Shown here in pieces: positions 1 through 64,000 of a stretch of 64,000 nucleotides of DNA. A program made the position numbers and the translations under genes. The first letter of the stretch is position 1. Each line of letters begins with the position of its first letter. The stretch comes from an uncultured Rhodospirillales bacterium (GTDB lineage Bacteria; Pseudomonadota; Alphaproteobacteria; CAZRBL01): assembly GCA_964598335.1 (NCBI GenBank), contig CAZRBL010000006.1:937-64936 (forward strand), written 5' to 3'. The notes under the pieces were generated by a model. That model was not told the DNA's origin. It did not search any database and saw nothing but the letters and a program-made list of their open reading frames with translations.

Positions 1-1
1 G

Positions 2-1249
2 CTTGGCCTTCACACTTGGCTGCCCGACGCGATGGAAGGGCCGACGCCCGTTTCGGCGCTGATTCATGCCGCGACAATGGTCACGGCAGGCGTCTTCATG
101 CTGTGCCGGATGTCCCCGGTGCTGGAATATGCGCCCGATGCATTAGCCGTGATCACGGTGATCGGCGCCCTCACCGCGATCATGGCCGCGACCATCGGCA
201 TGACCCAGTTCGATATCAAGCGCGTGATCGCCTATTCGACGATGAGCCAGCTCGGCTACATGTTCTTCGCCGTCGGCGTCTCGGCCTATAGCGCGGCAAT
301 GTTCCATCTGATGACGCATGCCTTTTTCAAGGCGCTGCTTTTCCTGGGCGCCGGCTCGGTGATCCACGCGATGTCGGATGAGCAGGATATGCGCAATATG
401 GGCGGCATCTGGAAGCTGATACCGCAGACCTATGCGCTGATGTGGATCGGCAGCCTGGCTTTGGCCGGGATCGGGATTTACAGCGTTTTCGGCTTCGCGG
501 GGTTCTATTCCAAGGACATCATTCTCGAAGCCGTCTGGGCCGATAACACCCCGTTGGGTGTCTTCACCTATTGGATCGGTATTCTGGCTGCGGTGCTGAC
601 CGCCTTTTATTCATGGCGGCTGCTGCTGATGAGCTTCCACGGCAAGCCGCGCGCCGATGAAGAAACCATGGCGCATATTCATGAATCGCCGCCGGTCATG
701 CTGGTCCCGCTCTATATCCTGGCCATCGGCGCGGTGTTTGCCGGCTTCGTCGCCTATGATTACTTCGTCTATAAGGCCAGCGAAGACTTCTGGGCCGGGA
801 CCATCTTCGTCCTGCCGGAAAACGATACCGTCGCCGCCGCCCATGACGTTGCGCTCTGGGTCAAGCTGGCTCCGGTCGGCGCGGGCCTGGTCGGCATCGG
901 CCTTGCGTATCTGCTCTATATGATGCTGCCGAGCCTTCCCGGGCAAATCGCCAAGACCTTCAGTGCGGTCAACGCCCTGTTCTTCAACCGGTGGTATTTC
1001 GATGCGCTTTATCGTCGGCTGTTCGTGCTGCCGGCACGCTATCTGGGCCTGACTTTCTGGAAAGTCGGTGACGTTACGGTGATCGATAATGTCGGGCCGA
1101 ACGGTGTTGCGGCCATGGTCAGCCAGGGGGCGCGCCGGCTGGTGCGTCTTCAAAGCGGCTATCTCTATCACTATGCCTTCGCGATGCTGATCGGCGTCGT
1201 GCTGCTGCTCGGCCTGTATCTCTTCGGCGGCGATCTGATGGTGCGCTGA
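2..1249 (+). CDS. nuoL: NADH-quinone oxidoreductase subunit L, 5'-truncated at window edge
   Basis: TPVSALIHAATMVTAGV motif, polytopic membrane protein, followed by nuoM and nuoN; ORF open from window start. Confidence 0.9.
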   Translation, partial: LGLHTWLPDAMEGPTPVSALIHAATMVTAGVFMLCRMSPVLEYAPDALAVITVIGALTAIMAATIGMTQFDIKRVIAYSTMSQLGYMFFAVGVSAYSAAMFHLMTHAFFKALLFLGAGSVIHAMSDEQDMRNMGGIWKLIPQTYALMWIGSLALAGIGIYSVFGFAGFYSKDIILEAVWADNTPLGVFTYWIGILAAVLTAFYSWRLLLMSFHGKPRADEETMAHIHESPPVMLVPLYILAIGAVFAGFVAYDYFVYKASEDFWAGTIFVLPENDTVAAAHDVALWVKLAPVGAGLVGIGLAYLLYMMLPSLPGQIAKTFSAVNALFFNRWYFDALYRRLFVLPARYLGLTFWKVGDVTVIDNVGPNGVAAMVSQGARRLVRLQSGYLYHYAFAMLIGVVLLLGLYLFGGDLMVR

Positions 1250-2781
1250 TGCCGTTGCTTTCCATCGTAACCTTTCTGCCGCTGCTCGGCGCGCTGTTCA
1301 TTCTGCTGATCCGTGGCGATGATGAACAATCCGCGACCAATGCCAAGCTCGTCGCCTTCTGGACGTCGATAGTCACCTTTGTGATCTCGCTCGGCATCCC
1401 GCTCGAAGTCGATCCGACCGACCCCTCCTTCCAGCTCATTGAAGAGGTAGCCTGGATCCCGGCGCTCGGGATCAGCTACATCAAGGGCGTTGACGGCATT
1501 TCGCTGTGGTTCGTGCTCGGCTCGACCTTGCTGGCGCCGATCTGCATTCTTGCGAGCTGGGTCTCGGTGAAACAGCGCGTCAAGGAATTCATGATCGCGC
1601 TGCTGGTCCTCGAATGCTCGATGATCGGCATGTTCACCGCGCTTGATCTGGTGCTGTTCTACCTGTTCTTCGAAGCGGTGCTGATCCCGATGTTCCTGAT
1701 GATCGGCATCTGGGGTGGGCCGAGGCGTATCTACGCGTCCTACAAATTTTTCCTTTATACCTTCGTCGGCTCGGTGCTGATGCTGCTGGCGGTGATCGCA
1801 ATCTATCTCGACGCCGGCACCACCGACATGCGGATACTGGCCGAGAGCGGTATCGCGGCTGAGCTGCAGTTCTGGGCCTTTCTCGCCTTTCTTGCTTCCT
1901 TTGCTGTCAAATCGCCGATGTGGCCGACTCATACCTGGCTGCCCGACGCTCATGTCGAGGCGCCGACGGCGGGCTCGGTGATGCTGGCGGGCATCATGCT
2001 GAAAATGGGCGGTTACGGGCTTATCCGCTTCAATCTTCAGATGATGCCCGAAGCGGCCGAATTCTTCGCGCCCTTCGTCATGGCGCTGAGCGTGATCGCG
2101 ATCATCTACACCTCGCTGGTCGCCTTTGTGCAGGAGGATATGAAGAAGCTGGTCGCATATTCCTCGGTGGCGCATATGGGGTTCGCGACGCTCGGCATTT
2201 TCACCGCAACAGTGCAGGGGCTGGAAGGGGCGATCATGGTGATGCTGTCCCATGCCATCGTCTCGCCGGCCATGTTCCTGCTCGTCGCCGTGGTTTACGA
2301 CCGCATGCACACCCGTGACATCAGACGCTATGGCGGCCTTGCCACCGGTATGCCGGTCTATGCGACCATGTTCATGGTGATCACCCTAGCATCGATCGGC
2401 TTGCCCGGAACCAGCGGTTTCATCGGCGAATTTCTGGCGCTGTCCGGCGCCTATCAGGCGAGCAGTTGGGTCGGGGCGCTGGCAACAACGGGCGTGATCT
2501 TCGGCGCTCTCTACATGCTTAACCTTTATCGGCGCTTGTTCTTCGGCGCCTCGGCCAGTGATGAGGCTGCCTCGATGCCGGACATGAACCGGCGGGAAAT
2601 CGCCTATTTCATTCCACTACTGGCGATCGTGCTGTGGATGGGCATCAGCCCGGGTTTCTTCCAGCAGTATTTTGCCCCCAATGTCGCCGCGATCATCGAA
2701 AACCATGAACAGCGCGCCGCCCTGACCCAGGGTGATATGACGGCCATGGTGGAAGGCTGGCTAATGGAGTTGCGTCGATGA
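1249..2781 (+). CDS. nuoM: NADH-quinone oxidoreductase subunit M
   Basis: 510-aa antiporter-like membrane protein; ATGA overlap with nuoL stop; position in nuoLMN. Confidence 0.92.
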   Translation: MPLLSIVTFLPLLGALFILLIRGDDEQSATNAKLVAFWTSIVTFVISLGIPLEVDPTDPSFQLIEEVAWIPALGISYIKGVDGISLWFVLGSTLLAPICILASWVSVKQRVKEFMIALLVLECSMIGMFTALDLVLFYLFFEAVLIPMFLMIGIWGGPRRIYASYKFFLYTFVGSVLMLLAVIAIYLDAGTTDMRILAESGIAAELQFWAFLAFLASFAVKSPMWPTHTWLPDAHVEAPTAGSVMLAGIMLKMGGYGLIRFNLQMMPEAAEFFAPFVMALSVIAIIYTSLVAFVQEDMKKLVAYSSVAHMGFATLGIFTATVQGLEGAIMVMLSHAIVSPAMFLLVAVVYDRMHTRDIRRYGGLATGMPVYATMFMVITLASIGLPGTSGFIGEFLALSGAYQASSWVGALATTGVIFGALYMLNLYRRLFFGASASDEAASMPDMNRREIAYFIPLLAIVLWMGISPGFFQQYFAPNVAAIIENHEQRAALTQGDMTAMVEGWLMELRR

Positions 2782-4283
2782 GCGAGCTGGCCGTCGACAA
2801 TCTTAACATGATGCTGGCACTGCCCGAAATGGTGCTGGCGATTTGCGGCATGGCGCTGCTGATGCTCGGTGTCTTCGTCAAGAAGGGTGCCACCGCGCTG
2901 GTATCCGCCGGCGCTGTCGTCGCGCTGGGTTTGACGGCGTCCCTGGTTGCCTTCGGCGGCAGCAGTTCGGAAAGCGGCTTTGGCGGACAGTTCATGGTCG
3001 ATGATCTTGCCGTTTACCTGAAACTTCTGATCCTTCTCGGCGCGATCCTGTCGATCTTTCTGTCGATCGATTATCTGACGCGGGAGAACCTGCTTCGCTT
3101 CGAGTTTCCGGTTCTGATCCTGTTCGCTGCGCTGGGCATGATGCTGATGGTGTCGGCGGATGATTTCCTGACACTTTATATCGGCCTCGAGCTGCAAAGT
3201 CTTGCGCTCTACGTGCTTGCCAGCTTTCACCGCGATACCGTCAAATCGGCGGAGGCCGGGCTGAAATATTTCGTTCTCGGCGCGATTGCCTCGGGCATGC
3301 TGCTCTACGGCATTTCCATGGTTTACGGCTTTGCCGGGACGACGCAATTCGGTCTGATTGCCGATGTTCTGTCTCAGCAGGATCAGATCGGTCTGGGTTT
3401 GATCCTGGGTCTGGTTTTCATCGCAGTCGGCCTCGCCTTCAAGGTTTCGGCGGTGCCATTCCACATGTGGACGCCCGATGTTTACGAGGGCGCGCCGACA
3501 CCGGTCACGGCGCTTTTCGCCATGGCGCCCAAAATCGCTGCTATCGGCCTGTTTCTGCGCGTGCTGCTCGACCCGTTCGGCGGTATCGGCGATCAATGGC
3601 AGCAGATCGTCATCGTGATCTCGGTCGCCTCAATGATCCTCGGCGCCTTCGCCGCGCTGCGTCAGGAGAACATCAAGCGGCTGATGGCCTATAGCTCGAT
3701 CGGCCACATGGGTTATGCGCTGCTCGGCATTGCTGCTGCCGCTGATCCGAACGCCACCGCCGACGGGGTCAAGGCGGTGCTGTTCTACATGACGATCTAT
3801 CTGTTCATGAATGCCGGTGTTTTCGGGATCATTCTCTGCATGCGCCGGAACGGCCGCAGTGTCGAAACGATCGAGCATCTCTCCGGACTGTCGAAAACCC
3901 ATCCGGGCATGTCGCTGGCGATGGCGATCCTGATGTTCTCGATGGCGGGCATTCCGCCGCTCGCCGGCTTTTTCAGCAAGCTGTACGTCTTTCTCGCTGC
4001 GCTCGACGCGGCGCTGTACATACCGGCGATCATCGGAGTTTTGAGCAGCGCCGTTGCCGCCTTTTATTATCTGCGCATCATCAAGGTGATGTATTTTGAC
4101 GAGAACGAAGCAGCCATCGACAGCGGAATGGCGATGCCCCTGCGCCTGGTGGTAACGATGACGACGCTGTTCACGCTGGTCGCGGTCGTGGTGCTGGGGC
4201 CGCTATCGGATCGCGCCGCGGCCGTCGGTGATACCGTCGCAGCCGAGATACGGGAAACCGAACTTGGACGCGCCGAGTATTGA
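2778..4283 (+). CDS. nuoN: NADH-quinone oxidoreductase subunit N
   Basis: 501-aa membrane protein, ATGA overlap with nuoM; last gene of nuo operon. Confidence 0.92.
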   Translation: MSELAVDNLNMMLALPEMVLAICGMALLMLGVFVKKGATALVSAGAVVALGLTASLVAFGGSSSESGFGGQFMVDDLAVYLKLLILLGAILSIFLSIDYLTRENLLRFEFPVLILFAALGMMLMVSADDFLTLYIGLELQSLALYVLASFHRDTVKSAEAGLKYFVLGAIASGMLLYGISMVYGFAGTTQFGLIADVLSQQDQIGLGLILGLVFIAVGLAFKVSAVPFHMWTPDVYEGAPTPVTALFAMAPKIAAIGLFLRVLLDPFGGIGDQWQQIVIVISVASMILGAFAALRQENIKRLMAYSSIGHMGYALLGIAAAADPNATADGVKAVLFYMTIYLFMNAGVFGIILCMRRNGRSVETIEHLSGLSKTHPGMSLAMAILMFSMAGIPPLAGFFSKLYVFLAALDAALYIPAIIGVLSSAVAAFYYLRIIKVMYFDENEAAIDSGMAMPLRLVVTMTTLFTLVAVVVLGPLSDRAAAVGDTVAAEIRETELGRAEY

Positions 4284-5004
4284 ACTGCCGGCCGGCTACC
4301 GGCTGCAGCGTCACGGCGCGGTGACCAGCACCAGCGATCTGATCCGTGCGGCTGCAGAGAGCGGCGAGGCGGACGGGCTGATCGTCACCGCCGATACACA
4401 GACGGCGGGACGCGGTCGCCGGGGACGCGTCTGGCAATCGCAGCAAGGCGGTCTTTACTTTTCGATCCTGAAACGGCTGCCGGCCTTACCGCCGGATGCA
4501 ATGCCGGCGCAGGCGTCCCTGGTGACGGGCATCGCGCTGATCGAGGCGCTGCAGCCTCTCGTGATTACCACCTTGACGCTGAAATGGCCGAATGACGTGC
4601 TGGCGAGCGGCGCCAAGCTGGCCGGTGTGCTGGTCGAAGCCGAGCGCGAGGAGGCGCTGATCATCGGTATCGGCATCAATCATCGATCCGCGCCCGCCAT
4701 TCCGGAGCAAGAAACGAGCTGTCTCGTCGATCTCGGCGCAAGCGTGAGCGGCGACGCGGTTCTCAATCATGTCATCGCCGCTTTCGATCGACGCTGGCGT
4801 CTGTGGTTGAACGAGGGCTTTGCGCCGATCCGCTCTGCTTGGGCGAGCCACGGCCCCGCCTTCGGCACGCCGATCTCGGTCCGGCAGGACGGTGCGGCAG
4901 AGCGTGGGAGCTTCGCCGGTCTGGACCATGACGGCTCGTTGCTGCTGCAACCGCCAGACCGGCCGGTCAAGCGGATTGCGGCCGGAGAAATCGGCCATGT
5001 CTGA
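4228..5004 (+). CDS. birA: Biotin--[acetyl-CoA-carboxylase] ligase (class I, no HTH)
   Basis: GRGRRGRVWQSQQGGLYFS biotin-ligase signature. Start ambiguous: GTG 4228 overlaps the nuoN tail by 56 nt; alternatives are TTG 4264 or GTG 4321. Confidence 0.8.
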   Translation: MIPSQPRYGKPNLDAPSIELPAGYRLQRHGAVTSTSDLIRAAAESGEADGLIVTADTQTAGRGRRGRVWQSQQGGLYFSILKRLPALPPDAMPAQASLVTGIALIEALQPLVITTLTLKWPNDVLASGAKLAGVLVEAEREEALIIGIGINHRSAPAIPEQETSCLVDLGASVSGDAVLNHVIAAFDRRWRLWLNEGFAPIRSAWASHGPAFGTPISVRQDGAAERGSFAGLDHDGSLLLQPPDRPVKRIAAGEIGHV

Positions 5005-5782
5005 AGCGCCGCTGCTGCTCGCCGTCGATGTCGGCAATACCAATATCGTTTTCGCGCTGTACCGTGAGATGGACAAGGTCGGCTCCTGGCGTATTTCGAC
5101 CGATGCTCACCGCACCGCCGATCAATATGCGGTCTGGCTGCACAGCGTGCTGACGCTCAAGCAGATTGCGATCGGCAGCATCGATCAGGCGATCATCGGC
5201 AGTGTCGTGCCTGATGCCACCTTCAACCTTGAGCGGCTGTGCCTCGAGCATCTCGATACCCGGCCGCTGATCGTCGGCCGCGATCCGTTGCAGTTCGGCG
5301 TGCCGGTGGAGATGGACCGGCCCGAGGAAGTCGGCGCCGACCGCATCGTCAATGCCGTTGCTACCTATGAGCGTTATGGCGGGCCGGCAATCGTCGTCGA
5401 TTTCGGCACCGCGACGACCTTCGATGTGGTCGGCGAAAACGGCGCCTATTGCGGCGGCATCATTGCGCCTGCGGCCGGTCACTCGCTCGATGCCCTGCAC
5501 CGGGTTGCCGCCAAGCTGCCGCGCGTCGATATCGTCCGCCCGGCCAGGGTCATCGGCAAAAGTACCGTCAGCGGCATGCAGTCCGGCATCTATTGGGGCT
5601 ATATCGGCCTGATCGAAGGGCTGATCCGCCGGATCGAGGCGGAATACGGTCGCGAGATGCAGGTGATTGCCACAGGAGGCCTCGCCCCCATGTTTGCTGA
5701 AGCGACAGACAGCATCGACAGCGTCGATCCGGACCTGACCCTTCGCGGGCTGGTGCTGGTCTATCGTCGTAATGCTACGTAA
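4997..5782 (+). CDS. coaX: Type III pantothenate kinase
   Basis: MSEAPLLLAVDVGNTNIVFALY N-terminus and ATGG motifs typical of CoaX. ATG 4997 overlaps the birA stop by 8 nt; the ORF-track start at 4820 is an upstream extension. Confidence 0.85.
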   Translation: MSEAPLLLAVDVGNTNIVFALYREMDKVGSWRISTDAHRTADQYAVWLHSVLTLKQIAIGSIDQAIIGSVVPDATFNLERLCLEHLDTRPLIVGRDPLQFGVPVEMDRPEEVGADRIVNAVATYERYGGPAIVVDFGTATTFDVVGENGAYCGGIIAPAAGHSLDALHRVAAKLPRVDIVRPARVIGKSTVSGMQSGIYWGYIGLIEGLIRRIEAEYGREMQVIATGGLAPMFAEATDSIDSVDPDLTLRGLVLVYRRNAT

Positions 5783-5791
5783 CGATTTCCA

Positions 5792-7441
5792 ATGACCTCT
5801 GATTTTCTTTGTGTGCCGCTCGGCGGTGTCGGCGAGTTCGGCTGTAACCTGACGCTTTACGCCTATGATGATCGCTGGCTGGCGATCGATTGCGGCATGG
5901 GCTTTGCCGATGGCGAGATTCCCGGCGTCGACATCACCTTGCCCAATCCCGCTTATCTCGTCGAACGCCGTGACAGGCTCGAAGCAATTGTCCTCACGCA
6001 TGCGCATGAGGACCATATCGGCGCGGTCGCGCATCTCTGGCCGCAGCTGCAATGCCCGGTCTACGGCACCGCGTTCGTTCTGGAGTTGATGAAGCGCAAG
6101 CTCGCCGAGAAAGGCCTTGTCGACAAGGTGCCGCTGCGTGAGTTTGCGCCCGGCGGTTCGCTGACGCTGGGGCCGTTCGGCATAACCTTTGTCACGGTCA
6201 CCCATTCGACGCTCGAGCCCAACCTGCTGCTGATCGAAACCGAGGCGGGCAGGGTGGTTCATTCGGGCGACTGGAAGCTCGATCCCGATCCGGTTGTCGG
6301 CGAGGTTACCGATATCGATGCGCTCAAGCGCATCGGCGAGGGCGGAGTCGACGTTCTGATCGGCGATTCGACCAATGCGATGACACCTGGGCGTTCGGTT
6401 TCCGAGGCCGCGGTGCAAGAGGCGCTGACGGCGGAGTTCGGCAAGCACGGGCAGCGCATCGCCGTGTGCTGCTTTGCGTCCAATATCGCGCGGCTGGAGA
6501 GTATTGCGCGGGCCGCCCAGGCGCATGGGCGACATGTCGCGCTGGTCGGGCGTTCGCTGTATCGGCTATCGGATGCGGCGCGCGCCTGCGGCTATCTCGA
6601 CGACATTCCGGAGTTTATCGACGATCGCGATGCGGGCTTGATCCCGCGCGACAAAATTGTGCTGGTCTGCACCGGCAGCCAGGGCGAGCCGCGGGCGGCG
6701 ATGCCGCGCATTGCGGACAATACGCATCGTCATATCAAGCTCGATCCCGGCGATGCGGTGATGTTTTCATCCCGCGCCATTCCCGGCAATGAGCGCGAAA
6801 TCCTGCGCATGCAAAATCGCCTGATCGCGCAGGGGATCAATGTCGTCACCGATCACGAGGCGCCCATCCACGCGTCCGGCCATCCCGCACAGGATGAATT
6901 GCGCGACATGTTCGGCTGGCTCAAGCCGAAGGCACTCATTCCGGTGCATGGAGAGACGGCGCATTTGCACGCCCATGCCGCTTTGGCCCGGGAATGCGGC
7001 ATCGCCGCGCCGCTGATCCCGGAAAACGGCAGTGTGATACGTCTCAACAATGGCGATGTCCGCGAGATCGACCGCGTCGAGACCGGCAAGCTGGCCATTG
7101 ACGGCAGCCAGGTCATCGCCGCCGATAGCGACCTGATCAGAACGCGATTGCGGATTGCCGAGACGGGCAGCGCCGTGATCACCCTGGTCATGGATAAAAA
7201 GGGACGGCTGCTGGCCACGCCGCAAGTCTCTTCCCCCGCTTTGTTCGATCAAACCGAGGAGGATGACGACAGGCTTGCGGCCATAGAGGATGCGGTCCAG
7301 ATGGCGATCGAAGCCCTGCCGAGCGCGGAGCTGCGCAGCGACGGAGCCGTCGAAAGCGCGGCGAGCCGGGCGCTGCGGCGCGAGACCTTCGAAATGCTCG
7401 GCCGAAAACCGCTCACCGAAATTCATCTGGTGCGCGTCTGA
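5792..7441 (+). CDS. rnj: Ribonuclease J (metallo-beta-lactamase/beta-CASP RNA-metabolising family)
   Basis: LGGVGEFGCN and HAHEDHIGA metallo-beta-lactamase motifs; 549 aa. Confidence 0.85.
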   Translation: MTSDFLCVPLGGVGEFGCNLTLYAYDDRWLAIDCGMGFADGEIPGVDITLPNPAYLVERRDRLEAIVLTHAHEDHIGAVAHLWPQLQCPVYGTAFVLELMKRKLAEKGLVDKVPLREFAPGGSLTLGPFGITFVTVTHSTLEPNLLLIETEAGRVVHSGDWKLDPDPVVGEVTDIDALKRIGEGGVDVLIGDSTNAMTPGRSVSEAAVQEALTAEFGKHGQRIAVCCFASNIARLESIARAAQAHGRHVALVGRSLYRLSDAARACGYLDDIPEFIDDRDAGLIPRDKIVLVCTGSQGEPRAAMPRIADNTHRHIKLDPGDAVMFSSRAIPGNEREILRMQNRLIAQGINVVTDHEAPIHASGHPAQDELRDMFGWLKPKALIPVHGETAHLHAHAALARECGIAAPLIPENGSVIRLNNGDVREIDRVETGKLAIDGSQVIAADSDLIRTRLRIAETGSAVITLVMDKKGRLLATPQVSSPALFDQTEEDDDRLAAIEDAVQMAIEALPSAELRSDGAVESAASRALRRETFEMLGRKPLTEIHLVRV

Positions 7442-7692
7442 TGACCGTCTTCACCGGCATCATCGTCTATTTGCTGATCTGGTGGGTGATGCTGTTTGCC
7501 GTGCTCCCCTGGGGCATAAGGCATTCCAGGCCGGAGCCCGGTAACGCGCCGAGCGCCCCCGAAAACCCTCGTATTCTGAGGAAGTTTGCCATTACCAGCG
7601 CCGCATCGGCCCTGGTCTGGCTGATCGTCTTCGCGATCATCGAGGCGGAGGTGATTTCCTTCCGCGAGATCGCTGAGCAATGGCATCGGTGA
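7441..7692 (+). CDS. Small two-TM membrane protein, DUF1467-like
   Basis: 83 aa, MTVFTGIIVYLLIWWVMLFAVLPW hydrophobic N-terminus; ATGA-coupled to the rnj stop. Confidence 0.5.
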   Translation: MTVFTGIIVYLLIWWVMLFAVLPWGIRHSRPEPGNAPSAPENPRILRKFAITSAASALVWLIVFAIIEAEVISFREIAEQWHR

Positions 7693-8234
7693 GCTTGCCC
7701 GCAAAACCGCCTGCGCATTATTGCGATATCGCACCGGGCCATCCATGGCATGGCCCCTATCACGACACCGAATATGGTTTTCCGGTCCGCGGCGAGGCGC
7801 AGCTTTTCGGGCGCTTGGTATTGGAAATCAATCAGGCCGGGCTTTCCTGGTTGACGATCCTCAAGAAGCGTAGGGATTTTGACCGCGCCTATGATGGCTT
7901 CGCGGTCGATAAGGTCGCCGCTTACGGCGCTGACGACACGAAAAGGCTGTTGCGGGACCCCGGCATCATCTGAAACCGGTTAAAGATCGCTGCCGCGATC
8001 CATAATGCGCAGCAAATCAGAACCATGCGGGAGAGCCATGGCGGTTTCGCCGCCTGGCTTGATGCACATCATCCGTTGCCGCTGACCGGCTGGGTAAAGC
8101 TGTTCAAGTCCGTGTTCAAATTCACAGGCCGCGAGATTACCAATGAGTTTCTGATGTCTACCGGCTATCTCCCGGGTGCCCATCGAACGGATTGTCCTGT
8201 TCATCCCGAGATCCTGGCATGCGACCCGCCCTAG
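7680..8234 (+). pseudogene. tag: DNA-3-methyladenine glycosylase I (Tag) interrupted by a single in-frame TGA at 7971-7973
   Basis: ORFs 7680-7973 and 8025-8234 are in the same frame. Read-through gives ...RDPGII*NRLKIAAAIHNAQQ...KSVFKFTGREITNEFLMSTGYLPGAH..., colinear with the Tag HhH/zinc-ribbon fold (E. coli has IIRHRGKI here, so Arg becomes stop). Confidence 0.75.
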
Positions 8235-8378
8235 GCTTCTGTCTAAAAAACAGGCAGTCTGGCGGTTTATGCTGCGCTCGCGAAAAAGAGCCTTGTTCAC
8301 TGCCCGCGTAATAAGCATCGTCCGCCTATCGGAGTGCGATCTTCGATGACCGCTTGGTGGCGATTCCTCCCTAGACTT

Positions 8379-8409
8379 GGGCCGTACGGTTTCGTGCGGC
8401 CCTTTTTTT
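8379..8409 (+). terminator. Rho-independent terminator (GGGCCG-12 nt loop-CGGCCC + T7)
   Basis: Perfect 6-bp GC stem 8379-8384/8397-8402 followed by TTTTTTT 8403-8409; downstream of tag. Confidence 0.55.
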
Positions 8410-8461
8410 GCCCGTATTGCGCGGTCGGCTGGCGTTTACCCGTTTTTCGCTTCGCCTGGCT

Positions 8462-8872
8462 ATGCTGACCCCGATGCCTGTCTTGCTTGTCTTGATTCTG
8501 ATCTCGCCGCTTGCTGCGGCGCAACAGACAATCACAATCGATCGTGATGTCTGCGCGCTGCTCACCGAGCATGAGCCCGACGCGGATGTCGCCTTTACCC
8601 CGGGTGTCGATGTCAACGGCAATCCCGTCGCGGCGGCGGATCTGCCGGGCTCGCCTCAGCTGGAATTGCCGGACGGTTATGCGATCCCGATCGAGTTGCT
8701 GATCCCCATGGCCGAGGGGATCGGTCCCGAGGACAGCGCGCTCCGCGCCAAGGTCATCGCCGGGCGGGTCGACCTGGTGGGTGATGACCTGCTCTTCAAC
8801 GGCCAACCGCTGGAAACAGATGTCGAGACGCGATTGCGCGCGGCCTGTCGGGAGGCGCTTGCCCTCGATTGA
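8462..8872 (+). CDS. Hypothetical small secreted protein (signal peptide [22 protein letters not shown])
   Basis: 136-aa ORF with a clear N-terminal signal peptide and native-like GC3; no recognisable domain. The 8408 track start lies inside the terminator. Confidence 0.45.
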
Positions 8873-8921
8873 CGGCAGGGGCAGAGTGCGCGCCGCACCT
8901 TTTCGCGATACACCCGACACC

Positions 8922-10241
8922 ATGCTGCTTTCCAAATATTTCTTGCCGGTGATGAAAGAGACTCCGGCCGAAGCCGAGATCGTCTCGCACCGCCTGATGC
9001 TGCGCGCCGGCATGATTCGTCAGACCAGCTCGGGGATTTATACCTGGCTGCCGCTGGGGCTGCGCGTGCTGAAGCGTATCGAGACCATCGTGCGGGAGGA
9101 GCAGGATCGCTTCGGCGCGCTGGAAGTCCTGATGCCGACGATCCAACCGGCCGATCTTTGGCGCGAATCCGGGCGTTATGATGATTACGGCAAGGAGATG
9201 CTGCGGATTCAGGACCGTCATGAGCGCGACATGCTCTACGGTCCGACCAATGAGGAGATGATCACCGACATCTTCCGCCGCACGATCAAGAGCTATCGCG
9301 ACCTGCCGCTGATCCTCTATCACATTCAATGGAAATTTCGCGACGAGCTGCGGCCCCGTTTCGGCATCATGCGCGGGCGCGAATTCCTGATGAAGGACGC
9401 CTATTCCTTCGATCTCGATGCGGAGGGAGCCCGTGCGAGCTATAACGCGATGTTCGTCTCCTATCTGCACATGTTCTCGCGCATGGGGCTGAAGGCGATC
9501 CCGGTGCGTGCCGATACCGGCCCGATCGGCGGCGATCTCAGCCATGAATTCCATATCCTTGCCGATACCGGCGAGAGCGAGCTTTTCGCCGAAAAAGCGC
9601 TGGTCGATTTCGATTTCTCGACATTGCCCCAACCGGGCGATGATCTTGCCGCCTTCGTGACCGAGGTCACATCACGCTATGCCGCCGCCGATGAAATGCA
9701 TAAACCCGATCAATGCCCGGTTTCTGCTGATCAGCTGGTCACCCGGCGCGGCATCGAGATCGGTCATATTTTCAATTTCGGTGACAAATACTCAAAGCCG
9801 ATGAAGGCGCAGGTAAGCGGGCCCGACGGCAATCTGATCGCTGTGAATAGCGGTTCTTACGGCGTCGGCATCTCGCGTCTGCCGGCGGCGATTATCGAGG
9901 CCAGCCACGATGATGACGGCATTATTTGGCCCGATGCCGTAGCGCCCTTCCATGTCGGAATCATCAACCTCAAGCCGGGTGACAGCGAGAGCGATCGTGT
10001 CTGCAGCGAAATCGAGGCGGCATTGACAGCGGCCGGTTTCGCGGTGCTGGTCGACGATACCGAAGAACGCGCCGGAGCAAAGTTCGCCACCATGGATCTG
10101 ATCGGCCTTCCCTGGGCTGTTACCGTCGGACCACGCGGGCTGGCCGCCGGAAAGATTGAGGTCAAGCGCCGGGCCACGGGCGAGAAGCGGGAAATGCCGC
10201 CCGGCGATCTCGCCGCCTTTCTCGGTGAGCCGCCGCGCTGA
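8922..10241 (+). CDS. proS: Proline--tRNA ligase (alpha/eukaryote-like short type)
   Basis: [35 protein letters not shown]-terminus, class II aaRS motifs; track start 8781 is an upstream extension. Confidence 0.9.
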
Positions 10242-11485
10242 TGCTGTCGAGCTTTGAACGTATGGTGGCGCTACGCTATTTGCGGGCGCGCAAGCAGGAA
10301 GGCTTTGTTTCGGTCATCGCCGGCTTTTCCTTTCTCGGCATCCTGCTCGGCGTGGCGACGCTGATCATCGTTCTTTCGGTGATGGGCGGTTTCCGTGCCG
10401 AGCTATTGAGCCGCATTCTCGGAGTACAGGGCCATCTCGACGTTTTTGCCTATGGCGGCATGATCGAGCAGCCCGACCTGCTCTCGGATCGCATACTTGC
10501 CACCGCGGGTGTCGTCGACGTTCTGCAGGTGATCGAAGGGCAGGCGCTGATTACCAGCGGCGAAACCGCATCAGGCGCACTGATCCGCGGCATGCAGCCC
10601 GAGCAGCTGGTGCGCAAACCGGTAATCGGTGAGGCGATTATCAATGGCAGCATCGAGGCGATGGGGAATGACGGCCTGCTGATCGGCAGCCGCATGGCAC
10701 AGCGCCTTGGCCTGACCGTCGGCGATCGGATGACGCTGATCAGCCCCAAGGGCAAACCCGGCCCCTTCGGAACGCTGCCGCGTCAGCGCGCCTATCCGAT
10801 TGCCGGGATCTTTGATGTCGGCATGTATGAATATGACAGCAATCTGATTTTCATGCCGCTGGAGGCGGCACGGACCTTCCTGGCGCTGGGGCCCGGTGTC
10901 ACCCTGCTGGAAGTCTTCGTCACCGACCCCGCGGAGAAAATCGCCGAACGCAGCCGCTCGGTCGAAGGCGCGCTCGGCCAATCCGGTTATGTGATTGACT
11001 GGCAACGGCGTAATGCCAGCTTTTTCAGTGCCTTGCAGGTCGAACGCAATGTCATGTTCATCATCCTGTCGCTGATCATTCTGGTTGCCGCCTTCAATAT
11101 CGTTTCCAGCCTGATCATGCTGGTCAAGGATAAGGGCAGGGGCATCGCGATCCTGCGCACCATGGGCGCCACGCGCGGCATGATCATGCGGATTTTTCTC
11201 GTCACCGGCTCTCTGGTCGGCCTCGTCGGCACGCTCGGCGGGTTGATCCTCGGGCTGAGCTTTGCCGCCAATATCGATAGTATCAGACGGGTCATCGAAT
11301 CGCTCTCGGGTACCGAGCTGTGGTCGGCTGAGGTGCGTTTCCTGTCCCAGATCCCGGCCATCATCGATCCGGGAGAAGTCCTGACCGTAACCGGCATCGC
11401 CCTGCTGCTGACCTTCGCCGCGACGCTTTACCCATCCTGGCGTGCGGCGCGGCTCGATCCGGTTGAAGCGCTGCGTTATGAATGA
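10241..11485 (+). CDS. lolE: Lipoprotein-releasing system permease (LolC/LolE, FtsX family)
   Basis: MVALRYLRARKQEGFVSVIAGFSFLGI N-terminus, 4 TM plus periplasmic loop; ATGA overlap with proS. Confidence 0.85.
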   Translation: MLSSFERMVALRYLRARKQEGFVSVIAGFSFLGILLGVATLIIVLSVMGGFRAELLSRILGVQGHLDVFAYGGMIEQPDLLSDRILATAGVVDVLQVIEGQALITSGETASGALIRGMQPEQLVRKPVIGEAIINGSIEAMGNDGLLIGSRMAQRLGLTVGDRMTLISPKGKPGPFGTLPRQRAYPIAGIFDVGMYEYDSNLIFMPLEAARTFLALGPGVTLLEVFVTDPAEKIAERSRSVEGALGQSGYVIDWQRRNASFFSALQVERNVMFIILSLIILVAAFNIVSSLIMLVKDKGRGIAILRTMGATRGMIMRIFLVTGSLVGLVGTLGGLILGLSFAANIDSIRRVIESLSGTELWSAEVRFLSQIPAIIDPGEVLTVTGIALLLTFAATLYPSWRAARLDPVEALRYE

Positions 11486-12185
11486 TCGCGTGCAGCGGGA
11501 AGTGCTGCAGCTTCAGGGTGTTATCAGAACCTTTCGCCAGGCAGGCGCGCCGCCGCTGGAAGTATTGCGCGGCTGTGATCTGGCGTTGCCGCGCGGCTCA
11601 ACCGTCGCTCTCGTGGGCCCCTCGGGCGCGGGAAAATCGACCTTGCTGCAGATCGCCGGCCTTCTCGAACAGCCGACCGCCGGTCAGGTGGTCATCGACG
11701 GCCAGGAGGCGGGCTCGCTGGATGACGGTGCGCGCACGGCGCTTCGACGCCGCAAGCTGGGCTTCGTCTATCAGTTTCATCATTTGCTGCCGGAGTTCAG
11801 CGCGCTGGAAAATGTCGCCCTGCCGGCGATGATCGCCGGGTCGAGCCGGTCTGCAGCGGCTGAAAAAGCGGCAAAGCTGCTTGACCGCGTCGGCCTCGCG
11901 CAGCGGCTTGAGCATCGCCCGGCGCGGCTCTCCGGCGGGGAGCAGCAACGGGTCGCCATCGCCCGCGCGCTGGTCAACGGGCCGGCGGTTCTGATCGCCG
12001 ATGAACCGACCGGCAATCTGGACGAAGACACCGCCGACGTGGTCTTCTCTTTGCTCAAGGAGTTGGCCGCCGAATCCGCCGTGGCGGCCCTGATCGCCAC
12101 CCATAATCGTGAGCTCGCCAGTCGAATGGACCAGATTTTTGAGCTGCATCAAGGGCTTCTAAAGCGGGTTGAGGATAAAGGATGA
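11478..12185 (+). CDS. lolD: Lipoprotein-releasing system ATP-binding protein
   Basis: Walker A GPSGAGKST, LSGGEQQRVAIARAL signature; 8-nt overlap with lolE. Confidence 0.88.
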   Translation: MNDRVQREVLQLQGVIRTFRQAGAPPLEVLRGCDLALPRGSTVALVGPSGAGKSTLLQIAGLLEQPTAGQVVIDGQEAGSLDDGARTALRRRKLGFVYQFHHLLPEFSALENVALPAMIAGSSRSAAAEKAAKLLDRVGLAQRLEHRPARLSGGEQQRVAIARALVNGPAVLIADEPTGNLDEDTADVVFSLLKELAAESAVAALIATHNRELASRMDQIFELHQGLLKRVEDKG

Positions 12186-15100
12186 ACGAGGCCGGCTTCG
12201 TTCATCTGCGCGTACATTCCGCCTATTCGCTGGCCGAGAGCGCGCTGCGCCTCAAGGACATCGCCGAACTGTGCGGCAAAATGGAGATGCCCGCCGTCGC
12301 CGTCACGGACAGCAATAATCTGTTCGGCGCGCTGGAATTCGCCACGGCGATGGCGGGGCAGGGCGTGCAGCCGATCATCGGCTGCGATCTGACGCTTCGC
12401 TGGTCGGAACTGAGTGGTTCAACAGCGGGCCATGGCGAGGGCGAGGTCATTCTGCCGCTGCTTGTGCAGAATGAGACCGGATATCGAAATCTGCTGCACC
12501 TGGTCAGTCGCAGCTTTCTCGACAGCGATCCGCAGGATCAGCCACATCTGCCCCTGACTGCGCTGGAAGGACGGTGCGACGGGCTGATCGCGCTGACCGG
12601 TGGCTTTGACGGCCCGCTCGGCGCGCCGCTGCTGCAAGGACGCATGGTCGTCGCCGAAGAGCGACTGGCGCATCTGCGGAACTGCTTTGGCGACAGGCTT
12701 TACGTCGAAATCCAGCGCCATGGTCGTGCGGAGGAGGACGCGATTGAGGATGGGCTGGTCGATCTCGCCTACCGGCTCGACCTGCCATTGGTCGCAACCA
12801 ATACCTGTTTGTTCGCCAATGAGGCGATGCACGCTGCGCATGATGCCTTGCTGTGCATCGCTGCCGGAACCGTCACCTCGAATGACGACCGCCGTAAGGT
12901 GACGCCTGATTACCGTTTCAAGACCGCCACCGAAATGCGGGCACTGTTCGCCGATATGCCGGAAGCCGTGGCCAATACGCTGGTTATCGCGCAACGCTGT
13001 CATTTTCTGCTCAAGCCGATCGATCCGATCCTGCCGCCTTTCGCCACCAAGGGCGGTCGCAGCGAGAGCGAAGAGCTGCGAGCGCAGGCTGTGGCAGGGC
13101 TGGAGACGCGGCTTAGGGAGCTGGAAGGCGACCGGCAGCCCTATTTCGATCGGCTCGAGGAAGAGCTCGGCATCATCGAGAATATGGGCTTTCCGGGCTA
13201 TTTTCTGATCGTTGCGGATTTCATCCAGTGGGCGAAGGCGCAAGGCATTCCGGTCGGGCCGGGTCGGGGGTCCGGCGCCGGTTCGGTCGTCGCCTGGGCG
13301 CTGACGATCACCGATCTCGATCCGCTGCGCTTCGGCTTGCTGTTCGAGCGCTTTCTCAATCCCGAACGGGTATCGATGCCGGATTTCGACGTCGATTTCT
13401 GTCAGGAGCGCCGCGATGAAGTGATCCGCTATGTGCAAAGGAAATACGGTGATGATCGCGTCGCTCAGATCATTACCTTCGGAAAGCTTCAGGCGCGGGC
13501 TGTGGTGCGCGATGTCGGCCGCGTTCTGCAGCAGCGCTTCGGCGAGACGGACCGTCTGTGCAAGATGATCCCGAACAACCCGGCCAAGCCCGTCACACTG
13601 CAACAGGCGATCGATGCCGAACCGCTGTTGCAGCAGGCACAGCGGGATGACGCAACGACCGGGCAGGTCATCGATTACGCGCTCAAGCTGGAAGGGCTGT
13701 ATCGCCACGCTTCGACCCATGCCGCCGGTGTGGTCATCGGCGATCGGCCGCTCGACGAGCTGATACCGCTTTATCGCGATCCCCGCTCGGACATGCCGGT
13801 GACCCAGTTCAATATGAAATGGGTCGAACAGGCCGGATTGGTGAAGTTCGATTTCCTTGGTCTCAAGACCCTGACAGTATTGCAGAAAGCAGTCGAACTG
13901 ATCGCTGCGCAGGGACTCGAACCGCCCGATCTCGACCGTCTGCCGCTCGACGATGAAGAAACCTATGCGTTGATGACCCGCGGCGACACGGTAGGGGTGT
14001 TCCAGCTGGAATCGAGCGGCATGCGCGACACGCTGCGCAAGGTGAAGCCCAACCGGTTCGAGGACATCATCGCGCTCGTCTCGCTCTATCGCCCCGGGCC
14101 GATGGACAACATACCCAAATACATTGCGGTGAAGGCGGGAAAGGAGCAGCCCGACTATCTGCATCCGCGGCTGAAGCCGATCCTCGAGGAAACCTTCGGG
14201 ATCATGATCTATCAGGAACAGGTCATGCAGTGCGCGCAGGAGCTTGCGGGCTACAGCCTTGGCGGCGCGGACCTGCTGCGTCGCGCGATGGGCAAGAAGA
14301 TCAAGGAGGCGATGGACGCCGAGCAGGAAAAGTTCATCAAGGGCGCAACGGAGCGGGGTGTCGACCCTGATCAGGCGCAGCGCATTTTCGATCAGATGGC
14401 GAAATTTGCAGGCTATGGCTTCAACAAGTCACACGCCGCCGCCTATGCGCTCATTGCCTATCAGACCGGTTATCTGAAAGCGAATTACCCTGTCGAATTC
14501 CTTGCCGCCTCGATGACGCTCGATCTCGGCAATACCGATAAGCTGAATGTTTTTCAGCAGGAGTTGCAACGGCTGGATATCCCTCTCCTGCCGCCGGATG
14601 TGAACGCATCCAACGCTGAATTCGTCGTCGAACTGGATCGGACAAGCGGCAAGAAGGGGATCCGCTATGCGCTCGGCGCGATCAAGGGAGTCGGCAGTGT
14701 TGCCATGGCGGGCCTTGCGGCAGAACGGGAGCAGGAGGGCAAATTTCTCGATCTTTTCGATCTCGCTCAGCGGGTCGATCCGCAACATCTCAACAAGAGG
14801 ATGTGGGAGCAATTGGCCAATGCCGGCGCATTCGCGCAATTGGAACCCAATCGCGCCAGGGCCTTCGCCAGTGCCGAGACGGTGCTGTCTTATGGACAGT
14901 CAGCGGCGGCAGACCGCGAGAGCGGCCAGAACAGCCTGTTCGGGGGCGACAGCGGGGCGGATCTGCCCAAGCCGCGCCTGCCCGAGGTGCCGGATTGGGA
15001 CGAGATCGACCGGCTGCAGCGCGAATTCGGCGCCATCGGCTTTTATCTTACTGCGCATCCTCTGGATGGCCATGCGGCGACGCTGCGCAAGCTCGGCGTC

Positions 15101-15631
15101 ATCGCTTTTCGTGATCTCGCCGCGAGCATTGCTATCGGCACCTCCGGCGGCAGCAAGACCATGGCCGGTATCGTCACAAAGCTGACCATGCGCAACGCGC
15201 CGGACGGTCGCCGCTATGCTTTCCTGCAGCTATCCGATCCCAGCGGGATTTTCGAGATTCGGCTGTTCGATGAAGTGCTCGATGCCTATCGCGAGCTCTG
15301 TGTCGTCGGTTCATCACTGGTGGTTCTGGTCGACGCCGTGCTGCGCGAGGACAATCTGCGTCTGACCATGCGCGGTGCCGAACCTTTTGACGAAGCGATG
15401 CAACGTGCCACCGACGGTTTGCAGATCTTCGTCGAGACGCCGGATGCGATCCGCGGTATTCGCGAGTCTCTGGAAAAAGCGGGTCAAGGCCGGGGCCGGG
15501 TCGTCATGATCATCCGCGACGGAAGCCCCAATGAGATCGACGTCGAGCTTGATGAGCGATGGGCGGTAACGGAGCAATGCCGCCGCAGCATCAAATCTCT
15601 GCCGGGCGTTGTTGACGTGCACACCGTCTGA
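12182..15631 (+). CDS. dnaE: DNA polymerase III alpha subunit
   Basis: 1149 aa, PHP domain N-terminus ([13 protein letters not shown]), polymerase core; ATGA overlap with lolD. Confidence 0.95.
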
Positions 15632-15821
15632 ACACACCTACCGTCTGGGCGACAGACTTGCTTTTGACGGCGAGTCTGATGTATCGCCCGCATCATTCCA
15701 CACGCGGGATGTACGCTGGCCGCAGAATTTCGGTTCTGTGGGCGGCGTTCCGGTGTCCGGTCCTCAGTTGATGGGGATCGGGCTTGGTCCCGCGGAGGCT
15801 AAACCGGAAAACGAGGATAAA

Positions 15822-16685
15822 ATGACCGTTCCGACCTTTACCATGCGCCAGCTGCTCGAAGCCGGCGTCCATTTCGGCCACCATACGCGCCGCTGGAACC
15901 CCAAGATGAAAAGCTTCATCTTCGGTGTTCGCAATAATGTTCACATCATCAATCTCGAAGTCACGGTACCGATGCTGTACCGCGCCCTCGAAGTCGTCAG
16001 CGAAACCGTGTCTAACGGCGGCCGCATCCTGTTCGTCGGCACCAAGCGTCAGGCGGCGGACAAGATTGCCGAAACCGCCCAGCGCTGCGGCCAGTATTAT
16101 GTCAATCACCGGTGGCTCGGCGGCATGCTGACGAACTGGAAAACGATTTCCAATTCGATTAAGCGCCTGAAGGACCTGAATGAGCAGCTTGCCGAAGGGC
16201 AGGAGGGGCTCACCAAACGTGAAATGCTGACGCTGACCCGCGAGCGCGACAAGCTCGACCGGGCGCTCGGCGGCATCATGGAGATGGGCGGCCTGCCCGA
16301 TTTGCTGGTGATCATCGACACCAACCGGGAAGCCATTGCTGTCCAGGAAGCCAACAAGCTGGGTGTGCCGGTCGTTGCTGTCGTCGATAGCAACAGCGAT
16401 CCGGACGGTATCGATTTCCCGATCCCGGGCAATGACGATGCGCTGCGCGCCATCGATCTTTATTGTGACCTGTTCAGCCGTGCCGTGTTGTCGGGTCTCG
16501 AGCAGGAACTGGTGGCAACCGGAACCGATATCGGTGCGCTTGAGGAACAGCCTGCAGAGGAACTTCCGAACGACGCCGCTGCGGCGAGTGACGCTGCCGA
16601 AGCTGAGCAAGCCGGGCAGCCCTCCGCCGAAGAGTCGGCTGATGCGCCGGGCGCGGAAGCGACCGAGCAAAAAGAAAACGCCTAA
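15822..16685 (+). CDS. rpsB: 30S ribosomal protein S2
   Basis: [23 protein letters not shown]2 signature with acidic C-terminal tail; RBS GGAAAACGAGGA upstream. Confidence 0.93.
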
Positions 16686-16716
16686 TCAGACGCCCCCCGT
16701 TAAGGACCAACCCCCG

Positions 16717-17643
16717 ATGAGCCAGATCTCAGCGAAATCCGTCAAAGAACTCCGGGAAAAGACCGGTGCCGGCATGATGGACTGCAAAAATGCGCTCGCC
16801 GAAACCGGCGGTGACATGGAAGCCGCCGTCGACTGGTTGAGAAAGAAGGGGCTGTCCAAGGCGGCGAAAAAATCGGCAAGGACTGCTGCCGATGGTCTGG
16901 TCGGTGTGGCGGCCGCCGATAAGGTCGGTGCCGTTGTCGAGGTTAACGCCGAAACCGATTTCGTTGCTCGCAATGAGGCGTTCCAGGACATGGTCGCACA
17001 GATCGCCGATCTGGCCCTGCAAATCGGCGATGATGTCGAGGCGCTCAGCAACGCGACCCTGCCCGCAACCGGCCAGCCGGTTACCGCCAGCCTGACGGAT
17101 CTGATCGCCAAGATCGGTGAGAACATGGCGCTTCGCCGGGCCGCACGGCTGAGTGTCGAGAACGGCGTTGTCGCGAGCTATGTACACAGCGCCTTGAAGC
17201 CCGGCCTGGGCAAGATCGGTGTTCTGATTGCGTTGGAATCAACGGCGGATGCTGACGCGCTGCAGAGTTTGGGACGGCAATTGGCGATGCATGTCGCCGC
17301 TGCGCGCCCCGAATCGCTGACCGTCGAAGAGCTCGACCCCGCCAGCATCGAACGCGAGCGCGCGGTGCTGTCGGAACAGGCGCGGGCCAGCGGCAAGCCG
17401 GAAGAGATCATCGAAAAAATGGTGCAGGGGCGGCTGCGCAAATTCTATGAGGAAGTCGTTCTGCTCGAGCAGGTTTACGTCATCGACGGCGAGAGCAAGG
17501 TGAAACAGGTGATCGAGAAGGCCGCCAAGGATTTGGGGGTACCGGTGACGCTGACAGGCTTTGCCCGTTTCGAGCTCGGCGAGGGTATCGAGACCGAGGA
17601 CAGCGATTTCGCCGCGGAGGTGGCTGCAACCCTCGCCGGTTAA
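16717..17643 (+). CDS. tsf: Elongation factor Ts
   Basis: [40 protein letters not shown]-like N-terminus. Confidence 0.93.
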
Positions 17644-17671
17644 CGGTTAGCGCAGGACGGAGACCGAAAGA

Positions 17672-18394
17672 ATGCAGCCATTCAAACGTGTCCTGCTCAA
17701 GGTTTCCGGTGAAGCGCTGATGGGCGATCGCGACTACGGTATCGATCCGTCGGTATGTAACCGTGTTGCCGCGGAAATTGCCGATGTCGCAAGCGGCGGT
17801 GTCGAAATCTGCGCCGTCATCGGCGGCGGCAACATTTTCCGTGGCGTCTCGGGCGCTGCCGGCGGTATGGAGCGCGCCTCAGCCGATTATATGGGCATGC
17901 TGGCTACCGTGATTAATGCGCTGGCGCTGCAAAATGCCCTTGAATCCAACGGCTTGCCGACGCGCGTACAATCCGCGATACCGATGCAGACGGTCTGCGA
18001 GAGCTATATTCGACGACGCGCGATACGGCATATGGAGAAGGGCAGGGTGGTGATTTTCGCCGCCGGCACCGGCAACCCGTTTTTTACCACCGACACAGCA
18101 GCGGCGTTGCGCGCCTCGGAAATGGGATGCGATTGCCTTCTCAAGGGCACGAAAGTGGATGGAGTTTACTCCGCCGACCCTATGGTCGATCCGAACGCCA
18201 CCAGATATGAACGTTTGAGCTATATGGACGTCCTGTCCCAAGACCTGAAGGTAATGGATGCCTCGGCAATTTCGCTTGCCCGCGAAAGCGCGATCCCTAT
18301 CGTGGTCTTTTCGATCCAGACTCCCGGCGCCTTTGCCCAAGCCGTGCGCGGCGAGGGCAATTTCACGCTGGTTGCTGACGATCCTGCATCGTAA
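17672..18394 (+). CDS. pyrH: UMP kinase
   Basis: [11 protein letters not shown]...GGGNIFRG amino-acid kinase motifs. Confidence 0.93.
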
Positions 18395-18406
18395 GGAGCC
18401 CACACC

Positions 18407-18967
18407 GTGTCAGAAGACCTCGATACTGACGATCTGGAACGCCGCATGAGCGGTGCGGTCGATACCCTGAAAAAGGAATTTGCCGGGCTGCGGACAGGAC
18501 GCGCCTCGGTCAGCCTGCTCGAACCGGTCACAGTCGATGCCTATGGCAGCCGCATGCCGCTCAATCAGGTCGGAACCGTGGGGGTGCCGGAGCCGCGCCT
18601 GCTGACCGTTCAGGTCTGGGACAAGGGAATGGTAAAGGCAGTCGAAAAGGCGATCCGCGATGCCGGTCTGGGGCTCAACCCGCAGGCTGATGGAAGCTTG
18701 GTCCGCGTGCCGATTCCGGAGCTGAACGAGGAGCGCCGCAATGAGCTTGCCAAGGTCGCCAGCCGCTATGCCGAACAGGCGCGGGTGGCCGTGCGCAATG
18801 TTCGCCGGGACGGGATGGACAAGCTGAAGAAAATGGAAAAGGCCGGCGATCTTTCCGAGGATGATCATAAAGCCTGGGCGGATGAGGTTCAGGACATGAC
18901 CGACCGCTATATCAACGAAATTGATGAAACGACGGCGCGTAAAGAACAGGAAATCAAGCAGGTCTGA
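18407..18967 (+). CDS. frr: Ribosome recycling factor
   Basis: GTG start with AAGGAG RBS; 186 aa; [20 protein letters not shown] motif. Confidence 0.92.
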
Positions 18968-18983
18968 TATTACATAACCTCTT

Positions 18984-19739
18984 ATGCCCGATACCGGCCT
19001 TTCCATCACCGCGCCGCTGCAACCCAGGCGGCCCAACCATGTCGCCATCATCATGGACGGCAATGGGCGTTGGGCGCGAAGCCGTGGGCTGCCGCGGACC
19101 GAAGGCCATCGCCGCGGGATTGATGCTGTTCGCAGAACGATGCGGGCGGCGCGTGACCTTGATATCCGCTATCTGACCCTATTCGGCTTTTCCCATGAAA
19201 ACTGGGGTCGGCCTCAGGGCGAGATCGCCGATTTGATGGGCTTGTTGCGGTTGTATCTTGTCAATGAGCTCGATGAGCTGGACCGCAATGAAGTGCGGCT
19301 TCGCGTTATCGGCGACCGCAGCCGCTTTGACGGCGAATTGGCTGCGCTGATTGAACGTGCCGAGATGCGGACGGCGGCGAATGACGCCTATTTTCTGACG
19401 GTGGCGCTGAGCTATGGCGGCCGGCAGGACATTGTTCAGGCGGCCCGCCAATTGGCTGAAGCGGCCAAGGCCGGCTTGATCGATCCCGCGCAAATCGACG
19501 AGTTCAGTATTGATGAGCGCTTGCTGACCCATGCGCTGCCCGATCCCGATTTGTTGATCAGAACCAGCGGCGAGAAGCGAATCAGCAATTTCCTGCTATG
19601 GCAATGTGCCTATGCAGAGCTCGTCTTCCTCGAAACCCTCTGGCCCGACTTCGGACTCGCCGACCTCGAGGCGGCCCTTACGGAGTACCAGCGACGTGAG
19701 CGCCGTTACGGCCGAGTCCTCCAGGCCGCCTGCCCGTAA
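18984..19739 (+). CDS. uppS: Isoprenyl transferase (undecaprenyl-diphosphate synthase)
   Basis: HVAIIMDGNGRWA and RTSGEKRISNFLLWQ cis-prenyltransferase motifs. Confidence 0.9.
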   Translation: MPDTGLSITAPLQPRRPNHVAIIMDGNGRWARSRGLPRTEGHRRGIDAVRRTMRAARDLDIRYLTLFGFSHENWGRPQGEIADLMGLLRLYLVNELDELDRNEVRLRVIGDRSRFDGELAALIERAEMRTAANDAYFLTVALSYGGRQDIVQAARQLAEAAKAGLIDPAQIDEFSIDERLLTHALPDPDLLIRTSGEKRISNFLLWQCAYAELVFLETLWPDFGLADLEAALTEYQRRERRYGRVLQAACP

Positions 19740-20538
19740 GAGCCGTGAACTCGAGGCGCGGATTGCGTCTGGTGTTGCGCTTGCGGCAATAACCCTTCTG
19801 ATCATCTGGATCGGCGGCTGGCTCTATATCGCCGCTGTGGCCGTTATGACATTGTTGGCCACCCATGAATGGCTGTCGCTGGTCAACGGCAGGCGTTTGC
19901 ACGGTGTCATGAGCGTAGCGACAGCACTGCTGGCCTTGTGCGGGGCCAAGGCGGCGCTGCTGCCTGCAGAGATTGCATCTGCCTGTCTGCTGCTTTCCGG
20001 TCTCGCCTTTTTTCTTTTCGCAGTTGCCGCCGGTGTCAGGCGCCCGGCCATGTCGGCGCTGGGCATGCTCTATGTCGGCGGTGCGGCGGCCGCACTGATC
20101 TATCTGCGTGAACAGCCGAATAGCGGCCTTGCCGTTATCCTGTTTCTGATGTTCTGCGTCTGGGCGACCGATACCGGGGGCTATGTTGTCGGCCGTTTCG
20201 TCGGTGGTTATCGGCTCTGGCCGGCGGTAAGCCCGGCAAAGACCTGGGCGGGGCTGTTCGGCGGCGTATCAGCGGCAGCGATTGTCGGCGCCAGCGTCGC
20301 GGTCTTTTTTGCCTCGCCGAATGTTGCTATGGCGGCACTCGTTGCGATCGGTCTGGCCTTCGCTGCCGTTGCGGGTGATCTGTTCGAGTCCAAATTGAAA
20401 CGCTTGTATAACGCCAAGGATAGCGGCAGCCTGATTCCGGGCCATGGCGGAATGCTCGATCGCATCGACGGTCTGCTGGCCGCAACGCTTGTTTTCGCCG
20501 GTATCGCCGGCCTGTTCCGTGCAGAGGTTTTTCCATGA
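19696..20538 (+). CDS. cdsA: Phosphatidate cytidylyltransferase
   Basis: CTP-transferase membrane protein with the C-terminal GHGGMLDRIDGL motif. Start uncertain: GTG 19696 overlaps the uppS tail, and the track start 19606 is deeper in uppS. Confidence 0.75.
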   Translation: MSAVTAESSRPPARKSRELEARIASGVALAAITLLIIWIGGWLYIAAVAVMTLLATHEWLSLVNGRRLHGVMSVATALLALCGAKAALLPAEIASACLLLSGLAFFLFAVAAGVRRPAMSALGMLYVGGAAAALIYLREQPNSGLAVILFLMFCVWATDTGGYVVGRFVGGYRLWPAVSPAKTWAGLFGGVSAAAIVGASVAVFFASPNVAMAALVAIGLAFAAVAGDLFESKLKRLYNAKDSGSLIPGHGGMLDRIDGLLAATLVFAGIAGLFRAEVFP

Positions 20539-21749
20539 GTTCAGCCCGAGTAGCGCCGCTGCGGAAACCGACTAAGGCCGTCGCATCCGAGAGCACGCGC
20601 AGCGTTACCCTGCTTGGTTCAACCGGCTCGATCGGTGCCAGCAGCCTGTCGGTCATTGACGCCAATCGTGATCACTACCGCATCGCCGCGCTGACCGCCT
20701 ATCGCAATGTCGATCGGCTGATTGAGCAATCCCGCAGCTATCGCCCCGAACTGGCGGTCATCGCCGATGAAACGGCGTATCCCGCGCTCAAGGACGGGCT
20801 TGCCGGAACCGGGATCGAGGTGGCCGCCGGCGCCGATGCGGTCAGTGATGCGGCGACACTGAACGCTGATCTGGTTGTCGCCGGGATCGTGGGTGCGGCC
20901 GGCCTGCCGAGCACCGTGAAAGCGATTGAGCGTGGTGCCACCGTGGCCTTTGCCAACAAGGAATGTCTGGTTTGCGCCGGTCCATTGATGATGAGCCTGG
21001 CCGCGCATGCCGGCGCTGATCTGCTGCCGATCGACAGCGAACATAATGCAATCTTTCAGGTCTTCGATTTTGCCAATCGGGAAAGCATCGAGCGGCTGAT
21101 CCTGACGGCATCCGGTGGTCCGTTCAGAGAGAAGACCAGGGCCGATATGGCACAAATGACCCCGCAGCAGGCGGTGGCGCATCCGGTTTGGTCGATGGGC
21201 GCAAAGATCTCGGTCGACAGCGCGACGATGATGAATAAGGGGCTTGAGCTGATCGAGGCCTCCTATCTTTTCGACATGCCCTCCGAGAAAATCGACATCA
21301 TCGTGCATCCGCAATCGATTGTTCATTCGATGGTCGAGTATATCGACGGATCGGTGCTGGCCCAGATGGGCACGCCGGATATGCGCACGCCGATCGCCTA
21401 TGCGCTGGCCTGGCCGCAACGCATCAAGGCGTGCGCCGACCGTCTCGACCTGACCCAGATTGCGAAGCTTGAGTTTTATCCCCCTGATCCCGAACAATTT
21501 CCGGCGTTGCGGCTTGCCCGAGAAGCGTTGGTCGCCGGTGGCTGCCGGACGACCGTATTGAACGCCGCCAATGAGGTCGCTGTCGCGCACTTCCTTGGCG
21601 GCCGGATCGGTTTTCTCGACATTGAGAGGGTCATCGAGGGTACATTGGAGACGATGGCGGTCCAGTCTCTAAGCGATATCGACACGGTCCTGAGCGTTGA
21701 CGCGGAAGCGCGGCGGGCCGCTGAAGCGGTTGTTCAGAAAGCCGCATAA
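20535..21749 (+). CDS. dxr: 1-deoxy-D-xylulose 5-phosphate reductoisomerase
   Basis: VTLLGSTGSIGASSL NADPH-binding N-terminus; ATGA overlap with cdsA. Confidence 0.88.
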   Translation: MSSARVAPLRKPTKAVASESTRSVTLLGSTGSIGASSLSVIDANRDHYRIAALTAYRNVDRLIEQSRSYRPELAVIADETAYPALKDGLAGTGIEVAAGADAVSDAATLNADLVVAGIVGAAGLPSTVKAIERGATVAFANKECLVCAGPLMMSLAAHAGADLLPIDSEHNAIFQVFDFANRESIERLILTASGGPFREKTRADMAQMTPQQAVAHPVWSMGAKISVDSATMMNKGLELIEASYLFDMPSEKIDIIVHPQSIVHSMVEYIDGSVLAQMGTPDMRTPIAYALAWPQRIKACADRLDLTQIAKLEFYPPDPEQFPALRLAREALVAGGCRTTVLNAANEVAVAHFLGGRIGFLDIERVIEGTLETMAVQSLSDIDTVLSVDAEARRAAEAVVQKAA

Positions 21750-21841
21750 GCGCCGCATTTTTCGGGACAATTAAAGCTTTGCGCGGCGACCGATCATGGT
21801 GCCGTATGAGAGATGCTTGGTAAGGTGGCACGAAAGGCAGA

Positions 21842-23332
21842 ATGATGGAGTTGCTCGGCGGCCTCGGGGGAACAGTGGACATGCTTGTCCGCTATGTCAT
21901 TCCGTTTCTGATCGTCCTGACCATTCTGGTCTTTGTCCATGAGTGGGGGCACTACTGGGTCGCCAGGAAATGCGGCGTGAAAATCGAGGCCTTCTCGATC
22001 GGCTTCGGGCAGGAATTGTTCGGCTGGCGCGACAAGCATGGTACGCGCTGGAAAATAAGCCTGATACCGCTCGGCGGTTACGTAAAAATGTATGGCGACG
22101 CCGATCCGGCCAGTCGGCCCCAGCGTGAGGTGGCCGCAGATGCCGCCGAAGAAGAGGGGGCGAGCGGCCATTTCGCCGACACCCATTATGCCCCCGCCCC
22201 GATGACCCCGGAGCAACGCGCGCAATCCTTCCATCACAAACCCCTCTGGCAGCGCACAGCGATTGTCGCTGCCGGCCCGGCTGCAAATTTCATCTTTGCC
22301 GTCATTGTCCTCGCCCTGGTCTTCATGACCGTCGGGCAGCCCTATACGGTGGCCGAGGTCGGCTTTGTCGAGGAGGGTACAATCGCCGATCAAGCGGGAA
22401 TCGAGCCGGGGGACATCGTTACCGCCGTGGACGGTCGACGAATCAGCCGCTTCGAGCAGGTCGATCAAAGCATCCGATTGAATCAGGGCAGCCCGGTCAC
22501 CTTGCAATTGTCGCGCGATGGCGAGGATTTCGAAGTGACCGTCACTCCTGAGGTCGTCGAGTTCACCAATCGCCTCGGAACCCACGAGATCGGCAGCATC
22601 GGCATCTATCCCATCGACAAACCGGTGGTCGGCTCGGTTCAGCCCGGCAGTGCCGCTGACAATGCCGGGTTTGAGGACGGCGACACCTTTGTTGCCATCG
22701 ACGGACAATCGATACAGCGTTTCCAGCAGATCCAGGAGATCGTCGCCAACAGCCCGGACACGCTTCTGCGCGTCACCGTTCTACGCGACGGCGAGGAGAC
22801 CGTGCTCGAGGTCATTCCGCGCCCGGTCGAAGTCACCAATGACGCCGGGGAAACCATTGAAATCGGCCAGCTCGGCATCACACGGGGCATTGTGACGCTG
22901 AAACGCCATGACCCTGCAACGGCGACCGGTCTGGCTGTCATCGAAACCTATGATCTGACGGTGAGCACGCTGCGCACGGTCGGTCAGATTCTTTCCGGCT
23001 CACGCGATGCCGATCAGATCGGCGGGCCGCTGAGGATTGCGCAGATGTCCGGCGAGACGGCGCAAAGCGGCTGGCTCAGCCTGATTACCTTTATGGTGTT
23101 GCTGTCGATCAATCTGGGGCTGATCAATTTATTCCCGATTCCCATGCTCGACGGCGGGCATTTGCTGTTTTATGCCATAGAGGCCGTTCGGGGCAGGCCG
23201 CTGGGCCCGCGTGCCCAGGAATACGGTTTCCGCTTCGGTTTGGCGCTTGTTCTGAGCCTTGCCGGCTTTGCGTTATGGAACGATTTGGTCCATTTGAATG
23301 TGGTCGACCAAGTTTCGAGTCTCTTTTCCTGA
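21842..23332 (+). CDS. rseP: RIP zinc metalloprotease (site-2 protease) with two PDZ domains
   Basis: HEWGHYWVARKCG HExxH motif, LIPLGGYVKM, LDG motif near the C-terminus. Confidence 0.85.
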   Translation: MMELLGGLGGTVDMLVRYVIPFLIVLTILVFVHEWGHYWVARKCGVKIEAFSIGFGQELFGWRDKHGTRWKISLIPLGGYVKMYGDADPASRPQREVAADAAEEEGASGHFADTHYAPAPMTPEQRAQSFHHKPLWQRTAIVAAGPAANFIFAVIVLALVFMTVGQPYTVAEVGFVEEGTIADQAGIEPGDIVTAVDGRRISRFEQVDQSIRLNQGSPVTLQLSRDGEDFEVTVTPEVVEFTNRLGTHEIGSIGIYPIDKPVVGSVQPGSAADNAGFEDGDTFVAIDGQSIQRFQQIQEIVANSPDTLLRVTVLRDGEETVLEVIPRPVEVTNDAGETIEIGQLGITRGIVTLKRHDPATATGLAVIETYDLTVSTLRTVGQILSGSRDADQIGGPLRIAQMSGETAQSGWLSLITFMVLLSINLGLINLFPIPMLDGGHLLFYAIEAVRGRPLGPRAQEYGFRFGLALVLSLAGFALWNDLVHLNVVDQVSSLFS

Positions 23333-23344
23333 TATCGGCCGCTG

Positions 23345-25636
23345 ATGAACGCCTTGCCCGCGTCGGTTCGCGTGCGGACCGCGCTGATCCTCATATTGCT
23401 CTGCCTCGCGACCGGCCTCGTCGCCGGACCCGTTGCGGCGCAGGCAGATCGCATCCGAAGCATCGAGATCGAGGGCAATCAGCGGATCGAAGCGGAAACG
23501 GTGGCCTCCTATCTGGCAGTCCAGATCGGCGAGGAGGTGACACAGGAGAAGCTCGACACCTCTTTGAAGCGGCTCTTCGCGACCGGCTTTTTTGCCGATG
23601 TGTCGCTGCGCGTCGAAGGCGCTCGGCTCGTTGTCAGCCTGGCCGAAAACCCGATCATCAACCGCATTGCTTTCGAGGGGAACCGCAATGTCGATGATGA
23701 TGAGCTGTTCGATGAAGTCCAGCTCAGGCCGCGCGTCGTTTATACCCGGACAAGAGTGCAATCGGATACCGATCGAATTCTCGAGATCTACAGGCGCAAC
23801 GGACGTTTTTCCGCCCGTGTCGAGCCCAAGATCGTTACCCTGCCGCAAAACCGGGTCGATCTGATCTTTGAAGTCGACGAGGGCCCGCAAACCAAGATCC
23901 GCCGTATCCAATTTATCGGCAATCGGGTGTTCTCCGACGGAGATCTGCTGGAAGAATTGCAAAGTGTCGAAGCACGCTGGTGGCGATTTCTGACCAGTGA
24001 CGATACCTATGATCCGGACCGGGTCGCCTTTGACCGGGAATTGCTGCGCCGCTTCTACCTGTCCCGCGGCTATGCCGATTTTCGCGTCCAGTCCTCGGTC
24101 GCCGAACTAACGCCGGACCGCGAGGATTTCTTCCTGACCTTCGCCATCGAGGAAGGGCTGCGTTACCGCTTCGGGGAGATAGATATCGTCACTGAATTCG
24201 AGGATCTCGACCCTGAAGTCCTGAGACCGTTCCTGGCGATCCAATCCGGCGACATCTACAATGCGCTGCTGATCGAAGACACGATCACGGCGCTGACGGA
24301 TGTGATGGGCACGCTGCAATACGCTTTTGTCGACATCCGTCCGTTGATTTCGCGCGATCGCGAGAATCGCACCATCACCATCACCTTTCAGGTCAATGAG
24401 GGGCCGCGCGTCTTCGTCGAGGAAATCCGCATTTCCGGCAATACGCGCACCGTGGACGATGTAATCCGCCGGGAAATGCAGCTGGCCGAAGGCGATGCCT
24501 TCAACACGGCTTTGGTCAATCGGTCGGAACAGCGGATAAACGACCTCGGGTTTTTCGAGGAAGTTACTGTCGAGACGCTGCAGGGATCGGACGCTGATCA
24601 GTCGATCATCGATATAAGCGTCACCGAGCAATCCACAGGCGAACTTTCCATCGCGGCGGGCTTCTCCAGCACTGACGGCCTCCTCGCGGATTTGCGCATC
24701 CGTGAGAGAAACCTGCTCGGGCTCGGCAAGGATCTGTCTTTCGCCACGACCTTGTCCTCGCGCAGCCAGGAAATCGACCTCAGCTATACCGAGCCGTATT
24801 TTCTCGACCGCAATCTTGCCGCGGGTATCGACCTGTTCTTCATCACCCGCGATTTTCAGGATGAAAGCTCATTCGATCAGCAATTGGCCGGCTTCAGCCT
24901 CCGGACCGGATATCCGATTGCCCGCTTCCTGACCCAGCGACTCAGCTATCGTTTGGAGAGCACGGAGATCGAAAATGTCTCTTTCAACGCCTCGCGCTTT
25001 ATCAGGGCTCAGGAGGGCCGAACCCTCACCTCCCTGATCGGGCAAACCCTGTCATACGACCGGCGGAACAGCCGACTTAACCCATCTGACGGCTATCTGA
25101 TCTCAATATCCAATCAGTTTGCCGGGATCGGCGGAGATGTCCGCTTTTTCCGCAACGTCATCTCAGGCGGCGTTTTCTTCGGACCGACTGAAACATCGAC
25201 CCTCGCCTTGACCGGGGAGGTCGGCAATATCTTCGGCCTCGATGAGGAAGTCCGCATCAATGACCGTTTCTTCCTCGGCGGCGATTCATTCCGCGGCTTT
25301 GAGATCGGCGGCCTGGGGCCACGTGATTTGGAGACGGATGATTCCCTGGGCGGCACCAGTTTTGCCAAGGTTTCGGCTGAACTGACCTATCCGCTCGGCT
25401 TGCCTAGCGAGTTTGGTATCAAGGCGCATACCTTCGTCGATGCGGGCACTGTTTTCGGCGCCGAGGATGAGGGTGAATTCGTTGTCGATAACCGGTCGAT
25501 CCGAATGTCGGGCGGGGTCGGCGTTTCATGGCGATCGCCCTTCGGGCCGATCCGCGTTGACATTGCCAAGCCGTTCATCAAGGAAAGCTTCGACCGCGAA
25601 GAGATTTTCCGTTTCAGCTTTGGAACCCAATTCTAA
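23345..25636 (+). CDS. bamA: Outer membrane protein assembly factor BamA
   Basis: 763 aa, signal peptide, POTRA repeats (IEIEGNQRIEAETV), C-terminal beta-barrel ending ...FRFSFGTQF. Confidence 0.9.
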   Translation: MNALPASVRVRTALILILLCLATGLVAGPVAAQADRIRSIEIEGNQRIEAETVASYLAVQIGEEVTQEKLDTSLKRLFATGFFADVSLRVEGARLVVSLAENPIINRIAFEGNRNVDDDELFDEVQLRPRVVYTRTRVQSDTDRILEIYRRNGRFSARVEPKIVTLPQNRVDLIFEVDEGPQTKIRRIQFIGNRVFSDGDLLEELQSVEARWWRFLTSDDTYDPDRVAFDRELLRRFYLSRGYADFRVQSSVAELTPDREDFFLTFAIEEGLRYRFGEIDIVTEFEDLDPEVLRPFLAIQSGDIYNALLIEDTITALTDVMGTLQYAFVDIRPLISRDRENRTITITFQVNEGPRVFVEEIRISGNTRTVDDVIRREMQLAEGDAFNTALVNRSEQRINDLGFFEEVTVETLQGSDADQSIIDISVTEQSTGELSIAAGFSSTDGLLADLRIRERNLLGLGKDLSFATTLSSRSQEIDLSYTEPYFLDRNLAAGIDLFFITRDFQDESSFDQQLAGFSLRTGYPIARFLTQRLSYRLESTEIENVSFNASRFIRAQEGRTLTSLIGQTLSYDRRNSRLNPSDGYLISISNQFAGIGGDVRFFRNVISGGVFFGPTETSTLALTGEVGNIFGLDEEVRINDRFFLGGDSFRGFEIGGLGPRDLETDDSLGGTSFAKVSAELTYPLGLPSEFGIKAHTFVDAGTVFGAEDEGEFVVDNRSIRMSGGVGVSWRSPFGPIRVDIAKPFIKESFDREEIFRFSFGTQF

Positions 25637-25690
25637 CATATTAGCGGCCGTTTCGGTCGATAAATCGAACCACGAAATTTCGGGAAGAGA

Positions 25691-26293
25691 ATGATGCCAC
25701 GTTTTATATCCGCCGCCGGCCTGTTGAGCCTGGCGCTGACAGCGATAGCCCTGACCAGCACGCCTGTCCTTGCGCAGGGCTTCTCCCCGACGACCATCGC
25801 CTTTTTGGACCGCGCCCGATTGCTGGCGGAATCCGACGCCGGTCGCAGCGTTGAAAACCAGCTCAATACTCAACGTAATGAGCTGAATGCTGAAATGCGC
25901 GCCAAGCAGGAGACCCTGCGCTCAACACAGGAAGAGCTGCAGCGCATCCAGGAATCACAATTGCTGGCCGAAGAGGTATTCCGCGAGCGCGTCCGCGCCT
26001 TTGAGCAAGAGGCGGCTCTGACCCAGCGCGAGGTGCAATTGCGGGCGCGCGCGCTTGAACAGGGACTTCAGCAGGCATTGAATTCGATCTTTGCGCAGGC
26101 AATTCAGATTGCCGCCGAGATTGCCGAGGCGGAGGGCATCCAGGTGGTTCTCGATGCGCGGCAGGTCTTGTTCGCGGACCAAACCCTGAACCTGACGGAC
26201 CGGGTATTGGCGCAGCTGAATCAGCGTATGCCGACAATGACGCTGACCATTCCGGAAATCCCGCCTGAGGCGCTGAACCCTCCTCAGCAATAA
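25691..26293 (+). CDS. OmpH/Skp-family periplasmic chaperone
   Basis: Signal peptide plus coiled-coil rich 200-aa protein between bamA and lpxD. Confidence 0.75.
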
Positions 26294-26298
26294 CGCTC

Positions 26299-27318
26299 TT
26301 GGTTGATCGGCGCTTCTTCGTTCCTCCGAAGCCGCATTCCGTTTCGCAAATTGCGGCGCTGATCGGCGGCGCTGTCGGTAACCCGGCGCTGGCGGATCGG
26401 CTGATCAGCGACGTCGCGCCCCTCGACAGTGCGGGCGGCGATTGCCTCAGCTTTCTCGATAATCGCCGATATCGTGCGGCGGCGCGGACAACCGGAGCCG
26501 CTGCATGTATCGTCAGAGAGAGTGATGCGTCCCTGCTGCCCGACTCCTGCGCCGCAATCATCTGTGAACAGCCTTACCAAGGTTATGCGCTAGCCGCCCG
26601 CGCTTTGTATCCGCCACGTCGGCCGGACGCGGTGATCCATGCGAGCGCGGTGATCGATGAAACGGCACGCATCGGCAATGGCTGTGCCATCGGTCCCGGC
26701 TGCGTCATCGGCGCCGATGTCGAAATCGGCGAAGGCACTGTGTTGGCGGCTCAGGTCCATGTCGCGGACGGGGTGGTGATCGGCGCCGGCTGTCGAATCG
26801 ATTCACAGGTCTCGATCTCTCATGCGATCCTCGGTGACGGTGTCAGGCTCTATCCGGGTGTGCGTATCGGACAGGACGGTTTCGGTTTTGCGATGTCCGC
26901 CAAGGGGCATCTGCCGATCCCGCAACTTGGCCGAGTCTTGATCGGCAAGGATGTGCACATTGGTGCCAACAGCACCATCGATCGCGGTGCCGGCCCCGAT
27001 ACCGTCATTGAAGACGGCGTCATGATTGATAACCTGGTGCAAATCGGGCACAACGTCCGCATCGGCAAAGGCTGTGTCATCGTTGCTCAGGCCGGGGTCT
27101 CGGGCAGCACGGTTTTGGAAAATCATGTTGTGCTGGCCGCGCAAGGCGGTATCGCGGGACATCTCACCATCGGTGCCGGCGCGCGGATTGCAGCCAAATC
27201 GGGCATTATGCGTGATGTTGCACCGGGCAGTGATATGATGGGCTATCCGGCTGTGCCGAAGACGCAATTCTTTCGCCAGATCGCCAGGCTGGCACAGTTG
27301 GTAAAGGGAAAGGACTGA
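26299..27318 (+). CDS. lpxD: UDP-3-O-acylglucosamine N-acyltransferase
   Basis: Left-handed beta-helix hexapeptide repeats; TTG start right after the skp stop. Confidence 0.85.
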
Positions 27319-27320
27319 GT

Positions 27321-27791
27321 ATGGACACCATGTCTCCGGGTGTCATCGATGTAGCGTCGATCGATATCGAACGTATCATGGAGATGATTCCGCATCGCTA
27401 TCCTGTGCTGATGGTCGACCGCATGGTCGAAATGGTGCCGGATCAGCGCGCTGTCGGGATCAAGAACGTCACCATCAACGAACCGCATTTCCTCGGCCAT
27501 TTTCCCGGCAAACCGGTCATGCCCGGCGTTCTGATTATAGAGGCGATGGCGCAGACCGCAGGGATCCTCGTTGTCCATACCCTCGGTGCGGAAGCCGAGG
27601 GCAAGCTGGTCTATTTCATGTCGATTGATGATGCGCGCTTTCGTAAACCGATCGTCCCCGGCGATCAGGTCCATATTCATGTCGAAAAACAACGGCGACG
27701 CGGCAATGTCTGGAAATTCTCCGGCGAAGCCAGGGTGGAGGGCGCGCTTTGCGCCGAGGCTGTCGTCAGTGCCATGATCGTGACAAGCTGA
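27321..27791 (+). CDS. fabZ: 3-hydroxyacyl-ACP dehydratase
   Basis: [13 protein letters not shown]...[26 protein letters not shown] hotdog motifs. Confidence 0.92.
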
Positions 27792-27810
27792 CCGCCCCTA
27801 TTTTCCCGCC

Positions 27811-28599
27811 ATGCCCGCCGCAATCCACGCGACTGCCATTGTCGAGCGCGGTGCCGAGCTGGGCACGGATGTCGATATCGGCCCCTTTTGCGTGGTCGGC
27901 GGCGACGCGGTGATCAGCGACGGCGTCAAGCTGGTTTCCCATATCTCGATTGCCGGGCTGACCCATATCGGTCCGGGCACCACCGTTTATCCCTTCGCCT
28001 CGCTCGGCCATCCGCCCCAGGATTTGAAATATCGCGGCGAAGCCTCCCGGCTGGAGATCGGCGGCGGTTGCACGATCCGCGAGCATGTGACGATGAATCC
28101 GGGAACCGAAGGCGGCGGCATGCTGACGCGCATCGGCGATAACGGCCTGTTTATGGTCGGCGCCCATGTCGCGCATGACTGCCGCATCGGCGATCACGTG
28201 ATCATGGCGAATAACGCCACCTTGGGCGGCCATGTGACGGTCGGCGATTATGCGATCATCGGCGGCCTCGCAGCTGTGCACCAATTTGTTCGCATCGGCG
28301 AGCACGCCATGATCGGCGGGATGTCGGGCGTTGAGCACGACGTCATTCCCTATGGTCTGGTTAAGGGCGACAGGGCCCGCCTGGCAGGGCTGAACACCAT
28401 CGGTCTCAAGCGCCGCGGACATGATCGTCGCACCATCGGCAGGTTGCAGCAGGTTTATGCCGCGCTGTTCGGCCCGCAGGGGACTTTTGCCGAACGGTTG
28501 GCCGAGGCGCGCAGCATGGCAAATGGCGACAGCCTCGCGGACCGGCTACTCAAATTTGCCGAAGCCGACGCATCGCGGCCCTTATGTCAGCCGAAATAA
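27811..28599 (+). CDS. lpxA: Acyl-ACP--UDP-N-acetylglucosamine O-acyltransferase
   Basis: Hexapeptide-repeat protein of 262 aa following fabZ. Confidence 0.9.
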   Translation: MPAAIHATAIVERGAELGTDVDIGPFCVVGGDAVISDGVKLVSHISIAGLTHIGPGTTVYPFASLGHPPQDLKYRGEASRLEIGGGCTIREHVTMNPGTEGGGMLTRIGDNGLFMVGAHVAHDCRIGDHVIMANNATLGGHVTVGDYAIIGGLAAVHQFVRIGEHAMIGGMSGVEHDVIPYGLVKGDRARLAGLNTIGLKRRGHDRRTIGRLQQVYAALFGPQGTFAERLAEARSMANGDSLADRLLKFAEADASRPLCQPK

Positions 28600-29444
28600 C
28601 GCCCGACGGCGCCGACGCGGCAAGCAGCGCCGAGGTCGGCCCGCTCGGCATTATCGCCGGGGCAGGGGCGCTGCCGCGCCGCATTATTGAGGCGCAAAAG
28701 GCGGCGGGGCGGAAAGTCTTCGTCATCGGATTTGAGGGGCAGACGGATCCTCGAACGCTGGTCGATGTGCCGTCTCTGTCGTTACCGCTGGGCGCAGCCG
28801 GCAGGCTGATTGACGGCTTCCGCAATGCAGGCGTTGAAGCGCTTGTGATGGCGGGTAGGGTTTCGCGTCCGCGGCTCAGCGAGCTAAAGCCGGACCTCAA
28901 GGGGGCGCAGATCCTTACCGGTCTTGTCGGCAAATCGCTCGGCGATGACGGCTTGCTGCGTCATCTCGCCGACATTCTGGAAAAGGAAGGGTTCCGGGTT
29001 CTCGGCGTGCCCGACGTTCTTCACGGTGCGCTGGCGCCGAATGGCCACATCGCCGGCCCGGTTTTGCCGCGAGCATTGGAAGAAAACCTCGAATTCGGCC
29101 TCGCCATGGCCCGCGAAATCGGCCGTCTCGATATCGGACAAGCCGTGGTTCTTGGCGCGGGCCGTATCATCGGCGTCGAAGCCGCGGAGGGAACCGATGA
29201 GCTGTGCCGCCGTATGGTTTCGCTGGTGACGGATGCCGGCCCCGCGGCTTTGTTCAAGGCGGCGAAGCCTCAGCAGGATCGACGCCTCGATCTGCCCGCT
29301 ATCGGTCCCGGCACCGTCTCCGCTGCGGCGGAAGGCGGGCTCAGCGCCATCATTGTCGAAGCGGATGCCGTTCTCATGATCGAACACGAAGAGTTGGTGG
29401 CCGAAGCACAGAGGCAATCGATTACGGTATACGGCGCTTCGTGA
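28584..29444 (+). CDS. lpxI: UDP-2,3-diacylglucosamine hydrolase LpxI (DUF1009 family)
   Basis: PLGIIAGAGALPRRII N-terminus between lpxA and lpxB, the characteristic alphaproteobacterial LpxH replacement. Confidence 0.75.
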   Translation: MSAEITPDGADAASSAEVGPLGIIAGAGALPRRIIEAQKAAGRKVFVIGFEGQTDPRTLVDVPSLSLPLGAAGRLIDGFRNAGVEALVMAGRVSRPRLSELKPDLKGAQILTGLVGKSLGDDGLLRHLADILEKEGFRVLGVPDVLHGALAPNGHIAGPVLPRALEENLEFGLAMAREIGRLDIGQAVVLGAGRIIGVEAAEGTDELCRRMVSLVTDAGPAALFKAAKPQQDRRLDLPAIGPGTVSAAAEGGLSAIIVEADAVLMIEHEELVAEAQRQSITVYGAS

Positions 29445-30631
29445 TGCGGCTGTTTCTCGTCGCCGGCGAGCCTTCGGGCGATCTGCTCGGCGGCCGGCTT
29501 ATGCAGGCCTTGCGGAGCGCCGTTCCCGATATCGACTTCGTCGGCCTCGGCGGAGAGGCGATGCGCAGGCAAGGACTGAAGACGCTGTTTCCCATGGAAG
29601 AGCTGGCCGTCATGGGGCTGGCCGAGGTCGTCCCGCGCCTGCCGCGTCTCATGCGGCGTCTATCCGAGACGGTCGATGCGGTTGAGCGAAGCGAACCGGC
29701 GGCGCTGATCACCATAGACGCCCCGGATTTCAATTTCAGGCTGGGTCAGAGGCTTAAACGACGCGGCTTTCCGGGTCCGCATATCCATTATGTTGCGCCG
29801 ACGGTCTGGGCGTGGCGACCCGGTCGGGCCAAAAAGGTTGCCGGCTTCCTCGATCATCTTCTGGCCCTGCTGCCCTTTGAGCCGCCCTACTTCGAGGCGG
29901 AAGGGCTTGCCTGCAGCTTCGTCGGACATCCTGCCCTTGAAGCAACGCAGAAAACGATCAGCCGGGGCGAAGCGCGGAAAGCGCTCGGTTTGGACGGGGA
30001 CAGCAAGATCATGCTGTTGCTTCCGGGCAGTCGACAAGGTGAACTCAACCGCCTGTTGCCGGCCTTTGTTGCAACCTTGGAGCGGCTGCAACAGGATCAG
30101 CCGGCAACCATTCTCGTGCCGAGTTTCGCGCGTTTCGTGCCGCAATTGGAGGCGGCGACGCGCACTCTGTCGACTGTTCGGATTGTGGTGGCGCCTGAGG
30201 ACAAGCAATCGGCGCTGGCTGCCGGTGATCTGGCCCTCGCCGCGTCAGGCACTGTCGGGCTCGAACTCGCGCTGCACGGCGTGCCGCATGTCGTTGCCTA
30301 TCGCCTCGCTCCCGTGACCGCTTTGTTGGCGCGACGGCTGGTTCGCACGCGTTATGTGCATCTGGCCAACATTCTTACCAACAAGCCGGCCGTCCCTGAA
30401 TTTCTGCAGGATCAGGTCGATCCAGAACGCATGGCGGCTGCGCTGCGCAGGCTGATGCGGCCGAGCGCTGCCGCCGAGCAGGAAAGATGTTTTACAGAAG
30501 TCAGGGCGATGCTTCAGCCGCCAAATGGTGAACCGCCGTCGGCGGCGGCCGCGAAAACGATCCTGAGAGCGATTTCAGCCCGCAAGCAGGCCCCAGATGA
30601 CCAGTCCGGCGAGCGCGAAAACCACCGATAG
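29444..30631 (+). CDS. lpxB: Lipid-A-disaccharide synthase
   Basis: MRLFLVAGEPSGDLLGGRLMQAL N-terminus; TGATG overlap with lpxI; track start 29204 is an extension. Confidence 0.85.
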   Translation: MRLFLVAGEPSGDLLGGRLMQALRSAVPDIDFVGLGGEAMRRQGLKTLFPMEELAVMGLAEVVPRLPRLMRRLSETVDAVERSEPAALITIDAPDFNFRLGQRLKRRGFPGPHIHYVAPTVWAWRPGRAKKVAGFLDHLLALLPFEPPYFEAEGLACSFVGHPALEATQKTISRGEARKALGLDGDSKIMLLLPGSRQGELNRLLPAFVATLERLQQDQPATILVPSFARFVPQLEAATRTLSTVRIVVAPEDKQSALAAGDLALAASGTVGLELALHGVPHVVAYRLAPVTALLARRLVRTRYVHLANILTNKPAVPEFLQDQVDPERMAAALRRLMRPSAAAEQERCFTEVRAMLQPPNGEPPSAAAAKTILRAISARKQAPDDQSGERENHR

Positions 30632-30835
30632 CGTCAGGGCGAGGGCGAGCGGACCGTGCTGATTATCATTTGAAGGCGGCGGCACGACCCCCATCAGGCG
30701 GCGAAAGGTAGCGGCGCCGGAACAGACAGACACGGGCAACTGGGCCTGCGCGCGTTGCTGACGGCCTGAGACAACGAATTGGTTTTCCTGCCGGTTCTCC
30801 AAGGTATCTGCGCCCTGATCGCGTTTCCTTCGGCT

Positions 30836-32152
30836 TTACCGCTCGGATAATGGCACGAAAGCGCGTTCTGCGGAACCGGTATAAAGCTGACGCGGGCGCC
30901 CGATCCGCATGCCCGGATCTTCAATCATCTCGCGCCACTGCGCGATCCAGCCGACAGTACGCGCAACCGCAAACAAGACGGTGAACATGCTCGTCGGGAA
31001 CTTCATAGCTTTCAGAATAATGCCTGAGTAGAAGTCGACGTTCGGGAACAGCTTTTTCTCCCGGAAATAGTCATCTTCGAGGGCGATACGCTCCAGTTCC
31101 ATGGCAAGATCGAGCAAAGGCTCGTCCTTGATCCCCAATTCGTTCAGCACCTCATGGCAACTTTGCCGCATGACCTTGGCGCGCGGGTCGTAATTCTTGT
31201 AGACCCGGTGACCGAAGCCCATCAGACGGAAAGGATCGGATTTGTCCTTGGCCTTTTCGATGAATTCCGGGATGCGGTCCTTATGGCCGATCTGCTCAAG
31301 CATGGTCAGCACCGCCTCGTTCGCGCCGCCATGCGCGGGACCCCAGAGAGAAGCAATGCCGGCGGCAATACAGGCGAAGGGGTTGGCGCCGGACGAGCCG
31401 GCAAGCCTGACCGTGGAGGTCGAGGCGTTCTGTTCATGATCGGCATGCAGAATGAAGATGCGGTCCATGGCGCGCGCCTGGGTCTCACTGACTTCAAAGC
31501 CTTCGCAGGGAACCGCGAAACACATATGAAGGAAGTTTTCCGCATAGCTGAGATCGTTGCGCGGATACATGAATGGCTGGCCGAGCGCATATTTGAATGC
31601 CATCGCCGCAATTGTCGGCATCTTGGCGATCAGCCGATAGGCCGAAATCTTGCGCTGCTCGGGATCATAAATGTCGGTGCTGTCATGATAGAAGGCCGAT
31701 AATGCGCCGACAACGCCGCACATGATCGCCATCGGGTGCGCATCGCGCCGGAAACCGCGGAAAAAATTGATCAACTGCTCATGCACCATCGTGTGATAGG
31801 TGATGTCGTGATCAAACTGCTTCTTCTGCTCGGCATCAGGTAACTCGCCATGCAGCAGCAGATGACAAACCTCCAGAAATTCACAATTTTCGGCCAGGTC
31901 TTCGATGCGATAGCCGCGATGCAGCAATATGCCCTTATCGCCGTCGATGAAGGTGATCGCGGATTCACAGCTGCCGGTCGACGTAAAGCCGGGATCAAAG
32001 GTGAAGGCGCCGGTCTTCGCATAAAGCTTGCGAACATCGATAACATCGGGACCCAAAGTGCCGCCGATGACCGGCAACTCGTAAGTATCGCCATTGCGGT
32101 TATCGGTTAGCGTAAAGGTGCCGGATGACGCCGTTTGGCTGCCATTTTTCAT
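30836..32152 (-). CDS. gltA: Citrate synthase (type II)
   Basis: 438 aa; GFGHRVYK and catalytic His/Asp motifs. Confidence 0.93.
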
Positions 32153-32272
32153 TGTATCGATCCTTGTTTAACTGCCTCAGACAGCTGCCGCCGCAATCAG
32201 GCGGCAGAGACGCACCCTGTCTTCAGAGCGCCGACCATATGAGCCGTGATCGGTGAGATCAATAATGTGGCA

Positions 32273-33685
32273 TCAGGACGGACGAATTGCGACGGCCCGC
32301 TCGATCCGATCGCGGCAAATTGCGGGTCCGAGCATCGCAGCGGCCTCGAAAATCGGCGGCGAGGTGGTGGTGCCGGTCAGCGCCGCACGCAAGGGCTGCA
32401 GCACCTTGCCAAGCTTGAGTTCCTGCTGCTCGACATAGGCGCGGACAGCCCCTTCCAGCGTCTCCGCATCAAAGGGGTCGCATTGCTCAAGCAGCGGCAG
32501 GATCCTGATCAGTTGTTCACGTCCGTCCTGATCAAGCAAAGCCAGCGCTTTTTCATCATAATCAGGCACGAAATCACTGAGCAGGAATTTTGTATTTTCA
32601 ACGACTTCCGGGATCAGTTTCGCGCGCTGGGTCAAATGCGGCATGAGATAGGTGATGCGCTGTTCCTCGATCGCGTCCAATCTGCGTCCTGCCTGTTCCG
32701 TCAAAGCGGGGCGCAGGCGTTCGAGCAATAAATCAGCCGGCATGGTGCGGAGATAATGCGCGTTCAGTGCACCAAGTTTTTGGAAATCGAATTTCGCGGC
32801 AGCTTTTCCGATCCCGCCGAGCGAGAACCAGGCTATCGCCTGCTCGGTATCGATAATCTCGTCATCGCCATGTGACCAGCCGAGGCGCAGCAGGTAATTG
32901 CGCATCGCCTCCGGCAGATAGCCCATCCTGCCGTAATCGGCGACCGCAGTCGCGCCGTGGCGTTTGCCCAGCTTGCGGCCGTCCATGCCGTGGATCAGCG
33001 GCACATGGGCAAAGACCGGAAGTGGCCAGCCGAGGGCGTGATAAAGCTGGGCCTGTCGGAAACTGTTGGTGAAGTGATCGTCGCCGCGGATGACATGGGT
33101 GATCCCCATGTCATGGTCATCCACGACGACCGCGAGCATATAGGTGGGCGTCCCGTCAGAGCGCAGCAGAACCATGTCGTCCAATTGCGTGTTTTGTACG
33201 CGGACCTGGCCCTGAACGGCGTCATTGATAACGGTTTCTCCGTCCAAAGGGGCCTTCAGCCTGATGACGGGCGCGATTCCGGGCGGCGCGCTTTCCGGGT
33301 CCCGATCGCGCCAACGTCCGTCATAGCGCGGCTGCCGGCCTTCGGCCCGGGCCTTGGCGCGCATCTCCTCTAACTCCTCGACGCTGGCGTAACAGAGATA
33401 GGCGCGTCCGCTATCGAGCAATTGCGTTGCGACCTCGGCGTGGCGGGAGCGCCGGGCAAACTGCGAGATCGCGTCGCCGTCCCAGTCAAGGCCAAGCCAT
33501 CGCATGCCGTCATAAATCGCCTTGATCGATTCCTCGGTCGACCGGGCGCGGTCGGTATCCTCTACGCGCAACAGGAAACGTCCGCCGTGATGTCGGGCGA
33601 ACAGCCAGTTAAACAGAGCGGTCCGCGCCGAACCGATATGCAGATAGCCGGTCGGGGAGGGGGCAAAGCGGGTGATGACGGTCAT
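32273..33685 (-). CDS. gltX: Glutamate--tRNA ligase
   Basis: [26 protein letters not shown] motif, KLGKR KMSKS-like motif. Confidence 0.92.
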
Positions 33686-33748
33686 GATGGAAAACTCGAT
33701 AAAAACGAGGCCGATAGGCGGCGCTGCGGCGCTGTGCTAGCATAGCTC

Positions 33749-35905
33749 ATGGCCGTTACCCAAGCAGCCTCCGATGAGATCGACACCGTTGCTCCGTCTC
33801 GGAACGAAACCCACAGTCTGGGCGGCAAGGCAAGGCAGTTCGGCGCTTGGATCATTGAGACGGCAGAACGTCGGCTGGCGTCGGAACGATCGCGTTGGAT
33901 TCTTTGGGGGCCGGTTCCGTTCGGCGCAGGCATTGCGCTGTATTTTTCCATGCTTGGCGAACCGCCGGTTTTTGCCGGTCTATTTGTCGGCGGGCTCTTC
34001 GCGCTCTATGCCGGGCTGCGCTGGGGTGAGCCGGTGCATCGCGGTGTTGCGCTGGTACTCTGTCTGACGGCCGCCGGTTTTGCCTCCGCGCAAATGCGCA
34101 CCGCGCTTGTTGATACGCCGATGCTGACGAGCACGTTGGACGGCGTTCCGGTCAGCGGCACCGTCATCGATATCCAGCACCGCGTTGACTCGATCAGGAT
34201 CGTTCTGGCCGACGTTAATCTGCCGGAAGCCGACAGCCCGCCGCCGCTGAAAAAAGTCAGGCTCCGGCTGACACGCTACTCTCCGGTCCCAAAGGTCGGC
34301 GACAGGGTGGAAATACCGGCGGTTCTGCAATCGCCGCCCGGGCCGGCTGTGCCCGGCGGTTATGACTTTGCCCGCGCCGCGTTCTTCGAGGGAATTTCAG
34401 CCAGCGGATATGCCATCGGTCATGCCGAGATCGTTTCCGAGAATAATCCGGGCGGGCTGTCGCAACTGACCGAGCGCGCGAGGCAAGATGCGCGCGCGCG
34501 CATCACGGCCGTGCTGGATCCGGCGGTCGCGGGTTTCGCCACCGCCATTCTGACCGGCGAACGGGGCGATCTGCCGCCCGACGCGCTCGACTCGATCCGC
34601 AATGCCGGACTGGCCCATTTGCTGGCGATTTCCGGGTTGCATATCGGCTTGCTGGCCGGCTTTGCCTTTTTCTTCATACGCGGCGGTCTGGCCTTGATCC
34701 CTTATGTCGCGCTTCGGCTGCCGACCAAAAAGATTGCCGCGGTCGGCGCCTTTATTGCTGCGCTCGCTTATACGGTGCTGGTCGGTGCCCCGATACCGAC
34801 CCAGCGGGCATTGATCATGACGGGCCTGGTTTTGCTTGCGATACTGCTTGACCGGCAGGCCTTGTCGATGCGGCTGGTCGCCTTCGCTGCCATGACGGTT
34901 ATGGTCCTGCGGCCCGAGACGTTGATGGGCGCCAGTTTCCAGATGTCTTTCGCCGCCGTTATCGCGCTCATCGCCGGCTATGAAGCGAGTCGGGAGAGGT
35001 GGCGGGCGCTGTATGCGGAACGTGGCATCGGTGGTCGTTTGGTGCTTTATTTCGCCGGGATTCTTTTCACCACGGCGATTGCCGGCGCGGCGACAGCGCC
35101 GTTTTCCTGGTTTCATTTTCAGCACATTGCGCTCAGCGGCCAGATCGCCAACTTGATCGCGGTCCCGGCCATGGCGTTGTGGACCATGCCATGGGGCATT
35201 CTGTCTTATCTGCTGATGCCGCTCGGCCTCGAACTGCTCGCGCTGAAGCCGATGGGGTGGGGCATAGAGCTGATCCTCTGGGCGGCGCGTTGGGCCGAGG
35301 CGCATCCCATGGCCTACCGTCTCAGCGGCGCGCCAAATGTCGCCGCTTTGGTGATGCTTGTCGGCGGCGGGCTATGGCTCTGTCTGTGGCAGCGGCCCTG
35401 GCGCTGGCTCGGCGCTGTGCCGATTATTCTGGCGATCTTTATCCCGAGGCTGGAAGCGGCGCCCGACATATTGGTTTCACGCGATGCCCGGCTGATCGGG
35501 ATCACCGATCCCGACGGGGTGCTGACCCTCTCGCAGCAACGCAATAATCGTTTCGTCGCCGATACCTGGTTACGGCGTCAGGGACAGACAGCAGCGGAGA
35601 GCTTTCCCGCAACGGGAACGCTATGGGAAGGGGCGCTGCGCTGCAGCAAGTCAGGCTGCGTTCTTGAACGGCAAGGGATCGTCATAGCGATGCCCGAAGA
35701 CCGGCGGGCCCTGGCCGAAGATTGCCTCTATGCCGATCTTGTCATCACATCCTCATGGGGCCCGCGGAACTGCGCGGCGCAATTGATCGACCGGCGTTAC
35801 ATGGCGGATGCCGGGCCGCTGGCAATAGCCCTGCGCGGCGAGGACGTGCGCATCACCCGAAGCCGCGATCAACGCGGCGACCGGCCCTGGGTCGCAGCCC
35901 CCTAA
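33749..35905 (+). CDS. ComEC/Rec2-family membrane protein (no recognisable C-terminal metallo-beta-lactamase motif)
   Basis: DUF4131-like N-terminus and competence domain with LAISGLHIGLLAGFAFFFIRG; 718 aa. Confidence 0.75.
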   Translation: MAVTQAASDEIDTVAPSRNETHSLGGKARQFGAWIIETAERRLASERSRWILWGPVPFGAGIALYFSMLGEPPVFAGLFVGGLFALYAGLRWGEPVHRGVALVLCLTAAGFASAQMRTALVDTPMLTSTLDGVPVSGTVIDIQHRVDSIRIVLADVNLPEADSPPPLKKVRLRLTRYSPVPKVGDRVEIPAVLQSPPGPAVPGGYDFARAAFFEGISASGYAIGHAEIVSENNPGGLSQLTERARQDARARITAVLDPAVAGFATAILTGERGDLPPDALDSIRNAGLAHLLAISGLHIGLLAGFAFFFIRGGLALIPYVALRLPTKKIAAVGAFIAALAYTVLVGAPIPTQRALIMTGLVLLAILLDRQALSMRLVAFAAMTVMVLRPETLMGASFQMSFAAVIALIAGYEASRERWRALYAERGIGGRLVLYFAGILFTTAIAGAATAPFSWFHFQHIALSGQIANLIAVPAMALWTMPWGILSYLLMPLGLELLALKPMGWGIELILWAARWAEAHPMAYRLSGAPNVAALVMLVGGGLWLCLWQRPWRWLGAVPIILAIFIPRLEAAPDILVSRDARLIGITDPDGVLTLSQQRNNRFVADTWLRRQGQTAAESFPATGTLWEGALRCSKSGCVLERQGIVIAMPEDRRALAEDCLYADLVITSSWGPRNCAAQLIDRRYMADAGPLAIALRGEDVRITRSRDQRGDRPWVAAP

Positions 35906-35919
35906 TGCAGCCCCCTAAT
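35894..35919. repeat. Perfect 13-bp tandem duplication GCAGCCCCCTAAT x2 spanning the comEC/lexA convergent junction
   Basis: Copy 1 supplies the TAA stop of comEC (35903-35905); copy 2 supplies the CTA (=TAG) stop of lexA (35915-35917). Confidence 0.6.
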
Positions 35920-36682
35920 ACCGGCGCAGCAAGGCCGCGAGGCAGCCTTGGACCTGAACGCTGTCCGGGCCGAAAATTCTCGTTTCATAGGCGGCGTTCG
36001 CCGGTTCCAGCGCAATCGAGTCATTGCGCTTGCGCAGCCGTTTCAGCGTCGCCTCATGGCCGTCAATCAGGGCGACGACGATATCGCCGGTTTCCGCTCT
36101 GTCGGTACGACGGATGATGACGGTATCGCCGTCATGGATACCGGCCTCAATCATCGAATCGCCTTCGACCTCCAGCGCATAGAAATCACCGCGCCCCAGC
36201 ATCGCACTCGGTACGTCGACCATCGCCGCCTCATCACGCAGCGCTTCGATCGGGGTGCCGGCGGCGATCCGGCCGTAAAGCGGCAATTGCTGTATTTCCG
36301 GCGCCTCCAGTGCCGTTCTGACCGCCGTCGAAATGTCGTCTTCGGAGCCCGATCGGCTGGGAAAGGGCCCGGGAATGACATTGCTTGCATCCTCCTTCGC
36401 GGCGCCTGACCTTTCCGGCATGTCCGACAAGCCGCCTCGCTGCTCGACCGTGCCCTCCGGCTGCATATCCGTGGGCAAGCGCAGTATTTCGATGGCGCGC
36501 GCCCGATGCGGCAGGCGCTTGAGAAAGCCACGCTCCTCCAGCGCATCGATCAACCGGTGGACCCCGCTTTTGGATTTCAGACCCAAGGCGTCCTTCATCT
36601 CTTCATAGGACGGCGAAATGCCCTCCTCAGACAAACGGGCGTGGATGAAGAGGAGAAGATCGCGTTGTTTCCGTGTCAGCAT
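35915..36682 (-). CDS. lexA: LexA repressor
   Basis: N-terminal winged HTH, Ala-Gly cleavage site, S24 peptidase Ser/Lys dyad, long alphaproteobacterial linker. Confidence 0.92.
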
Positions 36683-36712
36683 GCTAAGCCCCTAACCAAA
36701 AAAGGTAGGTAT

Positions 36713-36758
36713 GTTCGCGGTAGGTTCCGAATCGTTCACAATAGAACATGATTTGTTC
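36713..36758 (-). promoter_or_regulatory. Putative LexA operator (SOS box) cluster upstream of lexA
   Basis: GTTC-N7-GTTC (36713-36727), GTTC (36734-36737), GAAC-N7-GTTC (36744-36758); reads GAAC-N7-GAAC on the lexA strand, 31-76 nt upstream of the start. Confidence 0.6.
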
Positions 36759-36795
36759 TAGTTTTATTCCCGATCGGGCGCAAGATCAAGGCAAA

Positions 36796-38010
36796 TCAAA
36801 ACGCCAATGCGACCGGCTTGTCCAGAAGAATCACGGAAACCGGATCGCCGATTCCGGCTGCTGCTGCTCCCGGCGGACGCAGGATCAGACAATCTGATCG
36901 GCTCGCCGTCGTCAGCATGCTGCTGTCCTGCAATGCCGCCGGTCGGACACGTTCTTCATCGCCGTCATGCTCGATGACGGCGCGCAGATAATCCTGCCGC
37001 TGACCGACTTCAGGCAGGGGGGCGGCAAGGGGCAGTTGACGCAGGACCGGCGGCGGAAAATCGGCGCCGCTAAGCCGGCCCAGCGCCGGGCGCAGAAACA
37101 GCAAGGCGCAGACCAGAGCCGAGACCGGATTGCCGGGCAGCCCGAGGAGGGTGACGTGATCACGGCGCGCGACCATCAGCGGTTTGCCCGGGCGCATGGC
37201 AATTCGCCAGAAGTCGAGAGTGAAGCCCGACGCTCTGAGCGCCTCCTGGATCAAATCGTGATCACCGACCGACGCGCCGCCGCTCGACACGATCATGTCA
37301 ATCCCGTTGAGGTCGGTCAGGGCCCGCGTCAGCGCGGCGAGATCATCGGGGATGATGCCCAGATCAAGCGCTTCGCCGCCCCACAGGGCGACCGCGGCGG
37401 CAAGAGCGGGAGAATTGGCGGCGACGATCTGACCGGGGGCCGGCTGGTCGCCCGGATTGACCAATTCATCACCATTGGCCAGCAGCGCGATGCGCGGCCG
37501 GCGCCGAACAGTGATCCAGGGGATATTCATCGCGGCCAGCAGCGCGATATCACGCACGCCGACACGGTGACCGGCGGCCAGGCACATATCGCCCTGCCGA
37601 AAATCTCCGCCGGCCCGGCGAATGTGCCGGTAAGGCTCAACGACCTCCTTGATGACGATGGTATCGCCTTCGCGGGCGGTGTTTTCCTGGATGACGACAC
37701 TGTCGGCCCCCTCGGGCACGACGGCACCGGTAAAGATGCGCGCCGCCGTGCCCGGTTCGACAGCTCGGGTCGGCATCGTGCCCGCCGCGATTTCCTCAAG
37801 AACCGTAAGGCGGGAGGACGGAGAGGCGATATCGGCGGCACGCACCGCATAACCGTCCATCGCCGAAACATCTGCGGGCGGCTGGCTGCGCCGTGCGACA
37901 ACCGGTTCGGCAAGGACACGGCCGGCTGCTGCACTCAGCGACACGGTCTCCATACCGGTTTGCGGAAGGCCGGAAAGCAGCCGGTCCTGTGCCTCAGCAA
38001 CCGTAATCAC
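36796..38010 (-). CDS. moeA: Molybdopterin molybdotransferase
   Basis: MoeA domains (...[20 protein letters not shown]...). Proposed GTG start at 38010 forms a GTGA overlap with the moaC stop; the track start 38109 would overlap moaC by 100 nt. Confidence 0.8.
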
Positions 38011-38513
38011 GGGCCGTCTTCCGCTGCGTACCAATCGCCGGATTTGCCGCCGGACTTCTCCAACAAACGGATGGTTTCGATCACCATGCCCCGATCGACT
38101 GCCTTGCACATGTCATAGATCGTCAACGCAGCGACCGACGCCGCCGTCAGGGCCTCCATCTCGACCCCTGTGCGGCCGCGCGTCTGGGCGGTAACGTCTA
38201 TGCGTACCGTCCCCGCCACACGGTCCACGGTGAAATCAACCGACACCCTGGTCAAGGGCAGGGGATGGCAAAGTGGGATCAGCTCGGCGGTTTTTTTCGC
38301 CGCCATGATCCCAGCCAGACGTGCTATGCCGAGAACGTCGCCCTTTTCGGCGCTGCCGCGTTCGATCAAAGCCAGCGTCTCGGGCGCGGCCCTCACCATA
38401 GCTTGCGCGCGGGCGCGGCGTCGGGTTTCCGCCTTGTCGCCGATATCGACCATCTGCGCCCGACCGGCGGCGTCGAAATGCGTCAGCGACGGGTCGTCAT
38501 TCTTGCCGGTCAT
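38007..38513 (-). CDS. moaC: Cyclic pyranopterin monophosphate synthase
   Basis: [31 protein letters not shown]-terminus; ATGA overlap with the trpC stop; the track ORF is extended to 38684. Confidence 0.85.
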
Positions 38514-39328
38514 GCCGTGGCCGCGCGGTCGATGCGCCCGGCACGACGCCAGGCGGCAAGGGTGGTTGCCGGGTCGCCATCGCGCATCAGCGCTTCGCCG
38601 ATGAGAAATCCGTCGGCACCGGCAGCGGCCAGAGTCTCGACATCCGATGCGCTCTTTATGCCGCTCTCGGAGATGACCAGACAACCCGGCGGCGCTTTGC
38701 GCACAAGGTCAATCGATGTCTGAAGATCGACGGCCAATGTCTTCAGATTTCTATTATTGATTCCAAGCAGCTTTGGATCCAGCGCCGCCGCCCGCTCAAG
38801 CTCGACGGCGTCATGAACCTCGAACAGACAATCGAGCCCCCAGGCAGTCGCCGCGTCTCTGAGTTCACCGGCCAGCGCGTCGGAGACGGCGGCGAGAATG
38901 ATCAGGATGCAGTCGGCGCCCATCGCGCGCGCTTCGATGCATTGATAGGGGTCGACCATGAAATCCTTGCGCAGAACGGGCAAATCGACCGCGGCTCGCG
39001 CTGTGATGAGGTGTTCGGGATCGCCTCGAAACCAGTCCGGCTCGGTCAGGACGGACAAAGCGGCGGCGCCGCCGGCGGCATAATCGCGGGCGGTTGTCGC
39101 GGGATCGAAATCGCCCTTGATCAATCCGGCGCTGGGGGAGGCGCGCTTTATCTCCGCAATGAAACCGGTTTCGCCGCTATTGTTCCGGTCATGAAGGGCG
39201 GCGGCAAAGCCGCGGACTTCCGGCGCGTCATGTGCTGTCTGCTCGATATCGGCGAGCGGTCGTTCGGTCTTGGCGATGGCAACGGTTTGGCGTCGTCGCG
39301 CACAGATTTCCGCCAGAACATCACTCAT
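38510..39328 (-). CDS. trpC: Indole-3-glycerol phosphate synthase
   Basis: TIM-barrel IGPS with AEIKRASPS and INNRNLKT motifs. Confidence 0.9.
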
Positions 39329-40353
39329 GCCGCAGCCGTGGTGCGCGCAATATAGGTGTCGAGCACGGCCAGCGCGCGTCCTTCGTCGATGGCCGATGCG
39401 GCCAGATCGGCGCCTGTTTCAAGATCGGCTGCTTTGTCAGCAACGATCAGCGCTGCGGCGGCGTTGATAAGAACGATGTCTCGATAGGCGGCGTAGGCAT
39501 CCTTATCGCCGCTCAGCACGGCGTGTAGCGCGGCGGCGTTGGTTTCCGCGTCGCCGCCGGTCAGGGCTTCAAGGCTGTGTCGACGCAGCCCCGCCTGTTC
39601 GGGGATCACGGTAAACCGCTCAATGGCACCGTCCTTCAGCGCGCTCACCTCGGTGGGGCCGGTTACCGTCAGCTCGTCCATGCCGTCAGCGCCGTGTACG
39701 ACCCATGCCGCCTCGGAACCCAGGCCATGCAAAACCTGGGCCATCATCTCGAGATAGTCGCCGTCGAAAACCCCGATCAGCTGCCGTTTGGTGCCCGCCG
39801 GATTGGCAAGCGGTCCAAGCAGATTGAAGATCGTTCGGCTGCCGAGCTCCTGACGCACAGGGCCGACATGCCGCATCGCCGCGTGGTGGCGGGGCGCCAT
39901 CAGAAAGCAGAAGCCGACTTCGTGAAGTGCCTTTTCCAGCACGGCGAAATCAGCATCCAGATTGACGCCGAGCGCGGCCAGAACATCGGCGGCGCCGGAT
40001 CTGGACGACGCGGCCCTGTTGCCATGTTTGGCGACCGGCACGCCGCAGGCCGCGAGAACAAAGCCGACAGCGGTGGAAATATTGTATGTTTTCAGACCGT
40101 CACCGCCGGTGCCGCAGCAATCGATCGAGGCCGGCGGCGCGGTCACGCTGGCGGCCTTGCGGCGCATGACACGCGCGGCGCCGGTCAATTCGGCGGCGGT
40201 TTCGCCGCGTGCCCGCAATCCCATCAACAGGCCGCCTATCTGTGCCGGGCTTGCCTCGCCCGACATCAGTATCTCGAAAGCTGCCTCGGCCTGTTCTTCG
40301 TCAAGCGTTCGGCCGGCCGCGATCTCGGCGATATGGGGCTTGAGACTGTCCAT
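39325..40353 (-). CDS. trpD: Anthranilate phosphoribosyltransferase
   Basis: DCCGTGGDG motif; ATGA overlap with trpC. Confidence 0.9.
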   Translation of the reverse strand: MDSLKPHIAEIAAGRTLDEEQAEAAFEILMSGEASPAQIGGLLMGLRARGETAAELTGAARVMRRKAASVTAPPASIDCCGTGGDGLKTYNISTAVGFVLAACGVPVAKHGNRAASSRSGAADVLAALGVNLDADFAVLEKALHEVGFCFLMAPRHHAAMRHVGPVRQELGSRTIFNLLGPLANPAGTKRQLIGVFDGDYLEMMAQVLHGLGSEAAWVVHGADGMDELTVTGPTEVSALKDGAIERFTVIPEQAGLRRHSLEALTGGDAETNAAALHAVLSGDKDAYAAYRDIVLINAAAALIVADKAADLETGADLAASAIDEGRALAVLDTYIARTTAAA

Positions 40354-40970
40354 CAGGCGGCAAGATCGGACACACGGACAATGCAGTCGAGAAAGGCCCG
40401 CAAGAGGTCATGTCCATGCGTCGAGGCGATGCTTTCGGGGTGAAACTGGACACCGAAAAGGGGCAGCGCGCTGTGCTCTATCGCCATCACCACGCCGTCC
40501 CCGCTGCGTGCGGTCATGCGTAGAGGTGATCGGATGCTGTCAGGCGCAAGGGTGAGCGAGTGATAGCGTGCCGCCGTAAAGGGGTTTGGCAGGCCGGCAA
40601 ACAGACCACTGTCATCATGGTGCACAAGGCTCGTCTTGCCGTGCATCGGCGCGGGAGCGCGAACCGTTCGCGCGCCGAAAACCTCGCCCAGCACCTGATG
40701 CCCAAGGCAGACCCCCAGCAGGGGTAGCCGGCGCTCTGCCGCATAGCGCGTGAGCTCGGCGGAATTGCCTGCCTCATGCGGCCCGCCGGGGCCGGGAGAG
40801 AGCACGATCCCATCCGGGGACAATGCCGCACAGCCCGCCACGTCGATCTCGTCATGGCGTCTGACGATCGGCTGAGCACCAAGAACGGTGACATAATCGA
40901 CGAGATTGAAGGTAAAGCTGTCGTAATTGTCGATCAGCAGCAGCCTGATCGGCTTAGCCCGGTTCTGCAT
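40353..40970 (-). CDS. trpG: Anthranilate/aminodeoxychorismate synthase glutamine amidotransferase component II
   Basis: IRLLLIDNYDSFTFNLV ... GVCLGHQ class-I GATase triad; ATG at 40970. Confidence 0.85.
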   Translation of the reverse strand: MQNRAKPIRLLLIDNYDSFTFNLVDYVTVLGAQPIVRRHDEIDVAGCAALSPDGIVLSPGPGGPHEAGNSAELTRYAAERRLPLLGVCLGHQVLGEVFGARTVRAPAPMHGKTSLVHHDDSGLFAGLPNPFTAARYHSLTLAPDSIRSPLRMTARSGDGVVMAIEHSALPLFGVQFHPESIASTHGHDLLRAFLDCIVRVSDLAA

Positions 40971-42870
40971 CTGGAAACCATTCCGGAAAGAAAGTCCGCA
41001 AGGATTGCCGGTTAATCCGGACACCATAGCGATCGCGCAGCGCGAGATCATAGGCATCGAGCAGATCGAGCCTGTTTGCGGTCGTCAATTGCGCCTGAAT
41101 CTGGTCCAGTGTTTGCGGATCGTTATCCGGCTCGACCGGTTCCAGAGCGGTCAATTGCAGTACGGTGACCGCGTCGCGATTGAGCCCGATGGTCACATCG
41201 CCCACGGCGTCGAGCGCGAACATGCCTTCGATCAGCGCCGGGGTGAGATCAAGCACGATATTGGCATTGGAGCGGCTGAACAGACGCGTCTCGGAGACTG
41301 AGGTGCCGCGCTCGGCGGCGATCTCGGCCATTGGCTCGCCTTCGCGAATACGCGCGGCCAACGCCTCGGCTTGTTCGAGCGCAAAGCGTTCACGCTCGGC
41401 GCGCTGCCATGCCTGCGCGACGTCTTCGCGGACTTCCTCAAAACTCTGCACCCGCGCCGGTTCAATGAGTTCGACAGTCACGAAGAAGTAATCGCCCTCG
41501 CGGGTTTCGACGGGCGGGCTGGGCTCGCCGGGCGGTGCGTCGAAAAACTCCTCGCCGACTTCGGGGAAATCGGCAATTACCGTGACCAGCGACCCCGTTT
41601 TCCTGCGGCCGCGATTATCGACCGGCGGGATGTCGATCAAGGGCAGGGAGAATTGCTCGGCGGCTTCGGCAAGGCTGGCGCCGCCGGCGACCATGTCTTC
41701 AAACTCCTCCGACAATTCATAAACGGCGTCAAAGGCGTCGCGGCTCGCGAGCTCTGCCGCAAGGCGGTCACGGACATCAGCGAAATCGGGAATATCGCCC
41801 GCCTCGATTTCGGTCACCTCGATGACATGCCAGCCAAGAGCCGTCTGCACCGGACCGGCAAGGCCCGGCTCTTCCAGCGAAAAGGCGGCGTCGGCCAGCT
41901 CCGGCACCGGCAGAGCTACCCGCGATACGGCACCGAAATCGACCAGCGCCGGTGCCTGCTCCATGGCGTCAAGCGCCATTGCCAGCGAACCGGCATCAGC
42001 CGCCGCCGCAGCGATCGCAACGGCTTGCGCCTCGTCCGCGACAACAACCTGGCGCAATGTCCGGGTCTCATCTCGGCCGAGGGCCTGGCGCTGCTCCGCA
42101 TAGGCTTGACGCACTCGATCTTCTGCCACCTCGATTTCCTGCGCCAGCCGGTCGATGGTGATCCCGACCGCTTTGCCGCTGCGGTATTCAGGCAAGGCAT
42201 ACCGGTCAAGATTTGCATTGTAGAAGGCGCGGAGGGTGTCGTCATCGGGCGCGGGGGGCAGACCGAACCCGGCGATGGAAAGGGAAAAATAGGCTGCCTG
42301 TCTTTGCTGGTTCGCATGGCGATAGAGCAACTCGCCCAGAACGTCCGGCGGCGAGACACCGGCGGTCAGCGCATTCAACACCCGGGTGCGCGCGAAATCG
42401 GTTTGTACACCCTCAAGATATTGCTGTTCGGTCAACCCGGCACGGAACAGCAGGTTCTGCAGCCGCGGCTGGCTGAAGCTGCCATCTGCGCCGCGAAAGA
42501 CTTCCTGGCTGCGGACGATCTCGACGAGGCTTTCCTGACTCAGTCGCAAACCGGCATCGGCGGCAACCTGCGCGATCAGCAATTCCGTAATCAGCTGGTC
42601 AAGGCTTTGATTGAGCAGATCGAGCTCGCGCTCGATTTCGGCCGTCAACTGACCGCCGAGCTGCTCGCGCACCGCATTGCGACGCGTCTGCAGGGCGCGG
42701 CCCAGATCATCGGCGAGAATATCGGTCTCACCGGCTTCGGCAACGACGGGATCCTCGCCGCCGCCGGTGAATATGTCCTCGATGCCCCAAAGGGCAAAGC
42801 TGGCCACCAGCAGGACAAAGAGAATTTTGAACAGCCAGCTGGAAATGCCTTTGCGAAGGGCGCGCAGCAT
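40954..42870 (-). CDS. PpiD-like periplasmic chaperone / peptidyl-prolyl isomerase (SurA N-domain plus parvulin)
   Basis: N-terminal TM anchor MLRALRKGISSWLFKILFVLLVASFALWG; 638 aa; conserved position upstream of trpG. Confidence 0.75.
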   Translation of the reverse strand: MLRALRKGISSWLFKILFVLLVASFALWGIEDIFTGGGEDPVVAEAGETDILADDLGRALQTRRNAVREQLGGQLTAEIERELDLLNQSLDQLITELLIAQVAADAGLRLSQESLVEIVRSQEVFRGADGSFSQPRLQNLLFRAGLTEQQYLEGVQTDFARTRVLNALTAGVSPPDVLGELLYRHANQQRQAAYFSLSIAGFGLPPAPDDDTLRAFYNANLDRYALPEYRSGKAVGITIDRLAQEIEVAEDRVRQAYAEQRQALGRDETRTLRQVVVADEAQAVAIAAAAADAGSLAMALDAMEQAPALVDFGAVSRVALPVPELADAAFSLEEPGLAGPVQTALGWHVIEVTEIEAGDIPDFADVRDRLAAELASRDAFDAVYELSEEFEDMVAGGASLAEAAEQFSLPLIDIPPVDNRGRRKTGSLVTVIADFPEVGEEFFDAPPGEPSPPVETREGDYFFVTVELIEPARVQSFEEVREDVAQAWQRAERERFALEQAEALAARIREGEPMAEIAAERGTSVSETRLFSRSNANIVLDLTPALIEGMFALDAVGDVTIGLNRDAVTVLQLTALEPVEPDNDPQTLDQIQAQLTTANRLDLLDAYDLALRDRYGVRINRQSLRTFFPEWFPDAEPG

Positions 42871-42998
42871 TATCTGCCTTCAACGGTTAAATCGGGTGAT
42901 GAATGCGGAACATTGCGTTCCCTTGCGTTGATGTCCAGCGCGATCTTGCCTAGAAACGCCGCGTCCGCCTCATCCGACTCCCTTTTTCTGGATTTCCA

Positions 42999-43784
42999 TT
43001 GCCGCGTGCCGCGATGCCGAAGACCGTTATTGCCAACTGGAAAATGCATGGACTTTCGGCCGACGGCCGGGCACTGGCCCGGGCCGTCTGCGCGGACGCC
43101 GACAAAATCGCCGACCGCGTCGGATTGGCGCTGTGCCCGCCCGCGACGCTTTTGACGCTAATCGGGACGATCACCGACGGCACAGCGGTTTCCTTGGGGG
43201 CGCAGGATTGCCATGCCGAGACCTCGGGCCCCTTTACCGGCGACATTGCCGCAGAAATGTTGGCCGATCTGGGCTGTGCTCTGGTCGTTGTCGGTCATTC
43301 GGAAAGACGCGAAGGGCACGGCGAAACCGATGATCAGGTGCGGCTGAAAGCTGAAGCAGCTCATCGCGCCGGGCTGAGGGCGGTGATCTGTATCGGCGAA
43401 ACTCTTGAGCAGCGCGACTCAGGCGCCGCAGAAGCGACCGTGCTGCAACAATTGACGCACAGCGTTCCCACATCCGGCAATGCGGATAACACATTGCTGG
43501 CCTATGAACCGCTCTGGGCAATCGGCACCGGACGCACCGCTGACACCGAGACGATTGCCCGAATGCACAACGCAATTCGCGATTCTCTCAAGCAGCGGTT
43601 TGCCGATGGCGAAGACATCGCCATCTTGTATGGCGGTTCGGTAAAGCCGGAGAACGCCGCCGCGATCATGGCGACATCCGAGGTCGGCGGTGCTCTGGTC
43701 GGCGGTGCCAGCCTGAACGCCGATGATTTTCTTGCTATTGCCGGCGCGGCCGCCGAGGCGGGCACGCATTCCGGCAGGATTTAA
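42999..43784 (+). CDS. tpiA: Triosephosphate isomerase
   Basis: IANWKMHG, VVGHSERR, AYEPLWAIGTG motifs; start may be the second ATG at 43014. Confidence 0.88.
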   Translation: MPRAAMPKTVIANWKMHGLSADGRALARAVCADADKIADRVGLALCPPATLLTLIGTITDGTAVSLGAQDCHAETSGPFTGDIAAEMLADLGCALVVVGHSERREGHGETDDQVRLKAEAAHRAGLRAVICIGETLEQRDSGAAEATVLQQLTHSVPTSGNADNTLLAYEPLWAIGTGRTADTETIARMHNAIRDSLKQRFADGEDIAILYGGSVKPENAAAIMATSEVGGALVGGASLNADDFLAIAGAAAEAGTHSGRI

Positions 43785-43801
43785 TCGATAGGGTCCTTCC
43801 T

Positions 43802-44161
43802 GTGGAAACCATTATTCTTGTTGTCCATTGCCTGATCGCGCTCGCGCTTGTCGGGGTTGTTCTTTTGCAGCGCTCCGAGGGCGGCGGCCTTGGGATCGGC
43901 GGCGGCGGTGGCGGCGGCGGCGGCATGGGCAATTTCATGACCGCCCGCGGCACTGCAAATCTGCTGACGCGGGTGACCGCAATCCTGGCCGCTGCGTTCT
44001 TCACCACCAGCATTGTGCTCGCCATCCTTGCGGGGACGCATCGCGACAGCGGTTCATTGTTCAGCACGACGCCGGGCGCTGAGGCGCCGGCGGAAGGGCT
44101 TCCCGATGCGCCGGCGGCGGAGCCGGTGCCGCAGCTGCCAAGCGTCCCGGCGTCCGAATAA
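43802..44161 (+). CDS. secG: Preprotein translocase subunit SecG
   Basis: Two TM helices flanking a Gly-rich loop (LQRSEGGGLGIGGGGGGGGGMGNFMTARG). Confidence 0.85.
   Translation: METIILVVHCLIALALVGVVLLQRSEGGGLGIGGGGGGGGGMGNFMTARGTANLLTRVTAILAAAFFTTSIVLAILAGTHRDSGSLFSTTPGAEAPAEGLPDAPAAEPVPQLPSVPASE
43886..43935 (+). repeat. (GGC/GGT)n trinucleotide tract encoding the SecG poly-Gly loop
   Basis: ggcggcggccttgggatcggcggcggcggtggcggcggcggcggcatgggc. Confidence 0.6.
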
Positions 44162-45823
<1,662 letters not shown>

Positions 45824-45852
45824 GCGGCCGGACCCTGCTACATACGGGGCTT

Positions 45853-46119
45853 ATGGGAAAGTCCAAGGGCATCGCCACCATCATCGGTTTTGCGATACGC
45901 AACGCCGATCGCAGCCTTTTCAACGAGGATTACAACGAACAGGCGCAGGCGGTCATGAAGGCGCTGAAGGAAGAGGGCTATGAGATCGTCCCTGTGGAGC
46001 CCTCGGAAACGCTCGTGACGTATGCGCTGGAGAATATGCCGACAGGGCGCATGGCGCCGGAGGAGTTCGCTAGAAATCTCTATGACATGTTTATCAGCAA
46101 CGCCTTGCGCCTGAAATGA
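45853..46119 (+). CDS. Hypothetical 88-aa cytoplasmic protein, no recognised domain
   Basis: Clean ORF with native codon usage immediately after pyrG; convergent partner of the 46126-46788 gene. Confidence 0.4.
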   Translation: MGKSKGIATIIGFAIRNADRSLFNEDYNEQAQAVMKALKEEGYEIVPVEPSETLVTYALENMPTGRMAPEEFARNLYDMFISNALRLK

Positions 46120-46125
46120 ACCGGC

Positions 46126-46788
46126 TCAAGGTTGCGGCGGCGGCCGGCTTGACGGCGGCGAGGTGACGCCTTTGGCCCTGATCGAGGGATCAGGCGGATT
46201 GCTCGGCCCATTGTCCCAAATCCGGCGGGCCCATGGGCTGTTGATGCCCCAATTGATCAGCCGAAAGGTAAACTCACTGTCCGGCGCCAGCTCCATTTCC
46301 ACCAGTGTCTTCATCGCCTCCATCATCGTATCGTTGGCATCCTCGAAACTTCCATCGGCCATTCCGGCCAGGTGCCGATGAAAACTCCAATCGTGGAGAA
46401 TGAAGGCGGGACCATAGGCCCAGGGCGAAAAGGTCAGGCTGATGCGAAGAAAACTCGGTATCGATCCGCCATCGGTAAAAAACACCCCGGGCTCCACGCG
46501 TTCGCCGGTGGGTCGAATAAACGCGAAGGGCTCCTCTTTGTCAGGCAGGACCTGAAACCAGTCAGAACCGGCCCATTTCAGCCGCAGCGAGTCCAACCCC
46601 TCGAACCGGCCGCTTTCATAGGCATCATAGCCGGGCAGAAAGGGCTGCGTGTCGGCAATATCAGCCGGCGAGGCAATCACCCCGTCGGGCATTTCCCGCC
46701 GGATTTCGTCGGCGTCCAGCATTTCTTCGATCAGTCGGCGCTGAGCCTTGGCAGCTTCAAGCGCATCACGTTCGGCTCTGGTGAACAT
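46126..46788 (-). CDS. Hypothetical protein with DUF1353-like core (FFTDGGSIP ... ILHDWSF) and Pro/Ser-rich C-terminal tail
   Basis: 220-aa ORF; motif pattern recalled from Pfam PF07087 (needs an HMM check); weak RBS. Confidence 0.5.
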   Translation of the reverse strand: MFTRAERDALEAAKAQRRLIEEMLDADEIRREMPDGVIASPADIADTQPFLPGYDAYESGRFEGLDSLRLKWAGSDWFQVLPDKEEPFAFIRPTGERVEPGVFFTDGGSIPSFLRISLTFSPWAYGPAFILHDWSFHRHLAGMADGSFEDANDTMMEAMKTLVEMELAPDSEFTFRLINWGINSPWARRIWDNGPSNPPDPSIRAKGVTSPPSSRPPPQP

Positions 46789-46825
46789 AGCGGTGCGGGC
46801 AGGGTGGTTTGCAACAAAGTTGTAA

Positions 46826-48205
<1,380 letters not shown>

Positions 48206-48253
48206 GCGGAGAAAGCGTTTGACGAATGCGGCCGGCCGTGATTCAAGAATCGC

Positions 48254-48607
48254 ATGAATCCGCCGTTTTCATTTCGCAGCATGCTGTTGCGCCTGATCGG
48301 ACCGGTGCTCACAATCTGCGTGATCGGCTACTTCATTTTCTTCACGCTTCATGGTGAGCGCGGCGTCACCGCGCTGACCGCCGTTCGCGCCGAGCTCGCC
48401 GCCGAGCAGGCGGAACTCGCGGCGTTTCAGGCCGAGCGCCAGCGGCTCGAACAGGACGTCTTCGGTCTTCGCGAGCCGACCCTGGACGCCGATTTACTGG
48501 AAAGCCGGGCGCGTGAAATGCTCGGCTACGGCTATCCGGGCGAGCAGGTTATCTTGCCCGAAGGCGCGTGGGTAATGCCGGGTCGGCGGCCTTTGCCTGC
48601 CGAATAA
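48254..48607 (+). CDS. ftsB: Septum formation initiator (FtsB/DivIC family)
   Basis: Single TM plus coiled coil (LAAEQAELAAFQAERQRLEQDV); conserved position between eno and pdhA. Confidence 0.7.
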   Translation: MNPPFSFRSMLLRLIGPVLTICVIGYFIFFTLHGERGVTALTAVRAELAAEQAELAAFQAERQRLEQDVFGLREPTLDADLLESRAREMLGYGYPGEQVILPEGAWVMPGRRPLPAE

Positions 48608-48704
48608 AGCCATTGGTATTTCAATCTTTTGCGCTGCAACATCTGTTGCTTTCGCTGAGCCGTCGGCATAGCTGAAAGGCATTACCCGAACCGCCGAGAA
48701 GTCA

Positions 48705-49730
48705 ATGGCTCAGTCACGGAAGAGCGCCGCCAAAAAACCGGCCGCCAAGAGCAAGAGCTCAGCGTCCGCATATGATAAGGACGATCTGATGCATCTTTAT
48801 CGTGAGATGCTGCTGATCCGTCGCTTTGAGGAACGTGCCGGCCAGCTATACGGCATGGGGCTGATCGGCGGCTTCTGCCACCTTTATATCGGACAGGAGG
48901 CGGTCGTCGTCGGCCTGCAATCGGTTCAGAAGCCCGCAGACAGCGTGATCACCACCTATCGCGATCATGGACATATGCTTGCCACTGGCATGGATCCGGA
49001 CGGCGTCATGGCCGAGCTTACCGGTCGCGCCACCGGCTATTCCAAGGGCAAGGGCGGCTCGATGCACATGTTCAGCAAGGAAAAGAAATTCTACGGCGGT
49101 CACGGTATCGTCGGCGCCAATGTTCCGATCGGGGCCGGGCTCGCTTTCGCCCATAAATACAAGGAGGATGGCGGCGTCTGCCTGTGTTATTTCGGCGATG
49201 GCGCGGCCAATCAGGGCCAGGTCTACGAGACCTTCAACATGTCGGCGCTGTGGAAGCTGCCGGTGCTGTTCATCATCGAAAACAACAAATATGCCATGGG
49301 CACCAGCCAGGCGCGTTCGGCGGCGGGCGAACTCTGCCAGCGCGGCGCGGCTTACGGCATTCCCGGCAAGCAGGTCGACGGCATGAATGTCCTGACCGTG
49401 CGCGATGCCGGACGTGAGGCGCTTGATCATGTCCGCTCGGGCGAGGGACCGCTGGTGCTGGAGATGCAGACCTATCGCTATCGCGGCCACTCCATGTCGG
49501 ACCCGGCCAAATACCGGACCAAGGACGAGGTCGATTCCATGCGCGGCGATCACGACCCGATAGAGCAGATCAAAGCCCTGCTGATCAAAGAAAAGCTGGC
49601 TGATGAGGCGGAGCTGAAAAGCGTCGACAAGGAGATCAGGGATCGCGTCTCCAAGGCCGCGAAATTCGCACAGGACAGCCCCGAGCCCGACCCGGCCGAA
49701 CTCTATACCGATGTGCTGGTGGAGGCCTGA
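48705..49730 (+). CDS. pdhA: Pyruvate dehydrogenase E1 component alpha subunit
   Basis: TPP-binding GDGA...N motif ([19 protein letters not shown]). Confidence 0.92.
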
Positions 49731-49735
49731 GCGCC

Positions 49736-51094
49736 ATGCCGATTGAAATCCTCATGCCGGCGCTTTCACCAACCATGGAGGAAGGCACGCTGGCAACCTG
49801 GCATGTCAAAAAGGGTGACAAGGTAAGCGCCGGTGATGTCATCGCCGAAATCGAGACCGACAAGGCGACCATGGAAGTCGAGGCTGTCGATGAGGGCGTG
49901 GTCGGAAAGATTCTTGTTGATGCGGGCACCGAGGGCGTTGCCGTCAACACCGTGATCGCCTTGTTGATGGGCGAAGACGAGGAAGGTGACGAAGACGCGC
50001 TGAACGGTGCACCGCCATCCAAGCCGCCGCCGGAAGCCGATGCCAAGCCCGCGGCGCGTCCGGCCGAGCCGGAAACCGCTCCGCCTGCGGAAATCAATTA
50101 TGACGGGGAAACGACAGATCAGACGGTACGCGAGGCCCTGCGGGATGCCATGGCCGAGGAGATGCGCCGTGATCCTGACGTCTTTCTGATGGGTGAGGAG
50201 GTCGCCGAATATCAGGGCGCGTACAAGGTCACCCAGGGCCTGCTGCAGGAATTCGGCGCCAAGCGGGTCGTCGACACGCCGATTACCGAACAGGGATTCG
50301 CCGGTCTCGGCGTCGGCGCGGCATTTGGCGGTCTCAAGCCGATCATCGAATTCATGACAATGAATTTTGCCATGCAGGCAATCGATCAGATCATCAACTC
50401 AGCCGCCAAGACCCTCTACATGGCAGGCGGCCAGATGGGCTGTCCGATCGTCTTTCGCGGCCCGAACGGCGCCGCCGCCCGTGTTGCCGCTCAACACAGC
50501 CAGGATTTTGCAAGCTGGTACGCACATGTGCCGGGGCTGAAGGTCATCGCGCCTTATAGCGCGGCCGATGCCAAAGGCCTGCTGAAATCGGCGATCCGTG
50601 ATCCGAACCCGGTCGTCTTTCTTGAAAACGAGATCCTCTATGGTCGCTCCTTTCCGGTGCCGACCGATAGCGATGTGACCGTGCCGATCGGCAGGGCGAA
50701 GATCGTTCGCCCGGGCAGCGATGTAACCATTGCCGCCTATTCGATCATGGTCGGCAAGGCGCTCCAGGCCGCCGAGACGCTTGCGGAGCAGGGGATCGAC
50801 GCCGAGGTCATCGACCTCCGAACGCTTCGTCCTCTCGACACCGCGACCATTGTCGAGAGCGTCAAGAAAACCAACCGCATCGTCGTCGCGCAGGAAGGCT
50901 GGCCGCGTGCCGGAATTGCCGCCGAAATTGCCGCAGTGATGATGGAGGAGGCTTTCGACTGGCTGGACGCGCCTTTGGCTCGGGTCTGCGCCGCCGATGT
51001 TCCTCTGCCCTACGCCGCCAATCTTGAAGCGCTGGCGCTGCCCCAGACCGATGATATCGTGCAGGCCGCGCGCGGCGTCTGTTATGCGGATTAG
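49736..51094 (+). CDS. pdhB: Pyruvate dehydrogenase E1 beta subunit with N-terminal lipoyl domain
   Basis: [24 protein letters not shown]...[11 protein letters not shown] lipoyl domain, Ala/Pro linker, transketolase-like beta subunit. Confidence 0.92.
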
Positions 51095-51100
51095 CGGCCG

Positions 51101-52387
51101 ATGAGCATCAACATCCTGATGCCGGCACTGTCGCCGACCATGGAAGAGGGCACGCTGACCGCATGGCATGTCAAGGAAGGCGATAAGGTCGCGCCCGGCG
51201 ATGTCATCGCTGAAATCGAAACCGACAAGGCGACGATGGAGGTGGAAGCTGTCGACGAGGGCACAATCGGCAAAATCCTGATCGATGCCGGCAGCGATGC
51301 CATCGCGGTGAACACACCGATAGCGATCCTGCTTGAAGAGGGCGAAACCGAGGTGACGGCGCCGCCAGAGCCTGTTGAGACCGGAGCGGAGCCCGGCGAC
51401 ACCAAAGCCGAAAAAGAGCCTGAAGAATCTGCGCCGCCTGAACCCGCGCCGACCAAATCCCAGCACAGCAAGTCCGAGCAGCGCGCGACCGGCGATCGCC
51501 TGCGGGCCAGCCCATTGGCGCGACGCCTGGCGGCAGAGGCCGGGCTCGATCTTGCATCGATCCCCGGCAGCGGGCCGCATGGACGCGTCGTGAAGGCCGA
51601 TATCGAGCAGGCAAAGGCGTCCGGAGCTGTGGCGACCGCTCCAGATAAAGCGACCGCCCAGCCATCGGGTAAATCGGACGCGCGGGCCCTCGCCGATCAG
51701 CTCGGCATGGCCTTTGAGGCGGTGCCGCATAGCGGCGTGCGAAAGACCATTGCCCGGCGTCTGCTGGAAGCCAGCCAGGGAGCGCCGGAATTCTTTCTCA
51801 CCATCGATTGTGAAATCGACCGGTTGCTCGCGGCGCGAAAGCGCCTCAACGCCGATCCGGATACCAAGATTTCGGTCAATGACTTCATCATCAAGGCCTG
51901 CGCACTGGCCTTGAAGCGGCATCCGCAGGTCAACGCCGCCTGGTCTGATGAAGCGGTGCTGACATTTTCCGATATCGACATATCAATGGCGGTGGCGACG
52001 CCGAATGGGCTGATCACCCCGATCATCAAACAGGCCGACGCCAAGGGTCTGGCCGCCATTGCCGAAGAAGCGCGCGAGCTGGCCGCGCGGGCGCGCGACG
52101 GCAAGCTGAAACCCGAAGAGTATCAGGGCGGCACCTTTTCGGTCTCCAATCTCGGCATGTTCGGGATCAAGCATTTCACGTCGATCCTCAATCCACCGCA
52201 GGCATGCATCCTTGCCGTCGGTGCCGGGGAGCAGCGAGCGATTGTGCAGGACGGGCAAATCGGGGTAGCAACCGTGATGACGGTGACGCTGACCTGTGAT
52301 CACCGCGTTGTCGACGGTGCCGTCGGCGCGCAATTCCTGCAGACTTTCAAACGCTTTATCGAAGATCCGGTGACGATGTTGGTCTAA
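51101..52387 (+). CDS. pdhC: Dihydrolipoamide acetyltransferase (PDH E2)
   Basis: Lipoyl domain, E3-binding domain ([15 protein letters not shown]), catalytic DHRVVDG. Confidence 0.9.
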
Positions 52388-52430
52388 GCCTGCCGTCCTT
52401 GTTCCCCGTCTCATTGCAAAGGAAACCACG

Positions 52431-53183
52431 ATGAAATTGTTTTACTCGCCCTTCCACAACTTCATTCATAAGGTTCTTGTGACGATCCATGAGTGCGGGC
52501 AATGGGACAATGTCGAATTCGTCGGCACCTATCCGTTCAAACGAAAGGACGGCAGCGACGGCGGCGCGGGCTACTCGCTGATCGCTTTGAACCCGCTGAA
52601 CAAGGTGCCGACTTTGGCCACTGATGACGGCATGGTGCTGTATGGCAGCCAGGCGATCGTTGAATATATCGACAGCCTCGCACCGGGCGGCCGCAAGCTC
52701 TATCCGGAGCCGGGACCTGCGCGCTGGGATGCCGTCCGGCGGCTCGGGCTGGCCGATCAGACTTTCGAGATCACGGTGATGGTCATTCAGGAAGGCTGGC
52801 AACCGCTTGAGAAACGCCGCATCGAATACTACCGCATGATGTGGCCGAAAATCATCGCCGCCTGCGATGTCATGGAAGAGGATGCGAAGGGCTTCGGCGA
52901 CAATTTCGACATCGGCCATGTCGCGATGCTGCACTGTCTCAGCTATCTCGACTTCGTCAATCTTTTCTATGAGAGCGACGATCCGCTTTATCCCAATTAC
53001 AACTGGCGCAAGGGCCGCCCGACGCTGGAAAAATGGTATGAGGAAGCGGTCAAGCGCCCCAGCGTGCAAGCGTTCTACATGAAGGAATATCAGGGCGACG
53101 ACAGCCCCGAGAACTGTCAGCGCGCGATCCGCGAGGTTCTTGTTGCGCAGGGTAAGGCCGAACCTCTGCCGGAAGGGGATTGA
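52431..53183 (+). CDS. Glutathione S-transferase family protein (atypical N-terminus)
   Basis: KLFYSPFHNF ... NPLNKVPTL..DG.VLYGSQAIVEYI thioredoxin-fold GST N-domain; ~30-aa insert; RBS AAGGAAA. Confidence 0.7.
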   Translation: MKLFYSPFHNFIHKVLVTIHECGQWDNVEFVGTYPFKRKDGSDGGAGYSLIALNPLNKVPTLATDDGMVLYGSQAIVEYIDSLAPGGRKLYPEPGPARWDAVRRLGLADQTFEITVMVIQEGWQPLEKRRIEYYRMMWPKIIAACDVMEEDAKGFGDNFDIGHVAMLHCLSYLDFVNLFYESDDPLYPNYNWRKGRPTLEKWYEEAVKRPSVQAFYMKEYQGDDSPENCQRAIREVLVAQGKAEPLPEGD

Positions 53184-53893
53184 GCGCCATGGCAAAGATC
53201 GAACTGTATTACTGGCCGACACCCAACGGCCACAAGATCCCGATTTTCCTCGAAGAGGCCGAGCTGCCTTATGAGACCAAGGGTATCAACATCCTGCGCG
53301 GCGAACAATTCGAGCCGGACTATCTGAAAATCAACCCGAACAACAAGGTGCCGACCATCGTCGATCCCGACGGTCCGGGCGGCGCGCCGATCAGCATTTT
53401 CGAAAGCGGCCCGATCCTCGAATATCTCGGCGAGAAAACCGGCAAATTCTTTCCCAGCGAGCCGCGCGCCCGCTGGACGGTCAAGCAATGGCTCGCCTTC
53501 CAGATTTCAACGCTCGGGCCAATGTTCGGACAGTGCGGCCACTTCCTCGGCTATGCGCCGGAAAAGATCCAATACGGCATCGATCGCTATTTCAACGAAA
53601 CCATGCGGATATACGGCATTCTCGACCGCCGCCTTGCCGACCGCGAATGGATCGCCGACGAGTATTCCATCGCCGATATGGCGACCTATCCCTGGATCGC
53701 GCAGTATAAATTCCACACCGTGCCGATTGACGAATTCACCCATGTCAAACGCTGGTTCGACCAGATGGGCGCGCGGCCGGCGGTGCAGCGGGGCATGGCG
53801 CTGATGGAAGACGTCATGAAGATCGGCGACCCGGACGAGGAAACCTTCAAGAATTTCTTCGGCACCGATCAGGTCAAGCAAAGCCGCGGCTGA
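53180..53893 (+). CDS. Glutathione S-transferase, Nu-class (YfcG/YghU-like)
   Basis: IELYYWPTPNGHKIPIFLEE ... NPNNKVPTIVD motifs; ATGA overlap with the previous GST. Confidence 0.75.
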   Translation: MSAMAKIELYYWPTPNGHKIPIFLEEAELPYETKGINILRGEQFEPDYLKINPNNKVPTIVDPDGPGGAPISIFESGPILEYLGEKTGKFFPSEPRARWTVKQWLAFQISTLGPMFGQCGHFLGYAPEKIQYGIDRYFNETMRIYGILDRRLADREWIADEYSIADMATYPWIAQYKFHTVPIDEFTHVKRWFDQMGARPAVQRGMALMEDVMKIGDPDEETFKNFFGTDQVKQSRG

Positions 53894-53896
53894 TCC

Positions 53897-55297
53897 TTGG
53901 CAGATACACAGTTCGACCTCATCGTCCTGGGCAGCGGGCCGGGCGGCTATGTCGCGGCGATCCGGGCGGCCCAGCTGGGCATGAGAACCGCCATTGTCGA
54001 GCGCGAGCATCTTGGCGGCATCTGCCTCAATTGGGGCTGTATCCCGACCAAGGCGCTGCTGCGCGCGGCCGATATTCGGCACATGCTTGACCGGCTCGAC
54101 GAATTCGGTTTCTCGGCCAAGGATATCGGTTTCGATCCGAAAAAGGTCGTCAAACGCTCGCGCGACGTCGCCGGCCAGCTATCGGGCGGCGTCAAGCATC
54201 TGATGAAGAAGAACAAGGTTACCGTGTTCGACGGTCACGGCCGGCTTGCGGGGGGCGGCAAGCTGACGGTCGAGGCGGGCGGCAAGACCGAGACGCTCAG
54301 CGCCAAGCATATAATCATCGCCAGCGGCGCCCGGGCGCGGACCCTGCCGGGGCTGGAGCCCGACGGCAAGCTGATCTGGACCTATAAGGAAGCGATGGTG
54401 CCCGAGACGATCCCGCAATCGCTGCTGGTCATCGGCTCCGGCGCGATCGGCATCGAATTTGCCAGTTTTTACAATGATATGGGCGCCGATGTGACGGTGG
54501 TGGAAGCGGTCGACCGTATCCTGCCCGCCGAGGATGCCGAGATTTCCGCTTTCGCGCATAAGCAATTCAGCAAGCGCGGCATGACCATCCATACCGGCGC
54601 CAGGGTTGCCGGGCTCAAGACCAAAAAGAACGCCGTCGAGGCCAGCATCGAGATGGCCGGCGGCAAGACCGAGACCGTCACCGTTGACCGGGTAATCCTT
54701 GCCGTCGGCATCACCGGCAATATCGACGATATCGGGCTCGACAAGACCAGGGTCAGAACCGAGCGCGGCCATATCGTCGTCAATCAATGGCTCGAAACCG
54801 ATGAACCTGGCGTCTATGCCATCGGCGATGTCGTCGGCGCCCCCTGGCTGGCGCATAAGGCCAGCCATGAAGGCGTGCTCTGCGTCGAGCGTATCGCCGG
54901 CCATGGCGATCTGCATCCGCTCGACACCGAGCATATCCCCGGTTGCACCTATTGCCGCCCCCAGATCGCCTCGGTCGGCCTGACCGAAGCCGAGGCTAAA
55001 CAGCAGGGCAGGGAGCTGCGCATCGGCCGTTTCCCGCTGATCGGCAATGGCAAGGCGATTGCGCTGGGCGAGGCCGAAGGCATGGTCAAAACCATCTTCG
55101 ACAAACAGACCGGCGAGCTGCTCGGTGCCCATATGATCGGCCCCGAGGTCACCGAGCTCATCCAGGGCTATGGCATCGCCAAAAAGCTCGAAACCACCGA
55201 AGCCGAGCTGATTGAGACCATCTTCCCGCATCCGACGCTGTCCGAGGCGATGCATGAGAGCGTGCTGGATGCCTATGGGCGAGTGATTCACATCTAG
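53897..55297 (+). CDS. lpdA: Dihydrolipoyl dehydrogenase (E3)
   Basis: TTG start; GSGPGGY FAD motif, redox disulfide GGICLNWGCIPTK, C-terminal HPTLSE. Confidence 0.92.
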   Translation: MADTQFDLIVLGSGPGGYVAAIRAAQLGMRTAIVEREHLGGICLNWGCIPTKALLRAADIRHMLDRLDEFGFSAKDIGFDPKKVVKRSRDVAGQLSGGVKHLMKKNKVTVFDGHGRLAGGGKLTVEAGGKTETLSAKHIIIASGARARTLPGLEPDGKLIWTYKEAMVPETIPQSLLVIGSGAIGIEFASFYNDMGADVTVVEAVDRILPAEDAEISAFAHKQFSKRGMTIHTGARVAGLKTKKNAVEASIEMAGGKTETVTVDRVILAVGITGNIDDIGLDKTRVRTERGHIVVNQWLETDEPGVYAIGDVVGAPWLAHKASHEGVLCVERIAGHGDLHPLDTEHIPGCTYCRPQIASVGLTEAEAKQQGRELRIGRFPLIGNGKAIALGEAEGMVKTIFDKQTGELLGAHMIGPEVTELIQGYGIAKKLETTEAELIETIFPHPTLSEAMHESVLDAYGRVIHI

Positions 55298-55481
55298 AAA
55301 TCGTCATTGCGAGTGGTCGAAGACCACGCGGCAATCCAGGAATTGTGCCGTTATGGCGATATTTATGAATAGCCGCCGCAGCTTCGCCGCCTCGCGATAA
55401 CGAGAAGAAGCGCCTGTGTTGCGCTGAACGCGGCGTGATAGCGGATTGATCGGCACGCCGAACGAACGCACATAGATACCA

Positions 55482-56444
55482 ATGTCCGAACAAGCCGAGT
55501 CAAAACCAGCCGTCAGGCCGCGCCATCCCGAGAAAGCGCATAAGCCGGATAATCCTGTTCGGGTGAAGAAGCCCGACTGGTTACGGGTCCGCGCGCCGGT
55601 GTCCGAGGGCTATCAGGAAACGCGCAAGCTGATGCGCGGGCTGAACCTGACCACCGTTTGCGAAGAAGCGGCCTGTCCGAATATCGGCGAGTGCTGGGCG
55701 CAGAAGCATGCGACATTCATGATCATGGGCGAGGTTTGCACCCGCGCCTGCGCGTTCTGCAATGTCGCCACCGGCAAGCCCGACAAGCTGGACCCGTTCG
55801 AGCCGCTGCGCGTCGCCCAGGCGGTGGCCAAGCTGGGGCTGAAGCATGTCGTGGTGACCTCGGTCGACCGCGATGATCTGGATGACGGCGGGGCGGAGCA
55901 TTTCGCCCAGGTCATCGACAAGATTCGCCGGAAATCGCCCGGGACGACGATCGAAATCCTCACACCGGACTTCCGCGATGCGCCGCAAGCCATTGATATC
56001 ATTGTTGCCGCGCGCCCCGATGTCTTTAATCACAATCTGGAAACCGTTCCGCGGCACTATCCCGGCATCAGGCCGGGCAGCCGCTATTTCACCTCGCTGA
56101 ACCTGCTGGCTGAGGTGAAGCGCCGCGACCCGTCGATCTTCACCAAATCCGGCATCATGGTCGGGCTCGGTGAAACCAAACAGGAAGTGCATCAGGTGAT
56201 GGACGATATGCGCGCGGCGAGCGTCGATTTCCTGACCATCGGTCAGTATCTGCAGCCGACCAAAAAGCATGCGGCAGTCGACCGCTTTGTTACGCCCGAT
56301 GAATTCGCCAGCTATGAAACGGTGGCGCGCGGTAAGGGCTTTCTGCTCGTTTCGGCCTCGCCTCTGACCCGCTCGTCATACCATGCCGACGAAGATTTTG
56401 CGCGCCTGCAGGCTGCGCGTGCCGCACAACTTGCGCGCGGCTAA
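55482..56444 (+). CDS. lipA: Lipoyl synthase
   Basis: [12 protein letters not shown] and CTRACAFC radical-SAM cysteine clusters. Confidence 0.93.
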
Positions 56445-56455
56445 CGGAGATCACC

Positions 56456-56932
56456 ATGCTGAGCCATCACGAGCAGCGCAAATTGCCCTACCGGCCGGAG
56501 CAAATGTTCGCGCTGGTTGCCGGTATCGAGCGGTATCCGGATTTCCTGCCGTGGGTCGCCGCCTTGCGCGTCAACAGAACGGAGGGCGATACGGCCTGGG
56601 CCGACATGATGGTCGGCTACAAAATGGTGCGGGAAAGGTTTTCCTGCAAAGTCCATTTTGAACCCGATGCCGGCAAGATTGACGTCGAGTATCTCAGCGG
56701 TCCGCTCAAGCACCTCAAGACGCATTGGCATTTCACCGAAGAAGCGACCGGCTGCCTGGTCGATTTTCAGGTTGAATTTGAATTTGCGCGCGGCTTTTTC
56801 CAAAGGCTGGCAAAGCTGTTTTTTGATGAAGTCATCAAGCGCATGGTCGGTGCCTTTGAGGCCGAAGCGCACCGTCGGTTTCGCGGTTCGATGAGCGATG
56901 ACGCCGTCGACGGCGTCCCCAATCAGGCCTGA
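56456..56932 (+). CDS. SRPBCC/START-fold protein (RatA/COQ10-like polyketide cyclase-dehydrase family)
   Basis: 158 aa; conserved neighbour of lipA in Rhizobiales. Confidence 0.75.
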   Translation: MLSHHEQRKLPYRPEQMFALVAGIERYPDFLPWVAALRVNRTEGDTAWADMMVGYKMVRERFSCKVHFEPDAGKIDVEYLSGPLKHLKTHWHFTEEATGCLVDFQVEFEFARGFFQRLAKLFFDEVIKRMVGAFEAEAHRRFRGSMSDDAVDGVPNQA

Positions 56933-57417
56933 GCGGCGAGCTCTGACAGCATCGTCAGCGCCTGACGGAGCGACGCCTCGCGCACGGCGCTACGGTCACC
57001 GCTGAACACCGTGTGGTAGGCGTTGGCCTCATCGCCTCTGCGCTGAGCGGCGAAATGGACCAGCCCTACCGGCTTGTCCGCACTGCCGCCGCCGGGTCCG
57101 GCGATACCGGTTATTGATACCGCAAGGTCGGCGCATGAATTGTCCAGCGCGCCCGAGACCATAGCTCGGGCCGTCTGCTCGCTGACTGCGCCATACATAT
57201 CGAGGACCGCTTGCGGGACACCCAGCAGGCTCGTCTTGGCTGCGTTTGAATAGGTTACGAAACCGCGATCGACGACATCCGATGATCCCGCGATTTCAGT
57301 CAGAACTGCGGTGACCAGTCCGCCGGTGCAGGATTCCGCGGCGGCCAGCATCAGACCTTTTTCGCGGCACTGCGCCAGTAAGGCTTCGGCCGCGGTCAAG
57401 ATATCTTTGTCCATCAT
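56923..57417 (-). CDS. CinA C-terminal domain protein (nicotinamide-nucleotide amidohydrolase PncC-like)
   Basis: [23 protein letters not shown] motif; 164 aa. Confidence 0.8.
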
Positions 57418-58568
57418 CGCGGCATCGTGACGGTAACCACGACCTGGGCCGCGATGCCTTCACGCCGACCGGTAAAGCCGAGCTGTTCCGTGGTCGTCGC
57501 CTTGATGTTCACGCGGTCCTCAGTGATGCCGAGCAGATCGGCGACGCGGCTTTTCATTGCCGGTTTATGCGGGCCGATTTTCGGCCGTTCACATATCAGG
57601 GTGATATCGGCATTGACCAGGACGGCATCGCGGGCGGACAGCAGACCGACGGCATGGGTTACAAAGGCAGCGCTGTCCGCACCTTTCCATTGCGGATCGG
57701 TAGGCGGAAAATGATCGCCGATATCACCACCGCCAATGGTCCCGAGCATCGCATCGACCAAAGCATGCAGGCCGACATCGGCATCGGAATGACCGGCAAG
57801 GCCCTTGTCATGCGGCACCGCCACGCCGCACAACATGACATGGTCACCGGGGCCAAAGGCGTGCACGTCAAAGCCTGTACCGGTGCGCGTTTCGCCGGCC
57901 AACAGCGCTTCAGCCATCGCCAGATCCTCCTGTGTTGTAATCTTTAGATTACGCGCCGCGCCGTCAACGAGTTGCACCGGCATGCCGGCGGCTTCGGCGA
58001 GCGCCACATCATCGGTAAAATTCTTATCGGTGAAGGCGCGATGGGCGCGCAGGATCGCCGTCAAGGGAAAGCCCTGCGGGGTCTGCATCCTCCACAGACC
58101 GTCCCGTTCAACCAGCCCTGCAGCATAGCCGTCTTCATCGCCGCGCCGCAGCGTGTCACCGACGGGCAAAGCGGCAGCGGCGCCCTGGTTATCTGAGAGT
58201 GCGGCAAGTACGCGGGCGATCACGGCCCGCCCCGGGAATGGACGCGCGCCGTCGTGGATAAGCACGTAATCGGGCGGGGCGTCCGAGGCGGCCAGCGCCT
58301 CAAGACCCAAATGCACGCTTTTCTGTCGGCTATTGCCGCCCGGTACCGGCAGCGGCAGATCCAGACCGGCTGTCGCCTCCCGATAGTGATCGGAAAACGC
58401 CGGATTGATGACGAGCTGAATCGAAAGATCGGCCGGATGGTCGATGAAGGCCTGAACGGTCCGGCGCAACACCGCCATGCCGCCGAGCCGGTGATACTGC
58501 TTGGGCAGGGCGGCGCCGAAACGGCTGCCCTGACCGGCGGCAACAATGAGCGCAGCACAACGCCGCAT
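57414..58568 (-). CDS. ispDF: Bifunctional MEP cytidylyltransferase / MEcPP synthase
   Basis: [14 protein letters not shown] (IspD) and C-terminal GFDVHAF...HSDADV (IspF); ATG at 58568, track ORF extended to 58682. Confidence 0.88.
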
Positions 58569-58718
58569 CGATGTCTCCAGTTTGTGGTATCGCTTCGAAA
58601 GCGCTGGGGTGGCGATAATTGCGACGAAATGCAAGCGGCCCAAGACCGCGCGATGCTTGACGTTTGCGCAAGGATTGCTCATCCATTAGGCAGTCTCAGC
58701 TCGCTATCGGCTCTCTTC

Positions 58719-59837
58719 ATGACATCTGCTCCGCAATTCTCCGTCGCTGCAGAACGGCTGGCTGATTTGCAGGCAAATCTTGCGCCCGGAACGGATCTGG
58801 GGCGCGACCTGGCGGCAATCTTCATTGCTTTGCCGCAGCCATTGCTGGTCGTCGACGCCGCCGACCGGTTGCGTTTGATCAACCCGGCTGCGGAAGAATT
58901 CTTGCGTCACAGCAAACGCGCCATGGAGGGCGTCGATCTGGCCCGCGCTCTGCCCGAAGCCGGCGGATTGATTGACGCTGTCGCTCAGGCGCGCAGCGCC
59001 GATGGCGCTGTGACTGTGCATGACGCCGCACTTGCCGGGCCCGGCCTGCCGTCCGGCGGCATCACCGTTCGCGCCTGCCCGGTCGCGATTGAAGCAGGCG
59101 CGGTGCTGATCGAAATTCAGCGACAGCGCGATGTCGCCGATGAGGCGCTAGACCAGACCGCCGAGGGCCTGAAAGCGGCATCGATTGCAAGCGTTCTGGG
59201 ACATGAGATACGCAACCCGTTGCTAGGCATTCGCGGTGCGACCCAATTGCTCGACGGTGCTCTGGCCGACAAGGACCGCCATTTGCTGCAGCTTATCCGC
59301 GATGAAGCCGACCGCATCGCCGCCCTGATCGCCGATATTGAAAAGCTGACCGGCGGCGAGGCCGTTTCCACCGAGGCGCTGAACATCCATGAGGCCGTGC
59401 TGCATGCGAAAGCGATCGCCGAAGCCGGTGTCGCCGCCCATGTCCGCATCGTTACCCGTTTCGATCCGTCCTTGCCCCCAGCGGCGGCCGACCGCAGCAG
59501 CCTGATCCAGGCGATCCTCAACCTGATCACCAATGCCGCCGAAGCGCTGCCGCAGAACGGGGGCGAAATCACGCTGCGAACCGCCTGGCGACAGAGCCTG
59601 CAAAGCCGACACCCGCAGCCGCTCCTTATTTCGGTCAGCGATAACGGCCCCGGTATTCCGGCGGCGATCAGACATACGGTATTCGAGCCATTCGTCTCCA
59701 CCAAGGCCGGCGGGCGCGGCCTCGGCCTTGCCATGGTCGCGAGGATCGTCGCCGCGCATGGCGGCACTGTCGCCCTCGATCCGCTTGATCGCGGCACACG
59801 TTTTACCATCGGACTGCCGTTATGGAGTGAGGCATGA
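58719..59837 (+). CDS. ntrB: Nitrogen regulation sensor histidine kinase NtrB
   Basis: PAS N-terminus, H-box LGHEIRNPLLGIRGATQLL, N/G1/G2 boxes intact; track start 58254 is an extension. Confidence 0.85.
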   Translation: MTSAPQFSVAAERLADLQANLAPGTDLGRDLAAIFIALPQPLLVVDAADRLRLINPAAEEFLRHSKRAMEGVDLARALPEAGGLIDAVAQARSADGAVTVHDAALAGPGLPSGGITVRACPVAIEAGAVLIEIQRQRDVADEALDQTAEGLKAASIASVLGHEIRNPLLGIRGATQLLDGALADKDRHLLQLIRDEADRIAALIADIEKLTGGEAVSTEALNIHEAVLHAKAIAEAGVAAHVRIVTRFDPSLPPAAADRSSLIQAILNLITNAAEALPQNGGEITLRTAWRQSLQSRHPQPLLISVSDNGPGIPAAIRHTVFEPFVSTKAGGRGLGLAMVARIVAAHGGTVALDPLDRGTRFTIGLPLWSEA

Positions 59838-61222
59838 GCGGGCAGGAAACGGTTCTGATCGCCGATGACGACAAGAGCATCCGGACAGTGCTTGCCGAAG
59901 CGCTGGCGCGATACGGCTATCGGACACGCACGACCGGCAACGCCTCGACGCTTTGGCACTGGTTGTCTGACGGCCATGGTGATGTGGTGGTCGGCGATGT
60001 TCTGTTGCCCGATGAGAGCCTGCTGAAATTGCTGCCGCGCATGCGGCGCCTGAGGCCGGAGTTGAATTTTATCCTGATGAGCGCGCAAAGCCCGCATACA
60101 GCGATCGCCGAGGCGCAGGAAAAGGGTGCCTTCGACTTCCTGCCCAAGCCCTTCGATCTCGAAAAGCTGGCAGTGACCGTTGACGCGGCCCTGAAAGCAC
60201 CGCCGGCTGCGCCGAAAACCAGGCCGACAAGACCGGCGGCTCTCGCCGGCACGTCCGCCGCCATCGATGCCGTTCGCGGCGCTGTGGCCAGGCTGTGCCG
60301 GCTCGATCTGCCTTGCCTGATCGACGGCGCCGTCGGCAGTGGACGCCTCACCGCGGCCAAAACCATGCATGAACAGGGCAACCGCGCAGGCGGACCCTTC
60401 ATCGTTATCGAGTGCGAGAGCGTCGATGCTGCGTTATTTCTCGACCAGATCGCCCGCGCTGACGGCGGCACCCTCATTCTGCAGTCGATTGAGACATTGA
60501 GCAGCAGTGCTCAGGAATCCCTGAGCCGCGCCATACAGGACAGCCAGACAACCGATGTCCGTTATATCGCGACCGCCACGCCGGATTTGGGGGACCGGGC
60601 GCGCCAGGGCCTCTTCCGGCAGGACTTGCGACACCGGCTGAGTGCCAGCGTGATGTCGATGCCGCCACTTGCCGAAAGAAGCGGCGATTTACAGGCAATT
60701 GTCGAGGCTCTCGCCGCAGACGCGGAAAAGGACGGCCTGCCGGCGATCAGCTTGGATCAGGGCGCGCTCGATGAATTGTCCGCCCGTCTTCCCTGGGACC
60801 AATTGCGCGGCCTTGACCGGCTGGTGCGCCGGCTCGCGACCCTGTCCGAGCGCCCCGCCGTCGACGCATCAGTGATGCGCCGTGCTCTGGCCGCCGAAAG
60901 CGGTACCCAGGAACAGGCGCCCGCCGCCAACGGCCATGGTGACCTTCGGCGGTCCGAGGAGCAGGCACCCCAGGGCTTGGCAGATATCGTCGAACGGCAT
61001 TTGACGGATTATTTCGCCGCTCATGGCGAGGATTTGCCGCCGCCCCAGCTTTATAGCCGGATCATTCAGGAGGTTGAGCGGCCTTTGATGACCCTGACGC
61101 TCGAGGCGACACGCGGCAATCAGTTACGCGCCGCCGAGGTTCTGGGGCTCAATCGCAATACCCTGCGCAAAAAGATTCGCGATCTTGATATTCAGGTTTC
61201 ACGCCGTCGCAAAGGTGGTTGA
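59834..61222 (+). CDS. ntrC: NtrC-family response regulator with degenerate sigma-54 activation (AAA+) domain
   Basis: Receiver (DDD, D55, K105) and C-terminal Fis-type HTH (RGNQLRAAEVLGLNRNTLRKKIRDL) are intact; the central domain lacks GAFTGA, has Walker A GAVGSGRL and Walker B GGTLILQSIE. Confidence 0.8.
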   Translation: MSGQETVLIADDDKSIRTVLAEALARYGYRTRTTGNASTLWHWLSDGHGDVVVGDVLLPDESLLKLLPRMRRLRPELNFILMSAQSPHTAIAEAQEKGAFDFLPKPFDLEKLAVTVDAALKAPPAAPKTRPTRPAALAGTSAAIDAVRGAVARLCRLDLPCLIDGAVGSGRLTAAKTMHEQGNRAGGPFIVIECESVDAALFLDQIARADGGTLILQSIETLSSSAQESLSRAIQDSQTTDVRYIATATPDLGDRARQGLFRQDLRHRLSASVMSMPPLAERSGDLQAIVEALAADAEKDGLPAISLDQGALDELSARLPWDQLRGLDRLVRRLATLSERPAVDASVMRRALAAESGTQEQAPAANGHGDLRRSEEQAPQGLADIVERHLTDYFAAHGEDLPPPQLYSRIIQEVERPLMTLTLEATRGNQLRAAEVLGLNRNTLRKKIRDLDIQVSRRRKGG

Positions 61223-61310
61223 GACCGGGACGCGAAGAGCATTTGCCAAACTGTTGTAAAGTAGTCACAGTGAGGCATAACTGACGCGTTCAGCGAGTCT
61301 CGCACTGCCC

Positions 61311-63593
61311 ATGGCTGTCGACGCCGCCACACAGCTACCCGAAGAAGCGCCGCCGCCACGGCGCAATTTGACCCGGCGGTTTTCCGTCTGGGCCGAGCGC
61401 TCGGGCGCGCTCAACTGGCTGGTGCTGGTGCTGGCGGCCGCGGCTCTGATTTCCGGCGGCGCCACCTATTACGTGCTCACGGGCAGCTCCGCTTTCGGCT
61501 CCGACCCGGATGTCGTTTACTGGCTGCTGGTTCTCGACCTTGCCATTCTGCTGCTTTTGGTGGCCCTGGTTGCACGCCGTGTCGTGTCGCTTTGGCTCCA
61601 GGCGCGGCGGCAGCAGGCCGGTGCCCGGCTGCACGGCCAGATCGTCCTGGTTTTCGGGATTCTTGCCAGCCTGCCGGCGATTCTGATGACCGTTTTTGCC
61701 GGCCTTTTCCTGTCGGTCGGCCTGCAATCCTGGTTCAACGACAAGGTCGCCACCGCGATTAATGAATCGGTTGCTGTCGCACGTGGCTATCTCGACGAAC
61801 ACAGCCAGACCATTCGCGCCGATCTGCTGGCCATGGCCAATGACATCAACCGCGAGCGGCCGCGCCTGATCGGCAATCCGGTCGGTCTTGACCGGCTGAT
61901 GCGGACTCAGACGCTGTTCCGTAACCTCAATGAGGCGGTCATCTTCGACGGCCGCGGCGCGGTCATCGCTCAGGCCGGCCTAAGCTTCCAATTCGACATT
62001 CAACCGCCATCCGAGCAGGATTTCGCGCGTGCATCGGTTGGCGCTGTCGTGCTGGATACCGAAGAGGGAGAGGACCGGGTGCGAGCGATGATCAAGCTCG
62101 ACCGCTTTCTAGACAGTTATCTGATGATCGGTCGCAGCGTCGATCCCCTGGTGCTGGGTCACGTTGAGAGCACCGAGGAGGCGGCGGCGCGTTATGAACA
62201 GCTGCGCGGCCGCAGCGGCGATTTGCAGGTCGCCGCAACCCTGATCTTCATGCTGGTCGGTCTATTGTTGGTTCTCGCTGCGGTATGGGCCGGCCTTGGT
62301 TTTGCCGAGCGGCTGGTCAGACCGATCCGCTCTCTCATCGTTGCCGCTGAAAAAGTGCGCAGCGGCGATCTGTCAGCGCGCGCCCTGGGCACCGCCAGCC
62401 GAGACGAGCTCGGCAATCTGTCGCGCGCCTTTAACCGCATGACGCGGCAATTGGCCGAGCAGCGTGACAAGCTGGTCGGCGCCAATGTCGAGCTCAATCA
62501 GCGACGGCAGTTTATCGAAACCGTTCTCTCCGGTGTTTCAGCCGGCGTTATCGGTCTCGATGCCAAGGGGCAGGTGACGGTTGCCAACCCGTCGGCGCCG
62601 CAAATGCTGGGTCTTGAGGAAACCGAGATCATCGGCACCGATCTCCGTAAAATTGTCCCCGAACTCACCGAGCTTCTTGCCGCCTCGGACAGACGCCCGG
62701 AAGAAGTGCAGGAAGCTCAGATCGCCATTGCCGTGCCGGGCATCGGCCAGCGGATTTACCTGTTGCGGATCGCCAATGACCGGCGTTTCGGTCAGGCGCC
62801 GGGCTATGTTGTCACCTTCGATGATATCTCGGAGCTGCTTTCGGCACAGCGCAAGGCAGCCTGGGCCGATGTTGCGCGCCGCATTGCGCATGAAATGAAG
62901 AATCCGCTGACTCCGATCCAGCTCGCCGCAGAGCGACTGCAGCGGCGCTATCAGCCGCAGATCAACAAAGATCCGGACACATTTATCGCCTGTACGGACA
63001 CGATTATCCGCCAGGTCGGCGATATCGGCCGGATGGTCGATGAATTTTCCGCCTTTGCGCGGATGCCTCAGGCAGTGCTGAAGCCTGAAAGTCTCGACTC
63101 CATCTGCCGCGAAGCGGTCGTTCTGCAGCGCGAGGCCAACAGGGATATCGCCTACGCGATGCATCTTCCGGAACAGCCTGTTCTCGCCCGCTGCGACCGT
63201 CGTCAGATTGGCCAAGCCTTGACCAATCTTCTGCAAAATGCCGCCGATGCCATCGCCGCCCGCCCTGAGCGTTTTGCCTGGGATCCGCCGTGCATAGACT
63301 TGCATCTGTTCGAGACCGATGACGGCATTACCGTTCTGGTTGCCGATAACGGCCGCGGGCTGCCGCAATCGGGCCGCACCGAGTTGACCGAACCCTATGT
63401 CACAACCCGGGCCAAGGGCACCGGGCTGGGCCTCGCCATCGTCAAGAAAATCATGGAAGACCATGACGGTAAGCTGCAATTGGCTGACCGCATGGTTGAT
63501 CTTGAAGGGCAGGGATGGGGCGCGCTGGTGTCCCTGCATCTGCCGCGGAGCCTGTCCGCCGACTCGTTAACCGCCATGCCGGATGTAGCCTAA
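61311..63593 (+). CDS. ntrY: Sensor histidine kinase NtrY
   Basis: Multi-TM N-terminus, HAMP, PAS, H-box IAHEMKNPLTPIQLAAERL, HATPase. Confidence 0.85.
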   Translation: MAVDAATQLPEEAPPPRRNLTRRFSVWAERSGALNWLVLVLAAAALISGGATYYVLTGSSAFGSDPDVVYWLLVLDLAILLLLVALVARRVVSLWLQARRQQAGARLHGQIVLVFGILASLPAILMTVFAGLFLSVGLQSWFNDKVATAINESVAVARGYLDEHSQTIRADLLAMANDINRERPRLIGNPVGLDRLMRTQTLFRNLNEAVIFDGRGAVIAQAGLSFQFDIQPPSEQDFARASVGAVVLDTEEGEDRVRAMIKLDRFLDSYLMIGRSVDPLVLGHVESTEEAAARYEQLRGRSGDLQVAATLIFMLVGLLLVLAAVWAGLGFAERLVRPIRSLIVAAEKVRSGDLSARALGTASRDELGNLSRAFNRMTRQLAEQRDKLVGANVELNQRRQFIETVLSGVSAGVIGLDAKGQVTVANPSAPQMLGLEETEIIGTDLRKIVPELTELLAASDRRPEEVQEAQIAIAVPGIGQRIYLLRIANDRRFGQAPGYVVTFDDISELLSAQRKAAWADVARRIAHEMKNPLTPIQLAAERLQRRYQPQINKDPDTFIACTDTIIRQVGDIGRMVDEFSAFARMPQAVLKPESLDSICREAVVLQREANRDIAYAMHLPEQPVLARCDRRQIGQALTNLLQNAADAIAARPERFAWDPPCIDLHLFETDDGITVLVADNGRGLPQSGRTELTEPYVTTRAKGTGLGLAIVKKIMEDHDGKLQLADRMVDLEGQGWGALVSLHLPRSLSADSLTAMPDVA

Positions 63594-64000
63594 TGTCTTC
63601 TGAAACCGCCCCGGACATCCTGATCGTCGATGATGAGAGCGATATCCGCCTGCTGATCGCCGGCATACTCTCCGATGAAGGTTTTGAAACCCGCCACGCG
63701 GCAGACAGCCAGTCGGCGATGGAGGCGCTGAAGGGACGGCGCCCGAGCCTGGTGATACTCGATGTCTGGCTCGAAAACAGTGCCATGGACGGGCTCGAAC
63801 TGCTCAGCGAGATCAAGCAGAGCTGGCCCGGCGTGCCGGTCGTGATGATCAGCGGGCACGGCACGATCGAAACCGCCGTCGCTGCACTCAAGCGCGGCGC
63901 CTATGATTTCATCGAAAAGCCGTTCAAATCGGATCGTTTGATCCTGACCCTGAAACGCGCTTTGGAAGCGGCCAAGCTCGAGCGCGAGAATGCGGAGTTG
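63593..64000 (+). CDS. ntrX: Response regulator NtrX, 3'-truncated at window edge
   Basis: Own translation: MSSETAPDILIVDDESDIRLLIAGILSDEGFETRH...LDVWLENSAMDGLELL...GAYDFIEKPF; TAATG overlap with ntrY. Confidence 0.85.
   Translation, partial: MSSETAPDILIVDDESDIRLLIAGILSDEGFETRHAADSQSAMEALKGRRPSLVILDVWLENSAMDGLELLSEIKQSWPGVPVVMISGHGTIETAVAALKRGAYDFIEKPFKSDRLILTLKRALEAAKLERENAEL

Follow-up and report, generated by a model that had tools for sequence, protein, structure and literature searches.

A Degenerate AAA+ Domain in an NtrB-Linked NtrC Orthologue Points to a Probable Sigma-54-Independent, Non-ATP-Hydrolysing Response Regulator

NtrC is the textbook sigma-54 activator. In the window, the 64-kb stretch of DNA that was analysed as a whole, the genes lipA-ratA-cinA-ispDF are followed by ntrB-ntrC-ntrY-ntrX (Table 1), and the stop codon of ntrB overlaps the start codon of ntrC as ATGA. 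The gene at the ntrC position lies directly downstream of ntrB and upstream of ntrY, in the conserved alphaproteobacterial ntrBC-ntrYX locus. Its product is recognised by the Pfam models Response_reg, Sigma54_activ_2/Sigma54_activat, and HTH_8, and the NCBIfam ntrC model (TIGR01818) spans it end to end (residues 7-451 on model positions 1-463) with 297 bits, under the equivalog cutoff of 558.6. Canonical NtrC proteins of the Rhodospirillales type, at 43-48% identity, are the closest full-length homologues of this product. The protein counts 462 aa against 478-486 aa in canonical NtrC, in line with the shortening by about 20 aa given in a preliminary description of this DNA made from the sequence. 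Orthology with NtrC, also claimed there, is supported by the synteny with its ATGA overlap, by the ntrC model as best family model, by a separate ntrX at 63593, and by the canonical nearest homologues. The protein and canonical NtrC, or NR(I), share the locus, colinearity from end to end, the receiver residues, and the helix-turn-helix (HTH). An NtrX identity was rejected, since the gene lies upstream of ntrY, the NtrX model (NF051870) scores it at 146.8 bits, below the cutoff of 600, and the true ntrX begins at 63593. No enhancer-binding protein (EBP) other than ntrX is encoded in the 64-kb window. The source lineage is best explained as an undescribed one of Azospirillaceae/Rhodospirillales-like affiliation. 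A nearby tag gene carries an in-frame stop, which indicates some gene decay in the genome or the assembly. The window also contains an mmgR sRNA (8344-8416).

Table 1. Genes of the ntr locus and features of the NtrC orthologue, with window coordinates.
Feature	Coordinates	Strand	Basis
ntrB, NR-II type sensor kinase, 372 aa	58719..59837	+	Pfam PAS, HisKA, HATPase_c; best NCBIfam match NR(II)
ntrC orthologue with degenerate AAA+ domain, 462 aa	59834..61222	+	ORF call, Pfam, NCBIfam, alignments
Receiver domain, residues 7-115; phospho-acceptor Asp55 at 59996-59998	59852..60178	+	Pfam Response_reg, E 4e-20
Degenerate AAA+ (sigma-54-interaction-type) domain, residues 136-339	60239..60850	+	Pfam Sigma54_activ_2, E 4e-19; Sigma54_activat in two stretches
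Walker A remnant GAVGSGRL (canonical GESGTGKE; Lys to Arg)	60326..60349	+	Alignment, HMM columns
19-aa in-frame deletion removing L1 loop/GAFTGA (LFLDQI/ARAD, junction 60451/60452)	60434..60463	+	Alignments
Walker B remnant GGTLILQSIE (canonical GGTLFLDEIG; DE to QS)	60464..60493	+	Alignment, HMM columns
10-aa L2/pre-sensor-I deletion (QDSQ/TTDV) and sensor I VRYIATATPDL (canonical VRIIAATHRDL)	60530..60589	+	Alignment
Arg-finger helix FRQDLRHRL, kept (R262, R268)	60614..60640	+	Alignments
Sensor II QLRGLDR (canonical NVRELEN); Arg325 kept, neighbours changed	60800..60820	+	Alignment, HMM columns
Fis-type helix-turn-helix, RGNQLRAAEVLGLNRNTLRKKIRDL	61067..61186	+	Pfam HTH_8, E 7e-12
ntrY (NtrY_N-HAMP-PAS-HisKA-HATPase_c), well conserved	61311..63593	+	Pfam
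ntrX 5' part (receiver domain), ends with the window	63593..64000	+	

The region that the preliminary description had flagged (60242-60719) corresponds to codons 137-296 of the ORF at 59834-61222, and the AAA+ degeneration reported for it is real; the strings quoted in support (VVVGDVLLPDE, PKPFDL, GAVGSGRL, ...ECESVDAALFLDQIARADGGTL..., and GGTLILQSIE) are all present. The domain scores over the cutoff with both PF14532 (69.7 bits) and PF00158 (62.3 bits), the latter in two stretches, and alignment with 38 canonical NtrC proteins, on which the motif comparison is based, confirmed that the motifs are absent. The Walker A Lys is present in 118/118 canonical matches; the Arg in its place is encoded by CGC, at least two substitutions away from any Lys codon. 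Among the 54 NtrC-sized representatives examined, the Lys is missing in three, namely the window protein, P0154, and P0229. P0154, which has the same Lys-to-Arg exchange and a Walker B loss, was considered as a third NtrC orthologue and discarded, being an orphan regulator with no ntrB linkage. The larger of the two deletions takes out the ESELFGHEKGAFTGA loop, such that extraction of the HMM columns at the L1 site returns 'LFLD----------', and the smaller removes the L2 insertion EGEYTxVGGR. Each deletion preserves the reading frame and maps exactly to a surface loop, L1 or L2, with the core strands still present. In sensor I, AAT has become ATA and the Thr is now Ala.

Other hallmarks of the domain are retained, namely the P-loop glycines G165, G168, and G170, the sensor-II Arg325, and the Arg fingers, of which R262 is invariant and R268 nearly invariant among canonical and GAFTGA-less homologues. 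The earlier statement that every hallmark had been lost therefore holds for GAFTGA, the Walker A Lys, and the Walker B DE, but not for these residues; similarly, the divergence described for the sensor-II/Arg-finger region is confined to the neighbours of the sensor-II Arg. The AAA+ domain shares 36-38% identity with its canonical counterparts, compared with 83-92% among the latter; it is the least conserved domain of this protein, yet the most conserved one in canonical NtrC. A functional bacterial EBP is expected to combine GAFTGA, the Walker A Lys, and the Walker B DE, all absent here, with Arg fingers, a sensor-II Arg, Sigma54_activat homology, and an AAA+ fold, all present here, the fold by prediction. 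An EBP-type AAA+ domain without a functional GAFTGA is what characterises the atypical, sigma-54-independent EBP-like proteins, a class defined in earlier work (PMC3162934; PMC6158489; PMC10274813).

The reading frame is sound. Canonical NtrC aligns to the window DNA in one frame and one HSP (59834-61213), and GAFTGA-like or ESELFG-like peptides are absent from all six frames of the 64-kb window. An artefact of sequencing, assembly, or reading frame is exceedingly improbable, since no motif is hidden in another frame and the differences comprise numerous independent substitutions and a pair of in-frame deletions, with the same class of changes in an independently assembled orthologue. At the N-terminus, the Arg of the GRS motif is gone (GTS in the window protein, GNS in its sister orthologue). 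The Arg of such GRS/LFRS-type motifs is tied to FleQ/VpsR-like c-di-GMP binding in the FleQ literature, and c-di-GMP binding of this type was set aside for the window protein because the residue is absent.

The domains flanking the AAA+ core are well preserved, as the preliminary description had stated. The receiver residues D11, D12, D13, D55, S83, and K105 are invariant with canonical NtrC, with D55 lying within VVVGDVLLPDE, and the domain is modelled with pLDDT 81-97. At the C-terminus, 34 of the 39 positions invariant in canonical NtrC are kept in both degenerate orthologues, and identity to canonical proteins is 65-71%, compared with 64-83% among canonical proteins. In NtrB, the H (HEIRNPL), N (NLITNAAEA), G1 (DNGPGI), F (FEPFVSTK), and G2 (GRGLGLA) boxes are invariant relative to canonical NtrB, which agrees with the earlier view of a functional-looking kinase, though NtrB evolves as fast as NtrC. 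It shares 47% identity with its sister orthologue (dN/dS about 0.29), compared with 71-72% for NtrY (dN/dS about 0.11). This fast evolution of NtrB could be a sign of relaxed selection on the whole NtrBC module.

The sister orthologue (P0002, on the metagenomic locus L001; ENA ERZ10759711, contigs with about 9.8x coverage) was assembled independently, has the same synteny, and is 46% identical to the window protein. Apart from P0002, the window NtrC is a singleton among 5.8 billion protein clusters, and a profile search of 1.84 billion representatives for closer relatives placed only these two in the group. P0002 displays the same class of AAA+ losses, which extends the degeneration to a sister lineage, but it still has the Walker A Lys (GQPGTGKH). 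The two proteins have 14 derived AAA+ substitutions in common, among them A247T/T248A in sensor I and G322D, E326G, and E328D in the sensor-II region. Their AAA+ domains are 36% identical to one another, no closer than either is to canonical NtrC. The sister NtrX (L001 13731-15155, complete) has Walker A GAPGTGKE, Walker B LLLDEI, and the usual NtrX L1 loop without GAFTGA.

Comparison of the two NtrC orthologues gave dN/dS values of about 0.40 for the AAA+ domain, 0.24 for the receiver, and 0.13 for the HTH, which are rough estimates from one near-saturated pair. Identity at four-fold synonymous sites is 0.37-0.47, close to the 0.34 expected by chance. Despite this near-saturation, the ntrC ORF is full-length in both lineages, which argues that the gene has been kept in use, and the ATGA coupling to ntrB is kept in both. 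A run of 204 random codons would be free of stops with a probability of 0.006, and five stops occur in each of the two alternative forward frames. With pN 0.45, the AAA+ domain comes close to the rate of change of the poorly conserved linker (pN 0.48), so the constraint upon it is weak and patchy. Judged by these sequence comparisons, ntrC appears to be under purifying selection and not a dying pseudogene. Thus, the word "decayed" used earlier for the core suits the lost motifs but not a process of neutral decay, since purifying selection seems to act on the AAA+ domain itself, whose fold is predicted to be retained.

The prediction of a retained AAA+ fold comes from an AF2 model with a mean pLDDT of 78, built on an alignment of almost only canonical NtrCs, in which the beta1-5 order and the beta-alpha-beta core are preserved. 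When the AAA+ domain alone was compared by Foldseek with the EBP AAA+ domains in the PDB, TM scores of 0.71-0.75 were obtained. Brucella NtrX, NtrC1/NtrC4, VpsR, and LuxO led the Foldseek matches.

The reading that we favour, with a probability of roughly 60%, is that in the window NtrC a sigma-54-dependent AAA+ motor has been turned into a sigma-54-independent response regulator that does not hydrolyse ATP. We infer that the protein would make no contact with sigma-54, hydrolyse no ATP, and act at sigma-70-type promoters. The loss of catalytic residues from a gene under selection suggests a role for the AAA+ fold without ATP turnover, for example in oligomerisation or as a scaffold relaying the phospho-signal. 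By analogy with characterised relatives, the protein would most likely function as a phosphorylation-gated DNA-binding regulator with the AAA+ domain as scaffold. In such a scheme, NtrB, whose catalytic boxes are intact, would phosphorylate Asp55 of the receiver, and the phosphorylated protein would change its conformation or oligomeric state by way of the AAA+ fold, kept as a structural or oligomerisation scaffold and possibly still as a nucleotide-binding module. The Fis-type HTH would then bind NtrC-type sites and repress or activate promoters of the housekeeping RNA polymerase. The working mode may resemble that of NtrC in Rhodobacter capsulatus and Caulobacter, VpsR in Vibrio cholerae, and NtrX in Brucella. 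The sigma-54 promoter consensus is not enriched in the window, where seven matches (at most one mismatch) were counted and 5.5 expected, and none of the seven is informatively placed. Scanning for sigma-70 promoters ahead of ntrB and ntrC gave no match. The sequences preceding ntrB in the window and in the sister locus were also compared for a palindrome or NtrC-box common to both, and only short palindromes, none of them shared, were seen.

GAFTGA-less or ATPase-less relatives are already known in Rhodobacter NtrC, Caulobacter NtrC, and Vibrio VpsR, of which the window NtrC is an extreme case; what is unusual is the completeness of the loss in an NtrB-linked NtrC. R. capsulatus NtrC is GAFTGA-less, acts at sigma-70 promoters, and needs phosphorylation (PMC10274813). 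Like the window NtrC, it has an NtrB partner, the REC-AAA+-HTH architecture, and a large L1/GAFTGA deletion. ATP binding but not hydrolysis is needed for its activity, as stated where PMC10274813 cites Bowman & Kranz 1998. In contrast to the Arg, QS, and missing L2 of the window protein, Rhodobacterales-type NtrC proteins, including the Rhodobacterales-like representatives P0136 and P0153 recovered in the profile search, keep Walker A GESGTGK and mostly the Walker B DE (LFLDEI in P0136). The deletion boundaries also differ, and the window NtrC is closer to canonical Rhodospirillales NtrC (45-48%) than to the Rhodobacterales type (36-42%), so the loss of GAFTGA was independent of that in Rhodobacterales. 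Caulobacter crescentus NtrC, likewise without GAFTGA, serves as both activator and repressor at promoters of the sigma-70 type, and its phospho-Asp is important (PMC10274813; PMC12421884). It has a deletion of only eight residues and depends for its function on K178 in Walker A and D235 in Walker B (PMC10274813), the equivalents of which are both replaced in the window protein. Losing both is therefore not automatically tolerated in the GAFTGA-less NtrC subfamily.

V. cholerae VpsR has no GAFTGA, a non-catalytic Walker B (ND), and no detectable ATPase activity, and it activates sigma-70 RNA polymerase, forming open complexes with it without ATP (PMC6158489). It shares with the window NtrC a REC-AAA+-HTH architecture without GAFTGA and is, as 7v2b, one of the best structural matches, but it is not an NtrC orthologue, has no NtrB partner, and is driven by c-di-GMP. 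In Brucella, NtrX works as a repressor and is an atypical EBP with no GAFTGA (PMC6158489). The B. abortus protein (PDB 5m7n/5m7o/5m7p) is the best match in sequence and structure among solved structures, although NtrX belongs to another orthologous group and keeps Walker A and B, as seen in the sister NtrX. TyrR, DhaR, and HupR are further EBP paralogues that have lost sigma-54 dependence (PMC3162934). A parallel within NtrC itself was found in SAR116/Ca. Puniceispirillaceae (cluster P0213, 131 members), where ispDF is followed by dusB-ntrB-ntrC-ntrY-ntrX (L015). The SAR116 protein is syntenic, has no GAFTGA and a Walker B NH, and from its sequence is a putative independent and parallel case of an ATPase-dead NtrC. 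It differs from the window NtrC in keeping the Walker A Lys (ADIGSGKQ) and more of L2, in having dusB upstream, and in its identity of 32-36%. No description of a GAFTGA-less NtrC from SAR116 was found in the literature searched.

The closest competitor to the favoured reading is an activator of the R. capsulatus type that binds ATP without hydrolysing it, nucleotide binding driving oligomerisation and enabling the protein to activate sigma-70 RNA polymerase from sites upstream. The P-loop glycines, Arg fingers, and sensor-II Arg are kept in the window NtrC and in all GAFTGA-less homologues examined (R268 nearly so), and the sister orthologue has its Walker A Lys. In AAA+ proteins, Lys-to-Arg mutants of Walker A often still bind nucleotide, and this exchange also counts in favour of ATP binding. 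R. capsulatus NtrC itself is reported to depend on ATP binding but not on hydrolysis (PMC10274813, citing Bowman & Kranz 1998). However, the window NtrC has neither the Walker A Lys nor the two Mg2+-coordinating acidic residues of Walker B, and the sensor I Thr and N-terminal GRS Arg are gone as well, which makes retained ATP binding of this kind rather unlikely.

It is quite unlikely that the NtrBC system has fallen out of use and that ntrC is becoming a pseudogene whose intact ORF is a leftover. Such a relic could account for the low AAA+ identity, both to canonical NtrC and between the two degenerate lineages, for the fast evolution of NtrB, and for the in-frame stop in the neighbouring tag gene. 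It is hard to reconcile with a full-length ORF and ATGA coupling that persist in both lineages at near-saturated synonymous sites, with a receiver phospho-site and HTH as conserved as in working NtrCs (dN/dS 0.13-0.24), or with in-frame deletions placed exactly at L1 and L2 while the core strands stay in place. A canonical sigma-54-dependent NtrC could also be encoded elsewhere in the genome, the window gene being a diverged paralogue with a new function, and the view here covers 64 kb of that genome. This is very unlikely, given that the gene occupies the ancestral ntrB-ntrC-ntrY-ntrX locus with flanking genes as in canonical loci (L004, L005, and L015), that ntrX is the only other EBP gene in the window, and that the sister lineage is arranged alike.

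A further-reaching, tentative possibility, which we regard as doubtful, is that the whole NtrBC module has been rewired in a family-level lineage comprising the window organism and its sister, such that a nucleotide-independent "pseudo-AAA+" NtrC relies on phosphorylation alone for assembly on DNA. In that event, NtrB would have co-evolved rapidly with NtrC. The ancestral dusB(nifR3)-ntrBC operon head is lost in the window and sister lineage under this proposal, and with it sigma-54 may have dropped out of nitrogen control or disappeared from the genome. If the module has indeed been rewired, the window NtrC would mark the end point of a path leading from canonical NtrC through a GAFTGA-less, ATP-dependent NtrC to an ATPase-dead scaffold, a path repeated in Alphaproteobacteria, and would offer a natural test of an EBP AAA+ ring able neither to hydrolyse ATP nor to touch sigma-54.

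Returning to the favoured reading of a sigma-54-independent, non-hydrolysing regulator, the advance is incremental and brings no new principle. The GAFTGA-less NtrC proteins studied so far still need their ATP site, for binding in R. capsulatus and with both Walker motifs in Caulobacter, whereas the window NtrC, its sister, and the SAR116 case suggest that an NtrB-linked NtrC can drop catalytic residues and yet stay under selection. In such lineages, inferring nitrogen control or a sigma-54 regulon from annotation as sigma-54-dependent or sigma-54-interacting regulators would mislead.

The flagged stretch (60242-60719) corresponds to codons 137-296 of an open reading frame encoding an NtrC orthologue, referred to here as the window protein. 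The NCBIfam NtrC equivalog model TIGR01818 aligns with it end to end (residues 7-451 to model positions 1-463), although its 297 bits fall short of the 558.6 cutoff. The NCBIfam NtrX model scores 147 bits and a separate ntrX lies downstream, so the protein is NtrC rather than NtrX-like. Its match to Pfam PF00158 (E 6e-17) is split in two stretches. The ntrC start codon overlaps the TGA stop of ntrB (ATGA), and 5′ of ntrBC lie pdhABC-lpdA-lipA-ratA-cinA, followed by ispDF diverging from ntrB. Such flanking genes are the usual alphaproteobacterial surroundings of ntrBC-ntrYX. The longest open reading frames of ispDF (57414-58682, -) and ntrB (58254-59837, +) overlap head to head; comparison with the sister locus L001, which carries the related NtrC P0002, puts the most likely starts at Met38 (about 58571) for ispDF and at 58719 for ntrB.

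Coordinates of the features discussed (window positions unless a locus is named)
Feature	Position	Strand	Details
tag-like 3-methyladenine DNA glycosylase gene	7689-8237	+	Pfam Adenine_glyco, E 1.6e-35 across break
MmgR / suhB-type (alpha-r8) sRNA	8344-8416	+	Rfam RF00519, 44.9 bits
rpsB leader	15699-15822	+	Rfam RF01815, 45.6 bits
ntrB	58719-59837	+	NtrB-type kinase, directly 5′ of ntrC
ntrC	59834-61222	+	462-codon ORF
NtrC receiver domain	residues 7-115		Pfam, E 4e-20
NtrC sigma-54-interaction-type AAA+	residues 139-279		PF14532, E 4e-19
NtrC Fis-type HTH	residues 412-449		Pfam, E 7e-12
ntrY	61311-63593		3′ of ntrC
ntrX (start only)	63593 onward		3′ of ntrY
P0213-type ntrC, locus L015	6001-7437		GCA_965660495.1; Walker A ADIGSGKQ, Walker B FINHIE
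P0154, locus L016	1100-2458		JGI metagenome 3300029585; Walker A GERGTGRE, Walker B LMLASV

Alignment with canonical NtrCs (sets of 7 and 38, 45-48% identity) demonstrates that the window protein has neither the loop that contacts sigma-54 nor the catalytic residues for ATP hydrolysis. Walker A reads GAVGSGRL instead of GESGTGKE, and the Arg that replaces Lys is encoded by CGC, at least two substitutions away from either Lys codon. A 19-residue in-frame deletion removes ESELFGHEKGAFTGA, leaving the junction LFLDQI|ARAD, and a second deletion of 10 residues removes EGEYTxVGGR of the L2 (pre-sensor I) insertion. Walker B reads LILQSI instead of LFLDEI, and the sensor I strand IATAT instead of IAATH. 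A frame error is excluded, since canonical NtrC aligns in one frame as one HSP and the whole window, read in all six frames, yields no GAFTGA-like or ESELFG-like peptide. The preliminary description, which had reported an NtrC with a decayed AAA+ core beside an intact receiver, HTH, and partner kinase, is thereby borne out: the HTH and receiver residues D11/D12/D13, D55, S83, and K105 match canonical NtrC without change, and at the motif level NtrB looks functional, with the H, N, G1, F, and G2 boxes all in place. Its statement that every hallmark had been lost holds for the Walker A Lys, GAFTGA, and Walker B, but not for the three P-loop glycines, the Arg fingers R262 and R268, or the sensor II Arg R325, which all remain. 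Likewise, the divergence it described in the sensor II and Arg-finger region is confined to changes around sensor II (among them G322D/E326G/E328D).

Among 5.8 billion protein clusters, the only high-identity match of the window protein is itself. Its best 120 full-length matches comprise itself, P0002, and 118 canonical NtrCs in which GAFTGA, the Walker A Lys, and Walker B DE are all present. P0002, a 468-residue protein from metagenome assemblies with 46% identity to the window protein, is likewise without GAFTGA and reads IPHL where canonical NtrC has LDEI, though its Walker A Lys is present. It is encoded on a 318-kb contig with the gene order of the window (pdhBC-lpdA-lipA-ratA-cinA-ispDF / ntrB-ntrC-ntrY-ntrX-trkA...hfq-hflX). 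An exhaustive HMMER search over 1.84 billion representatives, with a profile built from the degenerate AAA+ domains of these two proteins, gave 419 bits for P0002 and 363 for the window protein, and the next single-domain matches reached at most 180 bits. Housekeeping proteins place the window organism near Azospirillaceae and Rhodospirillales; its PyrG shares ~75% identity with those of Arenibaculum, Nitrospirillum, and Azospirillum, and 82% with a protein from the metagenome sample and coverage that also characterize P0002.

Window versus sister locus: protein identity and Nei-Gojobori dN/dS, the latter being rough since the pair is highly diverged and the linker value is similar to that of AAA+
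Protein or region	Identity	dN/dS
LipA	81%	about 0.11
LpdA	76%	
NtrY	71-72%	about 0.11
IspDF	64%	
NtrB	47%	about 0.29
NtrC, whole	46-49%	
NtrC REC	about 61%	about 0.24
NtrC AAA+	35-37%	about 0.40
NtrC C-terminal region	72%	about 0.13

Among canonical Rhodospirillales NtrCs, AAA+ is the most conserved region (83-92%; REC 72-89%, C-terminal region 64-83%), whereas it is the region of the window protein that has diverged furthest (36-38% to canonical sequences); the C-terminal region, at 65-71%, stays within the canonical range. Four-fold degenerate sites of the two loci are near saturation (0.37-0.47 identity vs. 0.34 expected by composition). The probability that 204 random codons of the same composition contain no stop is 0.006, the other two forward frames hold five stops each, and a tblastn match of E-value 2e-32 persists; at such divergence, neither an open frame of 204 codons in both lineages nor this match would be expected of a neutral stretch. 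ntrC is thus maintained in two lineages, in translational coupling with an ntrB whose motifs are intact. Other readings (a pseudogene in progress, a paralogue of an unseen canonical NtrC, or an artefact) are less likely or excluded. Of the 147 AAA+ positions with conservation of 90% or more in canonical NtrCs, 48 were kept in both proteins, 20 in the window protein only, and 19 in P0002 only, while 14 carry an identical derived residue in the two proteins (among them the sensor I swap and G322D/E326G/E328D around sensor II) and 46 changed differently in each. These classes indicate that degeneration predates the split of the two lineages and then continued in each, and a core third of the domain stays fixed. 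The evolutionary rate of NtrB is close to that of the degenerate NtrC, its catalytic boxes being intact nonetheless, and the adjoining NtrY is slow (71%, 0.11); kinase-regulator co-evolution or relaxed selection on the whole module may account for the fast NtrB.

An established class of enhancer-binding protein homologs has lost GAFTGA and works with sigma-70. It includes TyrR, DhaR, HupR, and VpsR (PMC3162934) as well as PhhR, HsfA, and NtrX (PMC6158489), and some NtrC orthologues also fall within it. In Rhodobacterales NtrC, a large L1 deletion removed GAFTGA (PMC10274813). The Caulobacter protein, with an 8-residue deletion, is an activator and repressor at sigma-70 promoters (PMC10274813; see also PMC12421884). 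However, Walker A K178 and Walker B D235 are still essential there (PMC10274813), whereas the window protein has Arg and QS at these positions. VpsR, with Walker B ND and no ATPase activity, opens a sigma-70 promoter without ATP (PMC6158489). In a census of the 54 NtrC-sized representatives within the top 150 profile matches, GAFTGA is absent from 25, those with a named source belonging to Hyphomonadaceae, Caulobacteraceae, Phenylobacterium, Kaistia, Myxococcaceae, and Ca. Puniceispirillaceae, and Walker B is frequently degenerate in these 25. All but three of the 54 have the Walker A Lys, the exceptions being the window protein (Arg), P0154 (Arg), and P0229 (His). P0154 combines the Lys to Arg change with loss of GAFTGA and Walker B, as the window protein does, but is an orphan REC-AAA-HTH regulator with no adjoining NtrB-type kinase. 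P0213 (131 members, SAR116 / Ca. Puniceispirillaceae) is a syntenic NtrC orthologue without GAFTGA and with Walker B NH, and is an independent, apparently undescribed, ATPase-dead NtrC of an abundant marine clade. Since the window protein is nearer to canonical Rhodospirillales NtrC (45-48%) than to any GAFTGA-less group (34-42%) and its deletion boundaries differ from theirs, its loss was a separate event. It is an extreme, independently evolved case of the known sigma-54-independent NtrCs and atypical enhancer-binding proteins, distinguished as an NtrB-linked NtrC that also gave up its ATPase residues.

NtrB would phosphorylate D55, and the phosphorylated receiver may in turn change how the protein assembles, acting through the retained AAA+ fold, which would serve as a scaffold instead of a motor, while the HTH would set the protein on NtrC-type sites for repression or recruitment of the housekeeping polymerase. 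In a close rival, nucleotide may still be bound in the pocket, as in R. capsulatus NtrC, which activates the housekeeping polymerase and requires ATP binding, not hydrolysis (PMC10274813). This possibility is compatible with the glycines, Arg fingers, and sensor II Arg that the window protein keeps, and with the Lys of P0002. Within the window the sigma-54 consensus is not enriched, and neither promoters nor shared operators were found in scans upstream of ntrB. An AlphaFold2 model from a 40-sequence alignment (mean pLDDT 78; about 81-97 over most of the receiver, 55-91 in AAA+, and 84-92 in the HTH) leans to the canonical fold because the alignment holds mostly canonical sequences; in it, the beta-alpha-beta order of the AAA+ core is preserved with the L1 and L2 loops trimmed off. 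The top Foldseek PDB matches are Brucella NtrX (5m7p), Aquifex NtrC1/NtrC4, VpsR (7v2b), LuxO, and FleQ; isolated AAA+ domains of enhancer-binding proteins superpose at TM 0.71-0.75 and 2.5-3.4 Å.

dusB (nifR3) is the usual head of the alphaproteobacterial nifR3-ntrB-ntrC operon. It is absent from the ispDF-ntrB gap in the window (58572-58718) and the sister locus (L001 8712-8882), and was found nowhere in the window, L001, or the further locus L013, whereas the canonical locus L004 (7897-8883) and the SAR116 locus L015 (3828-4826) contain it; its loss coincides with the strongest NtrC degeneration. Elsewhere in the window, the tag-like gene has an in-frame TGA at 7971-7973 (GII*NRLKI), at a position where the glycosylase family has a conserved Arg, and is either a pseudogene or a sequencing error. 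The MmgR-type sRNA carries a CCUCCC anti-SD motif and a terminator, and is a candidate NtrC target by analogy with Sinorhizobium meliloti mmgR, which NtrC activates (PMC7143759); no TGGCAC-N5-TTGC site (at most one mismatch) was found upstream of it. No tRNA genes occur across the 64-kb window, and an ordinary rpsB leader precedes rpsB-tsf.
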